In this document: piece after piece, positions 1-64,000 of the stretch | How positions within the stretch are numbered: the first letter of the stretch is position 1 | Layout of the letters: the number at the start of each line of letters is the position of its first letter | Assembly: GCF_001194135.2 (NCBI RefSeq) | Contig: NC_069002.1 | Location: 28,838,831-28,902,830 of the forward strand | DNA length: 64,000 nucleotides | Direction: 5' to 3' | From: Octopus bimaculoides | Lineage: Eukaryota | Position numbers and translations under genes: made by a program | Notes under the pieces: model-generated | Seen by the model: the letters and a program-made list of their open reading frames with translations, nothing else | Told to the model about the DNA's origin: nothing | Database searches by the model: none

Positions 1-90
1 TGGGAAAACCAGGGCCAAAACGTCTTTGACAAACCTGGGTAGAAAAAATCATAACACCAGCAGCAACAGCTGTAGTAGCAGCAGATGTGC

Positions 91-472
91 TGTTGGCACT
101 CCGTCGCTTACGGCGATGAGGGTTCCAGTTGATCCGATCAACGGAACAGCCTGCTCGTGAAATTAACGTGCAAGTGGCTGAGCACTCCACAGACACGTGT
201 ACCCTTAACGTAGTTCTCGGGGATATTCAGCGTGACACAGTGTGACAAGTGCTGGCCCTTTGAATTACAGGCACAACAGAAACAGGAAGTAAGAGTGAGA
301 GAAAGTTGTGGTGGTAGAGTACGGCAGGGTTCGCCACCATCCCCTGTCGGAGCCTCGTGGAGCTTTAGGTGTTTTCGCTCAATAAACACTCACAACGCCC
401 AGTCTGGGAATCGAAACCGCGATCTTATGACCACGAGTCCGCTGCCCTAACTACTGGGCCATTGCGCCTCCA
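91..472 (-). mobile_element. tRNA-derived SINE (family A)
   Basis: Minus strand starts with a tRNA-like head (TGGCCCAGTAGTTAGG A-box, GTTTCGATTCCC B-box). A close, collinear copy lies at 34128-34508. Confidence 0.85.
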
Positions 473-1000
473 ATAGCAGCAATAGCAATTACCTAAACAA
501 TACAGCATTAGAAACAACAGCAGCAGCAACAACAACAAGAACTACAGCAACGACAACAAACATCTACAACAATACGTTTATTCTATATGAGAAAATATTT
601 GTTTATTTTCACTGAAATAATTTTACGCTTATTGCTTCTTAATTTCTCCAAGAGAGAAAATCGGAATCTAGAAACCGAAGAATCACAGCTTGGACCTGGT
701 TAGGGTCGGTTTCAGACATTTTATATATCAAGTGGTAAGGTCATTTTTATAAATCAAGTGCTAAGAAATGTTAATTTTTTCATTATAATTACATACGTGT
801 TAAGGAGAAAGAATACTTAGATTAGTGTATAATTCTATCAAGATGGGTATGGGAGATAACTCTTATATCTTTATTAATTAGAAGAATTAATTTGGGCAAT
901 CGACAGTTCATCATTAATAATATTTATGAGCGTACATACAAACAGGCACGCACTTCATACATACACACATACATACATACATACGTACATATATACGCTG

Positions 1001-1031
<31 letters not shown>

Positions 1032-1334
1032 NNNNNNNNNNNNNNNNNNNNNNNNNNNNNNNNNNNNNNNNNNNNNNNNNNNNNNNNNNNNNNNNNNNNN
1101 NNNNNNNNNNNNNNNNNNNNNNNNNNNNNNNNNNNNNNNNNNNNNNNNNNNNNNNNNNNNNNNNNNNNNNNNNNNNNNNNNNNNNNNNNNNNNNNNNNNN
1201 NNNNNNNNNNNNNNNNNNNNNNNNNNNNNNNNNNNNNNNNNNNNNNNNNNNNNNNNNNNNNNNNNNNNNNNNNNNNNNNNNNNNNNNNNNNNNNNNNNNN
1301 NNNNNNNNNNNNNNNNNNNNNNNNNNNNNNNNNN

Positions 1335-1388
<54 letters not shown>

Positions 1389-1671
1389 GACCATCTGTCG
1401 CTCATTACTCGGCACATGGCCCTTACATATCAGGGAAGAATCGCCTAAAACTTTGAAGAGCTGAATAACCGCAAACCGGGTCTTGGGTAATTAGATACGA
1501 TCCTTCAACTACAAAACTTCTTTCGGTTGCAACGCGTGCGCACGCACATACACACAAATTTATACGCTAAAACGTTTCTTATACGACTCACTTGTGATCG
1601 TTTTTTTCTTCTTTTCCTTTTACTTGAATGATATATGTCAGACTTACCTTGTGACTACATGAACCATTATA

Positions 1672-3175
1672 TCTATATACTATTAGAAATTAACTTCAAT
1701 CTTACTTGCTTGGAATGTTACACAGCCAAACCGGCGCACAATGAGAAAATACTTTGAAAATAAATAACCCCTGAAATGTGAACACGAACGGAATAAAACA
1801 AGTTTCAGATAAATCGAACCACTGGTTCTTGAGATATGGGAGTTTTGGGGGGTATAAATACCCCCAAACAGTGCATAATGGGAAAATACTCCGAAAATCA
1901 TTGAAAGGGAAGAAACCCTAACCTTTCGACTAAATGCATTAAGATGGGCAAATGTCTTAGTGACTTTAACTTGCCAACGGGAAAATACGAGTAGTTTTCA
2001 CAGTAAATGTTTCTATTTTCGCTTTTGTTTAGCACAATATTTTAACTATCTAGAAATATTTTTAAGAGAATGTGATTTCAAAAATGCAAGTTGTTTATAC
2101 AGTAAATATTTATATTTTAGCTTTCTTTAAACAGACATTATTTTTTTTTTTTTTAATCATTTTCAAGTGAATACCATGACAAAAATTTTTTTGGAATATT
2201 TAAAAAATATTCTGAAGCAAAAATGACTTTAAAAATACGGTAAATATTTCGTAAAAGATCCGTTCGTAACTTCGGTGTGAAATAATTTTTTCCATAGGTT
2301 TTTTTAGAGTGCATTCAACGTATCTCACCTCCAAAGATTTGGCTTCTATTTCTAACACACCTTGCTACCACGTAGCAGCTATTTGCGATAAAGGAGCCGA
2401 AATAACTGTTACGTGGTAGCAAGGCGTGAAAGAAATAGCAGCCAAATCTTTCCTTTTCTGTGGAAAGGAGCCGTTTACTCGTGATTTTGATGTCACATTC
2501 GTTGAAAGCATTCGAAATAACCTGGAAAAGAAAAGAAAAACCACGAAGCAAAACTCTGTTGGTGGGAAACTCAGAGTTCCCCACCACCCCTCCCCCTTTC
2601 TCTTCCGGAAGAAATTGGCTTGCGTTGGGTTTGGAGATGAGATGCGTTGTATGCACTCGAAAAAACCTGTGGAAAAAATTATTTCACACCGAAGCAGGAA
2701 CGGGTCTTTTACGAAATATTTACCCAAGATCGGGACAAATATGCGAATAGAAGGATCAGTGAAGCCGATAAAGCAGCGGCTGGGCGTCTGGCGGAATAGA
2801 GGAAAAGAGACAGAAGCAGAAGAGATCAGGAATCGGACACTCGGAGAGCTGAGCGTCTGGCGAAACAAGGAAACAGACAAGAGCAGGAGACGTCATGAAT
2901 CGAATGTTTATGTGAATACAAACGGAATAAAACAAGTTTCGCGTAAATCGGACCACAGGTTACCGAGATACGCAGTTTTTTCGGGTACCTTTATAAATAA
3001 GCGAAACCGGCGTATAATAGGAAAAATGCTTTGAAAGTAAGGTACCATTGAAATGTGAATACACACGGAAGAACTGAAGTTTCACGTAAATCGGACCACG
3101 GATTCCCGAGACACGCGTTTTTTTTTTTCGAGTACCTTGACCTATTGGTGACCCAATGGGTCACGGGTAGTCTAG
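1672..3175 (+). mobile_element. Non-autonomous Helitron
   Basis: A|TCTATATAC 5' end. 3' hairpin GTGACCCA-A-TGGGTCAC (3148-3164), then 7 nt, then CTAG|T (3172-3176). Internal ~125-bp subrepeats at about 1730-1850, 2905-2985 and 3003-3125. Confidence 0.75.
2239..2724. repeat. Nested inverted repeat (fold-back) inside the Helitron
   Basis: Outer arms 2239-2335/2630-2724; inner arms 2335-2384/2400-2449 with a 15-nt loop. Confidence 0.85.
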
Positions 3176-3450
3176 TATTCAATAAAACTATTATACAAAA
3201 ACATTTGCAGTGTGATAGCTTTCTTTTGTATTTTTTTATTCACATATATAAATACACAGAACAAAACTACTTACTCCGTATGTTAAAATAATTAAAATTG
3301 TCTTATTTAAGCAGTATATATACACGTACATACATACACGCATATAAGTTTATACATTCATACATACATACATATATATATAGAGAGAGAGGGGGAGAGG
3401 GGGGAGAGAGGGAGGAGAGAGGCAGAGCTACCTATAATTTATATATTTTT

Positions 3451-3565
3451 AAAAAATAACGTTGACCACTAACGTGGACAATTAATGTGCTAGAAATAGA
3501 TCACATCTTGTGTCTTCTATTTCTAGCACATTAATTGTCCACGTTAGTGGTCAACGTTATTTTTT
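3451..3565. repeat. Perfect 50-bp-arm palindrome with 15-nt loop
   Basis: 3451-3500 is the exact reverse complement of 3516-3565. Confidence 0.95.
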
Positions 3566-4368
3566 TAAAATGTACCTTAATCCCCTGAGATTGCAGATAC
3601 TATTTCTGAATCTCTTTGATTCTTTAGATGTGCTGGCCTCCTGATAATTAATCGATATTAATTAATATATGATTAATTACCAGATTTTATAATAATATAA
3701 TTTATATATATATGTATATATATAATAATTGTGCGTGTGTGTGTGTAATAATAATCCTTGGATGGACTTTATACATATTCTAAATATATATATGTATATG
3801 TCGCTAAGCATTTCGCCCTGTGGCCTAACGATTTTGCCAGTTCACCGACTTCCTAGAAATAATAACCAAATCTCTTTTAAATTACATTCTACCGTCTGGA
3901 ACATGCAAGACATGCATTCAATAACGGTGTCTTGAAGACACTTGAAAAGACAATATAGCCAAATCTTGTACATGTCGGATCAGAGTCGGTTTTGAGCTAA
4001 CGATGAATAACAACTAAGTCATTAAGGCATCACTAAAACCATATAAAAAGGAGGGGAAAAAAACACGTCACCGAGAGATGTGCGAAAAGAAAAGAAATAA
4101 AACAAACAAAAGAATTAATGTCACAAGTCTAAGCAGCAAGCTGCATATGATAGGAGGTATCATTGATTCATCTAGCCCCCATTATGTTACTGGTACTTAT
4201 TTTTATGGCGCCTAAAGGTTTTGAAGTAAGTGTCGCTTCTAGCAAAATATGGAAATCTCGTTCTGATACATCAAATTTGATCACGTTTAACCATCTAAGA
4301 TAACTCTCGTCTCGTACCCCTCCGACACCTTCAGTTCATGTATGTGTGTATACTCATAAATACATACA

Positions 4369-4404
<36 letters not shown>

Positions 4405-4589
4405 CATTTGAATGTGTGTGTGTGCATATATATATATAGATAGTAATATATATATGCATGTGTGTATATATGCATGTGTGTGTTTGCGTCTGTGTGTATC
4501 TGTATTTGTGTGTGTATGTATGTATGCATGTATGTGTGTGTGTATGTCTACGTATGTATAATGGAATCTGAACACTGAATAAAGATTAG

Positions 4590-4770
4590 ATGAAATTTGT
4601 TGAAAATGGGAAAAAGAAAAAAGAAAAAGAAAATATGCAGTAAAGAGAAAAGGGTGAACAGAAGGAGAGAAAAGGATAGAAATACAACGTAAAAATGTGA
4701 AGAAACTGAAGAAGAAGAAAAAGAAGACCACCAGCAACAATAACACGAACGTGAAGTAGAACGAGAAGAA
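4590..4770. repeat. Purine-rich (GAA/AAG) low-complexity tract
   Basis: Direct inspection. Confidence 0.7.
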
Positions 4771-5039
4771 ATATTGCAATATATAAGTGTGTGTGTGTGT
4801 GTGTGTGTGTGCAGGAGTGTGTGTGCAGGAGTGTGTGTGTGTGTGTGTGGAGAGAAAACAAATTGAACGATGTTAAGAAAAGGCATTTATGGACCTGAAA
4901 CTGCATGATTCTTCCGAGTTTACAGAGATTTATTTCATGTTTTATACATGAAAAATAATAAAGAGCAAAAATTTATTCTTAGTATGAAATATCAATGTAA
5001 TCGTGCTACATAAAAGAAACGGCCTTGACACACACATAA

Positions 5040-5103
<64 letters not shown>

Positions 5104-5358
5104 GTATTTATATATATATTTGTAGGGGGGAGCACGCCTACACACATACTTTAGTTGTATATGTACGTGCGTATGTATTTACGTGTGTGTGTGAGAGGGA
5201 GAGAGAGATTGTGTATCTGTTTGTATATATATCATTTTTAATCAGCAAAGTGTTATAAATACGACTCAAATGCCGGGAGTTTCGTACATGGCACATATCA
5301 AACGCCATACACGAAAAGCACGAACCTTCAGTCACATTTGTAACTTTCTGCCGATGTA

Positions 5359-5403
<45 letters not shown>

Positions 5404-5475
5404 CGTATTTACATATACACATACACACATATATATACATATATATATATATAACGTACTTACATATACATACAT

Positions 5476-5509
<34 letters not shown>

Positions 5510-5730
5510 TAACGTATTTACATATTCGTATATACTTATATATATATGTATATCTATATATATATATATATATAACACATTTACATATACGTATATACAT
5601 ATATATATAGAATATACATATATATACGTATATTATATATATATATACACACATGTATATATATGTATACATATATATATGTGTGTATATATATATTTAT
5701 ATTTACATATATGTATATCAATAATTATTT
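5040..5730. repeat. Compound (TA)n/(CA)n microsatellite region
   Basis: Long TA runs with interspersed TACA/CATA; explains the YIYI-type ORFs. Confidence 0.9.
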
Positions 5731-6034
5731 AAGTATTAATTAAGTTCCTAGTAGTAAGCAGATGAAGCACGTTCACTGCCTATGTCTACCTGGCGCCATC
5801 TACAGTAATCACACAATTGTCCCTGGATCTACCTAAGGAACTCCTTAGTCATCGTTGAGGATATAATAAATGATAGAGACAAATAACGAGATACCTCTAA
5901 TGATATCACTTGACGAGACACTTCTGCACCGAGGGATGCACCACAGCCATTTATACAGAAGCCCACCCGCGAGGGATCGATGCAGGACGGGGTCGAAACA
6001 ATCGTTGTGAGCAATAAAATTTCATATATGTACG

Positions 6035-6071
<37 letters not shown>

Positions 6072-6185
6072 TATAAGAAGGGATGATCACTAGGTGGACA
6101 TCCGATATGCTAGGAGATCATCCACGATCTGGATGATCTCTTTCTAGCGTATCGGATGTCCACTTAGTGGTCATCCCTTCTTATA
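6072..6185. repeat. Fold-back element with ~53-bp arms and 5-nt loop
   Basis: Arms 6072-6124 and 6130-6185 differ by 3 transitions and a 3-nt indel; TATA at both ends. Confidence 0.9.
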
Positions 6186-6306
6186 NNNNNNNNNNNNNNN
6201 NNNNNNNNNNNNNNNNNNNNNNNNNNNNNNNNNNNNNNNNNNNNNNNNNNNNNNNNNNNNNNNNNNNNNNNNNNNNNNNNNNNNNNNNNNNNNNNNNNNN
6301 NNNNNN

Positions 6307-6339
<33 letters not shown>

Positions 6340-6859
6340 TATAAATAAATATATACATATATATATAGTTGAATCTCCAATCATTTTGCTCCTTTTATAT
6401 TTCGCGTGCGTGCGTGCGTGCGTGCGTGTGTGTGTGTGAAATAATCCGGGGATGTTTCCGGGTATGGCTTTCTTTCGCAACTGCTTGATAACTTTGTATA
6501 ATTTGCACAAATGAAAAATTATTGTGGCAAGGTGGGCTAAAACGTAATAATTGTGGGGTTTTATTTGTTGTCAAATTTCATTTTTATGACACCAAATTAT
6601 AAAATGAATTATGATTTTCGGAATAAAAATTATGTATTTATTAAATTCATACGTATTTAAACACATCTCTCCATTTGCATATTAACAAAACTCTTATAAC
6701 GCAGTGATCAATCTGGAGAGGAAGCCACTCAATTTAGTGTTGTTGCTGTCTCCAAGAGTAAACAACATCCACAGCGAGGAGATAGTAGTCGTGACAACAC
6801 AAATAGGGGGAGAATAGAGCGTCTGAGAAAGAGCAAAATTGGAAGCGAAGGTCTGTCCG

Positions 6860-7290
6860 AGCTGACCCCCAAGAATCCTACAAGTAACAGGACGCATCCT
6901 AATTTATGAGTTTAGTCGTTGGCTGGATACGAAATCCGACCAATGGTAATCCTGCGAAGTATCCTGGCACCAAAGGAGTCCAAGCGGCTCCTAAGGTCCA
7001 AGTCTCGCAACTGTAGAGCAACACATGTAGGACCAGAGACCTGAAGACTGTTTGGTAACATTCCTCGACATACCTTGTTGAATCCTGCGTAAAGTGTTTC
7101 TTTCTCTGAGGATCTGGCTGGGGTGACGACTTGCGTCGGTCGGGCACATGGTTACGGCGGATGATGAATGTATATCGCAGAAATTGAGACTCACTAAAAC
7201 GCTGCCCACGACCACCCTAGCAAATACCAGCAAATGGTGAATGCAGCGACGTAGTGCAGCGGCACAATAACCTATACCTGACCCTGACTT
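6860..7290 (-). mobile_element. Degenerate RTE-clade LINE RT C-terminal fragment
   Basis: VFRSLVLHVLLYSCETWTL matches the RTE VLLYGCETWTL motif; MRPVTCRI follows; frameshifted. Confidence 0.65.
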
Positions 7291-7509
7291 GACATGAAAG
7301 TCGAGAGGTATAACATGTTTTGGCAAGGCTGTTTTAGCGCCGCCTCTTTGGCGCCGTTGATTCGACGCTGACTTTTTGACATCAGACGTTTTAATGTTTC
7401 AATTGTTTTAATATTTCTCTCATCCTCCCTCTCTACTTCTCTCTCCCCTATTTTCTGTCTATCTCTTATGTGTGTGAGCATTTAATTATATCAGTATGTG
7501 TGCGTAATG

Positions 7510-7548
<39 letters not shown>

Positions 7549-8228
7549 CATTCTCATTACTCATATATTTATATATCTGAATGTGCGTGTGCCCATGTGT
7601 GTGCATGTTTGTGCGTGTATGTGTGCGCGCGCGTATGCGTACGTGTGTTTCCCTCCAGTGCCAGGAGTTCTGTCACCAAAATGAGTTGAATACCATATAA
7701 CGCCAACTAGTCAGCGACCAATCAACACGCCAAATCGTTTCAGTCCAAAGATTGAGTCACTAAAGTATCTGTTGTAATCGTATTGAAGGAAATGTAGTAA
7801 TGACAGATATTGAGAAGAGGCTGAGCGTTGTCATATAAGGTAGCGAAACATTTTTAGTGTGAACAAGCCAGCAATAATGGCTATTATAAGTATTGGCATA
7901 CAATTATGTTAAATATTTAATTGCGATGTAGTTGTAATGTAAGTTTTACATTTCAAAAGACGATATTTAAAATTAAAAATTTATAGATGTTTGGCGTCTA
8001 ACTAGGCATTTGTAATTCTGTTTATGAATGTTGCCAGGTTATATGATAAAATGCTTCTCGAATATCCGCCTTTTTCTTGCGGATATTTCCACCTATACAC
8101 GATATTCGTGTATAGGTTTTACGTGCATGTTGTTTAGCTAGAAACATTGTGCTCTATCCTGATTGTATATTAATAATTTTAATCGTATTATATGTTGTAT
8201 TATACACACACACATTAAGTATGCGACT

Positions 8229-8337
8229 TCGATAATGTTTATTATATACTGCAGCTTCTAATTCAGACTTTAAATTTTCTTTTACTTGTGTAGCTGTCTT
8301 GCACATCAGCAGATAGATTTTACGCTGTCCTTATATA
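8229..8337 (+). promoter_or_regulatory. Candidate type-3 Pol III promoter module A (PSE-like block + TATA)
   Basis: About 70% identical to 8507-8614. Similarity ends at GCTGTCCTTATATA. Promoter function is inferred. Confidence 0.4.
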
Positions 8338-8358
8338 TTGGGTTATCCCATAAATAAT

Positions 8359-8446
8359 GCGATGCTTTCAATCGCATGGACTAAAAGTCGGAAGGAGATG
8401 GGATAAACTACCTGCATCAACTTGCTTTAAAAGCAGGTAGTATTTT
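8359..8446 (+). ncRNA. Candidate 88-nt Pol III small RNA A, partly U6-like
   Basis: G start 21 nt after the TATA; 5' stem-loop GCGAT-GCTTTCA-ATCGC; AT..ACTAAAA..GGAA segment; 9-bp 3' stem; first T4 at 8443-8446. Confidence 0.35.
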
Positions 8447-8506
8447 ACCTTGGAATTATTCGTAGTGCAAGTTTTGAAGAGTGCAGTTCACACTAAATAT
8501 GTGATG

Positions 8507-8614
8507 TCGATAATGCATACGTCTTAGAGCTGCTTCTAACTCAAAACAGAATTTTGTTTTAGTTGTGCGGCGTTGTTACACATCAGTGGATAGGTTTTAG
8601 GCTGTCCTTATATA
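8507..8614 (+). promoter_or_regulatory. Candidate type-3 Pol III promoter module B
   Basis: Diverged duplicate of 8229-8337; TTATATA at 8608-8614, followed by a 22-nt spacer and GGGG. Confidence 0.4.
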
Positions 8615-8636
8615 CTTCAGACCAGCGATGTAATTC

Positions 8637-8750
8637 GGGGACGAACCGATGATACAGTAGCGATTATCTGAAATAACAGCGGAATATCGATATCTGTCGT
8701 TCTCTTTCACTTCCGAGTTGATTTGATCCTTGAAGTATACTGTGTTTTTT
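8637..8750 (+). ncRNA. Candidate 114-nt Pol III small RNA B
   Basis: G start 22 nt after the TATA; GGGGACGA can pair with TCGTTCTC (8697-8704); first T-run of 4 or more is T6 at 8745-8750. Confidence 0.3.
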
Positions 8751-9136
8751 AACACTATACATCTTTAAAGGGATATCCCTTAAACGAAATATCGAAGCTA
8801 CTAGCGCTAACAACACACGTACAGGAAGTATGTGACATCAATAATGTATTATGCAGGTTTTCTTCTTACTGTTCATATTCCCTTCTATGAGCGTGTGTTT
8901 GTGTTTATTATAACACAAGCTGACAGTCAATCGCGTGCTTCACCCCCAGGTTGGGCTGATTACAGTCATGTGAACAGCCTAACCTAGGACAAGACACAGA
9001 ATAGACGATCAATTTTTGAAATAATAAACATATCTATCCACTCTAGCCAATGAATTGAGTTCTGTATCAGATAATGTTTACACTTCACAAAATATAATGT
9101 ATTTTGATATACTTTAGAACTCTTACATTACAACAT

Positions 9137-9190
<54 letters not shown>

Positions 9191-10216
9191 GTATGTATTT
9201 ATGTATGTATGTGTGCGTATATATGAGTGTGCGTGCATGTATGTACCTAAGTATGTATGTATGTAAGTTTGTACTTATATCCAGCATTTTATTTTCTCTC
9301 TATATTTAAGTCTCTACCTTATAGTTTGTGTAAATGCATGCACACTTGTAAACAGATCCATGTGCATCAGTGTGCGTGTGCGTGTATGTATATACTTATG
9401 CATTAATGTATGCATACGCTCATACGCACAAATGTTTATCTATGTTACTTAGCAATAAAATAGGATAGATACATATGTGTCTTCGTGTGTATGCATGATA
9501 TCAATGTATCTACGTAACTAACACACAGAATGTATGCGGTAGTGTATCTGCGACACTATCGCCCTCCCTTTTGTACCTAAGTCTCTCTCTCTCACTCTGC
9601 CTTTTCCTATCTATATATCTATATTTCTGGATGTGCCTGTGTGTGTGTGTGTGTCTCTGTGTATGCGCGCGCAAGTATGTGCGGATCTATGAACAAAACA
9701 AACACAGGAAAAATACAAAAACAGAAATACATCAAAAGAACTCGATGTTATCACAAGTGTAATGTTGCGTAAGTACTACTTCACAAATGTGACTATGATG
9801 TTAATGCTGGTTTACATAGCAATATATATATAGTTTGAGATGTGTTAAACAGCTCACATGATGTGTTCGTGTATGCCAAGCGACAACAGATAAAAGCGTG
9901 TTTCACAAGTCACTGGCTGCTTGGCCAAAGAGATATACCTATAAATTCTTACGCGAACGAATACAGGTTGAAAAATCTACCTCTGATCTCCCGAGAGGTT
10001 GTCGTCTTGATCTCCTCATAATAATGGCGCGTTTTCAGTCATGTCGTTTTTAGCACTTCAGCAATTACTATCGTTATCATGTTTCCGTTATTTGTTTAGG
10101 TGCAGATTTAAATAATGCATAGTCATGTTGGTACTAGTGTACTTAATATAGTGAACATGATAATTTTAATCGAGAAAATACCTGTATGGAGCTAAGGTAA
10201 GTTAAGCAATATTCTT

Positions 10217-10426
10217 TTCTACTCTAGGCACAAGGTTCGAAATTTTTGGAGAGGGGGCCAGTCGATTAGATCGACTCCAGTATGTAACTGATACTTAATT
10301 TATCGACCGTTGAAAGGATGAAAGGCAAAGTCGACCTCGGCGGAATTTGAACTCAGAACGTAAAGACAGATAAAAATACCGCTAAGCATTTCGACCGGCG
10401 TGCTAACGTTTCTGCCAGCTCATCGC
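10217..10426 (-). mobile_element. tRNA-derived SINE (family B, Meta-like central domain)
   Basis: GAGCTGGCAGAAACGTTAGCAC head, GAGTTCAAATTCC B-box and GCCTTTCATCCTTTC domain; many copies in the window. Resemblance to the MetaSINE domain is from memory. Confidence 0.85.
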
Positions 10427-10476
10427 ATTCGTAGGCCAACTGGAATATAATAGAGAGAGAGAGAGAGAGAGAGAGA

Positions 10477-10514
<38 letters not shown>

Positions 10515-10524
10515 NNNNNNNNNN

Positions 10525-10571
<47 letters not shown>

Positions 10572-10829
10572 TGCGTGCGTGCGTGCGTGCGTTTAATAGA
10601 TAGCCGCAATAGTTGGGTGGCTCTCACAAATCTACAAACATTTATGCACACTATTATGGATTTATATGAAATGGATTACTGAATTCGGTTGTGCATTAAA
10701 TTGATATTTATCTCTCACTAAATGGAGTACTTTTTGTTAATCTACCTATATGGGATCTATCTATCTATATCTATCTATATATTTATCTGTCTATCTATCT
10801 ATCTATCTACATATTTATCTATATCTATC

Positions 10830-10864
<35 letters not shown>

Positions 10865-10874
10865 CTATATATTT

Positions 10875-10915
<41 letters not shown>

Positions 10916-11122
10916 NNNNNNNNNNNNNNNNNNNNNNNNNNNNNNNNNNNNNNNNNNNNNNNNNNNNNNNNNNNNNNNNNNNNNNNNNNNNNNNNNNNNN
11001 NNNNNNNNNNNNNNNNNNNNNNNNNNNNNNNNNNNNNNNNNNNNNNNNNNNNNNNNNNNNNNNNNNNNNNNNNNNNNNNNNNNNNNNNNNNNNNNNNNNN
11101 NNNNNNNNNNNNNNNNNNNNNN

Positions 11123-11161
<39 letters not shown>

Positions 11162-12174
11162 GTTCCTAATGAGACGCACGTTTTCGGGGGGAAGAAGGAG
11201 TTGAAGTGGGAGGAGGGCGCGAGAAATAAAACGCTTGGGATACATTATATTAGATTTGCGTGTTAAATGTATTCAGTTAAGAATTTGGGATTAATGTTTG
11301 GCCTTTCGCCATGTGTCTCCTTTGACGCCAAGCCTGTTGTAAACTCAGCAAAGTTGACTGACCTTCCAGATCTTAAAAGGTGTGATTCCATCAAGCAAGC
11401 AAAGTGCAATCTCACCTAGAAGGGATCACACCTAGCTTCCCATCTATTGCTTTGGCACAACCCCTTCAACTCAGCATCTTTCCTTCTCTTCATTTTTCTT
11501 ACTCTTTGAATGTGGTCCCCCTATGGAACGAAGAATTCCAACAGAAACGCCTGCTTAAAAGTAACAGAAATCTTTGTCTCTAATTATTGAACCACGAGAA
11601 AACATTATGAATACATTCAAATGTAAGTTATTCACTAATTATTTTAAAATATTCTAAGTGGGAAAATTAGTAAAGAACACACTTGTTAATCGCATAGTTT
11701 CACAGAGTGTTTGTCGCAAAACCACAAATTAAACAGCAGTCGTTGTTATACATAGTGAAGCGTTTGGACTCACTGTTAGATTCCATCTCAAAGCACCTTC
11801 GTTTAGTTAATGAACATTAGTTGAACAGTAACTAAGCAACTAATCGAAGCGTTTTATAATGATCGGAATCTTTCAGAGAACAGACATTAATGAGATCACA
11901 AAAACCATATTACTATTCATTAATTATATTTCGTTGTCGGAAATATAGTAGATGCATCTGATCATGTATGTATGTATGTATGTTTGTGTGTATGAATGTG
12001 TGTATGTGTGTGTATATATGCTTGCTTGTTTGTCAGTGTGTATGTGTTACACGTATATATGTATTTATATCTACTATGTTATGTACGTGTGTGTCTACAT
12101 GTTCGTATGATTTTATAATGTATATATATGTATATATTCATGCCTGATCGTATGCTTATATGTATATACACACG

Positions 12175-12206
<32 letters not shown>

Positions 12207-12530
12207 TACATACATACATACATACACATGTATATATATACATATATATGTGTAACGGATGTACGCATGCTTATACGTATACGTTTATACATATAAATAC
12301 ATACATTTAATTATGGACTTATGCACACACGTAGTTATGGATGTGCGTAGGTACATATGTATGTTTGAATGTACACAAATATATACACGTATGTATGTAT
12401 GTATGCTTCTGTATGAGTTTATGTCGGAATACGTAATACCTAATGTGTTTGAAATGTATTGTCTCGTATTTCCAGATTTCTCGCAAAGAGGATCCTAATA
12501 CCATTATACTATACACATATATACACGCAC

Positions 12531-12561
<31 letters not shown>

Positions 12562-12569
12562 CGCACATG

Positions 12570-12631
<62 letters not shown>

Positions 12632-13025
12632 TACACATACACACGCATCGAAAGAAATTGCTGGATCTCTCATTTGTTTGTAGCACTCTGGAACGTATGC
12701 ATAATTCATTATTGATAAAATGTCCCTGGGACGACATTATACTACAGTTATATTACAGATACGATATTAAATTTTCAGATTTTATCGTTATCATTTCTGC
12801 CATGAATATATTTTACATCCAGACTTTTAACCTTCCTTTCTGAAAACCGCAGCTGAAAATGTGAGATGCTTAGTTTAAATTTATCTTTCACCAACTAGTT
12901 GCTTGTAACTCTTAACAAATTGACTTTAAAAGCAATTAAAAGACAACAATAACGTTTTCTGATTTATAAAACCAAATTTCACATTAACATCCTTCAAATG
13001 TTCTGTAATTCTCACGCATTAAACA

Positions 13026-13445
13026 CAGGCGTGGCTGCGTGGTAAGAAGCTGGCTTCGCAACCAAGTGACTTCGGGTTCAGTTCCACTGCGTGGCATCTT
13101 GGGCAAGCGTCTTCTACTATAACCTTGGACTGTCCAAACACTTGTGAGTGGATTTGGTAGACGGAAACTGAAAAGAGCCCATCATATACATTTGTGTGTG
13201 TGTGTCACTGTGTGTACGTGTCTTTGTGTCTGTGGTTCTTCCCGCCACTACCACCACTGCTTGACAACCGGTGTTGGTTTGTTTACGGCCCTGTAATCTA
13301 GCGGTTCGGCAAAAGATACTGATAGAATAGCAGGTTTTAGGTTCAGTCCTACTGCATAGCACCTTCGGCAAGTGTCTTCTACTAGAGCCTCGGGCCGACC
13401 AAGGCGTTGGGAGTGGATTTGGTAGACGGAAACTGAAAGAAACTT
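13026..13445 (+). mobile_element. CORE-like tRNA SINE (family C), long copy plus a second partial copy
   Basis: tRNA-like head GGCTGCGTGGTAAG...GGGTTCAGTTCC; CORE-like CTTGGGCAAG block; the body is repeated at 13333-13445. Confidence 0.8.
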
Positions 13446-14639
13446 ACACGATGACATCTTGTCTTCTGATATGCACAGCCATGAACCACTCAAGCCCAGC
13501 CCACCTGACTTGTAACTCAAACTAAGACAAATGCTCCAATCTCCAAGTGAACCAATGAACCAATGGAGCTCCATTATCCAAGTTCCTTTTGCAGACTTTG
13601 ATTCAATACTACTCACCCATTCATAAAGTTCTTTCCTCACAATCTACGGCAAATTTTTCTGCTCTTGAAAGGATTTTGTGTATTTATGTGTTGAAAAGAA
13701 TTTATCTTTCTACTTGTTCTTCAATACATTTCAACGCTTCAAAAACAAACTTATGTTTGTTTACATACGACGTAATATATATATATATATATATAGAAAT
13801 GCAGAGACGCCTATAATAGGACATCTACTCGCTAGAAATAGCAGCAAAAATACTACATACCACAAAAGTTAGGGATAATTTCGAAAGGAAATGAAAAATA
13901 AAAACTTTTACCAATCTATATTCTGTACCATGGTTTCAAGTCAATTTTAGTAAGATAAAGATTATATCTTACAAGGTCAGACTATCGTCAGCAGAATTGA
14001 CCAGACAACATATGAAGCACGAATCAGTACGCAGCACGGTTCGTGTTTTTATGTCTAATTTTTCAAAATATACCGCGTATTTACGGTTTACCTAATCGGC
14101 AGCAAATACAAAANNNNNNNNNNNNNNNNNNNNNNNNNNNNNNNNNNNNNNNNNNNNNNNNNNNNNNNNNNNNNNNNNNNNNNNNNNNNNNNNNNNNNNN
14201 NNNNNNNNNNNNNNNNNNNNNNNNNNNNNNNNNNNNNNNNNNNNNNNNNNNNNNNNNNNNNNNNNNNNNNNNNNNNNNNNNNNNNNNNNNNNNNNNNNNN
14301 NNNNNNNNNNNNNNNNNNNNNNNNNNNNNNNNNNNNNNNNNNNNNNNNNNNNNNNNNNNNNNNNNNNNNNNNNNNNNNNNNNNNNNNNNNNNNNNNNNNN
14401 NNNNNNNNNNNNNNNNNNNNNNNNNNNNNNNNNNNNNNNNNNNNNNNNNNNNNNNNNNNNNNNNNNNNNNNNNNNNNNNNNNNNNNNNNNNNNNNNNNNN
14501 NNNNNNNNNNNNNNNNNNNNNNNNNNNNNNNNNNNNNNNNNNNNNNNNNNNNNNNNNNNNNNNNNNNNNNNNNNNNNNNNNNNNNNNNNNNNNNNNNNNN
14601 NNNNNNNNATATATATATATATATATATAGCCAAGATTC

Positions 14640-14950
14640 TGACATTACAAGAAACAGAACCAGATATATACTGAAACAACTTGGGTTTCAAGGGCGCACA
14701 ACTCTTCAATATCCTTCCCCAAAACACGGGTTGGATGTAGGTGTCTTCAAATAGAACTGAATCTCCTCCTGTCCAGAGTTCCGGATGACCCTACCTCGCG
14801 ACAGGTAACACAGACGAGAGCAGCAACTTCCAACTCCTTCATTCACTAGATGCCACATATCAGAGGAGGTTTCAATTAGTGAAAGTGTAGCAAAGTTAAC
14901 GGCCGTGCCCCAGCATGACCACAGCACTCGAGCTGAACCTAATGCAAGAA
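14640..14950 (+). mobile_element. CR1/Jockey-like LINE 3' end
   Basis: LGFKGAQLFNILP...LLSRVPDDP...RAATSNSF, a typical LINE ORF2 C-terminus, followed by a short 3' tail. Confidence 0.65.
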
Positions 14951-14977
14951 AAAATACATACATACATACATACATAC

Positions 14978-15790
14978 ATGCTCCTGGAAGAAGGTAAACA
15001 TTGATTATCAAAGCAGTCTGTCACGGACCAACAAATGGATTACTAACTCCCACTTTGAAGGGTAGGCGTTTGCAATTCAGGAACAGGAACTGATGCAGAC
15101 TTTGTGGATTTACCACCGAAGATATCACCCACATCATAAGCAGTTGTCCGAAAATGTCATTATGGTATCATCTACCGATTAAATATGATATTGTGGTAAG
15201 GACACTATATAATGAGACCTGTCGGAAGGCTAACCTCGAGGTCAAAGAAAATAAGAACCCACAGTATGGTACAAGCCATAGCCACTCATAATAAAAAGGA
15301 GTACTGGTGGAATGCCCCAGTGAAAACCTCAATAAGAGGATAGATCTGCCAATGTGATTTGGGATAGAGAAGAGAAACTGTGTACAGTAGTGGAAATTAG
15401 CTGTCCAGTGGATGTTAACAAAGCTGAATCAATGAAAAAGAAAATACCTACACTGAACTATTGAGAAATCTCTATCTACTCTATCCAGATAACAAGTTCA
15501 GGCTTATACCTGTAATTATTGGGGCTCTGGAATATGTAACACGCTGCCTAAGTACCAATCTTGAGAAATTACGCTTCTCAAAACCAGAAAAAAGAAAGCG
15601 TATTTGAAGACTACAGATTCAATCCATAATTGGAACTGTTAAAATCTGTAAAACTTTCCAGAAGGTTATCATTTAAAGTATATAAATAGACATGCAATTA
15701 TATGCGTGAGAGTACATACATGAAACAAAACATACAATTCTGCGCATATACATACATAAATACATACATACATACATATATACATAGATG
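14978..15790 (+). mobile_element. R4/Dong-like (REL-endonuclease) LINE, 3' portion
   Basis: SHFEG..FAIQEQE, CRLCG..EDITHIISSCPK zinc motif, EYWWN, IWDREEK..EISCP, IPVIIGAL...KICKTF; stops and frameshifts present. Confidence 0.8.
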
Positions 15791-16009
15791 TGCGTGTGCA
15801 CGCACGTTTACATATATGCAAATGAGTCAAGAAGTAACATAGTAACCTACATCGAAGATACTGGGTCCAGTGAAATTTATTTATGGGACTCAATAATGCA
15901 CACACATACAGACACACATATATATATAACACTATAACACAATGTACTTTAGTCGGTGAGAACTCGATAAATAGAAAATAAATTTGTTTAGAACAATAAT
16001 ATAATGCAA

Positions 16010-16167
16010 TATAATGATGGCTGAAACGGAAGGACATTGGAAAATGAAATCTTAACCAAGATAGTAATGGAAGTATAAATTTATATTCTATATAAATACA
16101 TGTTTACCAAAATTTTACACGGTGTATTTTTACTGTCTTCTATACTTTCGTTTCAGCCATCATTATA
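16010..16167. mobile_element. Small MITE-like element
   Basis: Perfect 19-bp inverted ends TATAATGATGGCTGAAACG (16010-16028/16149-16167); outer TA is a possible TSD. Confidence 0.6.
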
Positions 16168-16294
16168 GTTCTTCATTATAAAAGTGTGTGCGTGCGCGTG
16201 CGCGCATGTGTCTAAGCGTGCACGCGTAGAAACACATATACGCATAAAATATATATAAATATATATACATATATATAAAGATATGTATGTATCT

Positions 16295-16329
<35 letters not shown>

Positions 16330-16456
16330 AGTGTATATATGTTTTATATATATATATACTCACAAATACTTATGCATGCATATATATATATATATGTGTG
16401 TTGGGACATATATGCATATATTTAAATACATATATATATACATGTGCATATACACA

Positions 16457-16506
<50 letters not shown>

Positions 16507-17254
16507 CCAGAGTACATAAGTGTATGTTAGTGTGTATGTGCATGTTTATGTGTAGTTAGAAACACGTGCGCGCGCACACATTCACACACACAGACACTCA
16601 CATACACACACACATTATTTCAATTTATATTCCTAGAAATGTATATATTCAGTTAAGTGTTTATTATATTAAGTTATATAGCAATGAGCCATGTTCGTTT
16701 TGCACTCTTGTCTAGTTCTCGCTTGAAGATATATTTCTGGTGTATTTCGAGAAATAATTCCATTAATAGTTGTGGCATCACTAAAAATCTATTTATTGAG
16801 ACACACTCTAACGAGAAGATAGACATAAAGTTTGTGAAAAATTGAAATTTAAGAGGTTTTTCAGTCTGTTTTACAACACGTGGCTTTACTGACGCGAATG
16901 CAAATACAGTGTGCATAAATTTAAATTGCCTCTTAATTTTCCGGTACCAAGAAAAAAAAAATTTATAAATTAAAATGCAAAATGAAAATATGCACCATGG
17001 AGAGAAACTAGTAAGACGCCCGGATACTTTAGTGTCTCATGATTTAGCCTACAAGAGAGCATCATTTGGAGAATTTGAAATCCTTGGGAAGATACAGCAG
17101 TGTGATGAAAAGTTTTTATCACGAGAACATTGAAAATGAAGTGTACTAAAACCAGTGCATGCGCGTATTTGGAGTATGACCCCACCTACCGGTGAACAAC
17201 TGCATTTTGTGTCAGTACAGCGTTCAACATTTATTAAAAAAAATTTTTTTTTTA

Positions 17255-17258
17255 TGTG

Positions 17259-17352
<94 letters not shown>
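17255..17352. repeat. (TG)n microsatellite
   Basis: Direct inspection. Confidence 0.95.
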
Positions 17353-17356
<4 letters not shown>

Positions 17357-17812
17357 CATGCAGCAAAACGAACTGAGGAGTGCTCAGCTCGTGTTTTAAC
17401 GTATATAGTACCATGGTACATTGAACTGGTGTATGTAGATATGTTTGTGTGCGAATACACACACACACACACATATATATATAGTTATGTGGAGAATGGA
17501 GAAACAAACACAAGAAGAAGCAAGTCAACTGGGCTAGTTAGACATTGATTTAATTATCTGGAGATTATATAATGAGTCATTTACGCACGTTTGAATGTGC
17601 CAAATGGTTTGGCAGATCTCCTCAGAATGTTGAGGAGTATAACTATAATTATAAACTGCGGTTTAAACAATAAATTACCTGCCTCTGGATACCTTCTAAC
17701 GAAGAAGGTACCCACACAAGTGATTCCCAGGAGTGCCTCCGGATTTAAATATCCCCTGGTTGCTTGGATACTTCAGACTACCCCTGAAATATTGAAGCAA
17801 TCCTATCATTTA

Positions 17813-17850
<38 letters not shown>

Positions 17851-18419
17851 GAAGTGCAAATGAGGTCAGCGGTATCAAACTTCCTCATACACCAAATGTC
17901 AAGTTCTAAAAAGAATGAGTGAAGAAATAATATATAAGAAATAATTGAGATTCAGTTGAATTAGGTACTTAAGTTGAAGCACTAAGTCAGTCCGGTATTA
18001 TCCGAACAGCTTGAAGTAAGGCGAATAAAATCAAAGTAAGCAACAGGATATCAAGAAGTGATGCAGTACGACCGTTTCAAGCAGCTCCATTTAATTGCAT
18101 CGATTTAAATGCAGGGCTATCATCAGCTGCACAAATAAATAGAATTTTAATCAGTCGGACACATTAAAATAATTTTACTCGAATGCTTTAACAGAGCAAG
18201 AAGATGGAAGAAATTCATGTTGTCGCTTTTTGTCTTCGTCTTTATATTTTCGTTTCTCATTGTGTGTAACGTTATTTGTGATGTCCTGTACCCATATATG
18301 CTTGATGTATACATATAGATGTCGGTATGTACATATATGTATGGATATGTGCATATAATTATACATTATTTATGCTATTATATGATAGAACGCCACGCAT
18401 TGCATCCAAGTAAGTTTTA

Positions 18420-18506
18420 TCTATCTATCTATCTATCTATCTATATACATATATATATATATATTGGTTGATAGATAAATAGATAGATAATTAGGTAGAT
18501 ATGTGG

Positions 18507-18544
<38 letters not shown>

Positions 18545-18990
18545 GTACATATATATATACATATATACAAACATATAGATACATACATATATATATATAT
18601 ACATGCACATGTATATATATATACACACACATATACATATATACACATATACACACACACATACATATATATACACACATATATATACACATATACACAT
18701 ACATATATACACACATATATATATATGCAAATATATACACACATATATATACACACACACATATATACACATATATATACACAAATATATATATATATAC
18801 ACACATATATATATACACACACACATATATATACACACATATATATATATACATATATACACATATATATACATACATATATACACATATATATACATAC
18901 ATATATACACATATATATATGCATTTATATACACATACATATATACACGTGCGTGCGTGCGTGCGTGCGTGCGTGCGTGTGTGTTTGTGT
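18420..18990. repeat. Compound (TCTA)/(TA)/(CA)/(GTGC) microsatellite
   Basis: Direct inspection; source of several long spurious ORFs. Confidence 0.95.
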
Positions 18991-19899
18991 AACTATTAGA
19001 TACAAAACCTCTGAGATCATCAAATACAATATATTATGGTTTTCTGTCTGAAATCGCCATTCAGAATTATTTCGAAATGACATTTGTAAAGTCCCCAGTT
19101 TAGTCGCCATATTTAATAGATCTTTTCTTCTGAAAAGAAAGACAATATTTGAAATTTAGGTAGAAAATGTATTATTACATGCAGAATGCCTCCAGAGGAA
19201 GGGAAAGACAAAATCGTCGTATGTGGGACGCTTTCTATCATTATTCTGTTAAATGAGGACTGACATGAGAGTAAAAAAAGTTAATGAATGTCCTGTTATA
19301 ACGGTTGTAGCCAACAAGACAAACTGTTTAATTGGCAATTTTCTTTCTGTGTAGAATCTTATGAGATTTGACAAATATTGGAACCCAATTCGAAATATAA
19401 ACATTAAATGAAACAAGAAGACTTATTTCATACATCTGCAGTCGAAGCAGCATGTATAAGAAATTTTCTTTTCTTTTGTGGTTGGATTGCGAAAAATTAG
19501 TTATAAGGTTGGTCATTCAACTTGGGTGCCTTTGTTTTATCTATCTATCTATCTATTCCTCTCCGACATGTCAGGTCCGAAAATTCCCAAAACCAATCTT
19601 GAGAAAAACTTTCAAGAATGTTTCGGTATGAAAAAGGGAAAGAAAACAAACAAGCAAAATAATATGCAAGACGGAAAAGTGTGCAATTACGTTATGGGGA
19701 AAAACAGAGGACAATTCAACGTTTCAAACGATAGTTATTCATCAGAAACAAAAAGAAGAAAAAAGATAATACTATCAGGTTACGCGAAACAGTGTTGTTT
19801 AAAGCAAGACCGGTGGATAGCGAACGGAAGTAAGTTGTAACATGATTGATAGATATACAGTACAGTTAACGACGTAAGAGTGAAAGAATGAAATTGCAT

Positions 19900-21560
19900 C
19901 AGAAGAGCCAATGAGCGTATCCGGGCTTCAAGAGATACACTGTGTCTGTTTACGTTGTCTTTGTAACAATCAGAAATTTTGTAATGACTCGAACTCGAGA
20001 GGGAGTGAGTTAGCGGTGAGTGAATTATTTTTTTCTTTGTCCCATCCTGAGAATTCTTGGAAAAGGATGGTAGTAACCAACGTAAGCTTCGACTGTTTTG
20101 TTACCTGTTCAGCCACAAGCGGTTTCAGCAAATGAGAGGAACATGATATAGGAGGGAGTGTTAGCATTTCTAGTAAGGTGGCAAGGCAGCTTAATGGCGA
20201 AGTAGATGCGCTTCCGCAGCTGAAGAAACTGAACGGAATGTTGGGTGTTGCGAACTTTATTCCTTTGTATCTTCAAATGATTGGTTTTCTATTTTTGAGG
20301 ATGAATAAAGACGAACAATTAAGTGCGAGGAGAAAATAGAAACCAGACTGATAGAGGCCTTCACAGAGAAGGCGTTTATGGTCTATAGAAAATTTAGAAA
20401 GACTAAATGGATACATATTATTTAAAATGTAGAAAAATGGTGGTTGGCCGAGTATATCAGAGAGGGGTTGGAAGGAGTGTTTCCTGGTAGTCTTTCGAAT
20501 GGCTTCCTGATTACATTTCAATATGTCTACAGTTGTTGCTGGACAATAATGCACATTAAAACCGATGCTGTGGGTTATTTAGTGACCATCTCTAGAGACT
20601 AACAAAGCATAAAATTTTGCAGAAATCGCTACGGTGGGACCTAGTATGAGACGGCAAGTTTTGAACAATGACGAACTTAGGAAGAGAATAAGCGAATGCA
20701 AGTGTTCAATGAACTGTGTTTTAGGTATCACCAGACACAAATGGTCAACGATTATACGGAGCTGAAGTTTGGAATGGTCTGATACGATTCTGCAACGTGG
20801 TATGTCATGAGCTCTTTAATATAGCCTGGGAAACGGTCAAAGAGGAGATACTGCATCTGTAGCTACTGTTTCACCACTTTGAAGTACTCTTACATTCACT
20901 TGCCTCAGTGGAACGTCTGGCAGGAGAAGCGTAGAGAGCCAGACACTTCATTGATACTTGTTACACAATGGTTTTAGTGAGTTCAAGGCTGATAGTAGAA
21001 AGGAGTGAGATGAGAAACATAAAGGCGGTCGATGATAGTGAGGTTACGTGTCCCTATACCAACACATCAGAGATGACAACAGGTGTGGAACTTGATGGAA
21101 GTTCCAGTTAATCAGGATTCAGTACATTATCGATAAAAATGATGGAGTCATGGGTATGAATGTAACATCTAACTGGAAGGCGTAATGGTTCAATGAGGCG
21201 TGTAGTATTTGAGAGGTGCGGTGTCCCACGATCGTGCAGAGTATGAAACCAAAGACTAGGAATTGTGGAATTGTAGCAGCAGGCTCTGAAGAAAGGATGT
21301 TTCTTGAATGATTGAGAACTAAGATTTCCGTTCACAGTTTGATGGCAAGCTATGAACAGCAATCAATTTCCGTAACGGAGTTTGACAGCAAGCAAAGTCA
21401 GTTGGTTCTAGAGATGGAAACTTCCGGTGTTAAAGAATAAGGTGAACCGGAATGGATCTTCTTCAAAAGGCAAGAGTTGAGATAGAAGATATCGGGCTCA
21501 GGTAAGGGTTATTAGAAAGTTGATAAGATCGTTTAATGACATAGAAGATGTGGTCGCTTG
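19900..21560 (-). mobile_element. Highly degenerate CR1/L2-type LINE RT region
   Basis: Frameshifted minus-strand remnants in RT order: DRFPGYIKEL, LVIPK, FCKIL...QHRF, ILGQPPFFYILN. Confidence 0.55.
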
Positions 21561-21770
21561 GTTGAAGAAATGAAATCTCGCCAAGGCGATAATACAACAC
21601 TGACACCGTTGATTTATTGTTGTCAAAACGAGATTGCATGACACATATACGCGGGTGTGATTTAAAACGCTTGTGTTTTAAAACAGTTTCACATGTACGT
21701 GTGCGTATTTGTAGATTTGTAGGTTTATCGGTGAGGATACGTGACTTTTACCGAACTAAGCAATAACGAG

Positions 21771-21815
<45 letters not shown>

Positions 21816-21854
21816 GAGATAGATAGATAAACATACTGACATAGATAGATACAT

Positions 21855-21895
<41 letters not shown>

Positions 21896-22476
21896 CAGAC
21901 ATACATAAAAACAGAAATAGTATGAAACCAGGTATCACTGTTTCAATATACGAGTCTCTGTGTATGCAGTTATGCGCAGGCGCAAGTATAAATGCATTTA
22001 AACAGAACTACTTAGTAATAAAAATATAGCCATCGCTTCAGAATATAAAAGAAGGAAAAAAAACACACATAGCGAGACAAAAGGTCCAAAGAAAATGGAG
22101 TAAAAAGCAGCAACAAAGGCAGAACATTACAAGAACTGTGAAAGGGTGTTTGAAAAGTGTAAATCTGTAGAAATCTAGTGTTGTATATATTTACTTTGAA
22201 ATGTAAACTTAGCAGAGAAGTAATTGTATTATGGAAGAGAAACATTGTTTATTGTTTACGTGTTTATATTTTTATTTATGTATTTTATATGACATCACTT
22301 GACTGCTTATAAATCTTGAAACTGGCAAACATATATTCGCACAATAGACACATAAACTAGAGGCGCACAGATTTATGTATGTGCACATATATACTTCATA
22401 AATATACTAATGTTTCATAGATAAATAGAGATAGAGAGACAGACAGACAGACAGAAAGAGAGAGATACACATATAC

Positions 22477-22567
<91 letters not shown>

Positions 22568-22669
22568 GATATATAATATACATATGTAAAACTTTATGTA
22601 CATATATATTAATACACATATATTCACATACGTATATATATATTTATATGTGCCTACATAAATATGCCT

Positions 22670-22724
<55 letters not shown>

Positions 22725-22894
22725 GTATAGGTTTGTATGTATACGCACGCACACATAATGTGTATGTGTGTGCGTGTATGTATTTGTGTGTAGTGAAATG
22801 AAATACCTTGTCTACTCGATCTCATCGATTATTTAGTAGACTTAACTCATATCTATATTTTCCGGTACCTCTTATTCTTCCAATCCTATTATTT

Positions 22895-22944
<50 letters not shown>

Positions 22945-23104
22945 TTTTTGTGTGGTTTTGTGTGGTTTTGTGTGGTTTTGTGTCTTATCTTCGAGATCGC
23001 ATATTCACAGCTCGATACATTTGTACGCTATAGTATTTGAGGAAATATAGATATACATGTACATGCATACACATCTGGCACACTGTCAGTAACAATGAGT
23101 ATTG

Positions 23105-23400
23105 TTCCAATTGATAAAATCAGTCCAACAGCCTGCTCGTGAAATTAACATGGGAGTGTCTGAGTACTCCGCAGACAAGCGTACCCTGAACGTAGTTCTC
23201 AGGGTGATTCAGCAAGCATGATACAGAATGTGACAGGTCTGGCCCTTTGAAAATCATGTACTACTCGTAATTGCTTGCTGAGTGGACTGGAACAGCGTGA
23301 AATAAAGTTACTTGCTTAAGGACAAGACGCACTGCCAGGAGTCGAACTCCTGACCTGACGATCCAGAGCTGAATACTCTAACCATTAAGCCATGCACCTT
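23105..23400 (-). mobile_element. tRNA-derived SINE sharing its 3' half with family A
   Basis: AACAGCCTGCTCGTGAAATTAAC...CGTAGTTCTC is shared with 91-472; the tRNA-like head differs (TGGCTTAATGG, GAGTTCGACTCC). Confidence 0.7.
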
Positions 23401-23596
23401 TAGACATACACACACACACACACGAAAAACAAGGAAACCAACTTTCTCTATATAAGCGTGTAAATATATAAATGTGTACATGCTTACATATATACATACA
23501 TACATATACATATATATATATATATATACATAAGCGAACAAACAGGCATGTATACAAACATTTTCTTGTATGTATATGTATTTTCAAGTATATATA

Positions 23597-23634
<38 letters not shown>

Positions 23635-23659
23635 CACAAACGCACACACATACACACAC

Positions 23660-24240
23660 GGAAAGAAAGAAAAACAACTCTGCCATCTGAGATTTGTAGA
23701 TGACATCATGTTCTGTTAACAAACTGTTTAACAAGAGACAGAGGAAATACAAAGAGAATTATTTTGCCTGGAAGCAAGGTTAACTGTCTGAGAATGAACA
23801 GAAATAGAAAGAAAACAAAAACTTACACGAATTGATGAGGTAACACCAAAAGTGTTTGCGATAGAGGAAACGGAAACACAACAAGCAGCAGACTCCGTAT
23901 ATTTAAGATTATGAATAAATGCGGAATAAAAAGACAGAGAAATATGTAAAGGAGGGATAAATTTTAGGCTGTGCCGCGTTCAGCAAGCATGGCCGTGTTA
24001 GGAAGTTACCCCCTCGTTGTCTGTTTCAAAAGAAACATGAATGAGTGATTAACAAACAACGGGGGGAAAACGTAAAATCTAACAGTAGAGACAACCATTG
24101 GACAAAATTCATTCTGAAATGGCGATCCATGCCAGGGCAGAGCAAGGAAGGAATGGAGCGATGAGAAGGAGACTTACTGGGAACCCAGTCTATTCATATG
24201 ATAACATCAAGCGGCTAACTGAAACAGTAGTAACGACATG
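23660..24240 (+). mobile_element. Degenerate RTE-clade LINE RT fragment
   Basis: LCHLRFVDDIM (the RTE LRFADD motif), followed by decayed downstream RT and C-terminal motifs. Confidence 0.6.
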
Positions 24241-24602
24241 GTTAGCCATTTTCTTCAGCAACAGATCGATAATAATTCACAGTAACAACGGCGCGGGTAT
24301 GTATATATATATATATNNNNNNNNNNNNNNNNNNNNNNNNNNNNNNNNNNNNNNNNNNNNNNNNNNNNNNNNNNNNNNNNNNNNNNNNNNNNNNNNNNNN
24401 NNNNNNNNNNNNNNNNNNNNNNNNNNNNNNNNNNNNNNNNNNNNNNNNNNNNNNNNNNNNNNNNNNNNNNNNNNNNNNNNNNNNNNNNNNNNNNNNNNNN
24501 NNNNNNNNNNNNNNNNNNNNNNNNNNNNNNNNNNNNNNNNNNNNNNCCTTATAGGGCTATTTTTTGCTGGAAATTAATACATTTGTATTAATACATTTGT
24601 TT

Positions 24603-24684
<82 letters not shown>

Positions 24685-24686
<2 letters not shown>

Positions 24687-25537
24687 TCTGATCAATAAGT
24701 ATCTGGACTGTTGCTGTAGTAATGAAGCTAAAGCATGGAGAGTGAAGCTGCTTTGGCACCGATTGACTTTGAATTCTACTTTTAACGTTCTTGTTCACAA
24801 CTGCTGTTTACACCGGTGCTTGAAAGGAAGGCACGTAGCGTGTGATCGTCGCATTGACCATAACAGAGAAAGTTGAACTGAGAATCGGCATCAAATTTTA
24901 CAGAAAGCTTGGCGATACCTGCTCAGAGACCTACGCAAAGTTTTCATCGTTCTCAGCACAATCCAGATCTTATACAACTGAAACCCGATTGTAGTTTTGG
25001 TCAGCTGAAAGCGGGTTTGGCACAAACTTGGCAGACACGCGTCTCATACCCACATCTGCAGTGATAATGGACTGAACTGAACCTTAACTAATCTGTACAT
25101 CTGACAACTCAAAGATGGTGATCCGACGATTTCCCCTCACAGCTGCACGCACGTCTGCGATGTTTTTCTCAGTTCTGCTGGTTGCGAGTCTCCCAGAACG
25201 TTTGTCAATATCGACATTTTTCGGCCATCTTGGAAACGTCCGAACCACGCGTACATTTGTGGGCGGCTCATACAGTCCTCTCCATACAATTTCTGCAGCC
25301 TTGCGTTGGCCTCTGAGCAGGTATCACCATGACAACTTTCTGTCATGATCAATTCGACGACCACATGCTACACACCTTCCTTCTAAGCACAGCTATAAAC
25401 GGCGGAAGTGAGCTAGAACGTTAAGACTTAGTGTACATGTACATCAGAGTTCAAGGTCAATCTGTGCCAAGCGGATTTACTCTGCATGCTTTAGCTTCGT
25501 TACTATGGCAACATTCCGGATATTTATTGATCATACA
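24685..25537. mobile_element. Two mariner 5' halves joined in inverted orientation
   Basis: Both ends read TGATCAATAA(G/A)TATC.GGA.TGTTGC inward. Plus strand encodes EKVELRIGIKFYRKLGDTCSET; minus strand encodes GDTCSEANARLQKLYGEDCMSRPQMYAWFGRFQDGR...RRVSAKFVP. Confidence 0.8.
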
Positions 25538-25836
25538 TCATGTATGTGTGCGTGTATTTGTATATATATGTATGTACATATATATGCATACATAGATATA
25601 TATATATATATACATATATGCATACATACATAGATATATATATATNNNNNNNNNNNNNNNNNNNNNNNNNNNNNNNNNNNNNNNNNNNNNNNNNNNNNNN
25701 NNNNNNNNNNNNNNNNNNNNNNNNNNNNNNNNNNNNNNNNNNNNNATATATATATATATATATGCATATGCATGTATATATATATGTGTATATATATATG
25801 CATATGCATATACATGTATATATATATATGCATATG

Positions 25837-25967
<131 letters not shown>

Positions 25968-26128
25968 TTATATATATGTATATATATATAATTTTATTCA
26001 GTCAGGAATTTCTCTGCATGAATTATACACAAAAACATAATGCACATATACGTGCGGGCGCACACCAACGCACACACGAGTGAGTAAACAAACGAACGAG
26101 AATTACCTGTATTTCAAACCAGTTTGAT

Positions 26129-26223
26129 TCTGCATTACTGAAAGTTTCGTGGGCGTCAGACACGCCCATCTCATATGATGACGTGTGTGTGTGTGACGCC
26201 TCCGAAACTTCAAATAATGCGGA
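26129..26223. repeat. Imperfect fold-back with ~35-bp arms
   Basis: TCTGCATTACTGAAAGTTTCGTGGGCGTCA is complementary to TGACGCCTCCGAAACTTCAAATAATGCGGA with about 6-7 mismatches. Confidence 0.75.
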
Positions 26224-26485
26224 GTTGAACATCTTGCTACACACACACACACACACACACGTATATACATGTATATACATACATGCAAGCACGCATGTAC
26301 ATGAACGAGTCGGAGCGCCTGCGTCTGTGTGTGTGTGTTCCAGTTCGTAACACCATGCATCACTCGCTCAAAGTGCAATATATACTGAGTTTGAACCAGG
26401 CTTTTTACGATTGTGAAATGAATGTCTTAACTATTCCGTCCATTCTTGCACTAATAGGTCGTACATACACGCATGCATGCACGCA

Positions 26486-26521
<36 letters not shown>

Positions 26522-26587
26522 TATACTCTCGCACGAACATATACATGGACACATATGCATATATACATGCATGCGTACATGTATGTA

Positions 26588-26619
<32 letters not shown>

Positions 26620-26656
26620 AATGCATACATACAAGCATAAGCGCAGACACGCAGAC

Positions 26657-26709
<53 letters not shown>

Positions 26710-26710
<1 letters not shown>

Positions 26711-27920
26711 TAGCAGAAATACCCGGCTTTGCCCGGGTTAAAGAGAATAATGAAATCTAAAAACGCCGTCTAGACTACGCAACCCTCAACTGTTAGTAGC
26801 TACGATACCATATTTCTACATTAATAACTCTCCAATCCATGCCAGCATGGAACATAGACATTAAGTGGAATGCCAGTCTCTCATCCAGGAGGGCCTTGAA
26901 ATCAATGTTACCAACTGGGGACTATGTGTGTCGTAGTGATAATAAAAAGACCCAAAGGAGGTCTGCAACGAAATAATTTTACTCAACACTTTGCAAGTGA
27001 ATCAGTGGAGGCAAAGATGCGTCTCATTTACTTNNNNNNNNNNNNNNNNNNNNNNNNNNNNNNNNNNNNNNNNNNNNNNNNNNNNNNNNNNNNNNNNNNN
27101 NNNNNNNNNNNNNNNNNNNNNNNNNNNNNNNNNNNNNNNNNNNNNNNNNNNNNNNNNNNNNNNNNNNNNNNNNNNNNNNNNNNNNNNNNNNNNNNNNNNN
27201 NNNNNNNNNNNNNNNNNNNNNNNNNNNNNNNNNNNNNNNNNNNNNNNNNNNNNNNNNNNNNNNNNNNNNNNNNNNNNNNNNNNNNNNNNNNNNNNNNNNN
27301 NNNNNNNNNNNNNNNNNNNNNNNNNNNNNNNNNNNNNNNNNNNNNNNNNNNNNNNNNNNNNNNNNNNNNNNNNNNNNNNNNNNNNNNNNNNNNNNNNNNN
27401 NNNNNNNNNNNNNNNNNNNNNNNNNNNNNNNNNNNNNNNNNNNNNNNNNNNNNNNNNNNNNNNNNNNNNNNNNNNNNNNNNNNNNNNNNNNNNNNNNNNN
27501 NNNNNNNNNNNNNNNNNNNNNNNNNNNNNNNNNNNNNNNNNNNNNNNNNNNNNNNNNNNNNNNNNNNNNNNNNNNNNNNNNNNNNNNNNNNNNNNNNNNN
27601 NNNNNNNNNNNNNNNNNNNNNNNNNNNNNNNNNNNNNNNNNNNNNNNNNNNNNNNNNNNNNNNNNNNNNNNNNNNNNNNNNNNNNNNNNNNNNNNNNNNN
27701 NGTTTCATTCTTAAAGTGAAAGTATTTGACATGAGTGTTTTTGTTTCACTTTTGACACGTAATACTTAAATAGTGGAGGAGATATTATGTTGCCGTGGGC
27801 TCGAACTCTGCAAGAAGTTAAAAAAATTTTTGACTAAAACACAACTGGAACCCTAAGTAAGGCATCTGTAAAATTTGAATGAAATTGGTTGCGTAGTTCT
27901 TGAGTTTTAGGGATTCACAC

Positions 27921-27959
<39 letters not shown>

Positions 27960-27990
27960 CACATTCTCATTTATATATATATATATATAT
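26710..27990 (-). mobile_element. Non-autonomous Helitron (spans a gap)
   Basis: Minus-strand 3' end has hairpin ACCCGG...CCGGGT (26721-26738), then 7 nt, then CTAG|T. The 5' region reads TATATAAATGAGAATGTGTGTCTGTCTG, typical of Helitron/DINE-like starts. Confidence 0.65.
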
Positions 27991-28933
27991 ATATACATAC
28001 ATACATGCACACAAACATACATATATACATTCATGCATAAATGCACACACGTATGTATAACAGTATGAGAGGGAGAAAAGAAACGAGGAAATGTTTGAGC
28101 AGGTGTGCATGTGTGTGTCCATACCTGTGTGTGTATGCACTCGAGTGTGTATATGTGCAATCATTTATAATTAAGAACGATAAATGCCGTTTGTTAAAGT
28201 CTAATTGCGGGTCGAAATATGATGTTCAAACTAATTAATTCTCGCTAATTAACGATAGTGAAATGTGATCTGGTTGTGTTGTACGGAAGACCAATGGACC
28301 CCAGGAACTAATCCACGGTATTGTCACACATTTGGACTGGTTTCATTACTATATGCTGGTGCAGGAGTACACAGCCTTTCAAGGGAGGTAGTCGGTTTAT
28401 AGCGATCCCTGTAATTTGTGAGACACTTATTGTTTCGATCACTATCGAATGGCTAAGTCCAACTAAGAGACACGACTCATCAGAATAAGCGCAAGGTATT
28501 TTTGTCCAACGCACCGATTCAACAGAAATCAATCACCGAGACACGCACGAGCGCGCACGCACGCACACACACATACATACATACATACACGCACATACTC
28601 TCTCTCTCTCTCACACACACGCACGTACATATGCACGCAAATATTCACATATAGATACATGCAGGCAACCACACACGTAGATACTCATCTGAAAATCCAC
28701 TGAAGATCATACACTCGGGTACATGAAACAATGTAAATAACAGCTGGTAACCATGGACACGGTGCTCTGCGAGAATTTCTGCGAGGCTGTATTGAGTACC
28801 TTCGGTGTTACAAAAGTGATAGAGTGGCCAACAATACTCTTTTCATCCCTACTCGTATCTATCTATGTTTCAAGCTATACATATATGTATATGTATGTAT
28901 GTATATATATATATATATATATTTATGTATTTT

Positions 28934-28999
28934 AAAATAACGTTGACCACTAACGTGGACAATTAATGTGCTAGAAATAGATCACATCTTGTGTCTATT
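28934..28999. repeat. Single-arm copy of the 3451-3565 palindrome
   Basis: 28934-28996 is identical to 3453-3515 (63 bp). Confidence 0.9.
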
Positions 29000-29304
29000 A
29001 AGACCTAAATTGCTCTCAACATGAAATATAGCAGCATACCAAAACGTAAGGGGGCAAGACATTAAAATCACCTAAAAAACATTATTAAACAGGTACCGGT
29101 TTCGGATTTAACAAATATTACCGATTGTCCATTCCTCTTCAGCCTGATTTGTAATGTAACCGCAATCATCAGAATCGTATATATATATATATATATATAA
29201 CACACTCAAAAATACATACACACACATATATGCATATATAAATGTACAATAGATAGATATGTATATGTATATATACGTGTGTATATATATGTATATTTAT
29301 ATAT

Positions 29305-29337
<33 letters not shown>

Positions 29338-29414
29338 AGGTTGTTTGTTATGGCCGGTCAAAGAGTGACCGTTGGTTTCACATCTATATATTCTACTGCT
29401 CTAGTGATTTAGAG

Positions 29415-29763
29415 CAGTTGTTCTTAATCTGGAGGGCGCGATCCACTGGGGGGGGGGCGTCAGTAACTTCCAAGTGGGGCGCGAGCCCTTGAGAAAAAGC
29501 AATAATTTCTCGAATTATATTTGTCATTCTCTTAACGAGAACCATCATCAAATAATGAGAAGTTTATGAAAAGCAAAAGTATCGCCTTATACCATTAGTT
29601 TTTTCATTCTACTATCTTAGCACCGCTTAACATTTTCTGTATTTAGTAACCCCCTCTTCAAATTCCTCAAAACCCTTACTAATTCTGAATTGTAGCTTTA
29701 ACATTTGCCTTCATTTTGTAATTTTCTTTTTCGTTACAACAAGACTCAGGTTAAGAACCACTG
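29415..29763. mobile_element. hAT (Buster/Charlie-type) MITE
   Basis: TIRs CAGTTGTTCTTAATCTG / CAGGTTAAGAACCACTG; decayed 8-bp TSD ATTTAGAG/GTATAAAG. Confidence 0.75.
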
Positions 29764-30729
29764 GTATAAAGCTTAGATACCATCGCGTAAAGACATGCAT
29801 CTTTTTCAGTTAATAGATTATAAACAAGTTTGATCCACAATTTTCATATATATGAACTGATGTAATTCTTAAAAATCAAAAGACATGCTGAAACATTGAA
29901 TCATTATAGTAACATACTAAGAAATATTAACTTAATTTTAAAAACCTGAAAACTATTTTAAGATTTTAGTAAGATGAAAAGTATGATATATTTTTAGATA
30001 GGAAATAAAACAAAAGGTATGTAATAGGTTCTACATCGCTCAATTTAATAAAGTCTCAAAAAAATTAAAACACAGATTGGAAAAATTATAATTTTAACAA
30101 TAAAACCAAAATTTTTAATATTAAATGTTTATGTTAAATNNNNNNNNNNNNNNNNNNNNNNNNNNNNNNNNNNNNNNNNNNNNNNNNNNNNNNNNNNNNN
30201 NNNNNNNNNNNNNNNNNNNNNNNNNNNNNNNNNNNNNNNNNNNNNNNNNNNNNNNNNNNNNNNNNNNNNNNNNNNNNNNNNNNNNNNNNNNNNNNNNNNN
30301 NNNNNNNNNNNNNNNNNNNNNNNNNNNNNNNNNNNNNNNNNNNNNNNNNNNNNNNNNNNNNNNNNNNNNNNNNNNNNNNNNNNNNNNNNNNNNNNNNNNN
30401 NNNNNNNNNNNNNNAAAATTCACCTTTAAATATTACAAAATGTTCTAGGTAAAACTAGAAGCTATGCAATATTTTTTCTTTTTTAAAGAAGCTTTTTTTT
30501 TTATATTGTCGTACAAATAAATATATTTTATTGTACAAATTTTTCGTAAAACTTATCTTTTAATTTAATTTTTATTTCAAATGTTTTTGTTTTAACTTTT
30601 TTCAGAACTTTTTACTCCAAGCGTTCTAACTTGGGCTGGCTTTTTAACTTGGGCCTTAACATTACCTTACAGGTGCCTTATCCTTTGTTCACATATTTAT
30701 GTTGTCCACTGCACATCAAATAATTCGCA

Positions 30730-32471
30730 ATGAGTGCAAAGAAACGGAAGTATCTTGACGAACATAATCGATTTAGATTCATATCCCTCCAAAAGGGTGA
30801 CACAGAAGTCCCCCAATGTGCGATACGTTACAAAACTTTGAGCATTGATGGAATGTGACCCTCACGCTTGGAACGCCACTTGAGGACAACATATCCTGCT
30901 CTTGCAGACAAGCCCAAGGTATTCTTTGAAACAAAAAGACATTCCTTGAAGCAAGCTAAGTTGGATGGTGGTAGGATATTTCGGCAACAAACTTCAATGA
31001 TTGTTGAGGCTTCCTATGAGATCGCCATATTAATTGCAAAGAGCAAGGAGAGCCATAACATCGGAGAGTCTCTCATAAAACCAAATCTACTGAGTGTAGC
31101 GGAACTCGTTCTGCGGAAAGACAGTGCAAACAAACTTTCCCAGATTTCACTAACAAACGATACAGTCAAGACAAGGACCGACGACTTGTCTCAAGACATC
31201 AAAGATCAGATTCTCGACCAGGTAAGAGATTCTCCTGTTTTTACCATCCAGTGTGACGAAACGACTGACATCGCTCAATGTTCTCAGCTACTGGTATATG
31301 CTTGTTTTGTGTCAGGCAATTGTGTAAAAGAGGAAATGTTGTTCTGTCACCCTATGGATAGTTGTACAACAGCAACAGTTATTTTTCAGGGTGTATCAAT
31401 TTTCTTTCAGGAAAACCAACTTTCATGAGATTCGCTGGTAGGGGTGTGCACTGATGGAGCTCCAGCTATGCTTGGTCTGCAATCTGGATTCATTACTAAG
31501 GTGAAAGAAAAAACCCATCTGTTGTAGGTACCCACTGCATACTTCATCATGAACCCTTAGCATCCAGGACCTCACCTACTGAAATGAGAAATGTCCTGAA
31601 CTTGGCTATCAAAGTTGTCAACTTTGTTAAAGGTGGAGCCTGAAACAGTCGTCTTTTCAAACTGTTGTGTAAAGATATGGAATCTGAACATGATGCTTTT
31701 TCACACGAACGTACGATGGCTATGAAAGGGGAACATGTTTGGACCGCTTTATGAACTACGCTTTATGAAGTAGCAATATTTCTAGATTTTCTGCAGAAGG
31801 CAGATCTCCATGACAAGTTCAGCTATCTCTAGCTTACCTGGTGGACATCTTCGAAGCGTTGAATGCTCTCGACCTTAAACTACAAGGGGAAAACAACATT
31901 CTCACGCACCGCGACACCATTCGGACATTCATGGCCAAATTCGACCTCTGGAAATGTCGAATTCAGCAGGGGGAAATACAGCTAGTTATAGTTACTTGGA
32001 TTCTGCTCTCATTCACGGTAGCCTTGGTTCCGAGTTAAAGAAACAAATAACCACTCATCTAATTGACTTGGAAACAGAATTCATCAGATACTTCCCAGAT
32101 ATGGATGAAAAGCGGGAAGCCTGAAAATTCCTCAGGAACCCATTTCAGTGTGAAGTGACTCCCGTTTTGGATGAAGTGCAAGAGGATTTTCTTGAGCTGA
32201 AGCCCAACTCCCCAGCTAAGGGAGACTTCAAAGAACTGGATCTTGAAACGTTCTGGATCAAGTACCTTCCTGTTTACCCTCTGATCTCACATCAGGCCCT
32301 TCGGATTTTAGCGGCTTGGATCCACGTATCTTTGTGAGGCTGCATTTTCCACGGTCGTTGCTGTACAGGAACAGGTTGAACGTTGAAAGGGACTTACGTT
32401 GTGCACTGTCTGGCATTCAACCACGCATTCAAGATCTTGCAGCCAAGAAGCAGTGCTAAGTATCTCACTAA
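30730..32471 (+). pseudogene. Buster/Charlie-family hAT transposase pseudogene
   Basis: MSAKKRKY..., PQC zinc-finger remnant, SHNIGESLIKP, IQCDETTDIAQ, GVCTDGAPAM, HCILH, C-terminal IQPRIQDL; multiple stops and frameshifts. Confidence 0.9.
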
Positions 32472-32825
32472 TAATGTGACCAGTTCATATTCGATGAAAA
32501 AAAGTTCTTTTTTTTTTTGCTCAGAAGCAGTGTCAAGTAACTCACTTTCTGTATAATGTGATTATATTTATAAAATTATACATGCTTTGTNNNNNNNNNN
32601 NNNNNNNNNNNNNNNNNNNNNNNNNNNNNNNNNNNNNNNNNNNNNNNNNNNNNNNNNNNNNNNNNNNNNNNNNNNNNNNNNNNNNNNNNNNNNNNNNNNN
32701 NNNNNNNNNNNNNNNNNNNNNNNNNNNNNNNNNNNNNNNNNNNNNNNNNNNNNNNNNNNNNNNNNNNNNNNNNNNNNNNNNNNNNNNNNNNNNNNNNNNN
32801 NNNNNNNNNNAATATTCTACTCTAA

Positions 32826-33280
32826 GGCGGCGAACTGGCAGAAACGTTAGCACGCCGGGCGAAATGCTTAACGGTATTTCATCTGTCTTCACGTTCCGAG
32901 TTCAGATTCCGCCAAGGTTGACTTTGCCTTTCATCCTTTCGGGATCGATAAATTAAGTACCAGTTGCGTACTGGGGTCGATCTAATCGACTGGCCCCCTC
33001 CCCAAAATTTCGGGCCTTGTACCTAGAGTAGAAAAGATGACCCCAGTACGCAACTGGTACTTAATTTATCGACCCCGAAAAGATGAAATGTAAAGTCGAC
33101 CACGGCGGAATTTGAACTCAGAACGTACCAACGGGCGAAATACCGTTAAGCATTTCGCCCAACGTTAGCACACCGGGCGAAATCCTCAACGGTATTTCGT
33201 TCGCCGCAATGTTCTGAGTTCAAATTCCGCCGAGGTCGACTTTGTCTTTCATCCTTTCGGGGTCGATTAATTAAGTAAGC
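32826..33280. mobile_element. Three family-B SINE copies in +/-/+ orientation
   Basis: Full plus copy 32826-33037, minus partial 33038-33165, plus partial 33163-33280. Confidence 0.85.
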
Positions 33281-33582
33281 AATGAAATATTATCTCATCA
33301 AATGATATCAAGTTCTCCGTAAAACCGATTTATTTGGCAACTTTGGTTCAACAAGTCCCACAGTGTGAGTATAATAAAAGAATAAGAAGAGAGTGTAGAT
33401 GTTATTTAAATTATGCTGTGCACGTTTCCTCTGCGTGGCTATTTTCCTAATCCTTGTAAAAGAAATCGGAAGAGTGGTCCTCCAACCAGGCATTTCGTGA
33501 CACCCGTAAAGCCAAGACCTTTTCAGCACCTCCTCGTATAAGAACACGAGATGCCAAATGAATAAACGATTACGAACAACTC

Positions 33583-33735
33583 CATTAACTTACAGCTGTT
33601 TTTGCGATAAGATGCAGTGGACTCGTAGTTGGGTCATCATTTGAGAATATAATTACATTTATGCATATATATGTTACTCATGCACTCAACTATGAATTCG
33701 CTGCATCTTAGAGCAGAAACAGCTGTAAGCTAATG
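33583..33735. repeat. Fold-back with 52-bp arms (43/52 identical)
   Basis: 33583-33634 vs the reverse complement of 33684-33735. Confidence 0.85.
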
Positions 33736-34127
33736 AAATTCATAACATAACCCTTGTTTATTCCTTTGTCATCTTATTTTCTTATTTCCGCTTTGTACTT
33801 AACTAACGCTTCTTTCTGAAGCATACATGTATTGAGTTCCACACCAAGTTATTAGTCTTACAATGCCTAACCGAAATTTAAATATAACCACACGTGGACG
33901 GTTGGTGATGTTTATTTTTCCCTTCTTCACTAGGCTTTTTCCTTTCTCTTTTACGACGAAGAACCAAGCTAGAAACGTTAAAAACGCTATCCATTCACCA
34001 ATCGTCAAAGTAATATATAATTCTTCTGCACGTCCTCACGTTGGTTATTTTCTTTTTTCTCTTTTCGTTTTCTTCGTTTCATGAATTGTTTCTTCGTTGA
34101 ATTAACTATACATATGAATTTTTATGT

Positions 34128-34508
34128 TGTTGGCACTCCGTCGGTTACGACGACGAGTGTTCCAGTTCATCCGATCAACGGAACAGCCTGCTCATGAAAT
34201 TAACGTGTAAGTGGCTGAGCGCTCCACAGACACGTGTATCCTTAACGTAGTTCTCGGGGATATTCAGCGTGACGCAGTGTGACAAGGCTGACCCTTTGAA
34301 TTACAGGTACAACAGAAACAGAAAGAAAGAGTGAGAGAAAGTTGTGGGGAAATAGTACAGCAGGGTTCACAACCACCCCCTGCCGGAGCCTCGTGGAGCT
34401 TTAGGTGTTTTCGCTCAATAAACACTCACAACGCCCGGTCTGGGAATAGAAACCGTGATCCTAAGATCGCGAGTCCTCTACCCTAACCATTGGGCCATTT
34501 CGCCTCCA
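34128..34508 (-). mobile_element. tRNA-derived SINE (family A)
   Basis: Collinear with 91-472. Confidence 0.85.
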
Positions 34509-35254
34509 CGAATTTTTATATAAATAAGGATAAGCTCGTTATTTAAAATACCGATCATATCAAGTGGCCAGCATGGGAATATANNNNNNNNNNNNNNNNN
34601 NNNNNNNNNNNNNNNNNNNNNNNNNNNNNNNNNTATATATATGAATGTATGTATACATAAGCATTAGAATAGATAGATACATAATGTGACCTCGTTTTTC
34701 TGATTTTTAGATACCCAATTGTCTCCCCTGCTGACGACTAGGTGCAATAATTGTTGTGCCTGTGACACTTACGGAGACAGGAACACAGCTGTGATTTTGT
34801 CTCCAGACAATTACAGGAGAATTCTCGATCCTTGAGAAAACTCCGTTTCTGATTTAGAGCTCTTATTAAATACTGTGCCAGCCTCTCTGGAAGCGAATTT
34901 AATTTCAATAATTTATTTAACATAGCATTATTCGACGCCATCACGCGCGCGCCTGTGTGTGTGTGCGTGTGCGTGTGTGTGTGTATGTGTGTGTGTGTGA
35001 ATAGATATGCGAGAGTATGTTTGAGTGTATATACACACCTGTGTGAATGCCTATACAGCTATAGAGCGCATCCACAATTAATGGCTTGCAGAACGGCTTC
35101 TCATTCGCTATAGAATCTACCATAGATTTTCTTTTGTGCTGTGCTGTGCAAAGGGGTTAAATCCGGAAAATCCGTGGATACGAAGCGAACTTCTTAACTA
35201 CTGTTTTAAATTTATTTCTATAATTGTTCCTAATCTTAGCACTAGTGCAGCAGT

Positions 35255-36302
35255 TTTCTGGTACTTATTTTACCGGCCCTGAAAGAACGAAAGTAAAGTC
35301 AACCACGGCTTAGTTTGAACTTAGAATGTATAGACGGGAGAAATTCCACTAAGCGATTTCCCCGTCGTTTTGACTATTATGTCAGCTTCCCGCTTTACCA
35401 CAATGACAATAATTCTGTTATTGGCACAAGGCCTGAAATTTTAGAAAGGCGGCTATCCGATTAGATCCAATATTCAGCTACTACTTATGGCGTGCTAATG
35501 ATTCTACCAGCTCGCCGACATTACTGTAATATAAATAATAATGGTTTCAAATTTTGGCACACAAGGCCTCACACCGACCCCAGGACTCAACTGGTACTTA
35601 TTTTATCGATCCCGAAAGGATGAAAGCCAAAGTCGACCTCGGCAGAATTTGTAGGCAGAACGTTGCGGCAGACGAAACACCGCTAAGTATTTTGCTCGGT
35701 ATGCTAACAATTCTACCAAGCTTACCGCCTTCAGAAAAGTAATGTTTTCTATTAAAGGTACAAGGCCTGAAATTTTAGGGGTGGGGACTTATCCAGTACA
35801 TTGACCCCTGTGTTTGACTAGTATTTAATTTATTGACCTCGATTAGATTAAAGGCAAAGTCGGCCTCGGTGGAATTTGAACTCAGAACGTAAAGACGGAT
35901 GAAATACCACTGAGCGTTTTGTCCAGCGTGCAAACGATTCCGCCAGCTCACCGTCTTGATAATGATAATAATAATAGTTTCAAATTTTGCTTCAAGGGTA
36001 GCCATTTTGGAGTAGGGGATGAGTCGATTACATCGACCCCAGTGTTCAAATGGTACTTATCTTATCGACCCCGAAAGGATGAAAAGCATGGTCGGCTGAA
36101 TTTAAACTCAGAATGTAGCAACGGGCGAAATACCGCTAAGCATTTTGTCTAGTGTGCTAACAACTGTCAGCTCGCCGTCTTAATAATAATGATGATGATG
36201 ATGATGATGATGATGATAATAATGATCCTTTCTACCAAAGGTACAAAGCCTGAAATTTGTTGGGAGAAGACCAATCGATTACATTGACCTCATACTTGAC
36301 TG
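35255..36302 (-). mobile_element. Head-to-tail array of about six family-B SINE copies or fragments
   Basis: Copies start at about 35255, 35418, 35550, 35744, 35975 and 36225; all minus strand, with AAT-rich spacers. Confidence 0.8.
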
Positions 36303-36349
36303 GTATAATAATAATAGTAATTATTATTACTAATTATTATTATTATTAT

Positions 36350-36890
36350 TGAGTGAGAGAGCAGCGCATGCCATAAAAGTGACACTGGGGTAAAATATAC
36401 GAAGCCCAGTCCACCCATCATGACTACTCGTCTGATAAGGGTACACCAGGCACATACATCACGACCATATGTGCGCGACATGGTGATCCCATATCAAGAT
36501 AAACAGCGCATGACCTTGCAGGTAGGGCCCAGTTAGAATTTTCTTCAGATCGAGTAGCCCATCCTACTCAAAAGGTCCCTGAATAAGGGTTGTTTGAGGA
36601 TGTTGAACGAAACATCCACATTTCCAAAGGTGAATTATCCAGACCCCAAAGAATTCCTCTCAACACATAGATATGATGCTCCCCCACTACTTCTGCTCAT
36701 GATCAGAGATGCACATATCGTCAGCCACCAAGGGACATGCTCAACTGGTTAAGCAAATCTGTGGTATTAAGCAGAACATTTGCTGTAACCCATCTTTTAT
36801 ACCAAGACAAAACAATGTACATGATAACACTTCCAAACAGTTAAGATTAGAAGCCATGAGAGCCACTGCCTGGTTGCCAGCTCGCCACCT
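36350..36890 (-). mobile_element. Unclassified non-coding retroelement-like insert flanked by (TAA)n
   Basis: About 540 bp of higher-GC sequence between (ATT)n at 36303-36350 and (AAT)n at 36893-36920; no coding motif recognised. Confidence 0.45.
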
Positions 36891-37084
36891 TAATAATGAT
36901 AATAATAATGATAATAATAATAAATGCCCCGATGCAGTATCAGACAGAGGTTCTCATGAATGTGAACCGTTTCTATCACTCATACAAGAGACGCAAAGGA
37001 GAAATTTTTACAGCTAGGGCCAAAGAGAACCACTTGACAAAAGGCAAATAAGCTCTTGAACAAGCTGAAGTATGTATCCTGTTG

Positions 37085-37755
37085 AGCCGGGGATGATCTG
37101 GTTCCTCTGCCACGACCATTTGCACAACACCCAAAACAACAAGTGATGTCCTACGTATCATGGAAACCAAGTTTCCCCAACTGTGATGGTCTTTGGGTGT
37201 GTCTCCAGTGATGTTGACGTCACACCGTCCCAAATCTTTGGACTGGATCTTAGGGTTAATTAAGACAGCTATGTGAAGCTGATGGAGACTGTGGTAAATC
37301 TCTGGGTGGTGAGGGTTGCTGCTGGAAAGCCGTGTATGTGGCAGCAGGATTCGGCTCCGTGTCATAACTCCGGAAAGAATCAGAAATTGCTATCCGAGAA
37401 TTACTACGACTTTACCAGCCCCTAGATGGGGCCTCCTGACTTCTCCAGTTATTTTCACATCAATTATTAGGAATGGGACGCAGTTGAGAAAGACACCAAC
37501 CGCTTTATCTGCAAAACCAAGGCCGAACTGGTGGCCAAGATCAAAGAGGTGTTCGAAGATCTCAGAAACACTGTGAAGGACGCATGCACCAGGTTCCGGA
37601 ACCGTCTTAAGGTCATTGTGGAAAATATCTCCCAGCCATAATCCAGTTGATATTTTTGATTCTTTTTTTAAATACTTTTATTTCTTAATGGGATGTTGCA
37701 TTTCTTTTTTTTTTTTCTTTTTATGCAAACCGTCAAATTTATCCCGAACACCCTG
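37085..37755 (+). mobile_element. maT/DD37D-like Tc1-mariner, 3' part with TIR
   Basis: TVMVFGCVSSD, WQQDSAPCH, WDAVEKDTN...KAELVAKIKE; ends CACCCTG|TA; decayed. Confidence 0.7.
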
Positions 37756-38253
37756 TATACATCTAAGATGCAGTATAGGATCACCTCTTCTGACTTAAAA
37801 TTTATTTTATTCTCTCCACCAACGAGAAACAAAATCAAAGTTCATCAGGTCGAGATTTGATCTCAAATTGTTAGGATCCATCATACAGCTCGGTAGCAGT
37901 TTTGCCCGACCCAACCTCGCAATGCTTCGGTATGTAAGTGTCTTTCTTCCATGTGTTTACTTAATGTTATAAGTGAAGATAACCGTATCTAATGAGAATA
38001 ACAGTGACAATAGTTACAGACATAACTGAAGAGGTGTCTAATCTAGATACACCTCTCACACGTTTCATGGGAGAGGTGTTGTGGTATAAAGTTCTATGTT
38101 CAAGCATTCATAAACATATAAAAACTATGTTATACAGACACACAGCTCACCTATATTTTATATGCACACACATACAGATATGTATGAGCTTACATCATTT
38201 ATGTATATGTCTGCACGTGTGTGTATGTGTGTGTTAAGACACAATGTCAACAT

Positions 38254-38304
<51 letters not shown>

Positions 38305-39100
38305 NNNNNNNNNNNNNNNNNNNNNNNNNNNNNNNNNNNNNNNNNNNNNNNNNNNNNNNNNNNNNNNNNNNNNNNNNNNNNNNNNNNNNNNNNNNNNNNN
38401 NNNNNNNNNNNNNNNNNNNNNNNNNNNNNNNNNNNNNNNNNNNNNNNNNNNNNNNNNNNNNNNNNNNNNNNNNNNNNNNNNNNNNNNNNNNNNNNNNNNN
38501 NNNNNNNNNNNNNNNNNNNNNNNNNNNNNNNNNNNNNNNNNNNNNNNNNNNNNNNNNNNNNNNNNNNNNNNNNNNNNNNNNNNNNNNNNNNNNNNNNNNN
38601 NNNNNNNNNNNNNNNNNNNNNNNNNNNNNNNNNNNNNNNNNNNNNNNNNNNNNNNNNNNNNNNNNNNNNNNNNNNNNNNNNNNNNNNNNNNNNNNNNNNN
38701 NNNNNNNNNNNNNNNNNNNNNNNNNNNNNNNNNNNNNNNNNNNNNNNNNNNNNNNNNNNNNNNNNNNNNNNNNNNNNNNNNNNNNNNNNNNNNNNNNNNN
38801 NNNNNNNNNNNNNNNNNNNNNNNNNNNNNNNNNNNNNNNNNNNNNNNNNNNNNNNNNNNNNNNNNNNNNNNNNNNNNNNNNNNNNNNNNNNNNNNNNNNN
38901 NNNNNNNNNNNNNNNNNNNNNNNNNNNNNNNNNNNNNNNNNNNNNNNNNNNNNNNNNNNNNNNNNNNNNNNNNNNNNNNNNNNNNNNNNNNNNNNNNNNN
39001 NNNNNNNNNNNNNNNNNNNNNNNNNNNNNNNNNNNNNNNNNNNNNNNNNNNNNNNNNNNNNNNNNNNNNNNNNNNNNNNNNNNNNNNNNNNNNNNNNNNN

Positions 39101-40170
39101 GTGAACCGACAAGTGACCATCGATGAGATGGCATGTTTTCTGCAAATTAGTCGCGTTTCTTATTTCTTTATTTCCTACAGGGGGCTAAACATAGAGGGGA
39201 CAAACAACGACAGACAAAGGGATTAAGTCGATTACATCGACCCCAGTGCGTAACTGGTACTTAATCTATCGACCCCGAAAGGATGAAAGGCAAAGTCGAC
39301 CTCGGCGGAATTTGAACTCAGAACGTAACGGCAGACGAAATACCGCTAAGCATTTCGCCCGGCATGCTAACGATTCTGCCAGCTCGCCTGCAAATTAGTC
39401 GCGTTTCTGCATACGAAATCATTTACAAGCCTCGCTTCTTCAAAGTGTATGCGAGATGGATGCCATGAAAGGTTACCGAAGTGCATAAGCACGATCGTGT
39501 GGATATTTGTGAACGCTTACCCGACCGCTACAACGATGAAGGTGATTATTTTGGAGAGAATAGTCACGCGAGAAGCGACATTGATCCATCATCTTGAGCC
39601 AGAATCCAAAAGGCAGAGTATGGAGTGGAAACGCCTGGAATCACCAACGAAAGAGAAATTCAGGACAATATTCCGCAACAAACGTGATACTAAACGTTTC
39701 TTGAGACGCTAAGGGGCCTATACTAGAACATTACCTGGAAAACGGGTTTACGGTGAAATACTCGCCAACGAACTGAAATCACCAGTTCACACCAAACGCC
39801 AATGTCTATTGTTAAAGCAAGCGTTATCGTTGCACGACAATGCACGCCCACATACGACCGCCCACACCGTTGAAACCGTTGAAAAATTGTGTTTCGAGTT
39901 TATAGTCCAGATCTCGTCCCTCCCGACTATTACATATTTTGACCGATCAGACATCCTTTCCGAGGTCGTCAATTTGCTACGGAGTGAGAAGCGAAGGAAG
40001 TCGTGTAAAAATAGCTGCACGACTAACCAAAGACCTTCTTCTAACACGGTATAAGTAAGCTTGTGGACTACTGGACGACGTACATTGAAAAGCAAGAAGA
40101 CTACGTCGAAATAATGTAATAGCTCAACACCTGCTTTTGTTTTCATAAATTATAGCAACAAGAGTGCGAA
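39101..40170 (+). mobile_element. Decayed mariner transposase interrupted by a SINE
   Basis: NRQVTIDEMA, ARWMP, EPESKRQSMEW, LHDNARPHTT, YSPDLVPPDY; the 5' part is lost in the gap. Confidence 0.85.
39161..39387 (-). mobile_element. Full-length family-B SINE with 20-21 bp TSD
   Basis: CTGCAAATTAGTCGCGTTTCT occurs at 39140-39160 and 39388-39408. Confidence 0.9.
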
Positions 40171-40692
40171 CAATTTTTGATTTACACACACAGATAGATA
40201 GATAGATAGATATAACATACACACACACATATGTGTTGTTTATGAATATATTTATATACTTGTATATTTGGTTGGAAAGACGCTATGTCGATCTTCAAGA
40301 TGGGAAAGGAAACAACGCTTCTTTGGTCGTAATTGATATATTTAATCAAGATAATAATCCCTTCGTTATTAATAACATAATCCCATCTATTCGGCAAACT
40401 GTTGATCCCTCAGGCATAAAATTCTTCAGGTTTCGAAGCAAAGAAACATTCAATAATCATATTTAACCACTTCACAATTACTGAACCGTGTTCCATACAA
40501 ATAATGTCTTATCAGAATCATGAAAACAACCTTGCTGAAGCCTTTATAAGAACCAAAAAGAATTCAAGGTGAAGAGCGTAGGCTCGAAACATTAAAGACG
40601 TTCTCTATTCCCGAGCGTTATACTAATACATCCATTTGCTGTTTTCACCGCCTGTCTTCGTCTGTTGTTTTTTCGTGAATTCTCCTACATAC

Positions 40693-40767
<75 letters not shown>

Positions 40768-40899
40768 ACTAGCGCGCTAAAAACCGTAAATACATCAATT
40801 TCACTTTTTCTGCTGCTCCTAAAGAGAATGTAGGTTTGCCTTTCTGAACCACGAGTTTCTTAATTGTTAAAAATTGTTGATTTCTTACCCTTTTTTACT

Positions 40900-42860
40900 G
40901 CTGTCGGTGTTCTTTTCGACATACTACCTGCGTAAGCAGGGTTGCGTGATTTTGTTTTTTACCCTGTTAAGGGGCGAGTTTTTTTTATTTTTTACACATG
41001 GATACCGAGCAAGAAAACAAGATGCAGAAGGACGAGCTATATCAGAAAACGTTCCCCTCCCTCCCAGGTTGTATAGCGAGGGAAAGGGAGAATATGAACG
41101 AACAAGAAATGCAAAAAGAAGCCAACTTGGAAAATAATAACAACGCTAACTTTGCATCTGTGGCCGGTGTTACCAGTGAAATTGTGCAGGTCGGCCTGGA
41201 CGTTCTGGAAAAATATATGTGTTTAAGCAAAAAGGAAGGAACAAACGTAAAACTGAACCCGCCTGGAGATGTAATTCACAATACGAAGAGACAAACAATT
41301 GTATACAAAACTTGGTCTCTTAAAAAAAAAAAAAAGATTGATAAAGCTACTAAGGAGTCTGTCGGAAAATGCCTACAGCCAATATGGAATAAAATAACGA
41401 ACATAAACAGAGGAAAGCGCTACGGAACTATCGAAGTAAGATTTCGCTTCTGAAGATGAAGCCAAGAAGCATTCAACGCCTCCGCTAAATTCAAATGAAT
41501 TAGTGCTGCTGCCAACATATTTAGGCAAGAGAAGGTTAAAAGTAAAAATAGATAAGATTCCGCCGGAAATCGACGTGGCATGGCTGGTGGCAGCTATATT
41601 ACTATATTTGGAGGATAAAATTACCATCCTTCAAGCCTCCAAGCTGCGTCAGCAGAACTGATGGGGCCAGGGCCTAGAACTCGTAATTCAGGCCACTCAG
41701 CAAGATTTTGAGGATCTGCCAGACCAAATTTTCCTGCCAGACGAAACTACTCTAAAAGTATTAGTGGAGGGGCGAAGGTCAAGTTGCTACCTGTGCGGCT
41801 TGAAAGGACATATTTAAACTGAATGCACCAACAGAATCCCCTACAGACAGTGATCCCTCACAAACTGAAAAAGCCACAGGTACCCCAAAAGAGACGTCCA
41901 ATACTGTAATAACACAACACACATCAATAATAGTGCGAGAAGAGACAAGATAACCAAAAATTGACGCATCTGAGAAAGCAACTTCAACCACGTCTGAAGA
42001 AGTAGAGAATGAATGGAAGGAGGTTAAAAAAGACGCAAGAGGATGAACAACTCCACTGCACACTCTACCACACAAAGTACCGAAACACCCACATGCACAC
42101 CCCACACACATAAAACTCAAAGGCCCAACTCGCTACCTGCTGATACGATTATCATAACCGCATTTAATACGGACAACACTTAGTACAAATGATAAGCAAA
42201 AATGAAAATATATCCCCATATGAAGCCCCAACGCTCCCGAACATACCAGAACATACCAGAACATATAAAATTTATATGCATAGACAGCATGTCATACATA
42301 GATTTAAAAGAAAAGCATCCAAATGACGTAGGTTCATTACAAAGAACGTTTACGAAACATCTCTATACTTATTTCAAATACCCGACAAGTCACAGCACCC
42401 AGAAAAATCCTCCCTAGCTAAAACGTACACCACTGATGCACATCTTCTTCGGAAAAATAGCTTTGAACTCAGAAACTGTCATTTGTAACTATTTTCCTAT
42501 GAATAAGGTCAGATTATCTTTTACGTTTTGAATCCTATCTTAATGCTTCAATTGTACTTAAACGAGTGATGAATTATGAAGAAGAAAAAAAGCCCTGGCT
42601 AAAATGTTTTCTAAGAGGAGGATATTGTGGACTAGAAGGCTTGATGGGGATTGGGCCAATATTTATTTTTATACTAAATGGACGACCTAAATATAACAAT
42701 ATGTTCAGTTAACTGTTGGGGCCTTAACGACAATAAAAAAAGAAAGGATGTTTTGCATTTTCTGAGAGCGAAAAAATATAAAATGTACCTATTGCAAGAC
42801 ACTCAATTTTTAAAAGAAAAACAAGCTCTCATTAGAAGTGTTAGTTTTTCAGATAATTTC
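40900..42860 (+). mobile_element. L1/Tx1-like LINE 5' part: ORF1 plus start of the ORF2 APE endonuclease
   Basis: ORF1 from 40998 with CCHC knuckle CYLCGLKGHI.TEC; ORF at 42678 reads SVNCWGLNDNKKRKDV...LLQDTQ; 3'-truncated. Confidence 0.8.
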
Positions 42861-42869
42861 ATGTTTACT

Positions 42870-43810
42870 CCTTTGGCTAAAACACAAGCATAAGAAGTGG
42901 GAGGAGAGGTTTGTAATATTTTGTGTGCCTGTGCGTCTTTTTTTCTTTTTTGAATCGGTGGGAAAGGGTGGGTTTGGAGGCGGAGGTTGAGAAGGTATGG
43001 GTGAGATGGGTACGGGTTGGGGTTCACATTGACATTCCTTCTTCCACTTCCTTCTCCCTCCAGCGACCTTCCACGTTTCATCCTCGTTCGTTTTTACCCT
43101 TTTTCCACCCTCCCCGGCTCCTTCTCGCCTTCCTCCTGAGCTTCTTTGTTGTTTTTAAGAGGGCAGTCCGCTCTAATGTGGCCCTTTTGGCCACATTTAT
43201 AGCAACGAGGGATTCTGCCCTCTACCCACACTCTCAACACCGTTTCTCCCACTGTCACCGTTTCCGCCATCTTTTCCAAACGTTCCACCGTTCTTTGTAT
43301 AATGATGTCTAGTATCTTTCCATTTGGGATCAATTCTAGGTGAGATCCTGCCCACCCTGATCCTGGTAACATGTTTACCCAAGTAAGTGGGCAGGAGTGT
43401 CCATTTTTCCCCACGTAGAACCTCAGTGGAGTGTCTTCTTGCTTCCTCTTCAGAGACAAAGATAACCGCCAGAGGCGTATCTTCTTCCTCAAGTATAAAA
43501 CGTTATACTTTCCTTCAACTTTTCCAGACATTCGTCCATCTCCTCCTGCGTCTTACTTTGTTTTGAAAACGTTCTGTAAATTATCACTTTGCTTTCCATC
43601 TTCATCTTGTCTTCCGCTGGGATGAGGGGCTCAACTTTGTGTTCGACCGCTCCTTCTTTACCATATCTTGAAATTTCTTAAGCAGGTCTAAATTACAATA
43701 CAGTTCATTCTGTTCCAGCATGCCATGAAGGAAAGAGGGCAATATTGCTTCACATTCAGGCAGCCTTGAATAAGGATCAGGACCGAACGTCTTCCAGCGC
43801 ACATCTAAAT
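42870..43810 (-). mobile_element. Related LINE ORF1 fragment
   Basis: VWVEGRIPRCYKCGQKGHIRADC CCHC knuckle, in the same context as the plus-strand copy. Confidence 0.75.
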
Positions 43811-44212
43811 ATTTATTGAAAAACTTTAAGTCTAAATCTTATACACAGCTGCTGATATAGAAGAGGAGGACTGCAAATCAACGAACACAATCTATCAACC
43901 CATTCCGCCGTCAAAATTACACGGTCGAACAAATTTCTCTAATCACTGAGTATTTGGGTACAGATTAATATTTCGCATTATCCATTTCTCTCAAGAATTG
44001 AACCTACACCCTTATAACAATGAGCCAAATATCTTTAACCGCTTAACCACGTGCTTTCACAACAAATTTAACAGTATTTACATTTATAAACACACGTAGA
44101 TTAATTTCCGTTTCTTCATACTATTCTCCATATGAATCTTTATCACCATTCCCGCCACCGAAATTATCTTGAACACACTATACTTCAATAACCCAATCAT
44201 TCTCTCCCTTCA

Positions 44213-44454
44213 TTAACCCTTAAAGCGCAAAATTCAATTTCATGGTTATTCCAATAATTATATCTGCCAAAAATTGAATTGGTATTTTTTGAAAGTCACT
44301 CTAGCCTCATTAAACTTGACATATCTCAACACAAAATAGTTTCAAACATGACATTCCGCAACACAATATAGACTGGTACAGAAAACAGTTTTCTGCAGGT
44401 AAGAGTAATGAAATTTTGAGTGAATATATCCAGTTTCCACCGTAAAAGTGTTAA
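44213..44454. mobile_element. Possible piggyBac-type MITE
   Basis: TTAA|CCCTT ... AAGTG|TTAA ends only; weak TIR match. Confidence 0.3.
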
Positions 44455-44878
44455 CCTTGATGGTTAAAGTAGAAAATGGTCAAAGGTATGGAATTAATAA
44501 AAGACCTCGGAGAAAACTGTTTTGAGTGACTTGTGTCATTTTAAGATCATGTGATATAGAAACATGAGGTACTAATCTATATAGTACGTTTGCATGTAAT
44601 AAAATTTTCTGTTCATTACTTTATTTTACGATGTTCCTGAAGATCGAATTAAAGAGCAGTTTGACCTGTTTGACATTTGTTTAACTTCACTGATCGCTGC
44701 ATCTTACTCTGTAATTAGCACGAACTCACGTGTGCACACGCATGCGCTCAATCGCACATACGTTCATGCATACATGCAACGCAAACAGGTTTCTCCGTAT
44801 GAGAACACGCATTATATTCGAGGTGGTACTGAAATATACACTCACTCACAATTACACATACATACATACATGTACATG

Positions 44879-44927
<49 letters not shown>

Positions 44928-45573
44928 GCACCTAATCACTAGTACATTCATGCATGCATGGGTACATATATACATACATATGCAAACATGTACACCAACC
45001 TGAGTACATGTATCTACCTATATACACACATACACATACATACACATATATATGTATATATATGCACAGGCAGACACATGTAATTCAGAAACTTCACACA
45101 TACACACTAAAGCGTGTATATATTCACAACAATGAACGCCATTGAAAACATAAATAAATACTTACATGCATATATGTGCGTTTGTGTGTGTATGTGTGTG
45201 TGTAAATATGTATGTATGTATGTATTTATAATGTATGTATTTGCATACATACATGCATGTATGTATATATTTACATACATACATGCATGTATGGAAGATA
45301 ATGCGAAACGTATGAAGATAACATGCATACACATACGCACACATACTCAAAGCTCCACAAACAAGAAGCCTTATATGGAAACATAAAATGTATAGAATAT
45401 AATGCATATATTCACATGTACACACATGCATGTATAGAGTACGTACAAAAAATACAATGCAGATACATATGCATACAGACACGCGCACTTACATAATGCA
45501 CTCTATCTTCCAACACACAGCTCATTATTTTCCGTCAGTTGTTGACAACTCAGTATAAGTTTTATTATCATCA

Positions 45574-45605
<32 letters not shown>

Positions 45606-46049
45606 TTTATTTTTATTGAAACAGTAAAGATTAATTGGGAATAATATTGAAGCAGTGAAGCCAAAGATATAACCAGAAAAAAAAAGAATGGTGGAAATTA
45701 ACTGGTGCTGGAACATACTAAGTTGATAAATAGCTCCCCGTGTCGAAGTTTAAAATCCCTAAAGCAATATTAAGCACTCGCAAGCAAACGAGAAACAATT
45801 AAACTGTCAAGACACGTCTAATTTCTAAACCATCAACCATCTATTTAAATAATATAAAATAAAATAAGAAAATGGCAACATTTTTATGAATCGAAAAGCA
45901 AAATCTACTTCAAATGACTCAGCAACTCTCAGCCAACCATTAGCGATTTTCGCCAACTCTGGAGATTATGGAAGAATCTTTTCACATGTTAATAATAATA
46001 ATAATAATAATAATATCATCGTCATTATTATTATAACTACTACTGCTTA

Positions 46050-46255
46050 AGGCTATTCAGAACCGTTACCGTAGCGGATAAAATGTCTTGCGGTAATTTT
46101 TCCGGCTTTACGTTCTGAAAAGTTCCACCGAGTTCGACTTGATCAGTCATATCTTTCAGGGTCGATATAATAAGTACCAGTTGAGCACTGCGGTTGACAT
46201 AATCGACTTACACCTCCCCCGAACTTGCTGGCCATGTGACAAAATTTGAAACCCA
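46050..46255 (+). mobile_element. Family-B SINE, diverged
   Basis: TTACGTTCTGA...GGGTCGATATAATAAGTACCAG domain. Confidence 0.65.
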
Positions 46256-46280
46256 TTATGATCATTATTATTATTATTGC

Positions 46281-46316
<36 letters not shown>

Positions 46317-46386
46317 CATCATCATCAGCAGCAGCATCACTATTATTATTATCATCATCATCACTATTATTATTATTATTATTATT
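46255..46386. repeat. (ATT/ATC)n microsatellite
   Basis: Direct inspection; also forms the tail of the adjacent LINE. Confidence 0.9.
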
Positions 46387-47150
46387 TAAGACGTCGCATA
46401 GTATCCAATATCGTAATGTTGTTGATTGAAGATAGTGTCTCCTGGGGGTTTGTACTGTGTCAAGTCAAACAAAGACCTCAAACAAACAGTACTTTACGTA
46501 ATATGCGTGCAGTTCCAAGTAATGCCGATTTTTAGAATACATCTAGATTGTAGAGTATTTCTAAAGTTCCCAGATGTTTTTTTTTCTAGGTTGGGTCGTA
46601 TTGAACCCAATGCTCCGATGACAATAGGGACAACCTTTATGTTTGACTCTCATAGCTGCCACGTCTTGGCGATCTCAATTCTCAGGTCTCCATATTTATC
46701 AATATTTTCTCTTCCTTTCGTGATGATATGTTGATCTCCTGGCATTGCAACGTCGATTATAAGGCACTCTTGCTTGTCCCTCCCAAAGGTTACTATATCT
46801 GGCCTTTGGTGCTCTAACACCTTGTCTGTCTGGAAGTCAAAGTCTCAGAAGATTTTTGCCTTCCCCTTTTCGTCCATTACCTTTTCCGATGTACGTTGGT
46901 ACCAAGGACCCTTTACTACGTATCCATGCTTCCGGCATAGTAGCCAGAAAGGTTTTGGGATACCTTGTGTCTGCGCTTGTAATCTTTCTGCGCAAGACTT
47001 TCACAAATACTAACAATGTGAGTCACGCTTTCGACCCCCTTCCCACACATTCTGCAAAGGTTCGTTGCACTTGTGTGGTATACATCCCTTTTCACTGAGT
47101 TGGTATTCAATGCCTGATCCTGGGCAGCGATGATTAGGCTTTCAGTCTTC
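46387..47150 (-). mobile_element. R4/Dong-like LINE 3' end
   Basis: TESLIIAAQDQALNT, CRMCGKGVESVTHIVSIC, RPDIV, IIDVAMPGD, VVPIVIGALG, GTAHILRKVL; 3' UTR then (TAA)n. Confidence 0.9.
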
Positions 47151-47559
47151 TTTTTTCGGCCACTCTTGTTGAGCCCCCCCCCCACCTCCCTGATGCTTCC
47201 TGGTCTTTTAATTTGTTAGTTTCACGGTAGAACTGAACATGTAATTCCATGCGGAGTAGGGTTTCTTCTCTCTCGTTGGCTATTCGTGATCGGAATTCAT
47301 AAGCACTCTCAAGTCCATTATTATTATTATTATTACTATTATTATTATTTTCATTAGCATCTTCTTTCAATTCCGTTTCCATTTCTTGCCGAGTGTCTTC
47401 CTGATACCTTGGGCAGAGAAACATACTGTATACATTGGTAGGCCATTAAAATAAACACACCAGATTGTTCATTTACAAAGTCATGTGATAGAGAAAAAGG
47501 GGAAGACAGAGACAAAAATAAAAAATTAAATTAAAAAGTAAACTAATAAAGGGTGAAGA

Positions 47560-49245
47560 AGGGAAGAAAATTCACAGCGACAATGCTCTTCTCAATGTGT
47601 GTGACCAGTTGCCAGTTAAGACAATCTTTTGCACTTTCTACAAGGATGGTAATCCAGGGATCATTCTTAAATAATTTTCAGCTCCTTTTTTTTAATCATT
47701 CCAATCACTCCTACAATCACTGGTATTGTAACCGTCTTAAGATGCCACATCTTTTCGATTAGCAAATCTTTATATTTTCTGAGCTTATCAAATTCTTTTG
47801 CCGAGATATTATGGTCACAGAGTATGCTCCTCATGTCAATCAATAAACAGACTATTGTTTTGGTCTTTCACAACAATATCAGGTTCATTTGCTTTGATGA
47901 TCTGGTCTGTACATACTGGGAAGCCCCAAAGAATAGTTACATTTTCTCCCTCAGTTACAGCCTCTGAGAGGTGCTTGTACCAGTTGTCAGCAGTTTTGAC
48001 TTTATCCAATGTAGATATTGGCCAATTCTTTCATATCTTGATTTGTACTCTACAGGTGCTAAAACCTTACATCCAGAGATTAGGTGGTCCACTGTTTCTA
48101 TCCCATTGTTGCAGTATCGTCACTTTGGGTTTACCATTTTTCATCACATTGGCTTGATAGTTCCGAGTCAATAAGCTCTGATCTTGGGCAGTCAAGATAA
48201 AGCATCCAATATCGGCCTTTAGCCCCGAGCTCCGTAGTCACTGATGAGTGTGCTTCTAATCTACATCAGCTTGTTTGCAACGGGCCACATATTTGCCAGG
48301 CAGAGGTTTTTGTTCCCACCTAACAGCCAACTGTTCAAACACTTTGCTATCCTTCATAACAGAAGTCTTTCATGGTTATCAACGGGCCTTAGCATTCAGT
48401 CGTTAGATGTTTCATGATATTTTGCCAGCCCAGTTGAGGTGGTTTTGTAGATTTCAAATTGGATCAAGCCTCGACCTCCTTAATCTCTGGGTAGGTAAAG
48501 ATGATCTGCATCTGCCTTTGGGTGGAACATCTTATTGCAAGTTGGCAGCTTACGGATTTTCTTGTCAATCTTCCTTATTTCGCTCATATTCCAGTTCAAC
48601 ACATTGAAACTGTAAATAACAACTGGAACTGCTAAGGAATCCATGGCTAACACCTTGTTACGTGCATTTAACTCAGATTTTAGGACTGCTCGAACTCTTC
48701 TGTAACACTCCTTCCTGATCTTTTTCATACTTGCATTGCTGAATGCCAGAGCCCTCATTTATTCTGCGATATTTTTAAGTTTGTTCCTGCTCGAATTCTT
48801 TTATGATTGTGTCAACATCCAACACCACTGAATGTGAGGTCTTCAGTTTCCCTTTCTGGAAAGTGGCCTTGGTACATTTATCAAGGCCAAATTCCATCCC
48901 AGTCTCATCACTGAATGCTTTCACGATATGTAGTTGTCCTTCGAACTCATTATCGTCTTTGCCATAGAGTTTTAAGTCATCCATATAAAATAGATAACTT
49001 ATTTTCTTGTCGCCAATTTTATATCCATACCTTGTTCTGTTGAGTTCATTTGTAAGTGGTATTAGAGCTATGCTGAAAATTAAAAGTGAGTCACCTTGGA
49101 AAATGCCACGGTTGATATTAATATTTTTTGTGGTCAGTACCCCATTAGAGTGGTATGACTGGAGATTCGTATTTCATATTCAGGAAGTTTGAAATCACAG
49201 AAGATTTCAAGATCCATGAATGTGGTATGCTGTCGAAGGCTTTTA
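47560..49245 (-). mobile_element. R4/Dong-like LINE, RT through REL endonuclease (decayed)
   Basis: KAFDSIPHSWI, RGIFQGDS, FYMDDLKLY, LYLPR..GGRGL, ETVDHLISGC, PVIVGVIG. Confidence 0.9.
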
Positions 49246-49266
49246 TTATTATCATTATTATTATTA

Positions 49267-50399
49267 TTGGGTTAGCAACTAAGTTCCTGCCGTTTTTTTT
49301 AATTTTGGAATTTATTGCGTTTTTAAATTTTGGAATCTATTTNNNNNNNNNNNNNNNNNNNNNNNNNNNNNNNNNNNNNNNNNNNNNNNNNNNNNNNNNN
49401 NNNNNNNNNNNNNNNNNNNNNNNNNNNNNNNNNNNNNNNNNNNNNNNNNNNNNNNNNNNNNNNNNNNNNNNNNNNNNNNNNNNNNNNNNNNNNNNNNNNN
49501 NNNNNNNNNNNNNNNNNNNNNNNNNNNNNNNNNNNNNNNNNNNNNNNNNNNNNNNNNNNNNNNNNNNNNNNNNNNNNNNNNNNNNNNNNNNNNNNNNNNN
49601 NNNNNNNNNNNNNNNNNNNNNNNNNNNNNNNNNNNNNNNNNNNNNNCTTTAAGTGACAACAACAAATATCAACGAGCCACAATCTCCGCTGGTTTGCTTC
49701 CTCGTCACCGCTCAACTCATGGACACAAGCAACGATTTCTTTAGCGAATCGTTACTGGCGACGAAAAATGGTGCCTGTACATTAATATGAAGCAGCGTAA
49801 GGAATAGTTTAGCCCCGGTAAACAAGCGACACTGCGCGTGAAACAAGATCTTCATTCGTGTAAAACGATGTTGTGTGTATGGTGGGACTGGGAAGGGATT
49901 ATCCATTACGAATTGCTTGAACGGAACCAAACGGTCAACGCGGAACTCTATGTTCAACAGGTGGAACGACTCAATACGGCTATTCAAGAGAAAAGGCCTA
50001 ATCGTCAGCATGGAGTTCTTCTGCTGCACGACAACGCCCGCCCTCATTTTGCCAATATGACTAAGGAAGACATTCAAATGCATGGCTGAGAAGTGCTGCC
50101 ACACCTGCCGTACTCTACTGATTTGGCACCAACGGATTTCCACCTCTTTCGATCTCTTTCAAATGCTATGCGCGGAGTTTCGTTCAATACTGATGCAGAA
50201 TTAAGAGCTTGGTTGGATCAATTTTTCGAGTCGAAATCGGGTGATTTCTACCAACGAGGTATTGAAAATCTTGTTGAACGTTGGGAAGAAGTTGTAAACA
50301 ACATGGGTGAATACATTATTGATTAATTAGTTGTTTTCTTATTAAACCTTTTAAAAAAATTAAATTTAAAAAACGGCGGGAACTTAGTTGCCAACCCAA
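49267..50399 (+). mobile_element. Mariner (DD34D) element with TIRs and TA TSD
   Basis: TIRs TTGGGTTAGCAACTAAGTTCC / GGAACTTAGTTGCCAACCCAA; IVTGDEKW, HDNARPH-34-D spacing, YSTDLAPTDFHLFRSL; internal stops; the 5' part is in a gap. Confidence 0.95.
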
Positions 50400-50401
50400 T
50401 A

Positions 50402-50700
50402 TTATATGTTCGACATTTGCTTTGTATAAGTTGGTTCCAAGTCTCACCCAGAGATTTCATGAGACAAGTCAAAAGTTCATGTTGGTATTATGCCTAGGGT
50501 GCCATATATTTGGTTTTGCACGTAGTATTGTTCTAGAAAATGTTTACGAAAACTAAATTATGAGATTGTTTTAAAATTTGAGATTATATAGACTATTTTA
50601 CGGAGGATATGGGCAGTTCCCATGAGCACTATCTTCTGAATTTCTGCCAATTTGGGGTTTCCTGGTATCTGAGCTAGGTAGGAATCAGCCCCTTTTGCTT
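50402..50700 (-). mobile_element. 5'-truncated R4/Dong-like LINE 3' end
   Basis: KGADSYLAQIPGNPKLAEIQKIVLMGTAHILR plus 3' UTR; its TAA-rich tail is split by the mariner. Confidence 0.8.
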
Positions 50701-51935
50701 ATTATTATTATTATTATTGTTGTTGCTATTATTATTATTATTATTACTATTATTAACTGTTGTTGTTGTTGTCACATATAAGTTCTTACACGCCAAAAAT
50801 AATATCTTAGCAACGAAAATCTAACATTTGGCTTTTACAAAGACAAATTTTATAAATAATTGGTAATGTGTTGATAGACAATCGTTGTAAAAGAAAATGT
50901 GCTGAAGAATAACAGTGAAAAATATATGAGAAACGTCAATAATTATGACGGCTCTGACGGAGCAGACATCTGATCGAAAGTGATGCTCCATCTGAGACTA
51001 GTCCCTTTTCGTTTTCTATTCTCACGACTACATTGTCCAATGTCACCGATTCTTTAACACTGTTAGGAGAGATTTGAGAAAGTTTTGACTTCTATTTCTA
51101 GCAGGTCAATGGACCATCTAGAACAGGTAAGATATAAACAACCGTTTTCGAGAAGCGGGATGCATGAGGCATAGCTCATTGCCAGGCAGACCGCACTACT
51201 AAAAAAAAAAAATCAAGGTTTATTTTTGGTTAGTGTGCCATTCAGGAAGTCCCACAGACCGCAGTTTGCTTATGAGTGGTCTAGAAACTCCCTCGTTGAC
51301 TCGTCAGTGACTAAGGTCGTATAGAATTATATGGGAGTCTATAAAAAGAGAAACTGTTAAAATATTTATATTAAATGATGCAAACGGAATATATTTAACC
51401 CTAGAAATACCAGATATTTCAGCAATCTAAAACTGTGATTCTCAAACTTTTCTTGCCCCATACTCTATTTCTGGTTTCCACTAAGTAAAACGTGCGCACC
51501 ATCATCAACGTTCAACTTTAGCGCCCTTTTTCAGCTGACAATGTACCTAAGGGGTAGCTATCTTTCAAATCATGAAGAATTAGTCTAACCAACACTGTAG
51601 ATTTTAGAATGAATATATTTTAGAATGACTAGAGAAGTGTTTTGAATTTTTGCGGATAAAACCTGAATGACGTTATAACTTAGAAAAATAACTGCAAAAT
51701 ACCAACGCCTGCTGCTGCTAAAATTAGCAGTAAAGTAAAAGCTAACATAATATATATATAGCAAATAAATTTATGGCCTGATGATTTGTATATTGAGAAC
51801 TAGTTTTGTCCGTAGAATTAAGTTAGATTCTATAATCTTCCAAACAGAGGATCTGGGTATTATTTTCTAATGAAGAAATTTCTTTTTAATATGCGTCTGG
51901 TGCTCCATTATCGTAATATTTTTGCCAGTTCTTGC

Positions 51936-52125
51936 GGCAGTGAGCTGGCACAATCGTCACTGCACTTTCTACTGACTTTACGTTCTGAGTTCAAATGCCG
52001 TCGGGGTCGACTTTACTTTTCATCCTTTTGGGGTCAATAAAATAAGAACCAGTTGAACACTGACGTTGATGTAATCGACGTATCCCTTCTCCCGAAATTG
52101 CTGGCGTTGTACCAAAATTTAAATC
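51936..52125 (+). mobile_element. Family-B SINE
   Basis: Head, B-box and central domain present; internal deletion. Confidence 0.75.
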
Positions 52126-53280
52126 AATATTTTGCCAGTTCTCCGCCAATTTCGTATGAACTCGGCGCTCGTAGAATATAATCCAGCTTTGGTAACCGTT
52201 GTATTGAAAAGTTAAAAATACATTTTTGGAAAATTATTATATAGCTTCAAAAGATCTGAAAACTCGAAATTTCCAATGAAAAATGTTATTAAATTTACAA
52301 CATATTTTTAACACATTGTGTGTGTGTATATGTTTTGTCGTGTCTGTATGTTTTTTTGTTTTTTTTCTTTTGGTTATGGTTCAATTGTTGCTACTGCTTA
52401 GTCAAGTAGGAAGTCTAAAGCCTTGTAGCAACAAATAACGTCGCTGATTATTTAATAATGTGTTTATAATACTAAGATTATATTCTGTAATACAATAGTT
52501 ATTTAATACTTCACAATGAATTTAGTCACGCTGTGAAATTATTTCCCCTGATTAAACAGTATGGCTTTCAGCAGGTTGGAAAGGAGGATGTATTGTAAAT
52601 ATTACTGCTGTCTGGATGTTAATCTTTTACTAAAATGTAACAAAAGTATGTGTGAACAGACTTTCTTTAAAATAAAACACTTTAATCCATATTTTTCAAA
52701 CGAATACCCACTTCCTCATCGTACTTTTGGAACACAAGTCACCATTATTTATTTATTTATTTATTTAATTGTTATATTTCGTTATGAAATATTCCACATT
52801 TTGAAACACTTGTAATTTATATTTTTACAAATAAAAAAATAGAACACCTATCATGCATAAATCGAAATTTCTCGGGGGGGGAGGGGGGTATATTTTTCAA
52901 TCTTGAAGAGGTGGAAGTATGAAATTTTTTTCTCTAAAATGCGTATTACATGCGTTTCAAAATTTGGAATTCTATATATCACTTAAGATATATTGTGTGA
53001 CATACACAGAACACCAAATTTAGTTTGGTTAGGTAAGTGTCTTTTGCATAATAAAAATTTACTTTTTGTTTTCGTTTGTTTCGTCAAAGATTAACTTTGG
53101 TTCAAAAGCTATTATTTCTAAGACAACTAGAAACAGAGACAAAAGAAACATCAAGCAGGAATCACAAAGCTCATTGAAATTAATTTGCAACCAAAGGAAA
53201 TGGGGTTGATATTTACTAAGGTGAAATCAGCCCTGTCCACCTTTCTCCAAATCAAAGTTATTCAAATGTAGCACACAAGT

Positions 53281-53608
53281 TTACATTATTTACATTTGAC
53301 GGATATTTGTCCTCATCTTGTTTGTTAACACAACGATTCGGCCGAAATAACCTCCAGCCTTCTTCAGGTGTCTTCGGGAAATTTCGAACCTGGGTTCTCA
53401 TTCCTAAGGTATTTTTCGATATTATTGGTCACTGCCTGGAATTGAACTCGGAATCTTGGGGTTAGTAGCCCACGGACATATGGCATAGTAGCTAAGAGCG
53501 CGGGCTACTAACCCCAAGATTCCGAGTTCGATTCCAAGCAATGACCTGAATAATAATAATAATTAATAATAATAACATCGAAAAATACCTTAGGAATGAG
53601 AACCTAGG
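53281..53608. mobile_element. Two head-to-head copies of a tRNA-headed SINE; the minus copy carries a hammerhead-like motif
   Basis: Arms 53389-53471/53502-53608; A-box-like TGGCATAGTAG and B-box GAGTTCGATTCC. Confidence 0.75.
53327..53372 (-). ncRNA. Minimal type-I hammerhead ribozyme motif (Penelope-type), one core substitution
   Basis: GACAC-CUGAAGA-A-GGCUG/CGGCC-GAAUC-GUU-GUGUU. Stems I and II form; GAAA is replaced by GAAU. Confidence 0.55.
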
Positions 53609-54261
53609 AATGAGCTTCACAGAGACGTGTCTGACAAACTTCAGGATATTTACTTTTACCTAAAATCCCAGTCTGGGTGGTTCTTGGATATCAGTAAACG
53701 CGCCTCCACTTGATGTAGATAAATATGAACTGCTCACAATCTTCTAAACATTATTTTTATGTTGTTCTAATTTCTTTCGGCATCCCGGAGAAGAGGGATA
53801 AACGATCCTTCACGAATCTTTAATAAAAGGCAAATACTAGCACGTTCGATCCCTATTTAAAGCTGCCAAAAACCCATTGGACTTAATTTTACAGTAGAAG
53901 CTCAACCTAATTCCTGCGACAAATTCTCAAGATCTGGAAGTTTGTGAGAGCAAAAGCCCACAAAGCAATGAGGACCTAATTTAGCAGCAAGATTAAATAT
54001 GTACTTTTCTAAAATACAGTGATTTGATTCCAGATCTGTGTTTAAACGGTGTATTCATATATAGATATTACATTTATTTATACAAGAATGTTAAAATTGT
54101 ATCTTTTAAACTGTGTTAATCACACTTTTGTTTAGTCATTCGTACGTATTTGTATATTTTTTTTTTACAATAACTTATAATCCCTGAAGAATCTTTAATG
54201 GAAGATGAAACCAGACGGTTCTATCTCCACTGTAAGTTATGTGTTCGGCCTTTGTGGCCAA

Positions 54262-54590
54262 TGAATATTATTATCATTATTATATTGTTTTTTCACAGCT
54301 TCGAACGCTGGAGAAGTACTATAGTGTCAGCTGTTCCTTACCAGTGAACTAAAATAACACCCTTTATTTTTCGAGCACCATCCGGAATATTCGAGCGGTT
54401 CCAAGCAGTGCTGTTTTCTGCAAGTGCTCCATCCTTATTGCAGCCCCTATTCGTTCCATGTATTTCTCAAGATTTTTTACTCACTGTTCCAAAGGTGGTA
54501 CTACTACCACCTTTTTCGGCGACCAGAACTGCTTAACCTCCGAAGCTAACCTGTCATATCTATCGACTTTTCTTTCTTACTTATTGCATA
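54262..54590 (-). mobile_element. 5'-truncated R4/Dong-like LINE 3' end inside (TAA)n
   Basis: LEKYMERIGAAIRMEHLQKTALLGTARIFR plus 3' UTR; ATT repeats on both sides. Confidence 0.8.
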
Positions 54591-54930
54591 CCTCATTATT
54601 GTTATTATTATTAAGCAATGTTTCCTCGTATTGTAAATATTTTCATATATACTTTTACTGATTGACGTACAACCAAGGATATTAAAATCCACTAGACGGA
54701 GAGGGCCATCCAGAATTTCATCCGTTAAATGTCACACAATGTAATGTCTATTTTTGTATATAAAAGTTTAAAGATCAGTTTTTCAAGTGGACCCAACAAG
54801 CATCCTTAGAAAAGTTTATTTCTAAAAGATACAGAAATAGATATTAACAATCTACTCCTTCCCCTATTTTCCAATGCATCGTATTGAGAAAACTGTTTCG
54901 AAATGATTCAACAGAATAGTGCTTGACCTA

Positions 54931-55063
54931 AGGTGGCGAGCTGGCAGAATTCTTAGCACGCTGGACGAAATTCGCCCGTCGCTACGTTCCGAGTTCAAAT
55001 TCCGCCGAGGCCGACTTTGCCTTTCATCTTTTGGGGTTGATGAAATAAGTACCAGTTATGCAC
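54931..55063 (+). mobile_element. Family-B SINE, partial
   Basis: GGTGGCGAGCTGGCAGAA head through AAGTACCAG. Confidence 0.8.
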
Positions 55064-55199
55064 TTGTGCATATAGTAGAAAAGAATAGTGGTTGACCTAA
55101 ATAAGAATCTTCAGAATTGATATGATTTGTGAGCATTGGGTAGATTGAAGCAGAGTGGATTTTCTGCTGTCTTTCATCTTTTTCAGTTGTCAGTCTTTG

Positions 55200-55570
55200 G
55201 AATGCAGCCATGCTAGGGCACCCCCTTAAATACATCGACCCCCACCCCTAGTACTTTTTTTAAAATTGGTACTTACCCAATCGCTCTCTTTTGCCAAACC
55301 ACTAACTCAGAGAGGCGTAAAACAACACCGATTAACAAGCAGTGGCAGGAGAAAGGGCCACAAAAACAAACACGAAGACATGCACAGCTACACTACCCAC
55401 GCATGCATATACACGACGGGCTTCCACACAGTTTCCATCTTCCACCAAATTCACTCACAAAGTATAGGTCGGTTCGAGACTATAGTAGAAACATTTGCCC
55501 AAGGCGTCGTGCAGCGGCACTGAACCTGAAACCAAATGGTTACAAAGCCAGCCTTTTAACCGCACAACCC
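55200..55570 (-). mobile_element. Family-C CORE-like SINE, diverged
   Basis: Reverse complement of the 13026-13330 body, plus the shared CCCTAGCATGG tail. Confidence 0.7.
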
Positions 55571-56556
55571 CGCTTGCACATATCGATTAAATATATTCTA
55601 ATTTTTATAGATCGATCTCGCTGATAAAAGGCATGAAGGGTTGTAAAGTAAAAGCCATACTTTCATTGAAGACCTGCGCCTCGGTAATACATAAAAATAA
55701 GTATTAGGTTAACTGGAGGTGCACGAAGCAGCGTTGAATGAAATATATGTGCGTACAATCATATTTAACACGTTCGTAAACATTTGGACGTGAGAAAACC
55801 TTTTGCTGCTGAAATAATCGCTGTAGAAAATTCTGCTTGTAGATAATAGGTTTGAAAACATACCGTTGGTCTATGAACAATGTCCTCGGACCGTAAGACG
55901 CATGCGTTTCGGCGTCGTTACATTTCAATAGCTCCGAATACGAGATCAATCATTCACAGCCTCGTTAAAAATGTTTGATCATGTATAAAAATATAGCAAC
56001 TACTACATTTGCTGTTTTGCGCAAAGCTTGGACAAGTTGGAATTAATTATCTGGAGGTGATCGAAGCTGTGTTAAATTAAATATCGCTGCACTTTTCTAC
56101 AACGTCTCTCTAGATCTTTTCATCGCCACAAACGGGGCAGTGCCGTCCACTTTGAGAACCACTGGTATATACAATCATATATAAAACGTTACACTCGAAG
56201 ACTATTTCCGCTGCGAAATGTCTACCAATGTTTCAGTGTATATGAACGTATCAAATACGTTTGTACGCACTTACAAATAGATCATTTAAGGAACAACTAT
56301 TCTCAAATTTTTCACATACCTGTTGGAATAATATATCAGACATCAGTTATGTAACAAAAATGGTAGCTCAAAGAATCAATACTGATTTTGTTTTACTTGA
56401 TAAGTGGGGGTTAGTAGATGTGGAAGCGTTCGTGTTTGTCCCAAAAGCATTAGGAACAAATTTCAGGAACGGTTACGTTATAATGCGATCCATCCGTTGC
56501 AGCGAAATGTGTAGATGAAGGGAAGATCTATAAGCTTCTCTTAGGGAGACGTTTAT

Positions 56557-56658
<102 letters not shown>

Positions 56659-57804
56659 TTACGTGTCTATACTCGTGTGGGTGTTTAAACATGCACACAC
56701 ACGTGTAATGTGAATTGTTGATTGAATAAAAACTTTCATTCACGCTGATAACTTTAGAAAGAAAGGTAATGGAAAACTGTGCAAGCTTAAGTGTGTATGT
56801 GCGTACATATGTATATATACATATACATATGTATACCTATATAAATACAAACATACCTATACATACATATGCACAAGCATATAGCATACGTACATATACA
56901 TATACGAATATAATATATATATATACATATATACATATGTGCATCTATATGCATATATATATATATACAAACATATATATACCTATACATACATATACAC
57001 AGGCATATGACATATACACGTACATATACATACATATATATATATATATACTTATATAATATATATAGAGATACATATATATGTACCTGTATATATATGT
57101 ATTTATGTAAGTGCAAATATATATATATGTATATATATATATAATACTATAGGTGTGTATATATATGCTTGTATATGTGTAGGTGTTCGTGTATGTATGT
57201 ATGTATGTATGTATGTATGTATTATATATGTATGCATGTATGTGTCCAAATATGCAATCTCTAAATAAAGTTTTCTCTACAGTTCTTCAGTCTTTCAATA
57301 TCTCTAACATTTTGGAAATCCTCATAGAATACTCTGCTACTTAAGTTTTGAATTTACTGCTCAACTTTGGAATGGTTTACTTTAGTCTCCTGGGTGTTAA
57401 AAAAAAACGCCAACACGATAAAAGAAGCCGGAAGAGTTCAAAGAGAAATTCTACAGCTCTCCATAGATACGTCTATAGAATTATACCATCGAACTGGGAT
57501 TAGCCATTAACAAGAATCTAAATCCTGTTGTTGTTAATGGAAATACGACATCTAGCAGAAGAAATTAATCCTTTAGCAGACGAGACTGTACCCACTTACA
57601 TACAGCTTGTGTCAGAGACGCAATATGGTGACTACAACGAGAAGAAAGAGAAAGATAATGATTGGGGATGATATTGTGTAGAGTAGTTCTTGCTGACAGC
57701 TCAACGAGAATGGTTGAACAGGCTGAATAGATGGGGATAGAACAGATAAGCAATCATTTGAGCCAAATCAAACACAAACGTTGCTAAATAATAAATTCGT
57801 TCTA

Positions 57805-58270
57805 TGTATGTATGTCATTATTCAGTTTATTTCAAGATTTCTTGCCGATAGATAAAGAACTGGTTTCTAATCTAGATCCAAGACTCCTTCATTGGAATTT
57901 CAACATCAACAACAGGGTACGTACGTATGTATGTATTATGTATGCTGATTTGTATGTTTTATGTATATATTTTCATGCATATAGTTGCATATCTCGGCAT
58001 AATCATGTATATTTAAATGATAAACTTCTGGAAAGGTTTACAGCTTTTTACAGTTCCGGTGATGGATTGGATCTGTAGTCTTCGAATTAGCTTTCTCCTT
58101 TCAGGTTTTGAGAAGCCTAATTTCTCAAGATTGGTATTTAGGCAGTGTGTTATATATCCCAAGGGTCCCAATAATTACAAGTATGAACCTGAACTTGTAA
58201 TCTGTTTAAAGAAACTACAGATTTCTCAATAGTTCAGCATAGGTGTTTTCTTTTTCAGTGATCTTCAGAT
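57805..58270 (-). mobile_element. R4/Dong-like LINE 3' end, same subfamily as 14978-15790
   Basis: EKENTYAELLRNL matches the KENTYTELLRNL of the 15-kb copy; the 3' UTR ends in (CATA)n. Confidence 0.75.
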
Positions 58271-58347
<77 letters not shown>

Positions 58348-58447
58348 CATGCATGTATGTACGTATGTGTGCACGTATGTATCAATTTCTGTCTATGTGT
58401 GTACCTGTGTACGTCGTATTTGCGTATTAAGATATTTGTGTTCATAT

Positions 58448-58488
<41 letters not shown>

Positions 58489-58639
58489 CGAGGTTTGTCA
58501 AAGAAGATACCAAAATTTTATTTTTAAAAAAAAGTGTACTAATTATCCGGCACAGCATCATCGGAACTGCAAGACTTGGTATGGGTGACCTTGATCTTCA
58601 CTCTAATATGCGTTACTAATTAAGGCAACAGATTAATCT

Positions 58640-59270
58640 CTACATCAAGACTACTGGCCAATACCAGCGACCCCAGCATTTCACTGATACTTTATTTTAT
58701 GGACCTGAAAAGATGGAAGACACCGATAACATTGGCGGAATCTGAAACTAGATTGCAAAAAATAAGCTACGACCGGATGAAATAAGCTAAACATTTTGTC
58801 CGACGCCCAAACGATTTTACTGGCTCCCTGCCTACTGCAGATTAATAATTCTTCCTAATTTTGGCACAGTCCAACAATTTTGAAAGCAGAGAATATGTTC
58901 TTTTCTACTCTAGGCCTGAAATTTTGGGGGAAGGGGTAGTCGATTAGATCGACCCCAGTACATAACTGCTACTTAATTTATCGACCCCGAAAAGGTGAAA
59001 GGCAAAGTGGACCTCGGCGGAATTTGAACTCAGAACGTAAAGTCGCAAAATACCGCTAAGTGTTTCCCCCGGCGTGCTAACGTGTCTGCCAGCTCGCCGC
59101 CCTGGGCAGAGGACATGCTAATTACATTGATTTCTGTACTTTACTTTACCGATCCTGAGAAGATAAGAAAAGTTAACGTAAGCAGGATTTGAATTTGGAA
59201 CGTAAAGTGTCGGAAGAAATAGCACATGGCGTTTTGTCCGACGCTCTATCGATTCAACCAGTTCGTTACT
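58640..59270 (-). mobile_element. Tandem array of family-B SINEs (best copy 58899-59101)
   Basis: Three to four same-orientation copies of differing divergence. Confidence 0.75.
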
Positions 59271-59821
59271 CTCCTTCAGACTAATAAGATTACTGACATC
59301 ATATTACGTCAGTTATACACCGAATTACGCAGCTAGAAAGGCGGTGAGCTGGCACACACATCACGTACACACACCACACACATGCACTCACACACACGCA
59401 CGCACACACTCACTACATTCGTACATAGGTACGTATTTATGTTTATGTATATTTATAGTTATATATCTATATATGTAACCGAGGGCATATGAACAAGTGT
59501 GTGTGTGTGTGTGTGTGTGTGTAGTGTAGTGTACATGTGTGTGTGTAGTGTACATGTGTGTGTGTGTGTGTACATGCGTATGTATGTGTGTGCACGCGAC
59601 CAAGCATGTGTGTTTGTGTGCTCACGCAGGTGTGTGCATGTATGTAACTTATTGAAAGTACATACATATGTATGTATATAGTTCTCGCCTGAGATCATGT
59701 TAGGTGATTACTGAAGATCGCCGTGGCATGAAACTCAAATAGCGGAATAAGAATTAAACTCCAATGAATCATAACCATTACATGTATAAAGCATTCCTCT
59801 CGTATTTGCCAGATACAATTC

Positions 59822-59859
<38 letters not shown>

Positions 59860-61729
59860 AGAGAGAGAGAGATAGAGTATGTATATGTGTGTGTGTGTGT
59901 CTCTGACCTTCATCAAAAAAACATTTATTATTCCTGGTCATGAAAATAAAAAGAACAATCTATGTTTTATAGTAATATCATTAGTGTTCATGATAGTAAC
60001 CTGTAACTTTGCACAAGTAGAAACTGGTTATCTAGGTTTAAGATGATAGCATATTACTGGTAGTTATTGTTAGGCTTTCTCGTAGACGTTTGACCGGGGG
60101 GGGGGTAAAGAAAAACACGTGTTTCATCGGGACCAGAGGATGAAAGCATAAAAATCAAAACTAATGACTTGCAAAAGTAGAACGTCAACAAGCGAAATAA
60201 GACGGATACTTGCAAAATTTTTCACACACAGACACACACACACGCCTACATATTTAGATAACCAGTGATAGTGATAGAGTGGGACCTAGATAGATTAATA
60301 AATAGATAGATAAATAGATAGATTCATAAATAGATACATAGATACAATTGATTGCTAAGTTGCATTATATGTATATACACACATACACACACATATATAT
60401 ATTTATATATATTATTACAACAAAAGATTGTTGATACAAAATGCTATACAATTTAGTTGTGTATCATTATTATTGTTTGAAAAAGAAATCCGAAAGAGAA
60501 AAGAATAAAAAAAACATACTTAAAAGCAGAAGGTGGACAATATGCGCAGAAATTCCGTGGTATTAGATTATGCAAACAATCAAGAAGATAATGTTCTTAA
60601 CTTAAGCTTACTTCTAGAACATTTCTGAATAAAACAGATAAAAGAAAGAATAGAGAGAAAATAAAATGAGATATTAATCTTGCTAAGAATGTAAATTTGA
60701 TGAGAAATACATAAACGAATAAATAAGTCGATAGATAGATAGATAGATAGATAGATGAAAGGCGGGTGGCTTCTTTAATCACCCAGCACTATCTCGGATT
60801 CGATCTCACGTATTTATCTTTTATTTCCTATCACTCTACCTAGTTTTTTCGTGATAAGAACAATTGTGTTTCTCAAGAACGAGGTTTTCACAATCCTTCT
60901 ATCTATTACTTTAACACTTCGACTAATTTGCATAGATGCACATGTGTTTTCTTTTAATCTTTTGTAATCTTACAACTCATATTACAAATTTTTATCAACT
61001 CGATTCATATTTTATACAGAAAGAATGTATTTATTTATTTGCTTATTTGTGTACGTCTTCAAGAAGTATGGATTTCTTCTTAAAACATTTCTGCTAAAAC
61101 GCAAACAACCACCATCACCATTACCATCATTCTGCTTGCATCATTTTTTTTTTTCATTTGGTGTGAAACAAAGTCATAAATACTCAAGGAGAGTTATGAT
61201 GCGTTTCAATTCCATTCGGTATACGAGCTGCTAATGTTTTATTGCTCAACAAAATTGGCGAACTTTAAAATTTCTAGCAGTATTTCGTCCGGGTTTTACG
61301 TTCTAAACTCAAATTCTGCCGAACATTCTTTCATTTCATTCTTTCAGTATCGATAAAATAAGTCCCAGTCGAGCACAACCAATATTTCAGTCCCTTTTCG
61401 AGTCACATAGATCCATAAGTACGTATCCCAGTTTCAACGGCGTATATACCTTCCCATTTGGTGGGACGCACGATTACTTATTTTTGGCAGCAGAATAAAC
61501 TGGAGTAACGTGAAATGAAGTGCTTTGCCCGTTCCAGAAACCGAAACTACAATCTTAAGATCATGACTGCAACAGCATAACCACTCAGCCATACCGTGCA
61601 CCTCACTTGCACGTGTAGTGTAAAGAATTATTTTATTGACTCCAGAGGGATGAAAATCGAGTCTAGCATGTTCTGATGCGAACCCAAAACATGAAGAAAA
61701 CGAAACTTATGCATCCTTGTTATTTTTCA

Positions 61730-61915
61730 CTTGTTTCAGTTATTAGACTGCGGCCATGCTGGGGCACCGCATTGAGGGGTTTATCGGACAAGTCAAACAC
61801 AGCGCTTGAGTATTTAAAGCCTAGTAATTATTCTATTCGTATCTCTTTTGCCGAACCGTTATGTTATGGGGCCATAAGCAAACCAGCACCGGTTGTCAAG
61901 CAGTGGTGGGGAAAA
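61730..61915 (-). mobile_element. Family-C SINE 3' half
   Basis: CCACTGCTTGACAACCGGTG...CGGTTCGGCAAAAGAGA...GCGGTGCCCCAGCATGGCCGCAG tail. Confidence 0.75.
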
Positions 61916-61943
61916 GATCAAGCACACGCGCGCACACACACAC

Positions 61944-61990
<47 letters not shown>

Positions 61991-63159
61991 NNNNNNNNNN
62001 NNNNNNNNNNNNNNNNNNNNNNNNNNNNNNNNNNNNNNNNNNNNNNNNNNNNNNNNNNNNNNNNNNNNNNNNNNNNNNNNNNNNNNNNNNNNNNNNNNNN
62101 NNNNNNNNNNNNNNNNNNNNNNNNNNNNNNNNNNNNNNNNNNNNNNNNNNNNNNNNNNNNNNNNNNNNNNNNNNNNNNNNNNNNNNNNNNNNNNNNNNNN
62201 NNNNNNNNNNNNNNNNNNNNNNNNNNNNNNNNNNNNNNNNNNNNNNNNNNNNNNNNNNNNNNNNNNNNNNNNNNNNNNNNNNNNNNNNNNNNNNNNNNNN
62301 NNNNNNNNNNNNNNNNNNNNNNNNNNNNNNNNNNNNNNNNNNNNNNNNNNNNNNNNNNNNNNNNNNNNNNNNNNNNNNNNNNNNNNNNNNNNNNNNNNNN
62401 NNNNNNNNNNNNNNNNNNNNNNNNNNNNNNNNNNNNNNNNNNNNNNNNNNNNNNNNNNNNNNNNNNNNNNNNNNNNNNNNNNNNNNNNNNNNNNNNNNNN
62501 NNNNNNNNNNNNNNNNNNNNNNNNNNNNNNNNNNNNNNNNNNNNNNNNNNNNNNNNNNNNNNNNNNNNNNNNNNNNNNNNNNNNNNNNNNNNNNNNNNNN
62601 NNNNNNNNNNNNNNNNNNNNNNNNNNNNNNNTTAAAACTAACACGCAAAAAGTTCTGGCGAATTCCTGGAGCATAAAATAATTCCATAAATGCCTAACAG
62701 AATCCAATTGAACCTTGTCTCACAGAAAAAAAAAAAAAATAGTTGTACTATTATCTCTGCTTATAAGGGTTTGCTAAGGTCTAGCCAATTTGTTAGAGTT
62801 TCACAGCTTGGCTAATAACACCTGGCTTCCCCCATTTTGACAATGGACTTCATCCTGACCTGACAGTGCAGCATGAAAAACTGTCTGTTTACCTGTTTAA
62901 CTTAACATTGCACCTGAGTTTAATCTGATTGTAAAATTGTTTTTTTTTTTTTTAAGAGAGAACAAAAACGATGCTAATGGAGAAAAAGCAAGGGAACAAG
63001 AAAAAAGATTATAAACTACGAGTAAAAACGTTCAAATGGTACTGGATGAGATAATTTTATATTACCCTCAAGGGGCCAACACAGACACATGTGGGGACAT
63101 ATAACACAAAAATAAAAATTAAATTAAATTAACATATGATAACATGTATGATTCAGGAA

Positions 63160-63510
63160 AAATGATTAAATGAAAACAAGCTGCCAGCCCCACCTCAAGT
63201 TGCGTCACTTCTTTTTGAGCTCTGATACTTTTAGCACGTCCAGACCAAAATTATCACTTAGTACCTCGTACCGTATTCTAGCTGGTATCTTTTTTAGGTC
63301 CATGTCCATCTTCCAACATTTATGTCCCTTTTATGTTTTACAATTGCATCCCTTTGACGTTGCGATGCCAACACGCGCAAGTTTCAACCTCCAGTTACCT
63401 ATCCCTCCATATCCACAAATTTTTCTGCCCTCCACCCAGTCACCTCATTGATCAATTCCTCATCCACATCTTCCGTTAATACACATGGTACTGCATGAGA
63501 GTGGGGCTCA
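63160..63510 (-). mobile_element. Degenerate RTE LINE 3' fragment
   Basis: Decayed GHV.RMDE...EVETCAC-GRPRK-like C-terminal region. Confidence 0.45.
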
Positions 63511-64000
63511 TACAGCCATTTCATTTATCATTTTTATATAACATTTTTCTCATTTTCATTCGTTTTATGTTTTTCTCCTCACTGTGGCATTCTGTCTGTC
63601 CTTATGCTGTCCTCTCTATGTTTGGCCTTTGTGGCTGGAAATAAAAATCTATAATATCCTAATATATATATATATATAATTATGTGTATTTCTTCTATCT
63701 TAATGAATAAAAATTCTTCTGATAGAATAAATGGGTTAATAGAAACCAATGTAGCAAAGAACACAAAATAACTGTGGTTAGCTCCTGTTTTTAAGGCAGG
63801 AACTCCTTGAAATTTTGGGTATTTGAGTATATCTAAGAATTTAAGGATTGGAGAAAGCGCATGTTATAATTGCATACTTTATTCCTACATATGTTTCAAA
63901 GGATTACAACCTGTGTGATCCATAGGGATCTTTGATATTAAAATTGTAACCTTCTCATCAGGGAAAGCATGGGAATCATCTTAAACGTAAGACATTATGA

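What the first reader, a model, noticed from the sequence alone, without database searches (positions are those of the whole stretch)
8229..8750. Tandem pair of candidate U6-promoter-type Pol III small-RNA genes
A ~110-bp module is duplicated about 278 bp apart at ~70% identity, and the similarity stops exactly at CTGTCCTTATATA. Each TATA is followed 21-22 nt later by G, then a different structured sequence ending at the first T4-T6 run (88 and 114 nt). In type-3 Pol III genes such as human U6, the TATA is followed by a 22-nt spacer to a +1 G, a PSE lies near -66 to -47, and oligo-T terminates. The shared TT.CACATCAG block sits at that PSE position in both copies. I infer that a conserved promoter with divergent payloads marks an unannotated small-RNA cluster.
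Basis: partly seen in the sequence, partly recalled or inferred. Interest (0 to 1): 0.8.

Follow-up and report, generated by a model that had tools for sequence, protein, structure and literature searches.

The report
Duplicated promoter-like module in octopus DNA
Two full copies and one partial copy of a 130-160 bp sequence ending in a TATA box sit about 280 bp apart in unique octopus DNA; they are laid out like U6-type RNA polymerase III promoters in front of unrelated short sequences, but nothing I could test shows that they are transcribed.

Summary
Module 8211-8337 matches 8489-8614 at 73% identity over 127 nt (E=4e-18), and the TATA-proximal 65 nt match at 82%. Similarity ends exactly at CTGTCCTTATATA, and the downstream stretches are no more alike than shuffled sequence. 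A third, partial copy holding only the distal motif lies at 8812-8852.

The layout fits a gene-external (type 3) Pol III promoter. A conserved block sits 12 bp upstream of an 8-bp TATA, as in insect U6 genes, centred about 51 bp before the predicted start.

The other supporting points are weak. A first T4 run 60-150 nt downstream occurs at 25% of random positions in this window. Payload 2 is unstructured. Payload 1 is only modestly structured, and its best fold uses the TATA-to-start spacer. Neither payload matches any Rfam family, tRNA, U6 or U6atac. I could reach no octopus snRNA promoter, orthologous locus or expression data.

The module is not an abundant repeat: it is absent from the other 63 kb of the window and from 50 kb of other Octopus DNA.

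Verdict: a plausible but unproven pair of lineage-specific Pol III small-RNA genes (about 0.35). The main rival is a neutral local duplication whose breakpoint falls at a TA run.

The parts
8176..8337 (+). Module copy 1, the promoter-like unit. Its core, 8211-8337, aligns to copy 2.
   Evidence: blastn 73% over 127 nt, E=4e-18; profile match 8176-8339
8455..8614 (+). Module copy 2. Its core is 8489-8614.
   Evidence: and (D8)
8220..8237 (+). Distal conserved motif TATGCGACTTCGATAATG, copy 1, at about -139 to -122 from the predicted start. Possible enhancer or DSE-like site.
   Evidence: Pattern TATGYGAYNTCRATAATG is exact at three places, all in this locus
8498..8515 (+). Distal conserved motif, copy 2 (TATGTGATGTCGATAATG)
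8298..8318 (+). PSE-position block, copy 1 (CTTGCACATCAGCAGATAGAT). It lies 12 bp upstream of the TATA and is centred about -51.
   Evidence: The conserved 24-mer is unique to the two copies. Geometry compared with the insect layout of PSEA 1-21 and TATA 34-41 (PMC1761439)
8575..8595 (+). PSE-position block, copy 2 (GTTACACATCAGTGGATAGGT)
8331..8338 (+). TATA box, copy 1 (TTATATAT). It marks the end of the similarity.
8608..8615 (+). TATA box, copy 2 (TTATATAC)
8359..8446 (+). Predicted payload 1, 88 nt. It has a 5' hairpin (8359-8363 with 8371-8375), a small hairpin (8379-8389), a perfect 9-bp 3' hairpin (8407-8415 with 8433-8441) and T4 at 8443-8446.
   Evidence: Fold z -1.9 to -2.3. No Rfam family. 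Both ends are inferred, not observed.
8637..8750 (+). Predicted payload 2, 114 nt, ending in T6 at 8745-8750. No significant structure.
   Evidence: Fold z +0.7 to +0.9. No Rfam match even at E<=10. Both ends are inferred.
8812..8852 (+). Third, partial module copy: distal part only, with the motif at 8829-8846. No PSE/TATA block follows it.
   Evidence: blastn 80% over 40 nt, E=0.004; nhmmer E=0.0049; proximal block against 8853-9000 scores as random

Best explanation
The locus is a small tandem cluster of gene-external (type 3, U6-like) RNA polymerase III transcription units specific to the octopus lineage.

Inferred mechanism:
1. SNAPc binds the conserved block at 8298-8318 and 8575-8595.
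2. TBP with a Brf2-type TFIIIB binds the TATA box 12 bp downstream, at 8331-8338 and 8608-8615.
3. Pol III starts at a purine about 21-22 nt after the TATA, near 8359 and 8637.
4. Pol III stops at the first oligo-T, at 8443-8446 and 8745-8750.
5. The products are two unrelated small RNAs of about 88 and 114 nt with 3' oligo-U tails.

The shared distal motif at about -139 to -122 would act as an enhancer-like element. The third unit kept only that motif and is probably dead. The units arose by local duplication. In this reading the promoter stayed recognisable because it is constrained, while the transcribed parts diverged beyond recognition or were replaced.

What is shown: the duplication, its sharp end at the TATA, the spacings, and the lack of payload similarity. 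What is inferred: factor binding, the polymerase, both RNA ends, and expression itself.
For: - Module similarity is highly significant, while the downstream stretches are at random level, so conservation is confined to the upstream part and ends exactly at a TATA box in both copies.
- The geometry matches published type 3 promoters. The PSE centre lies about 50-55 bp upstream of the start and a TATA follows; in Drosophila and Anopheles U6/U6atac genes the PSEA occupies positions 1-21 and the TATA 34-41 (PMC1761439). In human the PSE lies about 40-70 bp upstream and a TATA specifies Pol III (PMC9652321). Here the conserved block falls at positions 1-21 relative to the TATA at 34-41.
- All units, including the partial third, have the same orientation with periods of 278 and 331 bp. 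The T4 of unit 1 lies about 10 nt before module 2 begins.
- The modules have almost no consensus RNA structure on either strand (-7.5 and -8.9 kcal/mol over 146 columns). They look like protein-binding DNA rather than an RNA gene.
- The module is not a dispersed repeat in 114 kb of octopus DNA.
- There is precedent for PSE/TATA-driven Pol III units whose products are not conserved in sequence, in human and mouse (PMC3509611), and for new ncRNA loci recognised by shared upstream motifs in C. elegans (PMC2527325).
Against: - No octopus snRNA promoter was available, so 'PSE' means only a conserved block at the right distance. The 12-bp 'spacer' (1 mismatch) is in fact better conserved than the putative PSE (5 mismatches in 21).
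- The payloads match no Rfam family, tRNA, U6 or U6atac.
- Payload 2 is unstructured. Payload 1 from the predicted +1 is ordinary for this genome (z about -2, against a background mean of -0.5 and sd 1.5).
- The strongest fold of unit 1 (z -4.3 to -5.1) needs a 9-bp stem, 8343-8351 with 8398-8406, that lies in the TATA-to-start spacer. It would therefore not be in the RNA.
- The T-run evidence is weak. 58% of random positions have no T4 within 84 nt, 51% have none within 108 nt, and 25% have their first T4 60-150 nt downstream.
- TATATA is very common here: 829 occurrences and 218 TA runs of three or more units. TA runs are plausible rearrangement breakpoints.
- A promoter conserved in front of non-conserved products is unusual.
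- There is no expression or orthologue evidence.
Confidence: 0.35

Rival explanations
1. Neutral local duplication. A 130-160 bp segment was copied once or twice into nearby DNA by replication template switching or unequal exchange, and one breakpoint fell at a (TA)n run. The TATA, the 'PSE' and the T-runs are coincidences in AT-rich DNA, and nothing is transcribed.
For: - Every specific Pol III feature is individually cheap in this sequence. TATATA occurs 829 times in the window. A first T4 at 60-150 nt occurs at 25% of random positions. A purine at a fixed offset is trivial.
- Conservation inside the module is not concentrated in the putative PSE relative to the spacer (alignment).
- The third copy simply breaks off after 40 nt.
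- The payloads show no family match and no convincing structure.
- The 27% divergence fits an old, drifting copy.
Against: - The similarity ends at exactly the same base after a perfect 13-nt match that includes the TATA in both copies.
- All three copies have the same orientation at a quasi-regular period.
- The distal 18-mer is kept in all three copies, with only four variable positions that the degenerate pattern allows for.
- Identity is higher next to the TATA (82% over 65 nt) than across the whole module (73%).
Confidence: 0.3
2. A different kind of cis-regulatory module, such as a duplicated Pol II core promoter or enhancer. This includes the minus-strand reading, in which TATATAAGG (8337-8329 and 8614-8606) is a Pol II TATA box and the conserved module is the start of the transcript.
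For: - The reverse complement of CCTTATATA is TATATAAGG, a good fit to the canonical Pol II TATA consensus (sequence; the consensus is from general knowledge).
- On that strand the conserved part lies downstream of the TATA, as a conserved 5' exon or RNA would.
- A minus-strand ATG ORF, 8154-8306, starts inside the module.
Against: - The minus-strand ORF is frame-shifted and stops after 15 codons in copy 2, and its substitutions are mostly non-synonymous (sequence).
- A candidate splice donor in copy 1 (CAA|GTAAAA) reads CTAAAA in copy 2.
- The module has no conserved RNA structure on the minus strand, and no pair shows a compensatory change.
- A 278-bp spacing leaves no room for ordinary Pol II genes.
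Confidence: 0.13
3. Fragments of a transposable element or satellite. The modules are ends of a low-copy element whose boundary is the TATA, for example at a TA target site, and the 'payloads' are flanking or inserted DNA.
For: - A sharp loss of similarity at a fixed base is typical of element termini.
- Both 'payloads' can close a stem that starts just after the TATA: 8343-8351 with 8398-8406, and 8615-8620 with 8731-8736. This looks slightly like short inverted-repeat insertions.
- The window is full of interspersed repeats.
Against: - There are no further copies in the other 63 kb of the window or in 50 kb of O. bimaculoides and O. sinensis DNA, although other repeats recur many times.
- Tandem Repeats Finder reports no array here.
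- There are no convincing terminal inverted repeats or target-site duplications.
- Three same-orientation copies within 700 bp and none elsewhere points to local duplication rather than transposition.
Confidence: 0.1
4. The module itself is the gene, an unknown RNA in a short tandem array, and the 'payloads' are fast-evolving non-transcribed spacers, as in 5S or snRNA arrays.
For: A conserved unit alternating with non-conserved spacer at a period of about 300 bp is the classic gene-and-spacer pattern.
Against: - No Rfam match on either strand.
- Consensus folds are near zero, and neither single-copy fold is significant (z -0.3 and -1.3).
- 73% identity is low for functional paralogues.
- The plus strand carries three T4 runs inside the module, which would stop Pol III.
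Confidence: 0.05

Closest known systems
Type 3 (gene-external) Pol III promoters of U6, U6atac, 7SK and RNase P/MRP RNA genes, in the vertebrate PSE+TATA and insect PSEA+TATA forms
   Same: - A TATA box lies about 21-22 nt before a purine.
- A conserved ~21-bp block lies 12 bp upstream of the TATA, matching insect positions 1-21 and 34-41 (PMC1761439), and is centred about -51.
- The unit is short and ends at oligo-T.
- There is an additional conserved upstream motif.
   Different: - The downstream sequences are none of the known type 3 products (Rfam and ARAGORN negative).
- The PSE-position block could not be compared with any cephalopod PSE. It shows no demonstrated similarity to human or insect PSEs, which evolve fast in any case.
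- The distal motif sits at about -130 rather than about -200, and has no recognised octamer or Staf site.
PSE/TATA-dependent 'snRNA-like' Pol III transcription units of human and mouse (PMC3509611)
   Same: These are candidate units defined by a type 3 promoter signature in front of novel, short sequences that are not conserved. Function is proposed to be independent of payload sequence conservation.
   Different: Those units were found by genome-wide scans with known PSE matrices, and some were validated experimentally. Here there is no species-specific PSE matrix and no validation. The units here are tandem paralogues sharing about 130-160 bp of upstream sequence.
C. elegans ncRNA loci recognised by shared upstream motifs UM1-UM3 (PMC2527325)
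   Same: A shared upstream motif with differing small-RNA products, and T-run termination taken to indicate Pol III.
   Different: Those are many loci per motif with demonstrated promoter activity. Here there are two and a half copies at a single locus, untested.
Vertebrate Y RNA and vault RNA gene clusters (from general knowledge, not tested here)
   Same: Small tandem clusters of roughly 85-115 nt Pol III genes with related upstream promoters.
   Different: Y and vault paralogues keep recognisable shared stems or internal boxes. Payloads 1 and 2 share nothing detectable and match neither the Y_RNA nor the Vault Rfam model.

Membership tests
Type 3 Pol III (SNAPc/TATA) transcription unit | TATA box about 25-30 bp upstream of the start site | tested here: inconclusive
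   TTATATA is present at 8331-8337 and 8608-8614. The start site is unknown and was itself placed by counting from the TATA. TATATA is very frequent in this window.
Type 3 Pol III (SNAPc/TATA) transcription unit | PSE bound by SNAPc, centred about 50-55 bp upstream, at a fixed distance from the TATA | tested here: inconclusive
   A conserved block, unique to the two copies, lies at the right place with the insect-type 12-bp gap. No octopus PSE was available for comparison. The scan for U6 genes preceded by CACATCAG found nothing in the reachable collections.
Type 3 Pol III (SNAPc/TATA) transcription unit | Termination at the first run of four or more T, giving a short RNA | tested here: met
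   T4 at 8443-8446 and T6 at 8745-8750 are the first such runs after the predicted starts. This is not discriminating: 25% of random positions have their first T4 60-150 nt downstream.
Type 3 Pol III (SNAPc/TATA) transcription unit | Product is a known type 3 RNA (U6, U6atac, 7SK, RNase P/MRP, Y, vault, tRNA-Sec) | tested here: not met
   No Rfam hit at gathering score in the window, and nothing meaningful at E<=10 on the payloads. No tRNA. Alignment to remembered U6 and U6atac sequences is not significant. This is not required for a novel member.
Type 3 Pol III (SNAPc/TATA) transcription unit | Transcription by Pol III, with Brf2/SNAPc occupancy and discrete small RNAs | not testable with these tools
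   No RNA-seq, ChIP or transcription assay data were reachable.
Interspersed repeat / transposable element | Multiple dispersed copies with varied flanks | tested here: not met
   Only the local copies were found in the 64-kb window plus 50 kb of O. bimaculoides and O. sinensis DNA. This bounds abundance only; the whole genome was not searchable.
Interspersed repeat / transposable element | Terminal inverted repeats or target-site duplications at the similarity boundaries | tested here: not met
   None is evident at 8176/8337 or 8455/8614.
Tandem satellite / minisatellite | Head-to-tail units similar along their whole length | tested here: not met
   TRF finds no array. Only the module part of each unit is similar.
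Structured RNA gene array with the module as the gene | Conserved secondary structure or a family match for the conserved unit | tested here: not met
   Consensus folds are -7.5 and -8.9 kcal/mol, with at most 2 compensatory pairs on the plus strand and none on the minus. Single-sequence z is -0.3 and -1.3. No Rfam hit.

The most novel reading that the evidence does not exclude
Octopods carry lineage-specific tandem clusters of SNAPc/TATA-driven Pol III mini-genes. The promoter, about 160 bp with a distal motif, a PSE and a TATA, is held constant while the 90-115 nt products diverge completely between neighbouring paralogues. That would be a family of fast-evolving small nuclear or cytoplasmic RNAs with no counterpart in Rfam.
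Probability: 0.3. Interest if true: 0.6.

Novelty: new member of a known kind. Interest (0 to 1): 0.35.

Why it matters
If the units are real, the locus would give the first sequence-level handle on a cephalopod type 3 Pol III promoter. Such a promoter is needed to express guide RNAs or short hairpin RNAs in octopus. It would also add new small RNAs in a lineage known for unusual RNA biology. A promoter that stays constant while its products diverge completely would raise the question of what such RNAs do.

If the units are not real, the locus is a useful warning. In AT-rich genomes, a TATA box, a purine about 22 nt downstream and a T-run about 100 nt further on arise easily by chance next to any duplicated segment.

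Tried and rejected
- **Rfam.** I searched the whole window at gathering score, the region at E<=10, and each payload alone at E<=10. Only chance-level hits came back, such as mir-641, mir-17 and bacterial sRNAs at 12-16 bits.
- **ARAGORN.** No tRNA, and so no tRNA-Sec.
- **Resemblance of payload 1 to U6** (a 5' hairpin followed by ACUAAAAGUCGGAA) and of payload 2 to GAUACAG..GAUUA. Local alignment to remembered human U6 and U6atac is not significant: 106 and 321 of 1000 shuffles score as well against U6. Rejected.
- **Telomerase RNA**, a known type 3 product in some lineages. No TTAGGG-template-like 9-mer occurs in either payload. Only CCTAACCTA, which fits TTAGG, occurs at 8978-8986 inside a stem of unit 3. 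Rejected.
- **Box C/D or H/ACA snoRNA readings** of the payloads. The boxes are absent or misplaced (by eye, and no Rfam support).
- **Minus-strand coding.** The ORF is frame-shifted in copy 2.
- **CpG island.** CpG observed/expected is about 1.0 at the locus, against a window median of 0.83 with sd 0.30, so unremarkable.
- **A fourth unit upstream** (8040-8121). Its similarity to the module is not significant.
- **Finding orthologues or paralogues.**
  - Exact look-ups of five window ORFs found none on record.
  - A protein search with the nearest long ORF, 6994-7326 minus strand, found no homologue.
  - Two metagenome pattern scans and one prokaryotic genome scan gave 0 hits.
  - Two Octopus loci were fetched through a transposon protein. 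They confirmed the taxon but held no module and no snRNA gene.
- **Literature.** I found no cephalopod or mollusc U6 or PSE sequence to compare against.

Full report
**Context.** The window is AT-rich (about 34% GC) draft eukaryotic sequence with many N gaps and microsatellites. It shares numerous interspersed repeats, at 82-93% identity, with loci fetched from Octopus bimaculoides (GCA_001194135.2) and O. sinensis (GCA_006345805.1). The finding lies in a stretch of about 2.9 kb (about 6100-9015) that has no repeat matches apart from microsatellite-like stretches at about 7467-7640, either to the rest of the window or to those 50 kb of Octopus DNA.

**Checking the observation.**
- The duplication is real and significant. 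Region 8211-8337 aligns to 8489-8614 at 73.2% identity over 127 columns (E=3.9e-18).
- The 65 nt next to the TATA are 82% identical without gaps (D8).
- A two-sequence profile stretches the match to 8176-8339 and 8455-8616.
- CTGTCCTTATATA is exact in both copies.
- The 24-nt block TTRCACATCAGYRGATAGRTTTTA occurs only there, with no match in any of 100 shuffles.
- Identity in register drops from 80-90% to 15-30% immediately after the TATA. The downstream stretches, 8338-8457 and 8615-8790, align no better than shuffled sequence (score 11 against 10.1 +/- 1.8).
- New here: a third, partial copy at 8812-8852 keeps the distal motif (TATGTGACATCAATAATG; E=0.004-0.005) but has nothing resembling the proximal block or TATA after it.

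**What the modules are not.**
- They are not a dispersed repeat in the 114 kb of octopus DNA available.
- Tandem Repeats Finder sees no array.
- They are not a structured RNA. The consensus folds of the two copies are -7.5 kcal/mol (plus strand) and -8.9 kcal/mol (minus strand) over 146 columns, and the single-copy z-scores are -0.3 and -1.3.
- They are not coding. The 50-codon minus-strand ORF that starts in copy 1 is frame-shifted after 11 codons in copy 2.
- They behave like duplicated DNA-level elements.

**Fit to a type 3 Pol III promoter.** Published descriptions place the PSE about 40-70 bp upstream of the start, centred at about 50-55 bp. A downstream TATA box specifies Pol III and is universal in metazoan U6 genes. 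In Drosophila and Anopheles the PSEA occupies positions 1-21 and the TATA positions 34-41 (PMC9652321, PMC1761439). If the TATA at 8331-8338 is placed at 34-41, positions 1-21 fall on 8298-8318 (CTTGCACATCAGCAGATAGAT), and in copy 2 on 8575-8595. With a start at the G 21-22 nt after the TATA (8359 and 8637), the block is centred at about -51. The PSE-to-TATA spacing is the one architectural fact that does not depend on how the start was chosen. A further conserved 18-mer sits at about -139 to -122 and is the only part kept in the third unit.

**Why this is not proof.**
- No cephalopod PSE is available. PSE sequences evolve quickly even among insects (PMC1761439), so comparison across phyla is uninformative.
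- Between the two copies, the 12-bp 'spacer' has 1 mismatch while the putative PSE has 5 in 21 (alignment). The block is therefore not set off from its surroundings by selective conservation.
- T-run termination is nearly uninformative here. In this window 58% of random positions have no T4 within 84 nt, 51% have none within 108 nt, and 25% have their first T4 60-150 nt downstream.
- TATATA occurs 829 times, in 218 separate TA runs of three or more units. TA runs are plausible breakpoints for local rearrangement.
- A G at a chosen offset carries no weight.

**The payloads.** Neither matches any Rfam family at gathering score or usefully at E<=10, and none is a tRNA. Resemblances I noticed to U6 are not significant.

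- Payload 1 from the predicted start folds into a 5' hairpin, a small hairpin and a perfect 9-bp 3' hairpin just before the T4. Its z-score is only -1.9 to -2.3, against a genomic background of -0.5 +/- 1.5.
- The much better fold (z -4.3 to -5.1) needs a perfect 9-bp stem between 8343-8351 and 8398-8406. This stem uses the TATA-to-start spacer, so it should not be in the RNA if the start is at 8359. About 2.75% of random 107-nt windows here fold that well, so the stem may be chance. It is still an unresolved conflict.
- Payload 2 has no significant structure (z +0.7 to +0.9).
- All stems in payload 1 are perfect Watson-Crick pairs, so they give no strand information. The only strand hint is that the plus strand of payload 1 lacks a T4 run while its minus strand has two.

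**Weighing.** These points favour the Pol III reading:
- the exact coincidence of the homology boundary with a TATA in both copies;
- the insect-like spacing from the block to the TATA;
- the common orientation and quasi-regular period of three units;
- the T4 of unit 1 lying about 10 nt before module 2 begins;
- the non-RNA, non-repeat nature of the module;
- precedents for PSE/TATA units with non-conserved products (PMC3509611) and for ncRNA loci recognised by shared upstream motifs (PMC2527325).

Against it stand the low prior for any given local duplication, the cheapness of each individual feature in AT-rich DNA, the absence of payload signal, and the spacer-stem conflict. I put the Pol III small-RNA cluster at about 0.35. 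The rivals are a neutral local duplication at about 0.30, another kind of regulatory module (including a minus-strand TATATAAGG Pol II promoter) at about 0.13, a low-copy transposable element or satellite fragment at about 0.10, and the module as an RNA gene at about 0.05.

**What could not be done.** The decisive comparisons are real octopus snRNA upstream regions, a genome-wide copy count, orthologous loci and small-RNA data. All lie outside the collections reachable here. Exact look-ups of window ORFs, a protein search with the nearest long ORF, two metagenome scans and one prokaryotic genome scan returned nothing. The literature library holds no cephalopod U6 promoter. The decisive next steps are listed in their own section of this report.

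**Verdict.** If real, the locus is a new member of a known kind: type 3 Pol III units with novel products. Interest is moderate.

Noticed in passing
window 8058-8121: Two adjacent perfect hairpins: AATATCCGC/GCGGATATT at 8061-8069 with 8079-8087, and ACCTATACACGA/TCGTGTATAGGT at about 8091-8117, followed by TTTT. Fold z is -8.2, beyond all 400 background windows (which were 107 nt, not 64). The end, GTGTATAGGTTTTA, matches 13 of 14 bases of module 2's GTGGATAGGTTTTA. A T5 run in the first loop argues against a Pol III product. Origin unknown.
   Followed up: partly
window 8930-9016: After the partial third module there is a strong hairpin, AGGTTGGGCTG 8948-8958 with CAGCCTAACCT 8975-8985 (fold z -4.5), ending at T5 9012-9016. 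It is preceded by a TATA-like TTTATTATAA at 8904-8913, with a G 21 nt later at 8935. The layout is similar, but there is no module-type PSE block. The 3' arm contains CCTAACCTA, which fits a TTAGG-type telomere template, inside the stem.
   Followed up: partly
window 8001-9000: This kilobase holds four perfect inverted repeats of 9 bp or more with 3-60 nt loops, against a window average of about 0.75 per kb and about 0.2 per kb in shuffles. The enrichment in hairpin-forming sequence is mild.
   Followed up: partly
window 30868-31428 (+): An ORF fragment of a hAT-type transposase (FAM200/ZBED5-like). Its closest relatives, at 73-82% amino-acid identity, come both from Octopus species and from decapod and stomatopod crustaceans (Homarus, Oratosquilla, Macrobrachium, Palaemon). 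This pattern suggests horizontal transfer of the transposon between marine invertebrate lineages.
   Followed up: partly
window 43094-43531 (-): ORF with a CCHC zinc knuckle (Pfam PF00098, E=3e-7). It is probably a retroelement gag remnant.
   Followed up: no
window 86-474, 34115-34509, 10208-10430, 32824-33277, 39156-39390, 58895-59104: Several families of short interspersed repeats recur within the window and in O. bimaculoides and O. sinensis loci at 82-93% identity. One repeat, 9015-9151, begins right after the T5 run of unit 3.
   Followed up: no
window 23955-23974: GGATAAATTTTAGGCTGTGC matches 17 of 20 bases of the module segment between the CACATCAG block and the TATA (nhmmer E=3.5). 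No TATA or CACATCAG lies nearby. Probably chance.
   Followed up: no
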